Origin: the human T2T-CHM13v2.0 reference genome, Homo sapiens
Direction: 5' to 3' (one strand)
Assembly (NCBI RefSeq): GCF_009914755.1
Contig: NC_060925.1
DNA length: 64,000 nt
Shown here: positions 1 to 64,000 of the stretch, piece by piece
How the letters are laid out: every line of letters starts with the position of its first letter
How positions within the stretch are numbered: the first letter of the stretch is position 1
Notes under the pieces: model-generated
Databases searched by the model: none
Told to the model about the DNA's origin: nothing
What the model saw: only the letters and a program-made list of their open reading frames with translations
Made by a program: the position numbers and the translations under genes

Positions 1-1074
1 AAGGCAGGAAGGGAGAGCCCATTCAGTGCAGGGCCAGGGAAGGCACTTCTGGGGAGGTGAAGCTGTCAACAAATATGCTTATACAAACTAGGAGAGGATT
101 TGGGGTCAGCAGGGCAGTGGCAAAGTCCTGCCTCAAATGGGGCAAAACATTTCTCACGGCCCAAACATTTCTCATCTGCAATCTTCAGCTTCCTCACTTT
201 ATGCAGTAAGAATAATAATACTTGCCCTGCCTACCTTGCAAAATAGGCCTGCTGTGACCAGCAGCAAAATATCCCATTTTTCTCACCCAATATATTAAGG
301 GGTGGTATTACAGGATTTCTATGATCTCTTCCCGTTCTAATTTGCTAAGATTCTAATGGTATGAAAGAGCTCTGTAAACTCTAATTTGCTGCACAAATGT
401 ATGAGATAATGGTCAGCACAATTGTGACTTTTATCATTATTCCAATGATCCACTTTGGTTCCAGGGTTCAGAGCCCCCAGCATCAAAGCACTCTTCAGCC
501 TCATTTATATTTAAGTGATTTCAAGATCTCATTGAAAATGTAAGTTGAATGGTAATTTCATTCCTAGAGATGTTTTGTTGTCCAAGCCATAATTTAAATG
601 CCCATCCTAAATTCTGCTAATTATCAGCACTAATGAAAGACTGAAATGGCATAGCTAATCCAAAGGCCTATTCTAATTTGGTTTTAGGCTGTATTTCAAG
701 ATTTTTTTTTTAAGCGGCAGATTTGTCTTCCCAATAGTACTGTGGCTAAGTTACTGCTAAAAGGAGCAAGTGCACAGTAGGCAAGAGATGTCAGGTAAGA
801 TGAGGGGGTTACTACACTGCTGTTTAGGGATGAGCTTTGGGGTTCCATCACCCCTCTAAAACTGTAAGAAAATTCATTTACTTTCATTCTAACCTCAAGA
901 AAATGAATTAAACTTGAAACTTTCCAGGTTCCTTTCTAGGTGGAATAGTTGGCTCTTTGATCATCATGACCTGGAACTATCAACAAGGGTATTTGAGCAG
1001 CACAGGAATATAAATTTACCTCGAATAACATATCAGCATGAGCCTGAAGGAGACAAAATTGTATTCAAAACTTG

Positions 1075-1330
1075 CCGAGTGTTTCCTATATACCAGGCAA
1101 GTTGCTGAGAGATAGGAATCCACAGAGGAGCAAACACTTGTCCCTGCCCCTAGAGGCTCACTATCTGCTGTAGGAGACAGATCACTGATAAAGCAAGTCC
1201 ACTAAATTTTCACAGGGGCTAAAACAGAGCTGTGAACAGGATAGAGGGAGGGCCAAAAGAGAGAGGGTGGTTTTATCAGAGTTTAGAAGGCAAGTCTTCA
1301 TGTTAAAGGTGACCCTTGAGCTATAAAAAA
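1075..1330 (-). mobile_element. L2 fragment
   Basis: ataccaggca...tccctgcccctagaggctcactatct...gacccttgagct. Confidence 0.6.
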
Positions 1331-1384
1331 TAAATGGTTGCCAAATATTCATAAGGTAGCTGAAAAGCAGAAACTGGTATTTAG

Positions 1385-1570
1385 TGTCAGGCCCAGTACC
1401 AGATGCTAACTGTGTTTAATTTAATCTCTAAAGCACCCAGTACATTTATCATCCCCGTTGTACAGATGAAATAACTGAGGCACAGTTATGTATACATCAT
1501 CTGTTCAGTAACTCTCCCCATTTCACTCGTCTTGCCAGAGTCAGGAATGAAAACCAATTTTCCCTCAATG
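1385..1570 (-). mobile_element. MIR
   Basis: Core atccccgttgtacagatgaaataactgaggcacag. Confidence 0.7.
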
Positions 1571-3934
1571 AAGCGAACTAGAATGCCTCTTCTCCCCTCT
1601 ACGAGAACCTTCATGATGTTCTCAGTATCTAACCTGCAGCCAACTACCTTCTGCCTGACTCTAACCAACTACACAAAGTCTGAGCCATGTCACTTAGCTC
1701 CACTGGAAATGCCTCCCTTGTCTAGCCCTCTACACGTGGTTTTGGTTCTTTTATTTCTCCAACAAGACTCCAAAGTTCTCCAAGAAAGAAGCCATATGTG
1801 CCCTTGACCCAGCCTTTAACTCTGCCCAGACACCATGCTCCTCCCACAGAAGTAAGAGGTGGGTCCAGCCATCTGTAGGGAAGGTAATAAGAACCAACAT
1901 AAAATTCAAGCCCATTTCCTTCCCAACTGGCAATGGAACAAAAAACCTTCCACCTCTCATTCTAAAGCCCACTGAACATTCATTTCCCTCACTGAAAGTA
2001 AGTCCCAGGCAAGTAATCCCAATAGCTCCTGACTTTCTAAAAAGGGTGGGGCTTTCTTCATCCTGTTTGTAATAACTCGTCCTGTGACCCTGAGTAATTC
2101 AACACAGCCCACTTTTGTTTCATTGTTCTTCTCTTTCAACTCTCCTTCATGCTTGAATTAGGATATTTTCCATCCCAAACCATCAGGCACTGGTAGTGAT
2201 TTCTAAGCACTTCTCTTTAACCTTGCTTTTGTAAAATGCCCACTGTATTCTGGGTAAGAAGAGATTTTTTTGGTGTGTGTGTGTGGCAGGGTCCTTAGCA
2301 CCCACGCTGACTGAGTATCATACATTTAGCCTTTAATTTTCAGACAATAAGTTTCCTCCACTACACTCGAAGCCATATTTATAAAACATGGAAAGCTGTA
2401 GTATCTTTTCTCCAAATAAGTAAGGGAAAAAAAAGGAAGCTCTCTGACGAAGGTCATCGGGATTTTGAAATGTTTGAAAATAATCTCTTTTCCATGAATG
2501 CACAAACTATCATATTTCCCCTGCTATTGAATGACATTTTTCAGGACTGATGATTAACATACAGCCTACCATGTAGGCACCTTCAAGGAAAAAGCAGCCT
2601 GCATTATTCCAGTATCTGTGGAGGAATTTTGCATTAGGTACACATGACAGTGAGAATTTCCCCTCCTAGCGGGGGAAATCAAAATAAAGATCCGGACAGA
2701 AACTAATTATACTCATTGGCAGTTTGTCCAAGGATAGCTACAAAAGAATATCTTTTTATGTGACTAAAATACTGATTGTAGCCTCCTCTTTACCTCAATA
2801 ATTATGTCTGCAGAATCTCACCATCAAGTGGCCATCCTGACATAGACACATTTATTCCTGGGCAAGAAATGAGAAGTACAAACTACTTCATTTCTATAGC
2901 AGTAAAGCATTGCAATTGGCACAGATATTTATAAATAGATTTGATTTCTCAAATGGCCACATTGCCAATAGCCCAGGGTTCTTCCTACTAGCCCATGCTG
3001 GCACATCATCCTGAAAAGTTGCTCTGATCAACTATCCTTAATAGAGAATGTACCACATGCTGAGCTCTGTGATAAGTTAAATATGTACCAAGTCATTTCA
3101 TCTTCAAGTGATTTATAATGCAGACACAATTTTTATCCTCATTTTTTGTTCTTTTTAAAAATGAGGACACTGATACAAAGAATTTGAAGTATTGGCCTTA
3201 GATCCCACCAGCTTTTACGTGGTGTAGCTAGGATTTGAACACATACCTGTTTGATTCCTTTTCTGTCTACTACTCCTTTACTTACCAATATCATCTACCA
3301 ACAAGAATTGACCACCCTAGTAGGTTCAAAGCTGTGTAGTAACAAACCATATGCTAATGCTTGCATGTTCATGGTAAATGTTTAGTGACAGGAGATCAGG
3401 AAAAGCATATCCTGCTCCCACTTGGCCCCGACTGCTGAATGGAATGAGCTCCCTCTGTATTTAGATCAACTTTGCTGGGCGCTACTCAGGGAGAGAAGCA
3501 ATAATTACAAGTTCCTGACTGGCTGACCCAATCAAAAGCATGCCCATACCTCTGACTGGCACCAAAAAGGGACAAAGAGCTTGAGAATGAAAGAGAAGTA
3601 AATGCCAATTTCCAGTTGGCTTCACACAAAGTCACAACAGCTGGCTTCAAGTGTCTTCAAAAAAAAAATAGCTATTCAAGTCACATGCCCAAACACTAAG
3701 ATAAAATGAATGTCTGCTTAATGAAAGACTACAGTGAACTTTGCTAACCACAGCCTGTGCGTTTGTAAGATGAGTCTATATATCTGGCTCATACAGAATT
3801 TACCAGAGATATACTGAGCACGCAGTGTTAGGAGCTACAAATTTAGAAATAAATAAGAAGAGGCCCCTGACCTCAAAGGGTTCGAATGAAACAGAAGAGA
3901 GAGACACATTGAGGTAGTCACACCAGCAACTCAC

Positions 3935-4165
3935 TTCTTACATACTAGCCATGGGCTGGGCACTGTGCCACTTGTTTCATGTCCATTATCCACTTAATGT
4001 TATGAAGAGATGCACTATTATCTGCAGTCTACAAATGAGAAAATTGTGGTTCAAATCATTGAGTCACTTGTTCAAGTTTCAAAAACTAGGGAGTGACAGA
4101 ACTGGAACTCAAATCTAGGTTTTGCAGACTCCAAAGACTTGATCTTTAAACACTATGCTATACTG
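3935..4165 (-). mobile_element. MIR (inserted in an L2)
   Basis: acaaatgagaaaattgtggttca...gaactggaactcaaatctagg...gactccaaag. Confidence 0.7.
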
Positions 4166-5094
4166 GTTCCCTGCTCAGAAATAAATCTACCACATTTCAG
4201 CACTGTAAGGACAACACAGAAGTAGGCACAAGTCCAAGAGGAGACACCAAAAAGAACGGAAGTCATTTGGGGGTATGAAGGAAAGGCATGTCTTCGACCT
4301 TCACAGGGCTGTATCAGGTTTTGAAACACACATGTAAGTTCATCAAGGAAACAAAGGAGGGGAGTTGAACATTCAAGTCAGGAAGAACTCAGAATTCCAG
4401 AGGCACAAACGAGCACAGCCCACTAAGACCCACTAAGAATTGCTGCAAGCAATTCTGTACAGTAATTGTATAAGGTGATATTAAGGATAGGGATAACAAG
4501 TTGGTTGCAGATGTAGGCAGGGAAGGGACTAAAGGGTAATACACATAGGGTTGTGTGTGTGTGTGAACATTACACACACAAGCATGCATGCATGTGCGCA
4601 TACACATCTTTCATGTGATTTTTCCAGAGCAGGGTGGACCCCTGGTGTGAGTGAAAGCAAGCAGAACTCAGCTAAGGCCATCATTGACTTTCATGGGGCC
4701 AATCAGTTGCAAACATCCCAGTCTCCTGACAATGAATTTGGATAAAACACCCACACATGTTTATTTGTCATTTCTCCCTGCTCAGAAATAACTACCCAAC
4801 TACTTAGCATGTAAAATGTGGTGTGTTTTGCACCTGTCATTTTCTAGGAGGCCTAGCTATAGTCAGAAAGAAAATGAAGCAAAGTAGAGAAACAATCAAA
4901 ACTAAATGCAAAACATGAATACCTATAATCCCTTTACATGAAAGAAAAACATTAGATGTGAACCCCCAAAATGACTGCATTTCCAAATCAAAGAAGGAAG
5001 AAAACATATACCTGGCTGACTTTGTTCCATCCAACAAGACACAAGCATGACAAGATGGAAAAAGGATCAGAAGAAGTGTCAAGAGTATTATGAA

Positions 5095-5290
5095 TGAGAC
5101 TCCATTAAGCTGCTGAGTCACTATATGACTTGGAGTACACCATTTAATCCTTCTAAGCCTCAGTTTATCATCTGGAAATGGGTACAAGAATATACCTAAT
5201 GCCATGTTTCTGATAATGATTAAATTGAAAAATGCATATAAAGTACTTAAGTACAGTAGATGACAAATAGTACTTACAGCAACTTGAAAA
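5095..5290 (+). mobile_element. MIR
   Basis: aagcctcagtttatcatctggaaatggg. Confidence 0.7.
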
Positions 5291-5409
5291 TTTGTTCATA
5301 TAATCTAAAACTACTTTTACCCAAAATATGTTTTTTAAATGTTGGACGAATTTTGGCTTGAAGAGGTATACCTAAGTTCAAAAGCTTGCATATTTCTAAT
5401 GCTACCAAC

Positions 5410-5610
5410 AGCAGCTCTAGTTTACTGAGCACTTGCTATAATTCCTTGTATTGACTTCACAACCACTCTATGGCATAAGTACTATTATCACCTCCATTTT
5501 ACAGACCAAGAAACCAAGGCATAGAAATTTAAAAATTTGTCTAAAGATACACAGAAAGAAACTGAAGGAGTAAGATTTGAACCCACACATTCTAGTAATT
5601 TGGAACATTT
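5410..5610 (-). mobile_element. MIR
   Basis: ctattatcacctccattttacagaccaagaaaccaaggca. Confidence 0.7.
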
Positions 5611-5646
5611 CCTGAAGAATATTTTTAGAATTAATTTCTCCTAGGG

Positions 5647-6027
5647 TATGACATTTAATTTTTGGTGTCAATTTGGAGGGTGTTTTTGGATGAGATTGAC
5701 ATTTGAATCAGTAGATTTTGAATAAAGTTGATTACCCTCAATCAATAATAATTGATGATTATTTGTGGGTGAGCTTCCTCAAATAAGATGAAGGCCTGAA
5801 CAGAACAAATAGACCAGCAGCCCCAAACAAGAGAGAATCAAACAAGAGAGAACAGTCCAAGAGACCGCCTTTAGAATTCATCCGCACTGTTGGCTCTCCT
5901 GAGTTTCAAGGCTGCTGGCCTAAGCTGCAGGTTTTGGACTTGCCAGACTCTGTAATCATATGAGCCAATTCCTTATAATAAATATTTTTCCATGTATACA
6001 TATTTTCCATATATATATATTTTTTTC

Positions 6028-6064
<37 letters not shown>

Positions 6065-6104
6065 CCTATTGGTTCTGTATCTCTTGAGAAACCTGACTAA
6101 TACA
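5647..6104 (+). mobile_element. MLT2D-like ERVL solo LTR
   Basis: gtgtttttggatgagattgacatttgaatcagtag, internal (CA)n and terminal cctattggttctgtatctcttgagaaacctgactaataca. Confidence 0.8.
6031..6063. repeat. (AC)16 microsatellite
   Basis: Read directly. Confidence 0.95.
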
Positions 6105-8231
6105 TAGCACTTTTCAGTTTTGTCTTCCACCAACTTTCATTATCTTTTCAACTCAATTTATTCAGCAGATATTCACTGAGTGCTCCACATGACCCAGACA
6201 CCATGCTAGACCTGATTACACGGTTGAGATACTCTCTCTGTCCTCAAGGAGGATATGGCTGTTCCGTCCTATTCTGCCTATGGTTTTCCATTCCTTGTTA
6301 GTCCATCCACCTCCTTTCTGGATTACGAGATCCTTGAGATGAATGGCAAGTCTTTTGTACAACATCAAGTACAGAGCTTCCAATAGACAACAGAGTAAAT
6401 GCCCATCAATGTTGGTGAAATAAATATCATTTGTGCTTGCCACAGCTTCGATTTTTGTCGTTTGCTGAGTATGTGCAAGGTCACATGCTGGACCTCAGCA
6501 TTCACTGCTATCTCATTTTGTCTCAATTTTAAGCAACAGAAGAAAGGGAGATGCCAGGAAGTTAGGTAGCCTGCCTGAGGTCATACTGAGTTATTCACGC
6601 TTAGGTCTGCCTGAGTCTAAAGCTGGTGGACTTCTCCACGTTGCTTTTGCTACAGCTCCCTGCTCCTCCCCCTTCCACACTGTGAATAACAGATGAGGCC
6701 TGGGATGGATGAGTGTCCCCAGAGCCCCAGGGCCTTCAGCCAAACTTCATACACATACAACTTCATAGCTTGCATGAGGCGAAGTATAAAAATGAAGGCA
6801 GCCGGATGTTATCTATAAACACCTCAAAGCTTCTTTTCCTTTCACTTAAAAATTCTCTAGTAATTGTTTTTACTGCAGTTAATCATAAAAATGAATCACC
6901 TCAAATTTTTGAAAGGAATTCTCCTTCAAAACCTGTCAACTTTGTGCCATGAATTCATTTATTATGAGACCACATGATGCCTCCAAGTACTGCATTTTAT
7001 TTAAACGTGACATTTTTTCACTCTGTTTTGATTTCACATCTGAAAATCGCTTCTATCAAACTTTCATTGGAGCCAAACATAACTATTTTGCTCACTGAAA
7101 CATTACATACAGACTCAGGGTCCTAGAATCAAATTAAAAAATAAAAATAAAGTAGTATCTGGCTGACATTCCTAGCATCATATCCAGAGAGACCACAGAT
7201 TTGAGAGCTGCCTTGAACCTACTTCCAAGATAAAAATCAATCAATCCTAATCCTTTTGGACCTTAGATCACTTCAAAAATCTAAAGACTTTATGTGGGTT
7301 GACTTTTCTTTTTGTGATTCAATTTTGGAAATTGTTTACTATTCTGATTTGAAAGTAGTATGACATCTTCAATGAAATTGCCAGACTCAGTTAGGGAATT
7401 GATCATGATCAATGATTTTCCACATCAGTTGCTGTTGGGTTGAGGGTGGGGGGTTAGGATGTACGCTATACACTTACATTCCCCACAATGCATCATTCTC
7501 TTTCTAAACAGTGGCAGCAAACAGGCACATCCAATATTGTACTACTTTCTTCTTTCATTCATGATAGTGTTCCACATGGGTCCTGAGAGTCTGAAAAAGG
7601 AAGCACTCTCTAGTTCTGTAGATGAAGGGAACCCTGAGCAATCCATCATGCTTTGTCTGCTAATGTTAGACTCATGCATAAGAGCTACCATAACTGGAGA
7701 CAGGCAGCAGGCATGAAAAGGAGTGAATCAACTGTCAATGGTTGGGATCTGAAGGACTGCAAGCTGTGATTAAAATATTCCATCAGGACTTCCAGGATTT
7801 ATCATGCTACTGGGAAAAGGGGTGCCATGAGAGAAATGTGTACAGGCATTTTCCTCCATCAGCCCTGTCTTCTCCATGATTAGCAGAGTGAATTCCTAAG
7901 GGCCACCCAAAACTGAATGTCTTCTTGGCCCAAAGACAGAAACTTTAGAAGATCTCCTAAAGTGAGGTAGAGGCACACCAGGATGAAACAACTACACGTT
8001 CTTTTGCATGATGCTTAAATTAATGTCTCTAAGATACAATCTTGGTCAAAAACCTTTGATTTCTTCCTTCCCTCTTTCCCTCTTCCTTCTCTTTTTTCCT
8101 TTTCCCTTAGTTGTTTCATTCCTTTCTCCCTTCTTTTTCTTCCTAATTTCCTTCCTTCTTTATTAAATTCCTTTCCTTCCTGGCATACATTTTTTTTTCC
8201 ATCCTTGGTTCTTACCTACCTACTTATCTAT

Positions 8232-8325
8232 CTTCCTTCCTTCCTTCCATCCTCCCTTCCTTCCTTCCTTCCCTTCCTTCCTTCGTTCCTTCCTTCCTTC
8301 CTTCCGTCCTTCCGTCCTTCCTTCC
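8232..8325. repeat. (CCTT)n imperfect tetranucleotide repeat
   Basis: Read directly; ends a pyrimidine-rich stretch starting near 8060. Confidence 0.9.
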
Positions 8326-8760
8326 ACATTTATTAAGCACTTAGAGAGAAAATAATTCCCAGGTTGAAAAAGTCACAGTCTACTGGTAGAGGGTCACCTA
8401 ACAGAGACAACCTTAATATAGTGTGAGATAAACACTAGTGCTATGGGGATAGAGTGGAGTTGGGGGTGGGGCATGAGTGTGAACAATGTTTAGAAAAGCT
8501 TCCTAGATGGTGAGAGTGGGTCACCAGCACAGGAAACAGCAGAGGCAAAAACATAAAGGCAAAAGATCGTGGTATTTCGTGGTATTTCATGGTATTTTCA
8601 AGAAAATGTAGGCAGGCCCGTGGACCTGAAGTATACTTTATTGGGAGTCATATGAAATGGGTCTGAAGAGGTAAACTGTTATGAAAAGCTTTGTACATAA
8701 GAATTTTATGAAGGCAATGGAGAGAAATAATAGGCTTTAAGCAGAAGTGGTAGTGGTAAC
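8326..8760 (-). mobile_element. L2 fragment
   Basis: acatttattaagcactt...aggaaacagcagaggcaaaa...aggcaatggag...ggctttaagcag. Confidence 0.6.
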
Positions 8761-8829
8761 TAGCTTTTTTGTTAAACCTCAATAAACACACACACACACA
8801 CACACAAAATGTCCTCTAAGCATGCTATT

Positions 8830-9054
8830 TTAAATTGCAACCTAATTCACTAGTTTTTCCTCTTCCCTACTTTATTCTTCTGTCGCCCTTATCACATTTA
8901 GTTCCAGATTTCCTTATTAATTTTATTTATTGTCTATTTGCCTCCACTGAAACATAAGCTCCATGAAAGCAGAGATTTGGAGTTTGTTCAGTGCTATATT
9001 CCTTGCACCTAGAGCAGTGTTTAGCACATAGTAGTCAGTGAATGTTGTTGAGTG
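8830..9054 (+). mobile_element. L2a 3' end
   Basis: taagctccatgaaagcagagatt...cctagagcagtgtttagcacatagtag...aatgttgttga. Confidence 0.75.
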
Positions 9055-9764
9055 CTAAGACAGTAAAACTCAATTTCACTGCTTTTGCTACAGCTCCCTG
9101 ATCCTTTTCAAAGACAGTAAAACTCAATTACCTCAACATTTTATTGGAAGAAAAGCCCTTGCCTTTAAAGTGGACACATGACTTAAACTTGCTCAGTTCA
9201 ATCCTCTGATCTGTAGCATGCAGGTAAAATACCTATTATAAGAGTAATTACAATAAAAAGTTATGTCAAGAACTTAGAATAGCAACTGACATATAGAGCA
9301 AGTCCTCAATAAACTTCAACTGTTGTTTTATGCTTTTGATGATATCACATTTATTTCCACTCCTTGGGAAGCTCCTGAGGACAAGAACTGGGTCTTGGTC
9401 ATCCAGCACATATCAGGGGCACAACAAATGGCTTCTCTCATGGAATCTGGTCCAACAATCTGACATGCTCTCTCATCAGTTCAGAAAATAAATAATCTCC
9501 CTAGGATATTTCTAAGTATTGCAATAAACTCCATTCAGACAGAAAAAAGTCTTGAAAATATAATGTGCTTTTCAAACGATGCAGTTTGTAGGAACAAAGC
9601 TCAGCTGTGGCCAAATGAAGGTCCTAAAGCCATGTGTCCTTACTTCTTTGGGGGACTGATACCATCCTACAGCTACCACAGCAACTTATAATACTGCTTG
9701 GAAATTAACTGCCTCTCGCAATAGACCACATGCATCTTAAGAGAAGAAAGCCACCACCGGAGAA

Positions 9765-9990
9765 GCAGTACTGGGTAGTGGTTAACAGCTTGTGATGTGC
9801 CACTCTGCCACTTTTAAGCCATGTGGCTTTAAGAGACTTACTTTAATCCCTTTGTGCTTCAACTATACATTGGAAACAATAATGACCCTATCCTATAGGG
9901 TCACTGCATGGATTAACTAAGTTTATCCTGTGAAGTCATTAGAACAGTGCCTGGCACACAGTACACGTTCAACACATGTTATATTTTATC
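9765..9990 (+). mobile_element. MIR
   Basis: gtagtggttaa...ctctgccactt...ttagaacagtgcctggcacacagta. Confidence 0.75.
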
Positions 9991-10344
9991 ACCAATACAC
10001 TCTAGCACATAATAGGTGTCCAAACAATGATTACTGAATTGACAATTTAACATAAACACATCAGAATTTCCTCTCGTTTGATCACTGAAAATGACAGGAA
10101 AGGAGTTTGCTTATACTCAACCCCTATTCCTGCTCAGAGAAATGTAAAAAAAATAATACTGACAACAACTGAAAAGGCTCTGTCCCTTCCTGGTTATATG
10201 ATCTGATGCATAACCTTTAACTGTAGAACCTCAATTTCTTCACCTGTAAAACTCACCTATCTCCCAGGGTTGCTCTGTGGCTTGACAAAATAATATCTGG
10301 TCTGGTGCTTTACCAACCCCATAGTACTATAAAATATAAGTGGT

Positions 10345-11350
10345 TTCTTCAATTTCTTTTATCACTGATTTATGGTTTTCATTGTAGAGATCTTCACCTT
10401 CTTCCTTTTTTTTTTTTTTTTTTTTGGTAGCTATTGTAAACGGGATTGTTTTCTTTGTTTCTTTTTCAGATAGTTCACTATTAGCATGTGAATTTGTCAT
10501 GCTGCTACGAAGAAATACCTGAGAGTGGGTAATTTAGGAAGAAAAGAGGTTTAATTGACTCAGTTCTGCATGGCTGAGAAGGCCTCAGGAAACTTACAAT
10601 CATGGTGAAAGAGGAAGCAAACACATCCTTCTCACGTGGCGGCAGGAGAGAGAAATGCCAAGCAAAAGGGGGAAATCCCCTTATAAAACCATCTCATGAG
10701 AACTCACTCACTATCATGAGAGTACTGCATGGGGGTAACCATCCCCATGATTCAATTACCTCCCACCAGATCCCTCCCCTAACACATGGGGATTACGGGA
10801 ACTACAATTCAAGATAAGATTTGGGTGGAGACACAGGCAAACCGTATTAGCACGGAAAAACACTATTGATTTTCATATGTTGATTTTGTATCCTGCAACT
10901 CTACTGAAATTGTTTATTAGCTCTAACAGTTTTTTGGTAGAGTCTTTAGGGTTTTCTATATATAAGATCATGTCATTTGCAAAGAGGGACAATTTAACTT
11001 CTTCCTTTTTACTTTGAATGCCTTTTCTTTCTTTCTCTTCACTAATTGCTCTGGCTGGGACTTCTAGCACTATGCTGAACAGAAGTGGTGAAAGTGGGCA
11101 TTCTTGTCTTGTTCCAAATCTTGGGGAAACAATTTCAACTTTTCCTCATTTATTATTATATTAGTTGTGGGTCCTTCTTATATGGCCTTTATTGTGTTGA
11201 GGTATATTTCTTCCATACCTAATTTGTTGAGAGCTTTTATTATAAAGAGATGTTACATTTTGTCAAATGCTTTTTGTGCATCTATTGAAATGATCATAAG
11301 GTTTTTGTCTTCATTCTGTTACAGTGGTGTATCACATTTATTGTTTTGTG
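10345..11350 (-). mobile_element. L1MA-family element, inverted 5' segment (ORF2 RT region), interrupted by THE1C
   Basis: ORF 10873-11070 encodes LEVPARAI...[22 protein letters not shown], the L1 ORF2 RT core with FADD decayed to FAND. Confidence 0.9.
10489..10849 (-). mobile_element. THE1C-like MaLR solo LTR nested in the L1
   Basis: THE1 hallmarks ggcctcaggaaacttacaatcatgg and ccccatgattcaattacctcccacc; 5-bp TSD GCATG (10484-10488) / GCACG (10850-10854). Confidence 0.9.
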
Positions 11351-13150
11351 TGATGAAAAGAATAAAGAATTGAAGACACAAATAAATGAAAAGACATCCC
11401 ATGTTTAAGGACTGGAAGAATAAATGTTGTTAAAATGACCATACTATCCAAAGCAGTCTACAGATTCAATGTAACCCTTACTGGAAACATTCTTCACAGA
11501 AATAGAAAAAAAAAATCTTAAAATTCTTATGGAACCACAAAAGAGCCCAAATAGCCAAAACAATCTTGAGTTAAAAGAACAAAACTGGAGGCATCACACT
11601 ACCTGACTTCAAAATATACTACAAAGCTACAGTAACCAAAACAGCATGGTACTGGCATAAAAACAGACACATAGACCAATAGAACAGAATAGAGAGCTCA
11701 GAAATAAATCCATGCATTTATAGCCAACTTCTTTTCAACAAAGAAGCCAAGAACACACAGTCTCTTCAATAAATGGTGTTGGGAAAACTGGATATCCTCA
11801 TGCAGAAAAATAAAATTTACTTCTCACCATATACAAAAATAAACAGATTAAGGATTTAAATATATTAATCAAAACTACAAAACTACTAGAAGAAAATATA
11901 TAAGAAAAGCTCCATGACACTGGATTCGGCAAGGACTTTTTGGATAAGATCTCAAGAGCATAGGTAACGAATAGACAAATGAGATTACATCAATCTAAAA
12001 AGCTGCTGCACAGCAAACAAACCAATCAACAGAGTGAAGAGACTACCCACAGAATGAGAGAACATATTTACAAACTATATATCTGATAAGAGGTTAATAT
12101 CCAAAATATATAGGGAACTCAAACAACTCAATAGCAAAAACAGAAAAACTGACTAACAAATTGTTAAAAGACTGAATAAACATCTCTCAAAAGAAGATAC
12201 ACAAATGGCTAACAGGTATATGAAAAAAATGCTCAATATCACTAATCATCAGTGAAATGCAAATCAAAACCACAATAAGATATCCCCCTACCCCAGTTAG
12301 AATGTCTGCTATCAAAAATAAAAATAAGAAGTATTGGCAAGGATATAGAGAAATGGCAACCCCTATACACAGGTGATGGAAATGTAGATTAGTACAGCCA
12401 TTGTGGAAAACAGTATGGGGGTTCCTTAAAAACTTAAAAATAGAACTACCATATGATCCAGCAATCTCACCACTGGAATTATATGCAAAGGAAATGAAAT
12501 CAGTATGTTGAAGAGATATCCACACACCCATGTTTATAGCAATACATTTATAATAGCCAAGATACGGAGACAACCTAAGTGTCCATCAAGGATAAATAAA
12601 TAAAGAAAATGTGGTATATACACAATGTAATACTATTCAGCCATAAAAAAGAATGAAATCCTGCCATTTGTGACAAGATGGATTGACCTGCAGGACATCA
12701 TGTTAAGTGAAATAAGCCAGGCACAGAAAGACAAATATTATATCCCCTCACTAACATGTGGAATCTAAAAGAGTTGATCTCATAGAAGTAGAGAGTAGAA
12801 TGGTGGCTACCAGAGGCTGGTGTGCTTGGGAGTGGGGGAAGGATGGGGCAATATTGGTCAAATTATACATAATCACAGTTAGATAGGAGGAACAAATGTT
12901 AAGAGATCCACTATACAGCAAGGTGACTATAGTTAATAACAATAAATTGTATTCTTGAAAAATGCAGAGTTGATATTATGCACTCTCACCAAGTATGCAA
13001 GGTAATGCATTTGTTCATTAGCTAGACTTAACAATTTCACAATGTGTATACACTTCATAACAACATGCAGTACGTGATTAAAATACGCAATGTTAGCTGT
13101 CAATTTTAAACTAATTAATTAATTAAAATTTGAAAAAAAAATTTAAACTC
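11351..13150 (+). mobile_element. L1MA5/6-like element, non-inverted 3' segment (ORF2 C-terminus, 3'UTR, A tail)
   Basis: Typical L1 ORF2 3' sequence (aaaacagcatggtactggcataaaaacagacacatagacc), L1MA-type 3'UTR and A-rich end; degenerate TSD aaaatataagtggt (10331-10344) / aaaagtactaggtggt (13153-13168). Confidence 0.9.
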
Positions 13151-14327
13151 CAAAAAGTACTAGGTGGTATTACAAACAGAAAAAACCCAGCCACTTGTCA
13201 AAAGGAGGGGTTAAAACAAACTGCCCATCAGACTACTTTATCTTCTTACATTTGTGCAAAATTAAAATGACTCTTTGCAGAATCCAATTTGGATAAGCCC
13301 ATGTCAATACTACTCATACAAGCCATCACTAATGACAAGATTGATAGCTCAGGAGGGCAAGTCATTTCATGTTCACTGTGCATCATGTTTAATTCGCCAA
13401 AAGGAGTTTGTGTGTATAATTAATGTGCTTTTCTTCCTGCCTTCATTTGGAAACATGTAAAGGGTCTCTAGGGAATTCTGTAAGTTAGAAACAATTAATA
13501 AAATAAAATCACTTAATTAAAGAGAATAATTGGAGTCTATTTTCTACCATAAAATAAAGGGATAAAAATCACTTTGGAAACACATTGTACAAAAATTGCT
13601 TGAGTTTTAAAAGAAAGAACAATATGCAGACAGAACACATGTAAGTCATGATAGTGGACAGATTTCCCAGGCCCTTTGTTCTGGAATGACTGAAATCCAA
13701 CTGACTTGACTTGTTTATGAAATACATGAGCACCGGCCCTTCAATAACAAGTCTCATTTTTTCTGGAGGAAAATTCTGTTTATCCATTATTTCAACGCAC
13801 ATTTACAATACTTTTTATATGTCGCCTATTATGTAAGGACCCATAGGTAAAAAGCAGCCCCTCCCGCAGCCTTCCAGAAATGTCCAGTCTAGTTAGGAGA
13901 GAGGCCCCCCTTTAACACACAATTAAAATGCAGAGAGATAAGCACTGTGAGGGAACAGAGGACACCACAGAACACTGAGAAACGGCATCCCTCCTAGCCT
14001 AAGAAAAACAAGTAAAGCTTTCAGACAAAAAAATAAAGAGCATTAGGTAGTATTGAAAGAAGAAACTGCAATTACAGATGTAATATCAAATACTGAGTCA
14101 CAAATACATGAATGTACTCGGTGTCTGGATGAATGACATAAAACTCAGCATGTCCCAAGAAGACAGTCTATGTTTTAGAGCAGAAAGAGATGAAGCTGAA
14201 AATGAGAAAGAGCATGGACGTGGAATCAGATAACTAGCTCAGATCACATAAATATGACCACATATGTATGTAACATCTCTACACTTCAGTTTCCTCATAT
14301 AAAAATGCAGTTCTAGGAGCAACCAGA

Positions 14328-14739
14328 TGGTAACATATTGCATTATGGTTCCCAATATCTGTGTCCTTCCAATAAAAGGATTGTTCATCTGCATCCTTTG
14401 CCATGTCACTGCCAATATCTAAGGTAGATGGAGAATATTCTGTGCTCCATTGTCGGGTTTGCCATGAGACTTTTTTTTTTCCTTTGGCCACTGGAATATG
14501 AGTAGACATAATGTACACAAAACTGAGCAGAAACTGTATACATATGTCATTCAGTTAAGACTTCTGTATTTCTGCCCTCTGACATGAGAATCACATAGCC
14601 CAGATGGGGCTGCTCCCAGAGCCTGGATTTCTGGCATGAGCAGACTTTTGGAAGAGAACTAAACAGAGCTGCATCCGACCTGCAGAATTATTGAAATTCT
14701 GGGATATCTGTTACTACCACAGCAAAAATCACCGATACA
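14328..14739 (+). mobile_element. MLT1I/J-like MaLR LTR
   Basis: ctttggccactggaatatgagtagac and terminal tgttactaccacagcaaaaatcaccgataca. Confidence 0.65.
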
Positions 14740-15039
14740 GAGATAAATGAATAGCTCATAGTCTAAGAGGAAGACAAACAGGTAATGATACAACAATCAG
14801 AAGAGTATCATTATAAATATATGTATAAGATAGTATTGAAGAATTAATAACATATCTAAAGACACTTGTCCCATCTTAGGCATTTAATCAATTTTGGATT
14901 CCTTCACCTTAGACCTTTGAGGAAGAGGTAAAAGTCTCAGAGTTAAACAATTATATAGAAGGACATGTCGAAGAATGAATATATTAATTTGTTCCATATG
15001 AGATACCTGCCATCAGATTTAACTGAATATACCCCAGAT

Positions 15040-15245
15040 TGGTTCTCATCCTTACCTTGGGCAAGTCCTTAACCTATGTGAACCTCAATTTTTCTCATCT
15101 GTAAATGAACAAAGAAACACTACCTACTTTGAACAGCAATTACAATAATTAGATTAAGCCATGTGGAGTCCTTAAAAGAGAGACTAACACACAACATGTG
15201 CTCAAAAAACGTAAATCATTGTTAGTATTTATTACTATTATTATT
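15040..15245 (+). mobile_element. MIR
   Basis: ccttgggcaagtccttaacctatgtgaacctcaatttttctcatctgtaaa. Confidence 0.72.
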
Positions 15246-15360
15246 CAATAATTCTAAACTTTCTGCAATTTACTTAGGAGCATTACTCCTATACCTTCTC
15301 AGTGGCACCAACTACAAAACACCAATTTCTTTCATGTTTAACTATAAACTGATTAACCAC

Positions 15361-15686
15361 TGATATGGTTGGAATGTTTTAAAGTTCATATATTGAATCC
15401 TAATTGCCAATGTGATGGTATTAGGGAGGTGGGGTCTTCTTGAGGTGATTAGGTCATGAGAGGTGAGCCCTAGTGAGTGGGATTAGTCCCCTTATAAAAG
15501 AGGCCTCAGAGAGCTGCCTTGCCCCTTCCACTGCAGAAGGACGCAACTTGAAGGCACTATCTTTAAACTACACAGCAGGCCTTCACCAGACACCTAATCT
15601 GTCAGCACCTGGATCCTGGACTTAAGTTGTTTATTAGCTACTCAGTTTATGGTATTTTGTCATAGCAGCCCCAATAGATTAAGACA
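15361..15686 (+). mobile_element. MLT1A/MLT1A0 MaLR LTR
   Basis: tgatatggttggaatg...gtgattaggtcatgag...ggtattttgtcatagcagccccaatagattaagaca; TSD accac/cccac. Confidence 0.85.
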
Positions 15687-17479
15687 CCCACCCAAAATAT
15701 ACACACACAAGCACACAAACACACACATGCATGCACTACACATACAACATCTTTTATTCTTTACTGTTAGCACTTCCGTCACTATCTTTGAATAAGTAAT
15801 AAGCAGAGTTGTTTTCAATTCTCTTGAAACCTTTCCATGAAAAGACAAAGAGATGAAATATTTGGACTAAATATAGTAAAACTCAAAAGATAGATTATTA
15901 CTACTTTTCATTTCTTAGGTGAATTCCTTACAATGAATTTGCCCTGTAATTTCACAACTCCAAAATATTTGGTCAGATCACTAAAAAGAAACCCATCAAA
16001 GCCTTGGAAAGTTTATTTCTTCATAGGCAAATGGATCTATTTCTTTGTTTTCAAATGGTTAGTTGTGTTGGTTTACTGCCTTAGTGACTTTAACACCTAA
16101 GTCGGTGGTTCTTAAACTTTTGGGGGTTACAGACCCCTTTCATAGGACAGAAACCACGGACACTCTCTACAGACAAGTGCATGGCAAGAATTTGGAATCC
16201 TAGCTACATTCTCCTCTGTGGTTCTAGAGCTGAGAGATGAGAGAGAGGCATGTGAGTGAGGGACACCCGTGACATAGAATCGTTCCCAACTGCAGAGCAC
16301 GGAGGCAGAGGCCGGAACAGATCTCTCCCAGAACACATTTCCAAATCCCATTAAATGGGGAGCAGGTGGGCCAACTGTGCCTCAATTCCCTACACTCAAT
16401 TTCCTCATTGTAAAATGGTGATAATAATAGTTCTCACCTCATAGTGTTTTTGTGAAAACTAAATGAGATGATATATGGAAGGCGCTTGGCACATTCTAAG
16501 TTCTTAATAAATATTAGGGACTCCTCTCATTGTAGGATACAGGAGACTGAGACCCAGAAAAGGGAATAATGTACCCAAGATTGTACAGTCACTGGAAGGC
16601 AGGGAGAAATGCTGAGACGCCTCATGAAGAGAGCATACAGGGAACCAAGGGCTAGAGTTAACAAACCAGGACATCTAGAAATAAGAAGTGCTAAAATCAG
16701 CTGATATTTGTTTGTGGCTCAGCTGTTCCACTGCACCAGCTGCTCAGAACTTTCAGACATGCCCCAGCACAGCACAGAATCACCCCATCCTATATTCATT
16801 CCATCAGCCTCAAATCTAATTTCAGTCCTAGAGAGTTTTTTTAAAGGGACCTAAAATTGAATATCCATTCCTATTTATAGTAAAGGGATATTTCCTAAGA
16901 AAGTGCCTTGTAAAGATTCAGATTTCTTTCCTCAGCAGTTTTCTCCGTTGGCCATTTTGGGTCTATTTTGATTTTTTCCCTGGTTGAAACATGTCTCAGA
17001 GGCTCTCACTGCTGAAGAGGTAGAAGTTTATCACAGGTTCATGGCCATGGGGTATGCCTAGGGCTGGCATTAATGGGACAGGGCCCAAGAGAAGCGAGCA
17101 CTGTCCCAACTTTGGGGATGGGGGCAAAAGGATCTCAACACCAAATGCAAGCATATTTCTAAGAGAGTATTAAAGAACCAGTCCAAATGAAAATTCCAAA
17201 ATTAGAAAATCAATAGCAAGAGAAGTCATTTAAAATTAAACAAAACACTGTCAGACATGTGGTCTAGTCACAGAGATGAGCCATACTGGAACAAGAGACC
17301 TGGGTTACTGGCCCCACATTACCATTTACTAGCCGTGACACCTCAGGAATCACCCTGCTCTGCACGCAGGCAGAGGAAAGATATCAGATTACATGATCTA
17401 TAAAGACCTTTTCACTTGGAAAGATAAACTGAAAACTATACTTAGCATATATTAACATATTCAGCTTATATATAATAAG

Positions 17480-18330
17480 GGATAGAAGAATATTTGTAGC
17501 AATATATTTCATAATAGCAAAAAAACTGGATATTAGCCAAACATCCTCTATTACTAGATTAGAAAATAAATATATACACTCTTAGAAGGGAATACTACTA
17601 ATAAACTGTATCGATATCAAGAAATCTTGAAAATACAATGATAATCAAAGTCACGAGAAGAAGTTACAATGTGATTCCACTTATATAAAGTTCAAAATCA
17701 GGCAAAATGAAAAGAAATAATAAATTGTTTAGGGATATATATATATGTATATATATATAGAGAGAGAGAGAAAGACCTTAAGGAAATAACACAAAATTCA
17801 GGTTAGAAGTTACCTGGGGAAGGGGTATCAGGATGCTATGAAGGAAAGGCCTTAGGTAGCTTCTAGAGTCTCATGACATTCTATTTCTTGGCTTGAGAAA
17901 TGGGCACTGGGATTTTTATTATTATTGTTCATAAATCATCCACATACGCTATCATAGACTTTATATATATATATAAAGAATATATACGTATGAATATATA
18001 CTTTGTATATATAGAATATATATAAGAATATATATTTTTTATTATGAAGTACAGAAAATATATATCTTCTTTATATATAAAGAATATATATAAATATATA
18101 AATATATATTTATGTTATATAAAAATATATAAACATATTTATATATTATATAAAGAATATATATAAATATATATTTATATATTATATAAAGAATACATAA
18201 ACATATATTTATGTATTATATAAAGAATACATATAAATATATATTTATATATTATATATAATATATTTATATGTATTACATATAAATATATATAAAGAAG
18301 AATATATATATTCTGTACTTCACAATAAAA
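17480..18330 (+). mobile_element. Old L1ME-type 3' fragment, interrupted by an AT-rich expansion
   Basis: gattccacttatataaagttcaaaatcaggcaaaa, cacaaaattcaggttagaagttacct and terminal ttcacaataaaa. Confidence 0.65.
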
Positions 18331-18349
18331 CTATATATTCTTACATATA
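17961..18349. repeat. AT-rich minisatellite with flanking 63-bp inverted repeats
   Basis: 34-36-bp units (tataaagaatatatataaatatatatttatatatta) between arms 18017-18079 and 18287-18349, which are about 90% reverse-complementary. Confidence 0.85.
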
Positions 18350-19494
18350 AAATAAAAAATGGGTTACACTGGGAAAATTAAAGAGTCTAAAGGGCCCTAA
18401 TATTTTAAAAGGAAGGACTGCTATATTCCAACCAAATACATAATACAACATTAAACCCCATAACAGTCTGAAGACACAGGTAATAATATCTTCAGTGTGC
18501 AGATGAGGTTCTGAGCAGTTCAGTGAAGTGGAGAGGCCATGATTCAAGTGAGGTCTCTCGGACCACAAAATCCGTGTACTATCCACTCTACCAGGCTTTT
18601 CATAGACAGGCAAGTTTAATTACTCTCCCCACACTACAAAGAGGGAAAAAGTCTCAGAAAGAGATTGTGTCTTGCTAGAGGTTGCACAGACATTTATACG
18701 GGCAGAAGTAGATGATCTGACCCTAACATCCTGACACCTTCTAGTGTGTCTTGCTAAATCCCGTATACTGTAAGCAATGAGAAACTGGTATTTCATGCTA
18801 GTTCTAAAAGAGAGGAAATATACTAAGCCTCTCCAATTTTCCCCTTTTCAGTCTGGTTTGTGTGAGGTTGAGGACTATATCTCCTGATATATACAATAGT
18901 AGAAAGATGAGCGGAAAGCTAGGACTATGCAAATTGGTGGTCGGAATACAATTTTCCTGTCCAAATGTGTCCTGCTCTTTGCAGGACCAGCTTTAGCCAA
19001 GGACAATATGTGCAAATATGTTCATGCCTTCCTCCTTCAAGACCAAAACAGCAAAATGGCATTACTCCATATCGTGATAGCTATGGATTTTCCCATTTAA
19101 ATAGTGCTATTGTCTTTCCTGTTTATGAGTCCGTTTTACTTATCAGGAAATTTTAACCTACACATAAGCTACAAATATGCTTCCTTCCATTTTTGTTCCT
19201 TATTCTTAATTATGTAGTAAAATGCAACCCACCTACGTGAACAAGATGAGTAAAAGAAAGTAATAGCTAGATGCATTTTTCATTTTCCACATAACAATTT
19301 GTAAGTTGAGAGTCAGTAAGTCCCCTGGAGCAAACCATGCAGTGCTTCCCCAAGAGATGGAAGGGTTGGTTGTTGACATCTGTCACTGAATGTCAGAGCT
19401 GAGAGGGACACTAGGATTCCATCCCATTTTCTAGCACAGTGTTTCACACATGGCAGTGGCTTACTAAATGTTTGAAAAGTAAATAATAACTTTT

Positions 19495-19750
19495 AATGGC
19501 TAATACATATGTTAAAAGCTTATCATATACCAGATACTATTCTAAGAATTATACCTACAAAACTTAACTCATTTAATTTTTACAATAATCTCAAAAGATT
19601 GGTACTGTTATTATTCTGACCTTAAAGATAATGAAACTGAGGCTCAAAATGATTTAGCAACTTGCCTAATGTCACACAGCCAGCAAAGGACAGCTGGAAT
19701 CCATGCTACTGGCTGCAGAGTTTATGTTTTTAACCTCCATGCTGTTCTGA
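19495..19750 (-). mobile_element. MIR adjacent to the SCA37 AluJb
   Basis: aactcatttaat...gaaactgaggctcaaaatgatttagcaacttgcctaatgtcacacagc. Confidence 0.75.
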
Positions 19751-19816
19751 ATATCTCTTAGCAAAGCTGGAAAGAATGAAGCCCAGGAATGTAAACTGAC
19801 TATATAAATCACACAA

Positions 19817-20143
19817 GGCCAGGCACAGTGGCTCACACCTATAATCCCGACACTTTGGGAGGCAGAGGCAGGTGGACCACTTTAGCCCAGAAGTTCGAGA
19901 CCAGCCTGGGCAACACAGTGAGACCCTGTCTCCACAAAATAAAATAAAATAAAATAAAATAAAATAAAATAAATAAATTAGCCAGGCATGGTGCCATACA
20001 TCTGTAATCCTAGTTACCTGGGAGGCTGACTTGGGAGGACCACTTCAGCCAGGGAGGCTGAGGCTGCAGTAAGCTGTGATGGCACTACTGCACTTCAGCC
20101 TGGGTAAAAGAGCATGACCCTGTCTCAAAAAAAACAAAAAAAA
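19817..20143 (+). mobile_element. AluJb (host of the SCA37 repeat)
   Basis: Dimeric Alu with J diagnostics (gcccagaagttcgagaccagcctgggcaaca, gaggctgcagt, gaccctgtctc), an A tail and a TSD core tcacacaa on both sides. Confidence 0.95.
19936..19978 (+). repeat. DAB1: SCA37 pentanucleotide repeat: (AAAAT)7 + (AAAT)2, i.e. (ATTTT)7 in DAB1 sense; pure allele, no ATTTC/GAAAT
   Basis: Read directly: ...gtctccac (aaaat)7 aaat aaat tagccagg..., occupying the middle A-rich linker of an AluJb. Confidence 0.9.
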
Positions 20144-20599
20144 GTCACACAAAATGGTACTCTGAAAAAAGTAAGAGTTCGGAAGTCAGAAAGAAAGTTT
20201 CTAATCAGAGCTAGGTGCCTTTTTTGTCTGGGGACCTGAGCAACACACATTTCCAGAGACCTACTAGGTGTTGGAAACCAGTGACTCAAACACTGTAGTT
20301 TTGAGTTTCCATCTCCTCCTCTGTAAAATGAAGGCAGTAACATCTACCTCATCAGCTTGCAGTAAGAATCAATCAGCAAAGGGCAAATGCTCCCAAAATG
20401 GCAGCTATCGAAAGAAACCATGTAAGTTCAAGTCTAACCATCATACCAATGGCAGTGGCGACCTATCTGGAGCAGCTGTTGCCATCACGCTAGCTGCAGC
20501 AGTGTGGCTGCAGCAGGGAGGCAATGCCCAGGGTTCCACACTCCGTGGAGCTGGCAGGAGCTGGGGACAAGTGGGAGCACTGTCCCTTCTGAGTTGGTG

Positions 20600-20825
20600 G
20601 GGCAGGAACTCCCCACATGCAGCTGCAGCCACCCAAGTCATGGCTGCAGACCCAGGCCTCCTGTTCCATAGAGCAAGCAGGAACCCAGCCTTCCCAGGCA
20701 CAGCTGCAGCCTCCCAAACTATGACTGCAGACCTGGGCCTCCCACTCCTCAGAGCAGGCAGAAGCACCTCCCTCCTGGGTGCAGCTGCAGCCGCCCAAAC
20801 CACAGCTGTGGACCCAGGCATCCCT
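20600..20825 (+). repeat. 81-bp tandem repeat (about 3 copies) inside MER52A
   Basis: cagctgcagcc recurs at 20620, 20701 and 20782 (period 81). Confidence 0.85.
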
Positions 20826-21075
20826 GCCCTCTTGGAGGCCCAGGAAGGCTTGGAAATACCTGCTCCCACGGCCTGGCTTCTTCCTGCTATTGGCACCTGC
20901 TCCCATCTTGAAGCAAAGTGGGGTGAGCCTGGGCACTGTCACAGCCCAGCCAGGTGTGCACACACTCAGGGCACTGTTGACATGTCAGGCCCCTGACACC
21001 TCAGCCCCCTTCTGGACTTTGAGCACTGATGAGGATAAGAGGGAAGCCGAAATGGGGCTGAGAGCAGCTCAGTGC

Positions 21076-21325
21076 TGGCCTGCAGGGGGCCCCTTGGCAC
21101 CTACAGCCTGGGTGCCATGAACAGCAGCAGGAGGGAGACAGGTTCCTGGGCAAAAGGGGGCAGGTCCCTGGTGAGGCCCCACCTTCAGGCCAGGGAGGGG
21201 CTGAAGGATGGGGGCGGGGCTGCCAGTCCCACGAACCAGAGTGGGAACTTGTAGTGCCTCTTCTGGGCCCACCCATGGCCAACCATGGACCAATTGGCAC
21301 CCACTTCTCTCTGAGGCCCATAAAA
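21076..21325 (+). promoter_or_regulatory. LTR U3 motifs: CTCF-like site, GC box, CCAAT box, TATA-like box
   Basis: TGGCCTGCAGGGGGCCC at 21076-21092; GGGGCGGGGC at 21211-21220; CCAAT at 21290-21294; CATAAAA near 21319-21325. Motif matches only; activity unknown. Confidence 0.4.
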
Positions 21326-24300
21326 GCCCCAAGCTCAGCCAGAGCTGAGCAGACTTCTGGATGACCAGCTGCAGAGAGGAGCTACCCTCTCCAGGTCCTC
21401 CTCTCTGCGGAGTGCTCCAGAGATGATGGGACGACCTGCCTGCAGAGAGAAGGGCCTCCTCTCTGGTGAGAGCTGAACACTTGATGGGATGATCTTCCTC
21501 CAGAGAGGAGCTACCCACTGCAGGTCTCCTCTGAGCTGTTCTAACACTCAATAAAGCTCCTCTTCATCTTGCTCACCCTCCACTTGTCTGTATACCTCAT
21601 TCTTCCTAGACACAGGACAAGAACTCAGGCAAAGGTGCCACTGGCCAACAAAGGTTTCCAGACAGAAAGGCGACACCTCAAAGATCCCATAAAAATACCA
21701 TACTCCTGCCCTCCCACTGAATATGGGTAAACTTACCAAAGAGGTAATTTCACTTCCAACCTCCCAGACCTATCAAAACACATATACTAGAAACACTAAG
21801 AAAAAGGTCATAAATCAAGGTGGGATTCAAAAGATGTAGCTCAGGATTCTAGATAGGTAAGCATGACATTTGCTCCATTGTGGTGCCAGAAAATGCATAA
21901 AAGAATGCAAATCAAGGAGACAGGCAATAGTGCTTCATGGTTACAGCTTGAATGGTGGAGCTAGACTGATTCAGGGTTGCATCCTGCCTCCTCCACTTGC
22001 TAAGCAGCAAGGCAGGCAATCTCTCCAGGCCTAGGTCTTCATTTCTGCTATGGATGCTGTGAGGATTCATCACAGTGGCTAGGACATAGCAAGAGTTTAA
22101 TCAATGAGAGTAAAAACCCAATAAACCATATAATGGGGAAGGACAGGAAGGAGATCCAACACTCCCTCAGGGGTTGATGCCCACGTAGTATCAAGATATA
22201 CATTCAAGGGATTATCTAAAAAGTGGAAATTTAAAAGTCAGAAAAACATTTTCCCTATAGGCCCAAGTGTTTTATATTCTTAATGAACATTTTCCTTTTT
22301 CAAATTTTGCCTTTCCACCATGAATATAAAAATGGCAGGTAAGAAATATGAGTGATACACACATATATATCCATGCATTGGCCTACAAAGTGGTTATAGA
22401 GGACGTTTTATGATGCAGAAAAAACAACTAACATTCTTGTAATGTCTATTTTCCTATAATTATATCAGCTCATTGAATCTTCAACAGTCTTGTACTCTCA
22501 GAGGTGGCACAACTTCTGAGCTTGGACTCTGGATTCAGGCTTGAGATGAAATCAAGGCTCTGCTAGGCACCTGCTAGGAAACCTCCTCCTCTAAAATGTG
22601 AAGGTCATGTTAATATCCAAGTAATTAACTCAAGGCCAGAGACCTAGTGCTCAAGAAAGGGTATATATGAGTACAATGAAAGTTAAGTGTTATAACGATC
22701 ATCCTGATCTTAATCCATGAGGATAAGAGTATTGAGTGACTGAACCAAGATCATCCAGCTACGAAGTCACGTTGTTGGGTCTTAAATCAAGGCCTGTGCT
22801 CTGCCCTGGCATCATGCTAACTCTCTTCTTCCCAGTTCAGTATTTCTTCTCAGCCCTTGTCTTGAACAGCATTCTTCCTGCAATGACCATCACATTCCCC
22901 GGTATCACCTGTAACAGGAACCTTCACTGACAGTCCCCACCCACAGCCCAACCACACCACCTTATTTCTAATGCTGTACTCTACAGGCATTGTCTGCTTG
23001 TTTCTCAGTCTCCTCACTAAAAGGTGAGCTCCTGAGGGCAGCGGCCATGTATGCTGACTGCTGTCTTTTAACTCAACACAGAACAGCAGCTCAGGAAATA
23101 TTTGCTAATGAATGATTGCAATAAAAGGGTGCAAAATAAGATAATAAGAAAGTTGCATGCCTTAGTGAAAAGATAACTGAATAGAGAAGAGACCTGGATT
23201 CAAGTTGCAGCTTTGCCAGTCACCGACTTTTTAAAAATTTCAACAGCACAGTTCTAATTCTCCAGACCACTGTTTACTCATAAAGTGAAATAAAAGAGTT
23301 GCACTTAACTATCTCTAGTTATCCAATTTAGGTCCAATGTTTTAGCAGTGTAGGAAAACCATCATCTATATGTGCATGTGAATCTGATATCTACTTTTAT
23401 TGGGGTGAGGGAGAGAAAGAGAGAAAGAAAGGGAAAATGAGAAACAGATTTAAAAGACAAACAGAGAAAAAAAAAAAACGTGTAACCCTGGAGTGATTTC
23501 ATCTCCCAATAACTTATAGTTTCCTCGCATATAAATGGAGAAGGTTAAACTAGGGCAAATTTAGCATAGTTTTTTATTTTTAACTGAAGTGCCTTTTAAT
23601 TCCACTTTCTTCCTAAGCCTTGAGTCCTGACCTAGAAATCCACTGTACCTTGTAAATATTTTTTATGGTCGTTTTAAAATTAACACAATTGTAGTGGTCA
23701 AAGCCTGGAAAATAAATTTAAATCTAAAGTTTAAAAAGTGATTTCAAATACTTTTCAATAACATTAAACTTCTGTGCTGCTTCAGCATAAATCTTGGGAA
23801 TGGCTGCTGTCCCCTGACTTTTTTTATAACTTTAAACTCAGGCCTTCAAAATAGAGCCATCACCCTAATTTTGGTCATAGCTCTGGCAGGGCAGCAAGGA
23901 GAGATCTGGGAATAAGTAGCGGCTATATGCACAGCTGTGGTGACCTGGAAATTTAAAACAAAACGATCCATTTCCTGCTGAACCATAACATTCTCCTTCT
24001 CACTAGTGTGGATTCAGAAAGACCAGACGGGGGACCTGGACAACCGAGGCATGGAGACTGAATTTCAAACGAGGCAAAGTAAATAGACCTTGCAGGGTGG
24101 CCACCGTCGAGTATCCCACATCCAACTCACTGACTGTTGAAATCGCCACAAAAACACATGTCTGATGGCATATGGCCATGGGTGTTCTGTTAATTTATCA
24201 TTTCAATGTACTTTTTATGTGCCAGGTAGCCGTTCAGCCAATACCAATTCAATGTCTGATCTGTGCACATTACTATTCAGACACTGGGATATAAAAGAGT

Positions 24301-24632
24301 AATATTTAGTAAGTTTTTAATGGAACTATGTGAATACATACAACTCATATTTATATATACATTTATGGAAGCGTCTAATGACAGGTGATTTATTTCTCTT
24401 ATTCACCCACTCAATATTTACTGGGGCTCTATGACTTGCCTGGCAGTACTAGGCCATGGGGAAACAAAACTCACAGCCCTGCTCTCAGGACTCACTCTAC
24501 AGGGGAAGTCAATATAGGAACAAGTATTTGTAGTGCTCAGGTTTGCATCTACATCTTGTTTTAAACTCTCAGAGATTCACTTCATTTTGTATGTAGAACA
24601 TTGAAGATCTTTGTTTGGCCACCACTTTAAGG

Positions 24633-24829
24633 CAGTGATTCTCAACCAGGGGCTACTTTACACCCCAGGGGACAATGTTTTGAGACATTTTTGATTGTCA
24701 CTTGTGATGTGGGGAGGTGCTACTGAAATCTACTGGGTAGAGGCCAGGGATGCTACTAAACATCCTACAATGCATAGCAAAGAACTATCTGGCACAAAAT
24801 GTCAATACTACTGAAACGGAGAAATCCTG
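24633..24829 (+). mobile_element. MER20 (hAT-Charlie MITE)
   Basis: cagtgattctcaaccagggg...gggtagaggccagggatgctactaaacatcctacaatgca...gagaaatcctg. Confidence 0.88.
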
Positions 24830-25725
24830 CTTAAGGTATGTTTGACTATTTTTAAAGCATCAGGTCAAACTTTAAAACTCAAGAATATTTACAGAATTAG
24901 AAAATTTAGCAGAGAGGCCTGTGGTTCCTTTTTCTAAGAAAAAGTCTACAGAATCGAAGACAAATTATTCAATTGGATTTGCACGGAAATAATAAACATT
25001 CGCAGGAATGCATTAATGTCTCCCTTACCCAAGAGCAAACTCATAGACATTTACAAATTATGACAATTTCTCTATAGACACCATAAACTGGTGTGTTTAA
25101 TACCTCCTGATTCACAAGGGAGAGAATGGTGCCCAAGTCTGCCTTTGGATTTCCACCTTGTGGGGCCCGCTATTTAAGACCTTACATCTTCCAGTTACAA
25201 GAAGAACTTATCTCCAGAAAGACACATGGGACCTGAGGCCTAATTCAAGATTTCAGGAAAGCTGTAACTCAGGCATCAGACAATCAATATTCCAATTTGG
25301 AATTTAGCACTTTGGAGCCTGCATGTTCAGAAACACACATAAAGGATCTGCTTATGATTGAGGCCCAACTCATATTTATAATATAATCACCTAATAAAAA
25401 CGGTAATGACCTCTGGCTGACTTTACACAGCATGTTTTGGCACACAAGCTCCATAAAAGGATTTTCACAGACCTTGCCTTCAAGAAAATACATCTAAGCT
25501 CCTGTTTTTTTTTCTATCGAGGCTGAAGAGCTTTTTAAAAATGCCATTTTGCTTTCAGAGTGCCTACATACACAATATGTACAGTAGATTATCTTATAAT
25601 AGTATGATATTTTCCTCAAGAACTCTTTCTGTTTATACACATGGCCTTTAAGATGAATATATGATACACTTCTCGGAGTATCCACTTTACAAGCAAAAAA
25701 TGACTTCTCTCTCCTTCCATGTCTA

Positions 25726-26060
<335 letters not shown>

Positions 26061-27539
26061 AAGAAAGAAATGAAGATGTCAGTTCATTGGAATCCTTAGG
26101 TGCTGGTTTGTTGGATCCATCCCTCTATCTCTTCTGACTGGTTCTGTGACCTCTTAATGATGCTCAGTGGTGGTTAAATTTTAACAACACATAACGGGGC
26201 TGATAGGCCAAGTGTTCAGTTAACAGCAAATAAAGTTCTCTAGAAGAAAGAAAAATGTGTGTGCACGTGTGTGTGTATGCCTATTGTGTTTAACAGAAGG
26301 AGTGCTTGTACAGCCCCCTACCTGCCCCCTCAAAGGCACCATTGGAAAGCATTTGTATTTAATGGGAAATAAAAGAGAATCATGCATTGCAGTCACAAGT
26401 GCAAAACAGGGAGGAGTGGTATAAAGAGATCTCATCTCTATAAGTTTATCTGCCTCCCAAATTGCCCATGCTCTACTTTTATTATCTGTGATCTGTTGTT
26501 CCTGTATCTGAAAATTACTTCCTGAATCTATTAGGAAAAGTGGATGAAAAGAAATCAGCAGTCGCAAATTCTGGTCCAAGCAGAATAAATCAGGGAGGGT
26601 GGCTCTCGCGCCACGGGTATAGGCATGAACATATTTCAAGAACATAATCGCCGGGTTCTTATAAAATTTGAGTTCATCTTTTCCCGTTGCAAATTATATA
26701 TCTGTGGCAACCTTCTGAAACACATATCAGAAGATACTTAAAGGGTTATTAAAGAATTGGATACAATTTTTCCAGCCTTATTTCAGACTCCTCCAGGAAG
26801 CATATCCCAAAGGGGATAAAGAAGTATGCACATTTTTTTTGAGCCCAGAAAAATTGTTTATTACAATTTTATGCAACCTTTCTATGGTAAATCCATGGGG
26901 ACAGGTCCCTTTGCTGGAATTTGAATCTGCTGACACAGGCATGCTAAGTTTACCTGTGACAAATTAAAATAAACAAACAAACCAAAAAATGCTTTATGTT
27001 TTAACAGTAAACCTTTGTTGCATAAATGAAAAAATTGACTATTTTATTACCAGTGATGAGGCTAAATATTTTGGCAGTAAGGTAAACAAAAGAATAAACA
27101 AAACATCTTAAGAATAGATAAGCATTTTTGTCAGAAGGTATTATGATATAGATCATCCAACAGAATAAAATTTTGTAATTTCAATGCCTTATTTACTCAT
27201 AAATCAAGAACATGTAAACTTTTATTAATTTCTTTTAAACTTTTATATTAAGAAATGTATTATTTTGTTTGGAAAGCAAGCTTTTTATGGAAGTGAATCA
27301 TTTTTCAAATTAATACCATTCTATTAATATTTGACATAAAAAGACACTTATTCCAGAGTAAATCCCTTTTCCAATTATGCTCAATAAATTTATGGTTGTA
27401 TTATTTGGAGATAAAAATTAAGTGTTTAAGCTTCAAAGAGTCTTGATCTTTCCAAGAGACCTAGACAATTCTTTCTTCATCTCCTGCCCTTCCTGGTCTC
27501 TTCAGCCTCTGCCCATGAACAGGACAGCTTGGCTCTGCA

Positions 27540-27690
27540 TGGGTAGCTCTAAACCCCTGGCTGCACACTACAATCATTTAGAAATCTTTTATAAAATACC
27601 TGGGTAGCACCTCTAGGGACAAAGGTGTAATTGGTCTGAAAATGGCCTGTGCGTCAGTATTTTCTAGAAAATATTTCACATGAAGCCAGT
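27540..27690. mobile_element. MER5A-like fragment
   Basis: ctggctgcacactacaatcatttag...taattggtctg. Confidence 0.5.
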
Positions 27691-29299
27691 AGTAGGGGCT
27701 CTGTTTGGTCCGGGAGTGTAGCTAAAGCCCACCCTTTTGAGCAGGAAGGCTGAAAGTCCCTACCTAAATTTTCATAAGGTGCAGCAGCCCATTTTGTAAT
27801 GGCTGGTCCTGCTATGACCTGCCATTCTGTCCCAGGATACAGGCTTCTGCCCAGTTCCAGAACCACAAATCATAACAATAGAACATTCATTTAGTGCTTG
27901 TTCTGCCACTCTGATTTCCAGGTCCCAACCCTTCTCTCTGTCCCTGGCTGTGCAACTGATGGAGACAAAGGAACTCCCATCACCCTAGGATTGAGCTTCA
28001 CCCCACAGAAGCCCTCCACAGGAGCAGGTGGCTGTCTCCTCTCCCACTCATTTCCTCCCCCACAGCTAAGCACACTCATTGAAAATGAGTTCTTAGTATT
28101 AAGCTAAGTGCTCGATCTCCAGGATCTCATTGAACCCTCACAACAATCCCAAGTCAGAGAACATTATTAGATCACTTAAGCAGGGGCAGAAGCTGAGGTG
28201 AACTCACTTGCTCAGGTAATAGAGCTAGGAAGTAGCAGAGATAGATCTTGATTCCAACCCTGGTGACAAAGGCCATGCTTATTAACCTCCACAACAGCCA
28301 AGAGTTATATGATGCTTGCTATGTCCCAGGCAAGCTCTAAGGAAGCTCTTTTACGTAGATTAAAGTAAATATCAGAAAAGGAGCCTGGGACACAGAAATA
28401 TATGCAGTAGGCCCAACATCACAGGGCTACTAAACATAAGGGCCAGCATTTGAATCCAGACAGTCTTGTCATAGAGCCCAAACTCTGAACCACTTGACCC
28501 CACTCTCTTAACCACCACACTGGAGCCTAGGTAACGCTGACTGCCATGACCCTGCCCTAACTCTGGGCACACAGCACAGTAGCCTCATGCATGTGTGTCT
28601 GTGTGTGTCTATTTGGATGTAAGAGCAAGTATTTTCATTTCTGTCTCCTTAGAATCTAATACAGTGCCTGGCAAACAGTAGGTATTTAATAAAGAGCTGT
28701 TTGACTGTTTATGCATTCCTTCATTCAACGAATATTTTGTGTATTGCCTTCCATGAGCTTCCAGGGATAGAAAGATGAATCGAGCGTGGTTCCTGTCTTA
28801 AGGAAGTTTCATATAACTGCAGAGACACGGACACAGACAATTGTCATATTTCATGACGCATGCACTCCCAGAGGTATGAACAGATGCTGGGATGTGCTGC
28901 AAGAGATTCCATGGTAACACAAAATGCCTAAAGTTCCTTTCCATTATGGCTTGCTCCACTGTCTTGTCTTCCACACACCCAAGCAATCTGGTACTTTCCC
29001 TTACATTTTTCCCAAAATCAACTGCTCTGCCAGACTTACTCCAAAACACTGCATTTTTGAGACATGCAGCCTCTAGTTAAACCCTTTCCACTCCCAGTCC
29101 CTGGTTTCTCTAGTCTGTCTGTGTAAATTTGCGCTGATCATCAATGGGCAAGGATCCAGGCCATCCCATCTAGACTTAGCCTTGCACACTGCTGGGAACT
29201 GTCACAGTTAAGCTGGTGCTGCCTAGCAGAAGAATTCCTACAATCCTCATGTAAGTAAAAACTCTGTCTTTTGTTTCTGACCATACTATTTACCACTAG

Positions 29300-29580
29300 G
29301 AGATTAATAAAGTGAGAATTTAAGCTTCACGATGCAGGAATATCTGACTGTTTTATTCACTTTTGTATCTCTAGTGCCTAGAACAATCCCTGGCAAATAT
29401 CGGGTGCAAAATAAATACCTGTTGAGTGAATAAACAAATACCTCTTGCTTACATGTTTGTTTCCAGCTACCTGTGAACATCTTAGGGACAGGGATGACTT
29501 TGTATGTCCAGAACTTAGAAAAGTGCCTGTCACACAGTAGATGCTTAATAAATGTTTCATGAGTGACTGGATGAATGAAC
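29300..29580 (+). mobile_element. Two tandem L2 3' ends
   Basis: Two copies of the gtgcctggcacatagtaggtgctcaataaat-type terminus. Confidence 0.7.
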
Positions 29581-29837
29581 AGATGGATAAAGAGACAGAA
29601 AACTGTTCAAAGATAAAAGGACTCATCAAAATGTACAGCCTACTGAAAAACTGCCATCTTCAACTAGTTTTATTAATGGAAAAGATACAGCATTATCTTG
29701 CTTAATGGTTCTTTTCAACAAAATTTCCCTTGTTAAACACACACACATATATGTACAGAGAACTCAATGTTAAGTCCACTTGAAAGATATGAATCTGATG
29801 ACAGAATCTGGCAGAAAAATTTAAAAGGCCGGCCACT

Positions 29838-30372
<535 letters not shown>

Positions 30373-30547
30373 GCATATGTATATAGTCTTCAGCTCCTGC
30401 TACTGTGGCCAAGGGTATATTTGAAAGTCAAACAGAACTACAAATTAGGCAATGCAGAGGACTTTTTCCAGTTAAGTCCTCCCTCTTACTACCTGAAAGG
30501 CTCAAAATGTAAGGCATTATAATTACTACATGTCACCTAAGAAACTT

Positions 30548-31034
30548 CTATCAGGGCCCCAGCAAGACACAGATGGCATCCTCCAGCTGAGTAACCTTAG
30601 GTTTCATAAAGGGACCGTCTGCAAAGGCGTGGGCAGAGTTATGGGGAAGCTGCAGGGGATGGTGTAGTATTGCAGGGCTAGTAACCCTGGGGGAGCTGTT
30701 ACCACTCCAAGGCCTGAGGGACAGGAGGAAGGAGCAGTTATAGAATCTAAAAATAGAGGCTGGGTGGAAAGGGTCCTTCTACAGGACTGTGACCTCTGGT
30801 GGAGGAAGATGGCTAGACTTCAGCAATCCTGAAATGTGGGAGATGGGAAATAAACTTCACTCATCAGCTTCACTCATGCCCTACCAGAGGCCTCCTGCAA
30901 ATGTTCCCCTGCTGGCCAAATGAACCAGAGGCCAGAGGGCAGGGATGCTAATGGAATCATATGGGTCAGTTTCTCAGAGCTCAGAGCAGGATGGAGGCAG
31001 GGTCTGGAGGGACAAACAAAAGACGTCCAGCTCA
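30548..31034 (-). mobile_element. LTR33-group ERVL LTR
   Basis: cagggccccagcaagacacagatggca...gctgttaccactccaaggcctga...ggtctggagggacaaac...ccagctca. Confidence 0.7.
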
Positions 31035-33391
31035 AACCTCCAACTCTCTCAAGAGAACTCAGTACCGGCACTCTATTTTTGACTCCTTTGCCAAAGGGGC
31101 ACTGTCTCCAACAATTGGGATGGCCATTATATTATCACCCACATTCCCAAGGCTAGTTTAGCATTAAAAACAAAAGCTAGTAATATTCTGCCCCTGTCTA
31201 AAGATGAGAGCCAGGCAATCATCAAATAAATAAAAGAGGTTTTAGGGTTGACGAGCTAGTTTTAAATCCTGAGGAACTCCTCAAATTTGAATCTTTTTCT
31301 TAATTACGAAAAGCTATAAATAAAGCCACCCATTCTGCCCACCTTGATATGTCTTCCATAATCATCACATGAGGTATTGGGTATTAGGTGTCTCTGTGAA
31401 ATTACCAAGCTGTATAAGATATTAAGTTATAATTCCCTCCAGGAAGTACAGTACAGATGTGCAAATCTGTGTATTAGAAGGATGGAGCAACCAATTTTGT
31501 TTTCACACTTGGATGATCCGTGCCCAAATCAAAGACAAACCACAACATATGCCTTTGTGTGAGTTTTCTTATTTTTAGCAATGCATTAGGGAGAAGAAGG
31601 AGTCACTAGAATGTACAAAATTTGGCAGTGCAGCACAGAATGCCTCAGCGACTTGGAGGGGGGTTAAGAACATATGTTTAACCATCTTTTTCATGGACCC
31701 AAAAGGAGAATATTGAGGATGTCACTGCTTACTAAAAAAACTGTTGCTACTCCAAACATTTCCTACCTTTGATTAGCTTCTCTTCTAAAGTAAATTAATT
31801 GTAGTGGAGTGAAAAGAGCACTGGAGCAAATGTCAAAAGACCTAGCTTCTAGATGCTACCTCTGTCTCTGTTAGTTCTTGGGGACTAGAACTAACTTGAA
31901 GTCTTTAACTGTGCTGTGGGTAAACCTAGGGTGGTTCTTTACAGTTATCTCAAGGTCTATCATAAGAGTTCCTAAAGATTAGAAAGAAGCGGGTAGTAAG
32001 GAGGGGCTACCAGCTAAGAAACCCCCTCCCCCACCATCTTTTCCTATTTCGTACATTGAAGTTATGTGTGAGATCACATAGGTCTCCACTGCTTAAAAAA
32101 CAAAAACAAACAAACAAATACATTCTTAGATAGATGATCTGTAAGATATCTTAAAATGTAACATAAGAGAGTTTAATAAACTTAGTTCCATCCCACTTCA
32201 TTTGGAACTGTGAAGCCATAAGTATTTGCCCAAGTCCACCTTTCAGTAGACTAAAGCATGAACCACCATATCTAAGGAAGTTACAAAGTAAGAATCAACG
32301 ACCCAGAGTGAAATTAATACTACAGCTCACAGGCAGGTTTGCTATGAACATTTGTTAGAATAAAGGTAAACTGGGTAAATTTTCCCCATCAGGTGTGGTT
32401 TAGCTGCCAGACCAACAGTTTGATCATTGCAGGTTAACAACTGCCTAAGGTTGGAACCTGCCAGCCAGGTCCCAACATTCAACCAAGTGAGTGCCCCAGG
32501 GTAACAAACAATGCTGTTTGCTTGTTCACCAGCTGTAACAACTTTCTCCCAAATCAGGCAAACAAGGGCAGATTCAGTATTACACACTGGATACGGTGTG
32601 AACTCCAAGCCACCTATAGACTATGATTTACCTCTCTCAGCATTTTGCAAAGATGTAGTAGAAAGATATCCAACCTTCATGAAGAAAAAGATCAAGGGCT
32701 TGCGTTCAAAATCTGCTACTCATTAACACCACGACTTTGGGTAAGTTATTTCACCATTCTGATGCCAGTTTTTCCATTTGCCAAACGGAAGTGGTGATAT
32801 TAGCTCATATGTGAATCCACGTGAAGCTCTTAGAAAAGTGTGTGGCACATAGTAAACACTCAATTAATAATAGTTGTTGTTTCTATTATTTTGTCAATAA
32901 CTTAGTAAATGCCAAGCACTCTGCAAAGTTTTAACAGTCACCAAATATTTATTGAGCACCTACTTGGTGTCAGGCGCATTCATTATTTCCTTTAATCCCA
33001 CAACAACCCTCTGAAGTAGGTCATATTATTTTCATTCTATAGAAATGAAAATAGAGACATAGAGAAATTACTAACAAAAAAACTGAAGAGTGAAGCCATC
33101 TGATCTAAACTAGGCTCTCTATTTCCTGGAGGCTCCCATAAAACTGATATGGTGTTGTTACGTAAATAAAGCGTAGCCTAGAACAGGTTCTTATAAATAG
33201 TGGCTACCATTATTAACTTAATCTCTTCTGTTACCACACTCCTTAGAACCGTCTTACCCAAATATTGGTCAATCAGATACTACTTTGTACTTTTTACCAT
33301 AGCTAACATCTTTACCTTTACCTATTGAAGGGTTTTCCTTAAAGTGGCCAGCAGTTTGGATAATTCAGCTTAGGACGAAGCCTGGAACATA

Positions 33392-33443
33392 GTGACAATG
33401 ATGGTAATGATGGTGATGATAATGATAATGATGATCATAATGA
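33392..33443. repeat. Degenerate (ATG/GAT)n repeat
   Basis: gtgacaatgatggtaatgatggtgatgataatgataatgatgatcataatga. Confidence 0.8.
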
Positions 33444-35268
33444 GTACAATGTGTTTATATTGCATGCCAACAATGGGAATACAAAGGTGAAATGGCATTG
33501 GCCTCTAGGCTCTTACAGGGCTAGGTCCAGGGGGGAGACATAAAGCACACTAATAACATGTTACAGCAGTAACTACGACGTGGGTTTGTCTAAAGTGAAT
33601 CCAGAAGGGCTTCACAGAGGAGGTAGCCTTTGATTTATAACATGCAGGCTGTACAGGAGCTTGATGAACATACAATAAAAGGATATTCTCAACAGAAAGG
33701 CTGTGCCTAAGTCCTCCTTCAAACTCCAGGCCTAGCACATGCAGCACCTCAATCCATTTGTTGATTACATTTGAAATGTAAGAGTTGATGAGTATGAGTC
33801 TCCTATATCTCCTCCAAGCTTATATTCCATCCCTATCCTAAAATATTGGTAAGACTTCCAGAGAGAAGGAGTAAGGAGACAGAAATTCTCTCATGTAACC
33901 TGCTTATTGTAAAGAAATACAACCTCATGTTTCCCTGTCATTCCCAAAGGGCCGTTTCTACATGGCAGGCTAATCACCTGCAAAATTACCGTGAGGCGCT
34001 AGTTCTTAGTTATATACAAGCAGAACAGCATTCAAAGCATCTTCACATGGTTGGTTTTATAACTTAAGAAAGACTGCTCTGATTTACCTTATTTTTCCAA
34101 TTCAAACTTAGAAGATAATAGAACAAATGGATATGGTACCTGTCAAATGAGAAAGAAACAGAAATGCAGGGAACAAGCCTTGGGTAATCAACTCAAGCTT
34201 CTTACATCTAGTCAACAAGAGAGTGTAATTACATTGGAGTCCACAGTATAAAGCATAAGGCTCTTGAGTATTTTTATATAGAAGATGTTGCTCTTAAAAT
34301 ACTGATGATGTGCAATGTCTATAGAATAAATACAGCCTGGTATCACAGAGTTGCATGCATTACTCATGCAGAATGCTTGCTGTGTTCTCTCTCTTTTCAT
34401 ATGGATGATCTCTATTTTGTTCAGGTCCGGGAAGCAGCCCCGTCACATCCTAACAAAACTTTCAATGGAAATTTGTTGTGAGGAAACCAGTCTCCTCACC
34501 ATTTTCTCCTGCACACGCCATCTGCCTCAGCTAGTCTGCCATGTACAGAGGCTCCCAAATCCACTGAAATAAATCTGTGGTGTCTGTACAATCAATTCTC
34601 TAAGAATATGACTTTATAGGTTCTCTGCCCACATTCATCCCTTATTATTAACAATTGGGCATTGGTTTCGACATTTATCTCAGAGCTGATGGTGTGAAAT
34701 TAAACTTCGAGCTCACTGCTTTCCCAGACAGAGATAGCCCCTGGTCCTGGGGTGACCTGAATCTGATGAGCTTCCCAAGCTTGGCTCAGAAGTCCAGATG
34801 CTGAAGACAGATGTGGCTGCTTCCTGCTGATCACAACAAAGAAGCTGCTGGGTGGCTTGTTTGTTTGTATATAAGCATAAGCAAATGCTCTGGGGTTGAG
34901 GCTGCTAATTAAGTCTCTAAATTGTACTGGGTATGATAAAGCTTTCACCCTCCCTCTTCCTGTCTCAGTTGAGAGACTCACCTTATCTGAGGATGAACCA
35001 GTGAGATTTACCGTGTGCTGTTGGGAAGATCAATAGCAAACCAACACACTCTCACCCAACAGCAAGGGAGGAGACATAGGGAAGTGGCTGAGAATCAGAG
35101 AGATTTGAAATCCCACACTGCTAGTCACAGACTGAGCCCCTGACCAAGACACTTCAACTTGCTTGAGTCAGTTTCCTCTTAATGAGGATGAATCCTTACC
35201 TCCCAATGTTGGTTGATCTGAGGCTCATTCATTTATCCATTCATTCTCAACAAACGTTTATTGAGTGC

Positions 35269-35754
35269 TGTATTAGTTTTCTTTTGCTGCCATAACAAAT
35301 TACCATGAACTTAGTGGTTCAAAACAATAGAATTTTATTATTTTCACTGCTATAGAAGTCCAATAAAGGTATTTCTAGACTAAAATCAAAATATCCAGAA
35401 AGCCACATTCCTTTCTGGAGCTTCAAAGGGAGAATCCATTTCCTTGCTTTTTCCAACTTTTAAAAGCCACTGATTCTTTGACTTGTGGCCCTTTTCTCAC
35501 ATCTACAAAGCCAACAATGGTAAGTCCTTCTCACGCTGCCAACTCTCTGGTTCTTTGCAGCCGGGGAAAGGTTCTCAGCTTTTAGAGATTCAGATGGTTC
35601 GATTGGTCCACCTTGATAATCCAAGATCTTCATATCAAGGTCCTTATATTAATGGTATCTGCCGAGTCTCTTTTTCCATATAAGAATAACATCTTCATAG
35701 GTTCCGAGGATTAGGGCATGACATCTTTGGGGGCCAATTATTCTGTCTACCACA
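35269..35754 (-). mobile_element. MLT1D/E-like MaLR LTR inserted in an L2
   Basis: tgtattagttttcttttgctgccataacaaattacc...gacatctttgggggccaattattctgtctaccaca. Confidence 0.85.
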
Positions 35755-36380
35755 GGAATGCATTCTTTATGTTAGCAAACAGACAAACAAAAAAATCCCT
35801 GCCTCAAAGAACTAACAATCTAAGGGCAGACTATAAACAATAAATATAAAACCAGCAAGTATACAGAAAGTTAGAAGGTATGAGTCCTATGAAAAAAATA
35901 AAAGTAGAGAAAGGTGAGGGGAATAAAAGTGGCAGGGCTTGGGGGTTGGACTGTAGTGTTAAATAAGGTGGTAGTGTATATTACAGAGAGTGAGCTGCTG
36001 GTTAAGGGTGGAATGAAAGAAATTGAGATTAGGAAAGAGCTGAAGTCATTCGGAAATGACAAGTTCATTAATTTTTTAAAAAATGTATTTAGAGTATTTT
36101 GAGGGCCTAGCACATACTGGTTTTGTTTTTCCTTCCAACAGCAATTTTCTATTATGAGAGCCTGTTCATGTCTGTCCCTCTGATTCTCAGGTTGGGGTAT
36201 TTTGGCCCACAATGAATCAGACTTTGTAGCATAATGAAGAGCACAGAAACCTATCTCTGCACATTACTGGCAGGATGATCTGGAGCTGTCATTTTCCTTC
36301 TTTGAACCTCAACGTTTTCATGGGTTCACTGGCACTTGCCCCTGGAATCTCATACTATTTGGAGAATCAAGATCAGTAAG

Positions 36381-37782
36381 TGTAATGAAAACAGTGTGGT
36401 GCTGGCATAAAGACAGACATAGAGACCAATAGAAGAGAACAGAAAGCCAAGAAATAAACCCTCACATAGAAGGTCAAATGATTTTTGACAAGGGTTAAAT
36501 TCAGTGGGGAAAAGACAGTGTCTTTAGCAAACAGTGTTGGGAAAACTGAATATCTAGATGCAAAAGAATGAAATTGGACCCTTACCTAACTCCATTTACA
36601 AAAATTACCTCAAAATGGCTCAAAGACCTAACCATGAAACTTACAACTACAAAACCTTTGAAAGAAAACACAAAGGAAAAGTTTCACAATACTGAATTTA
36701 GCAACAATTTTTTGGATATGATACCAAAAGCACAAACAACAAAAGTAAAAATGCGTAAATCACACTATATCAAAATTTAAAACATCTATGCATCAAAGGA
36801 CATGATCAACAGAGTAATAAGTGGTAAGAAAAAATATTTGCAAATCATATATTAAGGGGTTAATATCCAGAATATATAAAGTATTCTTACAACTCAACAA
36901 GAACAAGACAACCCAATTTAAAAATGAGCAAAAGACTTGAATGCTCATTTCTCCAAAGAAGACATACAAATTGCCAACAAGCATTTGAAAAGATGCCCAA
37001 CATCACCAATCATTAGGAAAATGCAAATTAAAGCCACAATGAGATATCACTTCACATCTGTTAGGATGGCTGCTATAAAAACAAACAAACAAACAAATAA
37101 CAGCAAATAACAAGTGTTGGTGATGATGTGGAGAAACTGGAACCCTGCAAACCACTGGTGGGAAAGTTAAATGGTGCAGCCACTATGGAAAACAGTATGA
37201 CGGTTCCGCAAAAAGGTAAACATAAAATTACCATATTATTCAGCAATTCTACTTCTGAATATACATCCAAAAGAACTGAAAGCAGTATCATGAAGAAGTA
37301 TGCACATTTGTCTACCCATATTCATAGCAGCATTATTCACAATAGCCAAAAGGCAGAAGCAACCCCAATATCCACTGACAGATGAATGGATAAACCAAGT
37401 GTGATAAATATATACAGTGAAATATGATTCAGCCTTTTAAAGGAAGGAAATTCTAACACATGCATGAACCTTGAGAACATCATGCTAATTGAAATAAGCC
37501 AATCACAATTCTACTTTTATGACGTATCTAGAGTAGTCAAATTCATAGAAAGTAGAATGGTAGCTGCCAGGAACTGGGAGGTGGAGGGAAAAATGGGGAG
37601 TTATTGTTTAAAGGGTACAGAGTTTCAATTTTGCATGATGAAAAAGTTCTGGAGATTGGTTGCACAACAATGTGAATAGCCAACACTATTGAACAACATA
37701 CACTTAAAAATGGTTAAGATGATAAATTTTACATGTATTTCATATCACAATTAAAAATTTGTCATAAAAATAAAAATATGTC
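36381..37782 (+). mobile_element. 5'-truncated L1MB3-like element inserted in a MIR
   Basis: ORF2 C-terminal remnant (ORF 36568-36780, MKLDPYLTPFTKITSKWLKDL...), L1MB-type 3'UTR; exact 11-bp TSD AGATCAGTAAG at 36370-36380 and 37783-37793. Confidence 0.9.
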
Positions 37783-39218
37783 AGATCAGTAAGGATGTAC
37801 ACGTAGGATATTTGTAAAGCATGTTAAAAATGTACATACTCCCCCATGCTATGACATGCTCTCTAGAAGAAGCAATAGGTTATACAGAAACACAAACCCC
37901 ATCTTGGATCACTGGTAATGAACAATACACAGATTGGGATGTCTGCCCAGGATCAACAGCAGCAGCAGGACACAGCTGCTCAGTCTCCAGGGCAGACCAT
38001 ATACTCCCATTGCCCAGATAAAAACTTAGGGATTAGGTATTATTCAAACACTGCCAATCAGTGCAAATAAAATATGTTACTACATTTTGGAAACAGAGAA
38101 ATAGGACAACCTTGAGTCTAGATGTTTCACATAAAATTATTTCTTGAATTTGTATTAGCTCCTTTTACTGCTTCAGAATCTCAGAGAACTTCATAGGCAT
38201 ATGCATGTGTTAGCCTGTGTAAAGCAAGAAGACGTGTGGCAGGAAGTAGCTCCATGTAGTCTTTCTGTGTGGTTCTGGGCAGGATAAAAATCACTTTCTG
38301 GATCATCTGTAATGCATTCAGTCAGCAAACATTTACTTAGCAACTACCATATGCTAGCCTTGGTTGGTGATATGTAGGAAAATGAGACATAGCCCCTGCC
38401 TTGAAGGAGACACAGTTGAATTGAGGAGTCAGAAAAGAAAGCCTGTAATTACATCTCAGGAAGTGCAGAGTCCAGAGGCAAGAGACAGCATGACATACTG
38501 AGAGAAAGAGTAAACAGTTCAGTAAGGGTGAAATATAGGCATTAAGGCAAGGATCTAGGGAGAAAGGGCCTAAAAACTTACTGTGTTAGAACAAAATGCA
38601 ATTTAACTCTAGCCATGTGGTAGTGTTACTCATTAAAATGTCCCCAGAATGGCAAGGTACCATGGAGTCTACCAAATCGTGCTGCACTTTATCATTGATC
38701 TCATTTTGCTTACAAAGGAATGATTGTTCATTGATCACTCCCCTTGGAAGGTATTTAAATGTGTCCTTAGCTGCCTCTTGGAAGAGGCACAGCTGAGTGA
38801 GTTAAGAGCATGGGTTATAGAGTTAGCAACAGCAAAGGTTTCCATCCAAATGGTGTCACTCCCCAGTCTGTGCAGCTTTGGGTGAGTGACTGGGCTACTC
38901 AGTGACTGTTTCTGCAGGATAACATGGGAAACAGAATGGCTCCCACCTCACTGGGTTGCTGTTGGGGTTAGGTGAGTTAAGGGAAGTCAAGAGCTTGGCA
39001 TGTAGCAAGGACTTCATAAATGGCATGGATGGTATCTATCCATTTATTCATCAGCCTTTGAATAGGGACTGTTCTAGACCCTGGAGATACAAAGATAAAT
39101 AAGGCAGAGTCTTTATCCTTCAAGGAACCTCCACACTAGTGGTCAGATAGACACAATTATGCACTAGGACAATAGAAGGTCAATTTGTTTTATCTCTGCC
39201 TCACTTAGGCCCCTTGGG

Positions 39219-39243
39219 AAAAAAAAAAAAAAAAAAAAAAAAA
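39219..39243. repeat. A25 homopolymer not attached to an Alu or L1
   Basis: Read directly. Confidence 0.9.
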
Positions 39244-39584
39244 GACCCGTCTTTTTCATCTCCATAAACACGGGACAGAATCCTGGTCAGCTTTACGGGG
39301 GCCTACAGGAAGTGAGGGCCAGTCCTGGAAAACTGGTAACAAAACAACCTGAGACTGAATAGAACCCATTGTAGGTTCTATATTCTATATTCAATAGAGC
39401 CTGTCAGGACCAGGAAGGACCCTAGAGATCAAATGGATCAACTCCTTCACTTTGCAGATGAACAAACTGAGGCTCAAAAGATCAAAAGATTCACCTAAGT
39501 TCACTCCATTACACTGAGTCCTTGCTCCTGAAATGGCCCTCTTCCTCACACAGTACAGCCTCATTCCTCACTATCTTCTGGTAC

Positions 39585-39587
39585 TGT

Positions 39588-39621
<34 letters not shown>
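39585..39621. repeat. (TG)n microsatellite with CG interruptions
   Basis: Read directly. Confidence 0.9.
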
Positions 39622-39924
39622 AATGGCAGAACATGCTCTTCACACCAGATTTTTCGAATAGGGAAAAGAAATTTTAAAATGTTCACAAACCTGAGGCCCA
39701 TGCAACATTAAGCTGTAGAATGATTCTGCTTTATCCTGCTTCCAGGGCACATCTGTGAGCTGCCTGCTGATGCCATCGGCTCTTTGTTCCAGGAAGCCAT
39801 CTAATTCCCATGGTGGGGAACCACAGCCAGCTCCCTTACAGGACTCTCAGCAGTGGAATCAGCATGATAGTCAGTCTAACCCTGTTTTCTTAAGATGTAT
39901 CCAGCTCTCTACTTTCTCCACTTT

Positions 39925-40155
39925 GAGGTTAACAGTAAGACTTTGGATTTAGTCAATGAGGGTTTGGATTCAGTTCCCTCACTTACTAGGTGAGAGACCT
40001 CAAGCAAGTCACTAAGCCTCTCCAAGCCTCAGTTTCCTTGTATGGAAAATGGGTACAATACTGCCTACCTCTATAAACTAGTGTGAGGATTAAGATGATG
40101 TGTACAGAGCCAGCACAGGGCTGGGAAAAGAATAAACCCCTAATAACCCATAGCT
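39925..40155 (+). mobile_element. MIR
   Basis: caagcaagtcactaagcctctccaagcctcagtttccttgtatggaaaatggg. Confidence 0.75.
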
Positions 40156-40397
40156 AGGAGGATAAGGAGAAGGTTAATGTCAACATTAGCAGTACTACCA
40201 GAATTTTATCTTCTCTAAGACAGGCAAAGGAAATTCTCACTGGTCCATCTTTGAGTTTTGAACTTCGTATCTTTTGCATTTAATAATAAAATAGATTACT
40301 GCCAAACCACGTTTTGTGTATATATATGTGTATATGTACACACACACACACACGCTCCTCTTCTAATCATCAGAGTAACATTGTAAACCCAAGAGCA

Positions 40398-40785
<388 letters not shown>

Positions 40786-42049
40786 CTACACCCACCTATG
40801 ATCTATCTGCTACATGCCCCTCTGTCTTCTTCCTCCACTCTTTCAACAGATTCTAAATACAAGCATCAAAGGTTGACTTCATCTCCATTTCCAGGCACTT
40901 TGGTGAACTGCTGGACTCCCCTCCTAATGATGACCTTTTTCACTCATGCAGTTAAGTACTCATATTCTTGCATGCATTTTCCTTTACACATTTCTCCTTG
41001 TGAGGCTTCTGCACTCGCAAATGTGATTATTTCTCCTTCTGAATAAACATCAAGATCATACATCTTTCAACAAAGATTTCCTTTCACACAGCCACCTGAT
41101 GTTTGTGAAACAACAATCCTGTCCCTATATGATTCTTCTATTGACCAACCCTGCAGCCCCTATTCACCCAGAACATCTCCATCATCCTAGACAGCCCTGT
41201 TCCTTGGCTAAAATTATAACAGGCATCTCCTCCCTCAGAGTCCCATGGGCCTCTGGCATTTTCTGCTCTTTGTGTTTCCCAGTCCTCGTGTAGGTGGTTC
41301 TGTCCCAAAGTGATGTGATCTCATTAAAATCTTCGAGGCTCCTCTGTACCCCTCCTTTCTGTCCAGCCGCATGTGCCTGCCCCCAGCTTCATCACAAACT
41401 GAGCCCCATCCCCTCTCCTGGGCCTCTCCACCTTCTGCAGCTCCGTTGCACTTCCAATTGGCCTGCTACCTTTTCTGCTTTAGTCTGCCTCGTCTCTTTC
41501 TCTGAAAGCTCATCTCTCTCCTTTCTCTTCTCCCTTGTGTGCTTCAGACAAAGACAGACCTTTTGGAAGTGAGCTCAGCTTTCTATTCTCACAGCTCGTT
41601 TCCCCTTCTGGTTTTCTTCTTATCCCTCTTGTTTACCCCACATTACTTTATCACTCTCCTACTCCATGACCCTAAATCTCTCTTCTTCACAGAATACTGC
41701 TCCCTCTCACAAACTCCTCCTCTTGCTCACTCTGAAGCCTCAGCAACAAACATTATTTCAAAACGTGCCCTAGCTCTGCATGGCCTCTTCTTTCATTCAG
41801 GGCCCTTGAAGCTGTCCCAGCTCTGCCTGCCTCCTTTTTAGGTTATTCTTTTAGAAGGACATTTCAAAGATATTCTCTTTCACACCACAAAAGTAACTGA
41901 CAATGCATGCCTCAACTCCCCCCTTATTTTAAACAGGAGACATGGGTGGAACCTTGTCCTATGCACCCCCAAACACAGCCTCTATTTACCATTCTTGTTG
42001 TCATTATCTTGGCTCTGGTTCTAATTATTTCTCTCCTACACCCGTAAAC

Positions 42050-42440
42050 ACACATCCTTGACTTATTTCTTGTCAATTTTCATCTGCCCTTCACACCTTC
42101 TACTCCAGACTGATTCCAAAAAGCAAATTTGATCAATTAGATTCCCAGCTGACAAGGTTTCAATGGCTCCCCATTACTTTCAGCATGAAGTTGAAACTCT
42201 CCAGTATGGCATGTAAGGTTCTGCATGCCGTAGCCCCTGCCTACCACCACAGCTCAATTCCTCTACTCAGCACAATCCAAGATCCCTGGGGAACAGTAAC
42301 ACGGGACTGCTTTGTACCCATGTGGGTTCAACTAAGGGAAACACACCATGGTAGTTCCTGTGGCCCTGCCTCAAATATGATGTTTCCACACCCACTGCAT
42401 ATATGATGAACTCCTATTGGCCTTTATCCTATTATCCTAA
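42050..42440 (+). mobile_element. L2 fragment
   Basis: ttcaatggctcccattactttcagcatgaag...aaggttctgcatg...gcccctgcctacc. Confidence 0.6.
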
Positions 42441-43069
42441 CATCCTTCTGGGTCCAACTCAACAAAAGAAATGAAGGATGGATAAATGGAGGGAAGGAGA
42501 AAGAGAGGTAGGGAGAGAGGGAAGGAAGGAGCATACTAATGCATAGTACATGGGTACAATTTGTGACCAATAGCTATTTCCATAGTAATTATAACTAAAT
42601 TGTTCCCCAAATGAAATGTATCTGGCAGGTCACTAGCCCTATACTTTCCGAGATACAGAAAATTTAGATACCTAACTCCCCCCATAGAAACAAGCTTGAT
42701 AACAAAAATAACTGTAATAGCTAATATACCTCACCCCAGAAAACTTCTGAGTTGTTTACCTATATCAACTCATTTATTCCTCAGTAAACGGTGAGGAAAC
42801 ATAAATATGTCAAGTAATTTGCTCAAAGCCATACAGCTTTTAGTGCAGGGTCACAGTGTAAACCCAGGCCACCTGGCCCCCAAACCAATGTTGTTAATAC
42901 TGCATCCATGGTCTGCTCTTATAAGTGGCACTGTTAACACATACCAAACTTTCTTCAACAAGTCTTCAATATCTCCCATGCTCACAGACTTATTACAGAC
43001 AAAGAAGGTTTTGGCCCTATGTGGCGCTCTTAAGTAAGACTGTAACCTTCTTCCAGAAGTTGATCAGGA

Positions 43070-43265
43070 TGAAAAGAATATGGAATTTGAATCAGAAGAC
43101 CTGATGGGATTCAAGTTCCATCTATAATATTCATTAGTTGTGTGGCCTTAGGCAAATCATTTAACTTGGACTTCAATTTCTGCCTGTAATGGAGATATTA
43201 ACACCTGCCCTCATAGGGATACTCCTAAGTATAAATGAGATAATGTCTACGAAAATATTTTGCAA
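43070..43265 (+). mobile_element. MIR
   Basis: ttgaatcagaagacctg...tgtgtggccttaggcaaatcatttaac...aaatgagataatgt. Confidence 0.72.
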
Positions 43266-44621
43266 AAGGTGTCATTTCAATTCTAGCAGTTCTATTCAGA
43301 CACCAAAATAATCACGATTGTACTCCTGACCTGAAAATCACCTGGAGCTCCTTAATTCATGGAAACCAAACTTCTGCAAGCAAGTGTCCCAACTTTATTC
43401 CAGTGGCATGGATAATCAGAGCCCTGGCATATAACCTTCTTCTGGACAATTAACACTTATTCTGTATAAAGTTACTCCTTCTTTCAAAGCTTCCCTTCAA
43501 AGGGGCCTATAAAGATGAATTCAGCTTCCTCCAAGGACAAGACAAGGAGAAATCAAGAAGAGAAAGAAAAGCCAGTTCTGACCCGTTTTCATTTCATTAT
43601 TCAGCCTATCTTAATCTTCCCAATTTTTATTTTACTTTTTGCTGTTTTCCTTCTCCCAACTTCCTGCTTACAAATGTTAGCCATGCATACTATGATCCCA
43701 GGTCATTCTAAGGTGGAAATCTGCTTTAAGAAAACCCAAATTCCTAGCTGTCCTCCTTCTCCTAAATACATCTGTACGACAAGCATTCCATTGCTGTCCT
43801 TCTAACTTCTTGATCTAAATAATCTTTTCCCACAAATAGTTTAAGTTCTTCCACCTTGCTCCCAGTGGCCATGCTTTTTCTGTAGCTGAATAGAAGCTTA
43901 ATTAATACCTCACACAGCCAGCCAGGGACAGAGCTGAGCTTTGAATCCAGATCCCCTACCCACAGCCAAAGTTCATTCTAGCATAGCACAGTGCCGCCCT
44001 AACTCCATGTTTTTGGTTCCAAGAATGTCCATTCATTCACAAGCATTTAATAACCCAGTAGTATGCTTGGTGCTCAGATATTCAAGAAATTCAGGCTAAG
44101 AAGCAAGAAGAATATAATAAACACACTCAAAGATGTATGAAAAAAGAAGAGGCTGCAACAGAGGCATCTGTTACTTCTTCATGATCTATTTTGTTGCAAG
44201 GATATAGCATTAATGAGCATAGCAACTCACAGTTCCTTATTATAGAATCCATGAAACATAAAACAACTAAGAGAAGCAATTGAGTCATGTTAACCTCTGT
44301 AATCTTTAAGGTCTACCTCCCTGCTTGGCACATGGGAGGTATACTAAAAACATCAACTAATTAATGCTTCAATAAGCTTGAATCTCCAAGAGCATGAGCC
44401 CCATATGTTGTGGATTCATTATTTTATTTAACAACCAACATTTACTGAACATCTACTACATGCAGATATATTCTGGAAAACAAGAAGACTACAATACAGC
44501 TCACGACCCCACAAATGTGTCTTGATGCTATCAGATGAAAATAACTATATAAGATGCTTCTGGAGCAATGTTGCACTAATCCATCTGTGCATTCTTCTGG
44601 TCTTTTTAAAGGCAGAGGAAT

Positions 44622-44623
<2 letters not shown>

Positions 44624-44661
<38 letters not shown>

Positions 44662-44688
44662 AGAGAGGAGAGAGAGAGAAGAGGGAGA
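44624..44688. repeat. Compound (CA)n(GA)n microsatellite
   Basis: Read directly. Confidence 0.9.
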
Positions 44689-44938
44689 CAGCAATTTCAT
44701 GTTGCTGGAAAGTTGCATTTTTTTAGGTAAAAATGCAGTGTTAATATGAAGGATGACTCTGATCACAATTCCTATCATTCATTTGTCTCTCCTAGATAAG
44801 TTTAGTTTAGATCAGGCTCCACAATGTCTTAGTGATTTTTAATAAACCAGATCAGACTCATTCAGGTACACTTTAAGGATAATTTCAAACAGCAGAAGTC
44901 AGCCCAAACTTCCCTAGTCATGTAACAAAGCATGTAAT

Positions 44939-45245
44939 GGCCAGGCACAGTGGCTCACGGCTATAATCCCAGCACTTTGGGAGGCCAAGGCGGACAGATC
45001 ACAAGATCAGGAGATCGAGACCAGCCATGGCCAATATGATGAAACTCCATCTCTATTCAAAATACAAAAATCAACCAGGCATGGTGGCACATGCCTGTAG
45101 TCCCAGCTTCTTGGGAGGCTAAGGCAGGAGAATTGCTTGAACCCAGGGGGCGGAGGTTGCAGTGAGCGAGATCGTGCCACTGCACTTCAGCCTGGGTGAC
45201 AGAGCGAGACTGTCTCAAAACAACAACAACAACGACAACAACAAA
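44939..45245 (+). mobile_element. AluSc/Sg-like with (AAC)n tail
   Basis: Full dimer, caggagatcgagacc; TSD aaagcat(g/a)taa. Confidence 0.93.
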
Positions 45246-45294
45246 AAGCATATAACGAACACTCCTACTTATTAGGCTTAGTTTTCTTCCTGCA

Positions 45295-45780
45295 TTCAAA
45301 ACATATTGGTTGAGCAGTCATGCACTGTGCTAGGTACTGAGTGAAACAATACTCCTTGCCACCTAAGACCTCAGTCTTCACGAGGAAAAACCTTAAACCA
45401 ATAAATTAAATTTGAGGAAATGCAGTTAGAACAAAAAAGGGAAGAATTAATTCTGACCAAAAGAGTTTGAGAAAACAGGAGAAATATTTTTGGTGGGTCT
45501 TGAAAGAAGCACTAAATTCATCCAGGTGAGGAGGGTAGAGAAAATGTAATTCCATTATGTGGAAGAGCATTTCTAAACCCTGACTTCTGAGAGGAACTGG
45601 CATGTTCGGGAAATAGCCAGAAGATCAACGTGACTCAAGCAATCTGCATGTGGGACTGGGAAGATGGAGATGGGGACAGTAGAATGTCTGTAAAGTAACA
45701 AAGCACCATTGGAGAGCATGCTGTGCCACCCATTAAGCCACAGAGATTTGATTTTCCCAAAATTCCCTTAAGAGACAGTA
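45295..45780 (-). mobile_element. L2 fragment
   Basis: attcaaaacatattggttgagca...gcactgtgctaggtactga...gggtcttgaaag. Confidence 0.6.
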
Positions 45781-45866
45781 TCATATTGGGAGGAAAAGTG
45801 TAAGCTTTGGTGCCAGTCGGCCCCGGCTCCACATTCAGGATGTACTATCTCTTCAATGTGTGACCT

Positions 45867-45975
45867 TTTTCAAAATGTATTTTTTAAATGAAAGTAAACA
45901 TTGTATATATTTATGGTGTACAACATGATGTTTTGATATATGTATACATTGTGGAATGGCTAAATCGAGCTATTT
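45867..45975 (-). mobile_element. ~105-bp L1MA 3'-end stub inserted in a MIR
   Basis: ttgtatatatttatggtgtacaacatgatgttttgatatatgtatacattgtggaatggctaaatcgagcta; direct repeat tgtgtgacct at 45857-45866 and 45982-45991. Confidence 0.8.
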
Positions 45976-46257
45976 CCTCTCTGTGTGACCTGAGCAAGCT
46001 AATTCTTTGGCCTTGGTTTCTTATGAAAAATGGGGATGATTATAATAGGACCTAACTCATAGGGGTGTTATGACAGCTAAATGAGCATTTAGAGTAATGC
46101 CAGATCACTGAGATATATTGCAAAGTCATTACTGCCAGTGATTCATTAAAATAATTTTTGGTTTTTTCACTTCAGCATAGGGATCTGATTCAGGCAAGCA
46201 TTTCAGGAACTGCCCGTAGCTGGTGCTTATATTGATGAACAAAGAAATAAATCAGGA

Positions 46258-46520
46258 GGCCGGGTGCAGTGACTCATGCCTGTAATCGTAGCACTTTGGG
46301 AGATGGAGACAGGTGACTGCTTGAGCCCCGGAGTTCGAGACCAGCCTGGGCAACATGGTGAGGCTCCATCTCTACAAAAAAAAAATATAAAAATTAGCTG
46401 GGCATGGTGGCATGCACCTGTAGTCCCAGTTTGAGCCCAGGGAAGTAGAGGCAGCAGTGAGCCATGATCGTATTACAGCCTGGGTGATACAGTGAGACCC
46501 CTTCTCAAAAAATGAAAATC
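46258..46520 (+). mobile_element. AluJb with internal right-arm deletion
   Basis: J diagnostics; about 30 bp missing after tgtagtcccag; TSD aaagaaata(a/g)atc(a/t)gg. Confidence 0.9.
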
Positions 46521-46533
46521 AAAAGAAATAGAT

Positions 46534-46750
46534 CTGGGCCAGAAAACTACCACCGGTGGGCCAAATCTGGATGGGCAATTGCTGTTTTTCTAGGTAAAGT
46601 TTTATTGGAACACACTCACTTGTGTATTTTCTATGGCTACTTTTGAGCTACAACAGCTGAGTTGAGTAGTTGCAACAGAGACCATATATCCTGCCAGGTC
46701 AAAAATATTTACTATCTGAATCTTTGCAGAAAAAGGTTCACTGACCCTTG
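46534..46750 (+). mobile_element. MER58A (hAT-Charlie)
   Basis: gggccaaatctgg...taaagttttattggaacac...gagttgagtagttgcaacagagacc...ctgacccttg; ~8-bp TSD a(a/g)atagat. Confidence 0.88.
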
Positions 46751-47472
46751 AGATAGATGACTGAAGGCTATAGGGCAAGATAGGTGGCCCACATATAGGT
46801 AGATCTACATGTGTATCTATAATCTAGAACCTTGATTCAAAAACTTGCTCATTATCCTTTCCTGCTTTGGTCACTAGACTAGTAGTTCTCAACGTAGCAT
46901 TATGCTGTAATTGTTTATATGAGCGGGTTTCTCTGTTAACCTTTATCATATATGGTGCAGTGAAAGAACAAAGTTGAGGCCATTCACCGTAGATCTTACC
47001 AGATTATTAGAGCCAACACAGGCAGTGCTTTGTTCAAAGCAATCTTTTCCTTAACACAGGTTGAAGTACGTTCCCCTTCTTCTATCAGACCAACATCAGA
47101 CCCAACGGGCGTTGTGTTGCAAAGACAAACTGCTGAAGGCAGAGAGCTTCGAAAACCACTTGCTTTCCAACAGCAACACAGTTACCTTAGCCTCTAGTCT
47201 CCAGGTACAAAAACAGCTTTTGTGGTTGTCTGAAATATAAGAGATCTCAATCGCTGTTTACTGAACCTCAAACCTTGACAAAATAGGTTACTTTCAGGTC
47301 CTGAACTAGCTTCAAGTTTATCCTTTCCTTAAAGAACTACAAAAGAGAATAAGCTGTATGCACCACATTCTTTTTGTTATGTTAGAATTAGGGATTCGCA
47401 CAGAAGGAAATGCTTCTGAATGAACCTTCTCTGCAGATGCCCCTGGAAAGCTAGCTGACCATGCCCTTTGAG

Positions 47473-47732
47473 CAGTATGTTCTAAAACAGTTTCTGGGAA
47501 CACAATTTTAATAGGTGCCTATAAGAACAGGGAGCATTTTCATGTCTACAAAAGACCAAAGCCAAATTTTTAAATGTCAAACATACTTGTTTCTAGCAGG
47601 ACTTCCAAAGCCTTTAACTGTGCATTGAGAATCTCCTAGAGACATAAAGCATGCAGAGCTGCCCAAACTTATTTGACCAAAGGAAACCTTTATGGGTCTG
47701 ATTTTCCTTGGAATGTGGTTTGGAGAATGTTT
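47473..47732. mobile_element. MER103C-like (hAT-Charlie)
   Basis: gcaggacttccaaagcctttaa...tgtgcattgagaatctcc...cccaaacttatttgacca. Confidence 0.65.
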
Positions 47733-47871
47733 TTAGATTATAGATTATCATAAAGTTTCCTGATGGATGCAACCCACTTTCTATACCCTCTTAGAAAGGA
47801 TATCATCATTAAAAATTGGTTGTTTTTGCATTTCTGCCCATCAAAGGAACAAACAATTACTAATATATATG

Positions 47872-48173
<302 letters not shown>

Positions 48174-48446
48174 TAATGTGTATGCTAAATCCTACAATAT
48201 CACTTGGCACCCGGGGAGACCACTCATACTGAAGCCAGATTTTGCAAGCCTTACCCTAATAAACTAGCTCTGAGCTACCAAATTGGATGTCACATATCAC
48301 GGGAAACGTAAAGAAGGAATGAACACCCCTTGAGCCACTACCACAAGCCAAGAATTGTTTTACCTATGACACCCTACTTAATCTTCAAAACAACCCTGCA
48401 AGGTAGTTATTTATTATTCCCATTTCTCAGATGAAATGATCTGTAT

Positions 48447-48603
48447 CTGTGCTGTCCACTACCTATACCACAGTAGCTCCTAGTCACGTGAAGCTACTGA
48501 GCATCTGAAATGTGGCTAGTGTGACTAAGGAGCTGGACTTTTTAATTAATTTAAGTTTAAATAGCCACAGGTATCCCATGGCTACCATATTAGGGAATAC
48601 AGA
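48447..48603. mobile_element. MER3-like fragment
   Basis: gctactgagcatctgaaatgtggctagtgtgactaagga...tttaaatagccac. Confidence 0.75.
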
Positions 48604-49380
48604 CCTATAGCATTCTTAAGTATAGAGGCTATCTGACTCAATTTTACTGAAACACCAAGTTATCAGTTTTCCACTATCAACCTCCGATTTTACCTGATAT
48701 TACTAATCCAGGAGGTCCCAAGGACTGGCAAATATAGCAGAGAAAAGAAGTAAAAGCAAATGTGGGTAAGACTGAACATAATCTACAGCAGCATAGCAGG
48801 CAACAAGTATTAAATATTTCTTGTGGGGCTAGACCACCCAAAGTATTTTAGTGAGCTATAAGGTGGGATAGAGAAAGGCACAGCAAGAGCAAAAGCGCTG
48901 AGAGGTCTGTTGATTCAGAAAATGCCAGCGCACTTCAGTGGGCTCTCACACACCATGCTGTGCTTCCCTTATTCTGGTCGCTAGCACCGAACACATAAAA
49001 GGTTTGAACACTCTGCTGAAAACATTAGATTGCAGGTTTTGGAAAAATCCATTTAACCTAGCATCTCCATGCCAAACAAGCCAGAGTGGAGATCCATAAC
49101 TATCATGAAGCACGTTTCAGTGTAAGGTGTCAGATCGTCTGAATCCCTTTGGTAAGCTGTTTTTTTGTTTTGTTTTGGTTATTTTGTTTTGTTTTAACTT
49201 TTCTTCCTAACCTTTGACACAGATCCCAGGATGCCACATTTGGGGGAAAAAACACTTCTAGTTAAGTTTCCATCTTGGTAATTTGAATGGCTGACGGCAA
49301 AAGTAAATTGTGGATTGTTCTTTGACTTTACGAGTTTAGCAATTTATCCAGAGATATCACACTGATTAGAGAAATGCATA

Positions 49381-49590
49381 CCAGCACAGAGGTTAAGAAT
49401 ATGAGTTTTGAAATCGCACTGGTTCAAACCCTGGTTCTGCCACTTAATAGCTAGCCATGTGACCTTGACCACGTACTAGTACTTCTCTATGCCTCAGTTC
49501 CTTCATCTGTCAAATGGGGCCAAGATGGATGCTGCCTCTTAAGGATGTTCTCACATGCTAACATAGAGCCTGACTATAAGAACTTGTTAG
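49381..49590 (+). mobile_element. MIR
   Basis: ggttaagaatatgag...ggttcaaaccctggttctgccactt...gcctcagttccttcatctgtcaaatgggg. Confidence 0.78.
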
Positions 49591-50549
49591 TAAGTCCAGG
49601 CCTCAGCTCCTCTAGGGAAGCTGAACAAGTCACTTGTCCATACTAATCAGTGGGATCTTTATTATATAGAATGATAACAATGTTTCCTCTATATATGTTT
49701 ATCTTTCTCATATGGCCCAATTGAAATAATGTAAATAAACATGTTTTCAGAAGCATAAGGCAATATAGTAATAATATTTTATATTAACATACTACATTTT
49801 TCCTGTAGTCATAAAAGACTGGTTTATTCAACAGAAATCATCAACTATGAGAATTAGAAGGACCCTTAGAAACCATTTTATCCATTCCAATGTAAGGATC
49901 CTCTACAGTACCCTTTTCCCTTAATTTTCTCAGCTTGTAAAATTTGGGAAAGAAAACACATTATATAGACCATTTTACACTTAGACAATTCTTTAAGCCA
50001 AAACCTGCCTCCTCTAACCTCCAAACTTTTGGTGGTAAACAGAAAAATTCTAATTCCCATTCCACATTTCCACATGACAGTTTCCTAACTATACAGATAG
50101 TTGTCATGCTCCACACTTCCCCTATACACTCATCCCCACCAACAGATACATGTTTCACAGTATAAATATTTCCACTTGCTTCTATTATTTTTATAATTTT
50201 TTGAGAGATTATCTATTTTTTTCTTCCAGACCTTTCACCATACTTCCTAGGGACACACTCTGATTTGATCAGTTCCCATTCCACGAACATTTACCCAAAC
50301 CTGTTACTTGCCTGGCCCAGTGCTGGGCTCTGAGGAAAGGAGCTAAGTCAGAAAAGAGAGTGCACGTCCACACAGTCACTGCCATGTATGGGAGGCAGAT
50401 GTGTCCCTACACAGCTGAACCTCCCACTGGCTCTCCACAGGGCAGAGACAGGAATTCATGATCAACTTTTTCTTAATGTACAAAAGACTTCTATTAGTCT
50501 ACCCCGAGTGATGAGGCATCCTGAGTAGCCTACTGATGACATGTATTAA

Positions 50550-50800
50550 CTTAAATCAACTACTTCCCATCTCCTTCATAAGAACGGCCAGATATTCACT
50601 ACATTCTACTTAGCTGTTAATATTAAATGGTTTGCACCTAAGTGCCAGCACAGAGGTTAAGAATATGCAAGGCTTTGCATTTAGCCCTTTTAAATTTTAC
50701 CCTGTTTAACTCAGTCAACCTTTCTCATGTATAAAGATCAGTGTTTAGCCTGTTATTCTGGTTCTCTTGTCTCTGTGTTATCTGCCCATCAGGTAAGTAT
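50550..50800 (-). mobile_element. CR1/L3-like fragment
   Basis: cctaagtgc...ctttgcatttagcccttttaaattttaccctgtt resembles the L3 consensus as I recall it. Confidence 0.45.
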
Positions 50801-50914
50801 ATGTTGTTCACTTTCTCCCAATTCCTGGTAAAATTGTTAACAACAAAAATGACTTCCATTTGACTGCCCAAGTTTACCAGAGATACTAGATTTTTAAGGC
50901 TTTTCACTCATACA

Positions 50915-51200
50915 TTTGCTCATTCATTCAGTCAACACTATCGAGTGCACCCTTTGAGCAAGGCCCATAGGCGGCAGAGAGAATTATAAAGTGAAAGAGA
51001 TACTGTCAGTGTGCTTGGGACACTTACCATCTTAGGGAGGTGACAACATGTATATGAATAACTAGAACATGGGGCCTTATGTGAGTGCCCTCGAGCACAG
51101 AGGGAGAGCCATTCATTCAGACTGAGAGGATCTAGGGATGCCTGAGGGAAAGGAGAGCAACTGATGGGGCATTGAAAGATAAGGAGGAGTTCAACAGGCA
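50915..51200 (-). mobile_element. L2 fragment
   Basis: tcattcattcagtcaacactatcgagtgc...ttgaaagataaggaggagttcaacaggca. Confidence 0.6.
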
Positions 51201-54200
51201 GTGATGCTGAAAAAGCAGATAATAAAAACTTGCAGGAAAGGGGTCTTTTTAAATGATGCCAGAGACTTAATTGTTTTTTATTTGTTTGTTTGTTTCGGAA
51301 TATTTTTCTCCCCTTTGGGAACTTTGCTGAGAGACAGTCAGTATGTTAAATGACACTCCAAACCTCTCCCTATCCAGAAATAGTTCATTCCACTTTCATC
51401 TTTTGATTTGGGAGTTAATTTTTAAAAATGTATTTCTTTCCTATCTTAAAATGAAAGGCAAAACACCCCATGTTTACAAGTCAGGGGCAAACTCTTCTAT
51501 CCTGCATTTCATAACTCCCCAAACGTCTTAACAACATACACGGTTGCCACTGTCTGAAGGCTGGAGATGCCGCCTCTGGGCTTGGGGACAGCCATACTGA
51601 AGCTTTGCAAGGCTTCCTGGGTTTTGTCCCATTCCTCACAGGGTACCCAATTACATTTCATTTTCTGTGTGGCCTTTCCTTCCTTTGAACACTGACTTGA
51701 AGGCTGGCTTAGGGTTTTGAATGTGTGCTCTCCTGGTATTGAAGTCCTTCTTCTGGGGAAATGCAGTCCGACTCCTGGCCGGGCTTTTGTTTATAAATGG
51801 GCTTTTCACAGCTCTTCCTTCCAATTTGGTCTGTAGTTGAAGCTTGAAATGATTAAAGATGTTTGCATAAGCCAGAGTTGAGGAACTTTTTTTTTCTTCT
51901 TTTCTATTGGAGGTCACCAACTCACCATTAACATGATGCCAGCCACACAGAACCAAAAGGCAATGCCATTAAGAGCAACTGGTTTTTAGTGTGAGGGTCT
52001 TTTTTTCTTTGTGGAAGGTGAGGAGAGATTTGTGGACAGCGACTGAATCTTATTCTTCTTTGTTTCCTCAGCACTGTGCACAGCACCAAGCATATAGCAG
52101 GTGCTTAATATTAATAAATACTGAATAAGACCATAACATGATAGATGGATGGATGGATGGCATAGTTTCCTGATCTCAAGATGGAATTGTCCTAATTAAA
52201 TCAAATATTAATATTAATTCAAACCTGCGATTCTAGGCTTAAATCATTTCTGAAGTAAATTAGGACACTGACAGGCATATTTGCTTGTATAATAAGTATA
52301 TGCTTTAGAAGGTAGGCCAAGTTGAAGAATCCCAGTAATCTGGAGAGTACATATGACCTAAATGCCTCTCATCAGCTCACTGGTCTAGTAAGCACATTTT
52401 AAAAACCAGAATCTTATCTATATATCTTAGAACGTCAATGGTAAGAAGCCTTCATTTTACAGATAAGAAAAATGAGACTGATAGAAGTAAAGTGACTTGC
52501 CCAAGGTCATACAGCTAGTAAGCTACACAGCTTGGACTGACTTTATTGTTGCTTTCCCATGGAAGCTGATCATTCATATTCAAGAGAGAAAAATCATATG
52601 CATCAGCTCCAGCCATAAATAGTCCAATGAATTCAATTAACTCCAAGGTTCCTGCCTTGCAATGAAGACCCAGTAAATCTAAGGCATTGGGAGCCAGAGT
52701 GAAAATGATAATTGCTCTATATGGGTACAGCTGGATTAGAATAGCCTGTCTTATCTTCCCAAAGGTTGGGGTACTCACTCACTGAATGGCCACCTATGCC
52801 CAGCACTCATTGCACTGAAATTATAGGTAGCTTCTGATGGATTTGGAGATAAGAGGGCCTTTGGAATTATCATCTAAATGTCTTTCAAACTTGTAATATC
52901 ACTACTACTTGGCAACGCAAAGGGCTTGTCCATGTGAAAGCTCACCTTCCAATATGAACTGCTGGAGACTGGAAACACCGTTACAGAGTGTCTGCAAGTC
53001 CATGCAAGAAACATACAGCGCATTCATATTGCAGCATTGATTTTTCAGGTTAATTTTTAACCTCTGAGTTGGAGAGAAAGAAAAAAAAACCAAAAGGTTC
53101 AGTCTATGAAGTTGTTGCTATCTAAACACTCCCAAAACCCATTACTGAAATTTTGCGTGGCACATAACCCACGTGGCTTATTTCAAGTGGCTGAATGAAC
53201 AAAGTTTATGAGAGGTACCTGCCTGTCCATAAACTCCCAATAAGTGCAAAGTAGATGGTTCTTTCCACTAATACAACCATGGTGGACCTACCATGACACT
53301 ATATGAGGCAAGATTATTCAAGCACTACTTGCCAGTATCAGTCTTTTTTTTTTTTTTTTAACAAGCCAGAAAAAGTATTTTTCACATTGTTTCTGGTTAA
53401 TAGTAACATCTTACACAGTTCCACGGAGGTCTCTCAAGTGTGGGCCCTAAATTATCTCACGTATCCTGGCCTGTTTATTTGAGAGAATTCTCACACAAAT
53501 CCACTGCATTACCATCTAGTAATGCTGGGGAGAGAGAAGCAATCATAGCTTGTGCCCATCTAGACACATTACACAAGTCATACAAAGAGCAATCATGAAA
53601 TGGGATTTATTCCGTCTCAGGCACTGACGTTGATGTGGCTCAAACCTAATTTTCTAGAGGACAGCACAATTCTCATTGATTTGGGGAGATGTATTCACAT
53701 CGTCTTGCTTTGCAGACCAGCTTTCCCAGACGCCATGCAAAAACAGTCTCTAAACACCAGTGAGAAGGGTGAAAGCTCTCTCTTAAAAAAAAAAAAAAGT
53801 GCTGAAAGGAACTTACCACCAAAAAGGCCATATTTTGACATGATTAGTAGCACAGCACGGTCCTACCATAAGGTGCTAAATAATCAGATAAGTATAAAAG
53901 CATTCAATTATGTGCATGAAATGATTTACCTCTACACTCAACTGGAAAAATTTGGCATTTCATATATATTAAGATGAAATCTCCCAAAGAAACGACTGAA
54001 TTTATTTTACATGGTATAAGTATATAAGCAATTTCACAACAACTATATAGGAATCTCCTTTCAGACCTATTTGTATCTTGTTTTCTCTTTCCCTATAACA
54101 TCTCTAAAATGCAATGTAGTTTATTCATGTGGTTGCTAAATATTTATTAAGTGCATAATTCAAAATACTTTCATAAATGAAAAAACATATATGAAAAGAT

Positions 54201-55811
54201 ACCTGCCCTTACAGGCTGGTAGGAAGGCAACACACATACAAACACCCACTCTGATATACAATGTCATCTGTCAAAAGTACAGTAGGAACAGGGATGGAGA
54301 GAGCTTAGGTCTGGGAAGGCTTCTGAGAGAGTGCCTGCAACTCCCAACTATAGTCATTAAGCATTACTGCAGAGATATGAAGATATGAAAGCATCACAGT
54401 ATGCATAAAATCACACAGTGAGCAGGGATCTTAGTGATCACCCATCCAAACCCTTTCATCTCAATTGAGAATATGTAGGTCCAGAGAGCCCAAGTCAGCA
54501 GTTCAAGGACACACAGATTTTCCGACAGACCTGAGATTAGAACCCATACATTCTACTTTATCCTAGGACTCTCTGCTACACAGCCTGCCAGGGCTTCATT
54601 TCCTTTGCCTGCACAAAGGTAACTCAATTCAGCATAGATGACTCAGCAGAGGTGACCATGGAGATTTGCTAAAACTGAGCTTCATCATTTAGGTCCCTTT
54701 CAAACATTGGAGAACCTCTCTATGATTCCAGCTGTAATAAAACAACACTAAAAAGTAAGCTGTGTTCATGACATTGCATAATGACACCATTATACAATAG
54801 TGACTTACTAGTTAAAAGTTGATGATATATTAGCAGTCTTGCCACAATGAAAATGAGGTAAAAAAAGAGAGACAGAGATAAAGAAAAAGACCTCTAATTT
54901 CACGGTACAGTAGATGTTAGAACAAGAAATGAACTTATACCTATGAGGTCAATCTCATCTTGTAGTCAGGAAATATTAATTTGCTGATATGCTTTATGCT
55001 GGAGAGTTTAAAAAAATTGGCATAAATGGTGCTACAAAATTTCAATCTCTCTTATAAGGCTGAGCAAGAGCAGTAAAAAGGAAACTGTTTTAGTCACCAT
55101 ATTTTATTACACAAAGGGTTGAATCAGAAAATTGGAATATTAATAAAACATTTTCTACATGGACTTTGCTGATTAAATAAATAGCTTCATGCTTTTACAA
55201 AGATGTGATATGTTACAGTCACGTTTAAGGGCAGTGAGTCCTTTTTTGTAATTACTAATAGGGATGGTTTAATTACACCCATAAGTCCCAAGATATTGCT
55301 GCAATACACCAGCTGGGGACTGAAGTGCCCACTCTCTACCTGATTCCTAGATTATCTGGAGTCTGATATGCAAATCCCATCAGCTTTGATTCAGATTCTT
55401 CTAAGAAGGAGCTTAGGCAATATATTTTCTGCCTCATTCATAAAGAAAAATAATCACAATAGATGTATCGATTTACTTACATTGTTAACTCTCTGGGGCA
55501 TAGTTACCTACTTCCTAGAGAGGAGAAATTAGCTTGCAAGTATACTGTCATAAACACAGACAGAGCAAGACCAGACAGAATCCAAACATCCCAATGCTCT
55601 AATAATTGAAAGATGCATCCCAGGACCCTTCCTCTGAATAAAAGAATGGTCCCATTAAATGATAGAAGCCTGCTATGTGAATTAGATTGAATTCACAGGA
55701 CAGAAAATCCAGCTCCCCTCACCCCCAACCCCTGCCCAACAAACTGGCTTTCCCAAGAAGAAAACTGGGAGACCCAAGAAGGCTTCAAAGATACAGGTCA
55801 GATTATTCAAC

Positions 55812-56322
55812 TGTTATAAACCTGCATTTCCCACTCTGATTTTCCTTTGGGAAATCATTTTCTTATCCCAGTTCTAGTCCATACATTTTGGTGGGGCTGA
55901 CCTCACCGTCTGGCTGCAGAGGTCCAGTCCCGGCCATTGAGTATGAATTCTACCTCCTCAATCCTGACCATAGTGACTGGTTCAGGAATGAGAATAGGTC
56001 CACTGAAAGCCAGCCTTAGGCCATTCTGTGGATCCATTGGGAAAAAGCCCTATCTCCTGCTAGGGTTGCTGAACTAGTAGGATTTGAGCCTGGATCGCTG
56101 GTGGCCATCAGTGCCACTGCTTGGGGAGAACCTACTTACTAACAAAGCCAGCACTGAGAAGGCAAAGCTGTGGTGTGGAAACAGTTGATGGAGCTCTTGG
56201 CTCTAGCCATAGCTGCAACTAGGCTACACCTGGACTTGTTTATGTGAGCCAGAAAACTCTCTTGCAGACTGAAGCCAGAATAAGCTAGACTTTTGTCATT
56301 AACAACCTAAAGAGCCCACATA
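55812..56322 (+). mobile_element. MLT1K-like MaLR LTR
   Basis: gaccatagtgactggttcagga, gagcctggatcgctggtggccatc, atgtgagccag...ttgtcattaacaacctaaagag. Confidence 0.7.
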
Positions 56323-56559
56323 GAGTCAAAATTCTAAACTCAAGCCTCTAACTTAACATGGTAGCAGGCATGGGAGGCACCCTCTACCAACCTTCCTTCA
56401 AAATTAAAAGAAGGTATAGAAAGGAAAAATACAGTATCTTGAGACTGTACTAGGGGTTAAAAGACCAGAAAAAAACAAATTTTTTATGGATATGTCAGTA
56501 TGGAAAACAAAATCCCAGCCTACGTTCACTCTATTCTTTGAACCAGAATGATATAAGCC

Positions 56560-56766
56560 CATGCTGTCCAGTATAATAGCCATTACCTACACGGGGCCAT
56601 TTAAAGTAAAATTAAATAAAATTAAATGTAGAAAATTTTTCAGTTTCTCAGTCTCACTAGCTACATTTCAAATACTCAACAGTCATGTGCTAGTGGCTAC
56701 TATATTGTACTGTGCAGATATAGAACATTCCCATCATTGTCAAAAGTTCCAGTGGAAAATGATGGC
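56560..56766. mobile_element. MER3/MER33-like
   Basis: cagtctcactagctacatttcaaatactcaacag...gcagatatagaacattcccatcattg. Confidence 0.78.
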
Positions 56767-57104
56767 AGTCATTCTGCCCATTCTAGATGGAGGGTGTAGT
56801 CACCACACTAACCAGGAAGTCAAACTGCCACAAGAGATTACTGAATGAAGATATTCATCCAAGTGTTAAGATACGCATCAAAGCATTATGTTAAAAAAAA
56901 ATTAACAATGACTTTAATATACAAAGAGAAGGGTATATTATGATACAGGCATGTAAAAAACTATTAAGGAACTATAAAAAGGACATTTAGAAACTGTTTT
57001 TAAAGAGATATGGGAATAATGAGAGTTTTTAATGAAAAATAATGTATTGACAGAATAAACTTCACAAAGTAAAACACGTCTAGCAAAAAATAGAAAAATA
57101 ATCA

Positions 57105-57310
57105 TAATAGCTAATTTTAAAAACATTTTTATGTGACAATGTGCTAAATGCTTAATGCAATATCTGTTTTATTAATCAAAATAGCAGATAAAATAGATGA
57201 TATCTTTATTCCCGTTTCACAGATGAGAAAATTAAGACTTGGCAAGATTAAGTGAAGGAAGAAGACTGAAATGGAACCCATGCTGGTCTGACCTCAAACC
57301 CTAGCCTCTT
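57105..57310 (-). mobile_element. MIR
   Basis: attcccgtttcacagatgagaaaattaagactt...ctggtctgacctcaaa. Confidence 0.7.
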
Positions 57311-58267
57311 TCTCTCTAGAATTAAAAATATGAAAAGCAATTGCCACTGGGTAGAAGTATAAATGACTTTTTTTCTCTTTTATGCTTTTTTTGTGTTTTT
57401 CAAATTCAAAAAACAAGGAAGAAGGAATTTCTTGAGAAAAAAATACTGAAAGAAAAATTCATTACACTTGACTGTAGCCACTACATGGTTAACAGGAGAC
57501 TGCTATATGCAATGGATCCTTGCTTAAAATGGGTTAATTATGAACACTAGAAGTTTTCATATTCTGCTGAAGCTTCTGTTCAAATTTAATTTCTCAAAGT
57601 ATATTGCTAGACGCTAATGAAAACCCAAAGAGACACACACATTCAAAAGATGTATAGCCAATGAATTTTCTGTTGTTTTTATTGTGAACAACTTTTTTAT
57701 ATCCTAACAGTTTTATACTAGCTATGAAAAAGATAAATAAATATTTATGACATTCACTCAATTCCACAGTAACTACTAAGTTGCTCATGTTCTCGCTCTG
57801 GTTTGAAATGTGCATATTTTAGTGGCTGGTATCTCAATCTTAAATGAGAAAGCCACAGAATGCTGTCATTACAGACCCTAAAACTACGCATTTGACTCAC
57901 TGCAAGGATATGCCCTTGGTAGCAGAACATAACAAGCTGAATTAAGGCAGCTATAGACTTAGACAGATACAAACTTCACTGCTGTCCAGCAAACAGCTAA
58001 GAACACCCCAGAATTGCCATGGACACTGGTTTCACGGAAGCTTGTGCCATGTAACAGAAGAGTTTGATAAAGAAAAACAAACAATGGGATTGAGGAAACA
58101 CACAGAAATAAATGAAGGCCAATTTGCACCATTCGGCTATCCTGCAGAAACTTTTTCCTTTACCGGAAATGGTCCAATGTACCCCTTGGTATATTGACTG
58201 AACTTGCACGTGAGGGAGATCTATGTAGTCATACCATACTAATTATAAAGAACAGGCCAGAATTCAC

Positions 58268-58450
58268 CAGTGGTGGTTCATAAGCTAAGAAAAGCCCTTA
58301 GGCCAGTTATCTTTAGTCCACAAAATATTTTTTGTTTTACCTAATTTAGTGCCAAATTTTTAAACAGAGGGATTTCACACGAAAACAAGATGTCTAGCTT
58401 TTCTTGAAAAAGCCAAAGACCTACATGAGTCCAGTATTCTGTTATTGCAA
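58268..58450. mobile_element. MER102-like fragment
   Basis: gggatttcacacgaaaacaagatgtctagcttttcttgaaaa. Confidence 0.5.
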
Positions 58451-60556
58451 CCATCAGATGAACCTTAACAGCGGTTTACCTGGTCCCCACCCACACTGTT
58501 TCACCCACAAACACCTGGCCCTTGTAAGCATCTGAGCTTGTAGTTCTTATAACAGGAGACACCTGAAGGATCATTAAATTATACCGTACCTGATACACAC
58601 ACATCCTTATTTCACCTAAATAAATATATTTCTTCTTAGATTGCTCTTTGACCCCAGGCAATAGGAAAATAAAGTTAATTGCAGAGAAGGCTACACAAAG
58701 TAAAGGCTATTTCACATCCATGTGCACAACCAAAATCTCATTGCTAACACTTGGTGACAAGGTTCTCTGTGAAGTTGCTGGGCAAACCTTCCCTGCCTCA
58801 TTTCCCCTGGTTCCTGCCACCCCGCCACTTTATGATCCATTCATACCAAATTACCTGGGACTCCCCATATGTGATGGCACATGCCTCCAACTTTGTCATG
58901 GTCCCCTGATGGAGAACGTTGATTTTGTGTCTTAGTAGACAGACTAGCCCATGAGGGCAGCTATTGTTTCCATCACACCTCACCCTGTAAGCCCAGAGCC
59001 CAGCACAGTATTCAGAACATACTTAATGCATGAAAGACTCACCAGAAAATCCCAAGGCACCCTCAAAATACTTAGATACTAACCCTCCCTTACTCTTACT
59101 CTGGCAAAATTCATCCCTATATCTTATTTTTTACTTCGACAAATATCTCTTTGGTTGTACTTAGCCACCACATTATTATTTGTTTATTTGTGCTTCCCTG
59201 TCTCTTCCTGGGTCTTGTGGGAAAAAGTCTGTGGCTTTTATAGGGTAATGTCCATGGATTCCACAATTCTGCCAGGTACCCTGCAGCAGCTCAATAAATA
59301 CTGAATAAATGGATGAAGTGCTAGAGCACAAGGCCCTTTCACATAAATCATTACTCCTTGTAATGGCACTGAGGTAGCCATTATCCTCCTCATCACCATC
59401 ATCTTCATCATTGCATCATCATTGCCACCAGCACCGCAATCTCCATTTGACAGATCTCAGAGACCCAGTGCCCACAGCTTGTATGCAAAGATGCCAGTGT
59501 CCAAACACATGCCTTTCTGTCAAATTTAGCTGAAATGCAGCCAACAGGATAGAAAGGATCCGAATCCTGTGGGCTGTGATTTTTCTGTATTTCCACCTAC
59601 TCCTTCACACCCTCCCAATTTAAAAATAAAATGAAAGAGTTGCTTGTTTAGATCATGTCCAAGACAAAGTCACCATCATATCAGCAAATGGTAATGTAAC
59701 CAGAAGAATGCATGCAGAATTCAATTCTAGCAGTGACATGCATGATATTTTTACCTACAGAACATATCTCATATCTACTTCCTCTGGAGTTTTCTGTAAG
59801 TTATGGATTAATAAACTTTCCCTAAGAATGCAGCTTTATTAATCTTGCAAAATACTCAGAAAAGAAAATATTTTATTATTCCCATCTAAAGTGAATTATG
59901 ATAAAGTCCCATGTGTGCTCACAAGACATAAAGTTGCTTTCTGCAGCAAATTGTGTTTGTGGTGGTGACTGTTTTCCCCGCGCCAGTAGGATTTGGAGTA
60001 AACAAAATGTCAAACTGTCTCCTAACCTGTGAAGACAATAGAGACCACCAAGGTCACAGCAAAACGTGACCTAGTTTTTGAAGGGAGAAAGAGAGAGTTA
60101 GCACAGGATGGCGTTAGTTCAAGCCCCTCCTCTTAAAGCTGAAAAAGAAAAAATAAAAACGGAAGCAAAGAGAGAGTTCTGCCATCATTCAACTACTGAA
60201 TTCTCTTTACTATCCTGAGGCATGTCCTTTACAAAGGGAAGAGCGGTGTGACTTTGTGCAATGCATTTCACTGTCTGAAGATAAAGGCTGAAGGAGAGAA
60301 GAATGACCCTGTGTGGCATGTCACTGTGTACCAGGTATAGTTCAATTGTGTTGCATGTGTTACTTCTTTGTGTTTACAAAACAACCCTATAAGAACTTAT
60401 TTTTCGGCCGAGGCCCAGAGAGTGAAGAGTCTTGCCCATGGTCACAGAGCTAGTTATCAGCCAAGCCTTGATTTGACCATCTGTAAAATGGGGATACGAA
60501 TGGCCATCCTGTCTATCTGGTAGGACTGTTGTGAAGATGGAAGAGGAAGATATCTG

Positions 60557-60558
<2 letters not shown>

Positions 60559-60588
<30 letters not shown>
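60559..60588. repeat. (GT)15 microsatellite
   Basis: Read directly. Confidence 0.9.
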
Positions 60589-60591
<3 letters not shown>

Positions 60592-61000
60592 TACATATAT
60601 GAAATACTTGACAAATGTAAGATTACCACTGCTAGAGTGTGGATTTACCTAGATATTCACCCGCTGGCTTCCTTCATTACATCTAAATGTCCAGCATTTA
60701 AATGTTTGATGAGACCAAAGAGTCAGACTTTACACAGCAAACATCTTGCACAGCAAACGGGAAATAAATGGTTCTGACTCCACTACTAACTCCTTGGTGA
60801 CTTTACAATATTGTATGCCCACGTCTCCTCTCTAAGCAAAGTCTGCTCCTCTACAGAATGAGTGGGTTGTTCTGTCAGGCTACAGGGACTGAGAGAGGGA
60901 ACTGAAGAATGCCAGAGCTGTAATGTTTACACAAGCGCTGCTGAGACCTGCAAGCTAGCACATCGTGTTTCCATTCATTCTCCCTACTTCATGTTGAAAT

Positions 61001-61337
61001 ATGGGTTTACAATCCCTTATCCAAATTTCCTGGGATCTAATGTGTTCATAATGCAGACTTTATTTTGGATTTTAGAAAAGGCAGCATATACTACACCACA
61101 TTTATCTTTTATTTGTAATAGCCCTACCCGGGTTTGAGGTGACACCCCGTAATGAAACTCATGAATGCTTCTGGAACAAATGGGTGACTATTCCTACTCA
61201 CGGGGATCAATAAAGATTCTCAGTAGCCTCATGTCACTTCAAGTCAGGATAGGTTTTACCACTAAATGAGTTACCCAAAATCTTGAGTTTCAGAGCCTTT
61301 TAGATTCTGGAATTGCAGAAAAGGGACTGCATGGTCC
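61001..61337 (+). mobile_element. MER46C (TcMar-Tigger)
   Basis: TIR-like ends acaatcccttatcc...gcagaaaagggactg; internal caccccgtaat and aatgagtt. Confidence 0.78.
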
Positions 61338-61566
61338 CACTGCTGCTGCCCTACTCCCTGGGCACCCAACACTCACACAGCTTGCCTTGCCAATACAGAG
61401 TCCACCGCCAGCTGAGTCACTCTCAATTTTCTGCAAGGGCCAGGATGGATGGGATACGGTAGGAGAAATGAGGAGCTAATCCCAAACAGCAAGTGTCTCC
61501 CTTCATTGTTTGCCTGTAGCTCACAATATTAACAAACATTTCTGTTGGAGGTTTATTTTCCCGCTC

Positions 61567-62147
61567 TATGAACAGGTCCTTTTCCTGTTTCTCTCAGATC
61601 CACTCCTGGCCCCTTCCCCTGCTCCATGGAGTGTTGCAGAAAGTTGATCTTAACCACATTTCTTAGGCGCCCTTGTCAGCTGATTTCCAGTTAGATTCAC
61701 TCACTGGGAAACACTGGCAAAAGACAGGAGGGGAGGAGGGGAAGACAGGGTATTTATCTCCCTTTTTCTCTTTCTGCTTCACGGTAGCACCCCTAGACGT
61801 GGTGGAGTCTCCTCCATGGTTTCAGAACATCCATGTGTGGTGCCCACTCCCACCATGCAGACTCTTCTATGCTTCCGGCAGCCCAACTCCTGGCCTTTTT
61901 CCCCATGTGGCTTGTCCTCCAAAGGTTCCACCTGCCTCCTGGGGGCTGCACCTCCTGGGGTCTATCATACCACAGAGGTAGCAGATAGTGTTACTGATCT
62001 AGAGGTAGGTTGGCTTCCTCCTACTGCTAATCTCTGTCTTTCGCTTCTTTGTCACACTTTCAGTTCTTCCAACACCTTTGTAACTGCTTTCCTGTATTAA
62101 GTTCTTCCTATTAAGCTGGTATGGATCTCCTGGCTGTCACAGATACA
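61567..62147 (+). mobile_element. LTR33/LTR41-group ERVL LTR
   Basis: ctcagatccactc...cagggtatttatctcc...aacacctttgtaac...cagataca. Confidence 0.6.
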
Positions 62148-62307
62148 GGGCATGTCATTAAAAGTATGAGATTGTGTCTGAAGTCATGGTAGTGTGGCTG
62201 TTATGTTTTGGGTGTGTTCAGGGTTAGCACAGAGAGACACTTTTACACCCCACACATACTGACTGACAGAGTTTCAATCTGTAGGTTAACTTTAAACCAG
62301 CATCAGG

Positions 62308-62667
<360 letters not shown>

Positions 62668-64000
62668 CTATGCTGTGGGATTTGACAAGGAATTAGAAAG
62701 TCCACCTCTCAACTACTCTCAAAAACTTCCTCCCCCACTGAAAAATGTATGCAAGAGAGGAAGCAAACACATTCTATTAACTGTGTAAAATCGCACTACA
62801 AACCTTTAGGCCTTTTTGTTGTTGATTTCGTGCAATTCCTTTGATTTGATAAAACTGGAGGGTAAAAAGGAAAGAAAGGAAGAATGAAAGGACAGGACAG
62901 AAAAGGATAAGAAAATAAAGAAAAAGCACAGTTTGGGAATAATAAGAAATTAAAAGCATGTCTCAATGTAGAAAACTCTTCTTTTGTTTTCATTGACTCA
63001 AAATAGTTCACTACAGGGGCACTTCCCCCTCTACTGTAAAAAAAGAAAAAAACAAAAACAGTGATGGTAGACTTTAAAAATTAAATGTAGCAAGTGTTTA
63101 AACTGACTTTCTTCAAAAAGCCAAGTATAAAGGGCATGAAAGATAGTAGCCTTCAGAAACTCTCAATCTTTAGAGGAACCTAGATCAATAGATGTGGAAC
63201 AGAACAATTGAAGACATAATGAAGTATGGTGTTTAACAGAATCCGGTGCTCAAGAGGCCTAAGAAAGAGACACATACCTTGGAAAGGCAGGCAGAGGCAG
63301 GTGTCAAACTTAGATTGAGCCTATGCTGTATGACCTTTATTTTTTAAAGAAAGCAATGCTAGTCCAGTCCCCAAGTCCCCCTCCTCCCTGCCCCTCTTAC
63401 TCCTAGCCGTGTTGATTTATGGCTTCTCAAACAAATCAAGACGTCCTTCTCCACTGATACATTCTGAACAGTCAAATATATACAGAATGATATCTAGCCT
63501 GACTCACATGAACCCACAGACAGCACACAGAAAATATCAGAGTGGTATCAGGTTAACCAAGTGGTTGTCTTTTCTTTTCCTTAATCTTGTTTTATATGAG
63601 ACGTCCTTTTTCATATCAACCTAAACTAGTACTGTATATATTTTCATTCCAGAAAACACAACGAAACATGTGAGAGAAGGGGAAAGGAGTTACAGCATTT
63701 GCTCAGGGAAGAAGAGGAATTTGAAATTTTATCACCAGTACTGATGTCATAAGGGATGACTGTTGGAGGGAAATGAATATCTGCCCTGGATCCTAAAATA
63801 ATTTGGGGAGAAAGAGTAAGAGTGAACTTACGGAAAGATTAATGGCACAAGGGATACCAGAGAGACAGAGAGAGAATTGGCAGATAGTAATCACCAAATA
63901 TCTCTCTCCCATTTTTTTACAGATATATGTTACAATTTCCAGACATAATGGTGCTTCCTCACATAGTCAAAAACCCTGCCAGTATTTGACTATATTATTG

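What the first reader, a model, noticed from the sequence alone, without database searches (positions are those of the whole stretch)
19936..19978. SCA37 (DAB1) pentanucleotide locus, present as a minimal pure (ATTTT)7 allele
Seen: (AAAAT)7(AAAT)2 in the middle linker of an AluJb, with no GAAAT unit. Established: SCA37 is caused by an (ATTTC)n insertion within a long ATTTT tract at this AluJb in the DAB1 5'-UTR intron. Inference: one T>C change per unit turns the AUUUU RNA into tandem UCAU (YCAY), the NOVA binding motif, and NOVA2 regulates Dab1 splicing. Seven units is shorter than the GRCh38 allele as I recall it (about 15), so this may be T2T-CHM13 or another haplotype. Medically the most important feature here, but known rather than novel.
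Basis: partly seen in the sequence, partly recalled or inferred. Interest (0 to 1): 0.8.

Follow-up and report, generated by a model that had tools for sequence, protein, structure and literature searches.

The report
Normal short allele of SCA37 repeat
This is the well-known DAB1 repeat whose ATTTC-containing expansion causes spinocerebellar ataxia type 37, present here as the shortest reported harmless allele of seven ATTTT units, so it is correctly identified but ordinary.

Summary
Window 19936-19978 reads (AAAAT)7(AAAT)2 with no GAAAT unit. It lies in the A-rich linker between the two 7SL-like monomers of a + strand Alu, 19817-20143, antisense to DAB1.

It is the SCA37 locus. Nine published primers for this region map once each, in the right order and orientation, 7 of 9 exactly and 2 of 9 with one mismatch. 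The right flank is unique in the window's genome, and the left flank has a single full-length match. Counting from the published hg38 fragment start puts the repeat at hg38 chr1:57,367,044, the catalogued start.

The allele is normal. Seven units is the lower end of the published 7-400 range, and it carries the wild-type ATTTATTT flank. Published hg38 lengths imply 15 units in GRCh38, 8 more than here.

A 2026 paper adds enhancer hyperactivation. The AluJb subfamily was not tested here.

Verdict: already known, low interest.

The parts
19936..19970 (-). (AAAAT)7 on the + strand, which is (ATTTT)7 in the DAB1 sense. This is the polymorphic SCA37 pentanucleotide repeat, pure, with no ATTTC/GAAAT unit.
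19971..19978 (-). (AAAT)2 on the + strand, which is ATTTATTT directly 5' of the repeat in the DAB1 sense. The literature describes this as the flank of wild-type alleles; SCA37 alleles have ATTTTTTT instead.
   Evidence: for the sequence; for the published wild-type versus SCA37 flank
19817..19935 (+). Left monomer of the Alu (7SL-like).
   Evidence: Metazoa_SRP match at 19818-19934, 47.6 bits
19979..20125 (+). Right monomer of the Alu (7SL-like).
   Evidence: Metazoa_SRP match at 19981-20128, 34.2 bits
20126..20143 (+). 3' A-rich tail of the Alu (A8CA8).
19809..19816 (+). TCACACAA, the left copy of an 8-base direct repeat flanking the Alu. It looks like a target-site duplication.
20145..20152 (+). 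TCACACAA, the right copy of the same direct repeat.
19632..20388 (.). The published Alu24R/Alu24F amplicon across the repeat ('Frag2'), 757 bp in this allele.
   Evidence: both primers match exactly and once
19442..21340 (.). [quoted passage not shown] It is 1899 bp here against 1939 bp for the hg38 interval given in the paper.

Best explanation
This is the SCA37 repeat of DAB1, at T2T-CHM13 chr1:57,245,936-57,245,978, carrying a normal allele. An old Alu inserted antisense into a DAB1 5'-UTR intron. Its A-rich middle linker turned into an (AAAAT)n microsatellite by slippage (inferred). DAB1 is on the - strand, so long DAB1 pre-mRNAs carry the tract as (AUUUU)7. In this allele the tract has no YCAY motif, is far too short to be unstable in the way described for large alleles, and keeps the wild-type ATTTATTT flank. 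It is therefore expected to be benign. According to the literature, disease needs two further events: lengthening of the ATTTT tract, then T>C changes in the last T of units, followed by expansion of the resulting (ATTTC)n. The published consequences are two. First, AUUUC RNA forms nuclear aggregates that bind RNA-binding proteins, including NOVA2, through one UCAU per unit. Second, the surrounding roughly 2 kb enhancer (DRL) becomes hyperactive and DAB1 is overexpressed. What was shown here is the sequence, the Alu anatomy, the locus identity and the allele length. The pathogenic mechanism is taken from papers. The origin of the repeat by slippage from the linker is inference.
For: Sequence and repeat.

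Alu dimer on the + strand with the tract between the monomers. A-tail and 8-base flanking direct repeat.

Locus identity: the nine primers of Table S2 of PMC13125401 each map once at two mismatches or fewer within 19442-21340, in the expected order and orientation. Of these, 7 of 9 are exact and 2 of 9 have one mismatch. The right flank is unique in the 3.1 Gb genome, and the left flank has one full-length match. The window is G000:C1:57226001-57290000.

Coordinate arithmetic: the hg38 interval that the paper gives for the DRL region starts at 57,366,550. Adding 19936-19442 gives 57,367,044, the catalogued start of the SCA37 repeat.

Allele: the published normal range is (ATTTT)7-400, and 94% of normal alleles have 30 units or fewer. 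Wild-type alleles are preceded by ATTTATTT. An (ATTTT)7 allele has been cloned and used as a control.

Length in hg38: the published interval is 1939 bp against 1899 bp here, and the catalogued tract is 82 bp against 42 bp by the same kind of call. Both differ by 40 bp, or 8 units.

Mechanism papers: RNA aggregates and the T>C route; NOVA2/YCAY; enhancer hyperactivation.
Against: The subfamily label AluJb was not tested here, because no repeat library was available. Only 2 CpG remain in 326 bases, which fits an old Alu but does not name the subfamily.

The 15-unit figure for GRCh38 is inferred from published coordinates and not read from GRCh38 sequence. It assumes the published interval corresponds to the primer ends and that there is no other indel inside the interval.

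Two of nine primers differ from the window by one base each, at 19891 and 20188. These may be variants of this haplotype or features of the primers.

The original report (Seixas 2017, PMC5501871) is not held. Its content is cited only through later papers.

Benignity of this allele follows from the published range. It is not a test made here.
Confidence: 0.97

Rival explanations
1. It is one of the many ordinary Alu-borne AAAAT microsatellites and only resembles the SCA37 site.
For: Pure (AAAAT)7 is common. There are 3028 forward and 2923 reverse match positions in the window's genome. Alus are everywhere, and two more lie within 10 kb of this one.
Against: Published locus-specific primers flank it in the right order. 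The right flank 20150-20440 is unique genome-wide. The offset from the published hg38 fragment start gives the catalogued repeat start to the base. The hub's table puts the window inside DAB1.
Confidence: 0.01
2. The seven-unit length is an assembly collapse of a longer allele and not a true haplotype.
For: Tandem repeats can collapse in assemblies, and the GRCh38 allele is inferred to be 8 units longer.
Against: The tract is 43 bases with unique sequence within a few hundred bases on both sides, far inside a single long read. Seven-unit alleles are documented in people and have been cloned. Wild-type alleles of 8 to 17 units were Sanger-sequenced and nanopore-sequenced in one cohort. No reads were available here to test this directly.
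Confidence: 0.02

Closest known systems
SCA37 locus, DAB1 (ATTTT)n/(ATTTC)n repeat (hg19 chr1:57,832,716; hg38 chr1:57,367,044-57,367,125)
   Same: It has the same flanks, the same Alu, the same strand relation to DAB1, the same repeat unit and the same wild-type ATTTATTT flank.
   Different: There is no difference in kind. This is the normal allele at the lower end of the published range, with 7 units against an inferred 15 in GRCh38. Pathogenic alleles are (ATTTT)60-79(ATTTC)31-75(ATTTT)58-90 or larger.
FAME ATTTC insertions (SAMD12, STARD7, MARCH6 and others)
   Same: They have the same ATTTT reference motif of Alu origin, the same pathogenic ATTTC unit and the same proposed T>C route.
   Different: [quoted passage not shown] This one lies in the middle linker of an AluJ element, according to the review's figure legend. 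The genes and the disease also differ.
Canonical Alu middle linker
   Same: The position between the left and right monomers is the same. The neighbouring Alu at 29823-30150 still shows an A-rich linker with isolated T and C at that place (families D3 and D6).
   Different: Here the linker has become a pure 5-base tandem array of seven units followed by two 4-base units.

Membership tests
SCA37 (DAB1) repeat locus | Locus-specific flanking sequence | tested here: met
   All nine published primers map once in order, 7 of 9 exactly and 2 of 9 with one mismatch. The right flank is unique in the genome, and the left flank has one full-length match.
SCA37 (DAB1) repeat locus | Lies in an intron of DAB1 upstream of the coding exons, with the repeat reading ATTTT in the gene's sense | tested here: met
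   The hub's gene table shows DAB1 on the - strand with no exon in the window. The window is C1:57226001-57290000. The tract reads AAAAT on +.
SCA37 (DAB1) repeat locus | Position equals the catalogued coordinate | tested here: met
   57,366,550 + (19936-19442) = 57,367,044. This is arithmetic on published coordinates and not an alignment to GRCh38.
Pathogenic SCA37 allele | An (ATTTC)n insertion of 31 units or more within long ATTTT tracts | tested here: not met
   There are 0 GAAAT units and seven AAAAT units. It is a normal allele.
Pathogenic SCA37 allele | An ATTTTTTT flank 5' of the repeat on the founder haplotype | tested here: not met
   The window has ATTTATTT, the wild-type form.
Alu element | Two 7SL-derived monomers, an A-rich linker, an A-tail and flanking direct repeats | tested here: met
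   One search shows two Metazoa_SRP matches on the + strand. Searches show the A-tail at 20126-20143 and TCACACAA at 19809-19816 and 20145-20152.
AluJb subfamily | Subfamily diagnostic positions | not testable with these tools
   No Dfam or RepeatMasker library is held. Age is only hinted at: 2 CpG remain in 326 bases, and the left arm is 76% and 68% identical to the two neighbouring Alus.
NOVA (YCAY cluster) target | Clustered YCAY motifs in the transcribed strand | tested here: not met
   There are 0 YCAY motifs in the tract of this allele. The cluster exists only in the ATTTC-bearing allele, for which NOVA2 binding is reported in the preprint.

The most novel reading that the evidence does not exclude
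The published 'Alu STR enhancer' (DRL, 19442-21340) may be a patchwork of mobile elements, and the Alu may not be its active part. A MIR-like stretch lies in Frag1, the Alu lies in Frag2, and a copy of a dispersed repeat family of about 1.2 kb fills most of Frag3 (20449-21629). That copy lies on the + strand and has an LTR-like layout: it begins with TG and carries a GC box, a CCAAT box, a TATA-like box and then AATAAA. If it is an LTR promoter and enhancer pointing antisense to DAB1, it would explain why the published promoter-less reporters fire only in the DAB1-antisense orientation and why the activity maps to Frag3 and not to the Alu. The SCA37 insertion would then act by altering the surroundings of an LTR-derived element about 470 bp away. 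The paper's main text does not use the word LTR.
Probability: 0.35. Interest if true: 0.3.

Novelty: already known. Interest (0 to 1): 0.12.

Why it matters
The locus matters medically, because an ATTTC insertion here causes a dominant ataxia. This check has three practical uses. It gives window and CHM13 coordinates for the repeat, the diagnostic amplicon and the published enhancer fragments. It shows that T2T-CHM13 carries 7 units where GRCh38 is inferred to carry 15, so repeat callers moved between the two references must allow a 40 bp offset. It also shows that CHM13 differs by one base from two published primers.

Tried and rejected
- The original SCA37 paper, PMC5501871, is not held (after a mistyped term). 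Its facts are cited through later papers.
- A search for papers giving the CHM13 allele or coordinate listed 7 papers. I looked at passages of two of them and at the STRchive supplements. None gave a CHM13 allele. STRchive only notes that the UCSC TRF call runs about one motif past the gnomAD definition.
- A search for four coordinate strings found 3 papers. Only PMC8145836 was useful.
- I tried to classify the Frag3 repeat family as retroviral. Two same-strand copies on C12 lie 4.6 kb apart. All 11 minus-strand stop-to-stop frames of 70 aa or more lying between them (11 of the 56 frames that one search listed for the whole locus on both strands) were scanned against Pfam, and 0 of 11 hit any family. 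The LTR reading therefore rests on layout and on copy ends only.
- No second copy of that family lies within 12000-32000 of the window.
- I considered the TATA-like box at 21320-21326 as the cause of the antisense reporter activity. The Frag3 primer ends at 21321 and cuts that box, yet Frag3-AS is active, so the box cannot be the sole cause.
- The control column is uninformative, because the reversed pattern is the same repeat in another register.

Full report
**What is in the sequence**

Window 19936-19970 is seven perfect AAAAT units. It is followed by AAATAAAT (19971-19978), one T, and then sequence typical of an Alu right arm. Tandem Repeats Finder calls 19936-19977 with period 5, 8.6 copies and score 77. 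This is the only AAAAT array among the 42 rows it lists for the whole window at score 40 or more. The exact 35-mer occurs once in the window, and in 0 of 100 shuffles. A script found no GAAAT unit in the tract and no YCAY motif on its reverse (DAB1-sense) strand.

**The host element**

The Rfam 7SL model matches 19818-19934 (47.6 bits) and 19981-20128 (34.2 bits). Both matches are on the + strand and below the gathering score, as partial 7SL derivatives should be. The tract therefore fills the linker between the two monomers of an Alu.

- An A8CA8 tail ends the element at 20143.
- The 8-mer TCACACAA stands directly before it (19809-19816) and after it (20145-20152), like a target-site duplication.
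- Only 2 CpG remain in 326 bases.
- The left arm is 76% and 68% identical to the two nearest Alus. The element is old.
- The subfamily label AluJb comes from the papers. I had no repeat library to test it.
- DAB1 is on the - strand (hub table), so the Alu is antisense and the gene's transcript reads ATTTT.

**Is it the SCA37 site?**

Pure (AAAAT)7 is common in this genome, with 3028 forward and 2923 reverse match positions when overlapping registers are counted. Identity must therefore come from the flanks, and three lines agree.

- *Primers.* Table S2 of Loureiro et al., Cell Rep 2026 (PMC13125401; supplement rows seen) lists nine primers for the 'DAB1 repeat locus'. A script mapped all nine. 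The positions are Alu-CTCF-F 19442-19463, Frag1-F 19445-19464, Alu24R 19632-19652, Frag1-R1 19880-19899 (one mismatch), Frag2-F 20166-20189 (one mismatch), Alu24F 20369-20388, CpG-Alu24F 20574-20591, Frag2-R 21302-21321 and Alu-CTCF-R 21321-21340. Forward and reverse primers lie on the expected strands. At two mismatches or fewer, the only extra hit was Frag1-R1 at 46320-46339, in another Alu.
- *Uniqueness.* The window's own genome is held (3.117 Gb, 24 contigs; window = C1:57226001-57290000). The right flank 20150-20440 has one full-length match, at itself, plus one 64-base match at 80%. The left flank 19442-19810 has one full-length match. It also gives 39 short weak matches (44-209 bases, 68-89%) to its middle part.
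- *Coordinates.* The paper gives hg38 chr1:57,366,550-57,368,488 for the DRL region it analysed. Taking Alu-CTCF-F as the start, 57,366,550 + (19936-19442) = 57,367,044. That is the start listed for SCA37 in a published table of repeat loci (PMC8145836). The hg19 position 57,832,716 is quoted in PMC10900262.

In CHM13 the tract is chr1:57,245,936-57,245,978.

**Which allele?**

Papers give the normal range as (ATTTT)7-400, with 94% of normal alleles at 30 units or fewer. Pathogenic alleles are (ATTTT)60-79(ATTTC)31-75(ATTTT)58-90 or larger. Seven units is the lowest value reported, and a seven-unit allele has been cloned as a control.

Corral-Juan et al. 2024 (PMC11043136; passages seen) report that wild-type tracts are preceded by ATTTATTT and SCA37 tracts by ATTTTTTT. 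The window has ATTTATTT.

For GRCh38, the published interval is 1939 bp against 1899 bp between the same primers here. The catalogued tract is 82 bp against 42 bp from the same kind of call. Both differences are 40 bp, so GRCh38 is inferred to have 15 units. This rests on published numbers and not on GRCh38 sequence.

**How it works**

In this allele the tract should be inert. It is short and pure, has no YCAY, and lies within Frag2. With 14 units, Frag2 had neither enhancer nor silencer activity in the published assays. Raising the normal repeat in the whole fragment to 126 units did not change its reporter output.

The route to disease in the literature is lengthening of ATTTT, then T>C in the last T of units. 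Two consequences are reported.

- AUUUC RNA forms nuclear aggregates. According to a 2025 preprint (10.1101/2025.09.03.673996; abstract and passages seen), this RNA pulls down NOVA1/2, PTBP1/3, Matrin-3 and others more strongly than AUUUU RNA does. NOVA2 colocalises with the aggregates.
- The DRL with the pathogenic insertion drives stronger and broader brain reporter expression, and DAB1 is upregulated in patient-derived neurons.

**Side observations on the enhancer**

The segment 20600-21620 is not unique. Of 1858 first-look candidates, 40 were scored. Apart from the self-match, the long matches (over 650 bases) were 73-81% identical.

Against seven fetched copies, the window's copy spans 20449-21629. 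All 7 of 7 match at 74-77% identity. The match starts at 20449 in 3 of 7 and ends at 21625-21629 in 7 of 7.

- Upstream flanks differ between copies, so 20449/20450 is a true element end, beginning (A)TG.
- Downstream of 21629 the three full-length copies whose ends I printed (L003, L004, L005) resemble each other but not the window.
- In 4 of 7 loci, 21617/21622-21686/21698 matches about 440-490 bp further along. The window's copy therefore has an internal deletion there.
- On the + strand the copy has three 81-base tandem units (20620-20824), a GC box (21213-21221), CCAAT (21290-21294), ATAAAAG (21320-21326), a 58-base duplication (21393-21507) and AATAAA (21551-21556). This is an LTR-like layout pointing antisense to DAB1.

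It coincides with the published finding that only the antisense orientation, and only Frag3, drives promoter-less reporters broadly.

Two points count against over-reading this. The Frag3 primer cuts the TATA-like box, yet Frag3-AS is active. Also, the 11 minus-strand open frames between two same-strand copies on C12 hit no Pfam family.

The word LTR does not occur in the main text of the Cell Rep paper. A RepeatMasker track would settle the family at once.

**Verdict**

The finding is a correct identification of a known disease locus carrying a normal allele. The novelty class is 'already known'. Interest is low by the two lenses asked for, because no specialist would be surprised and no open question becomes newly testable.

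Noticed in passing
window 20449-21629 (+): This is a copy of a dispersed repeat family of about 1.2 kb, 74-77% identical to seven other copies. It has an LTR-like layout: three 81-base tandem units, a GC box, CCAAT, ATAAAAG at 21320-21326 and AATAAA at 21551-21556. It fills most of 'Frag3', the active part of the published DRL enhancer, and points antisense to DAB1. There is an internal deletion after 21629 relative to other copies. The family could not be named, and no retroviral domain was found between two copies on C12 (0 of 11 frames).
   Followed up: partly
window 19530-19735: The middle of the left flank ('Frag1', including primer Alu24R) gives 39 short weak matches across the genome (68-89% identity over 44-209 bases). 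By recall it looks like a MIR element. The published DRL would then be MIR + Alu + unique DNA + LTR-like repeat.
   Followed up: partly
window 19891 and 20188: The window differs by one base from two published primers. Frag1-R1 implies G where the window has A, and Frag2-F has T where the window has A, next to the primer's 3' end. These are either variants of the CHM13 haplotype or features of the primers. The second could weaken PCR on this haplotype.
   Followed up: no
window 17956-18357: This is a long, imperfect AT-rich array (TA dinucleotide runs with 36- and 70-base higher-order periods, about 400 bases), 1.6 kb from the SCA37 Alu. It lies inside the 22 kb region that the 2024 nanopore study enriched.
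   Followed up: no
window 10221-10854: The RefSeq 'enhancer' feature in the hub's table lies 9 kb from the repeat. It is not the DRL enhancer of the 2026 paper (19442-21340), which has no row in that table.
   Followed up: no
window 25729-26066 and 29823-30150: Two further + strand Alus lie here. The one at 29823-30150 keeps an A-rich middle linker with isolated T and C and carries an (AAAAG)6 array in its tail (30121-30150). It is a useful within-window comparison for how the SCA37 linker changed.
   Followed up: no
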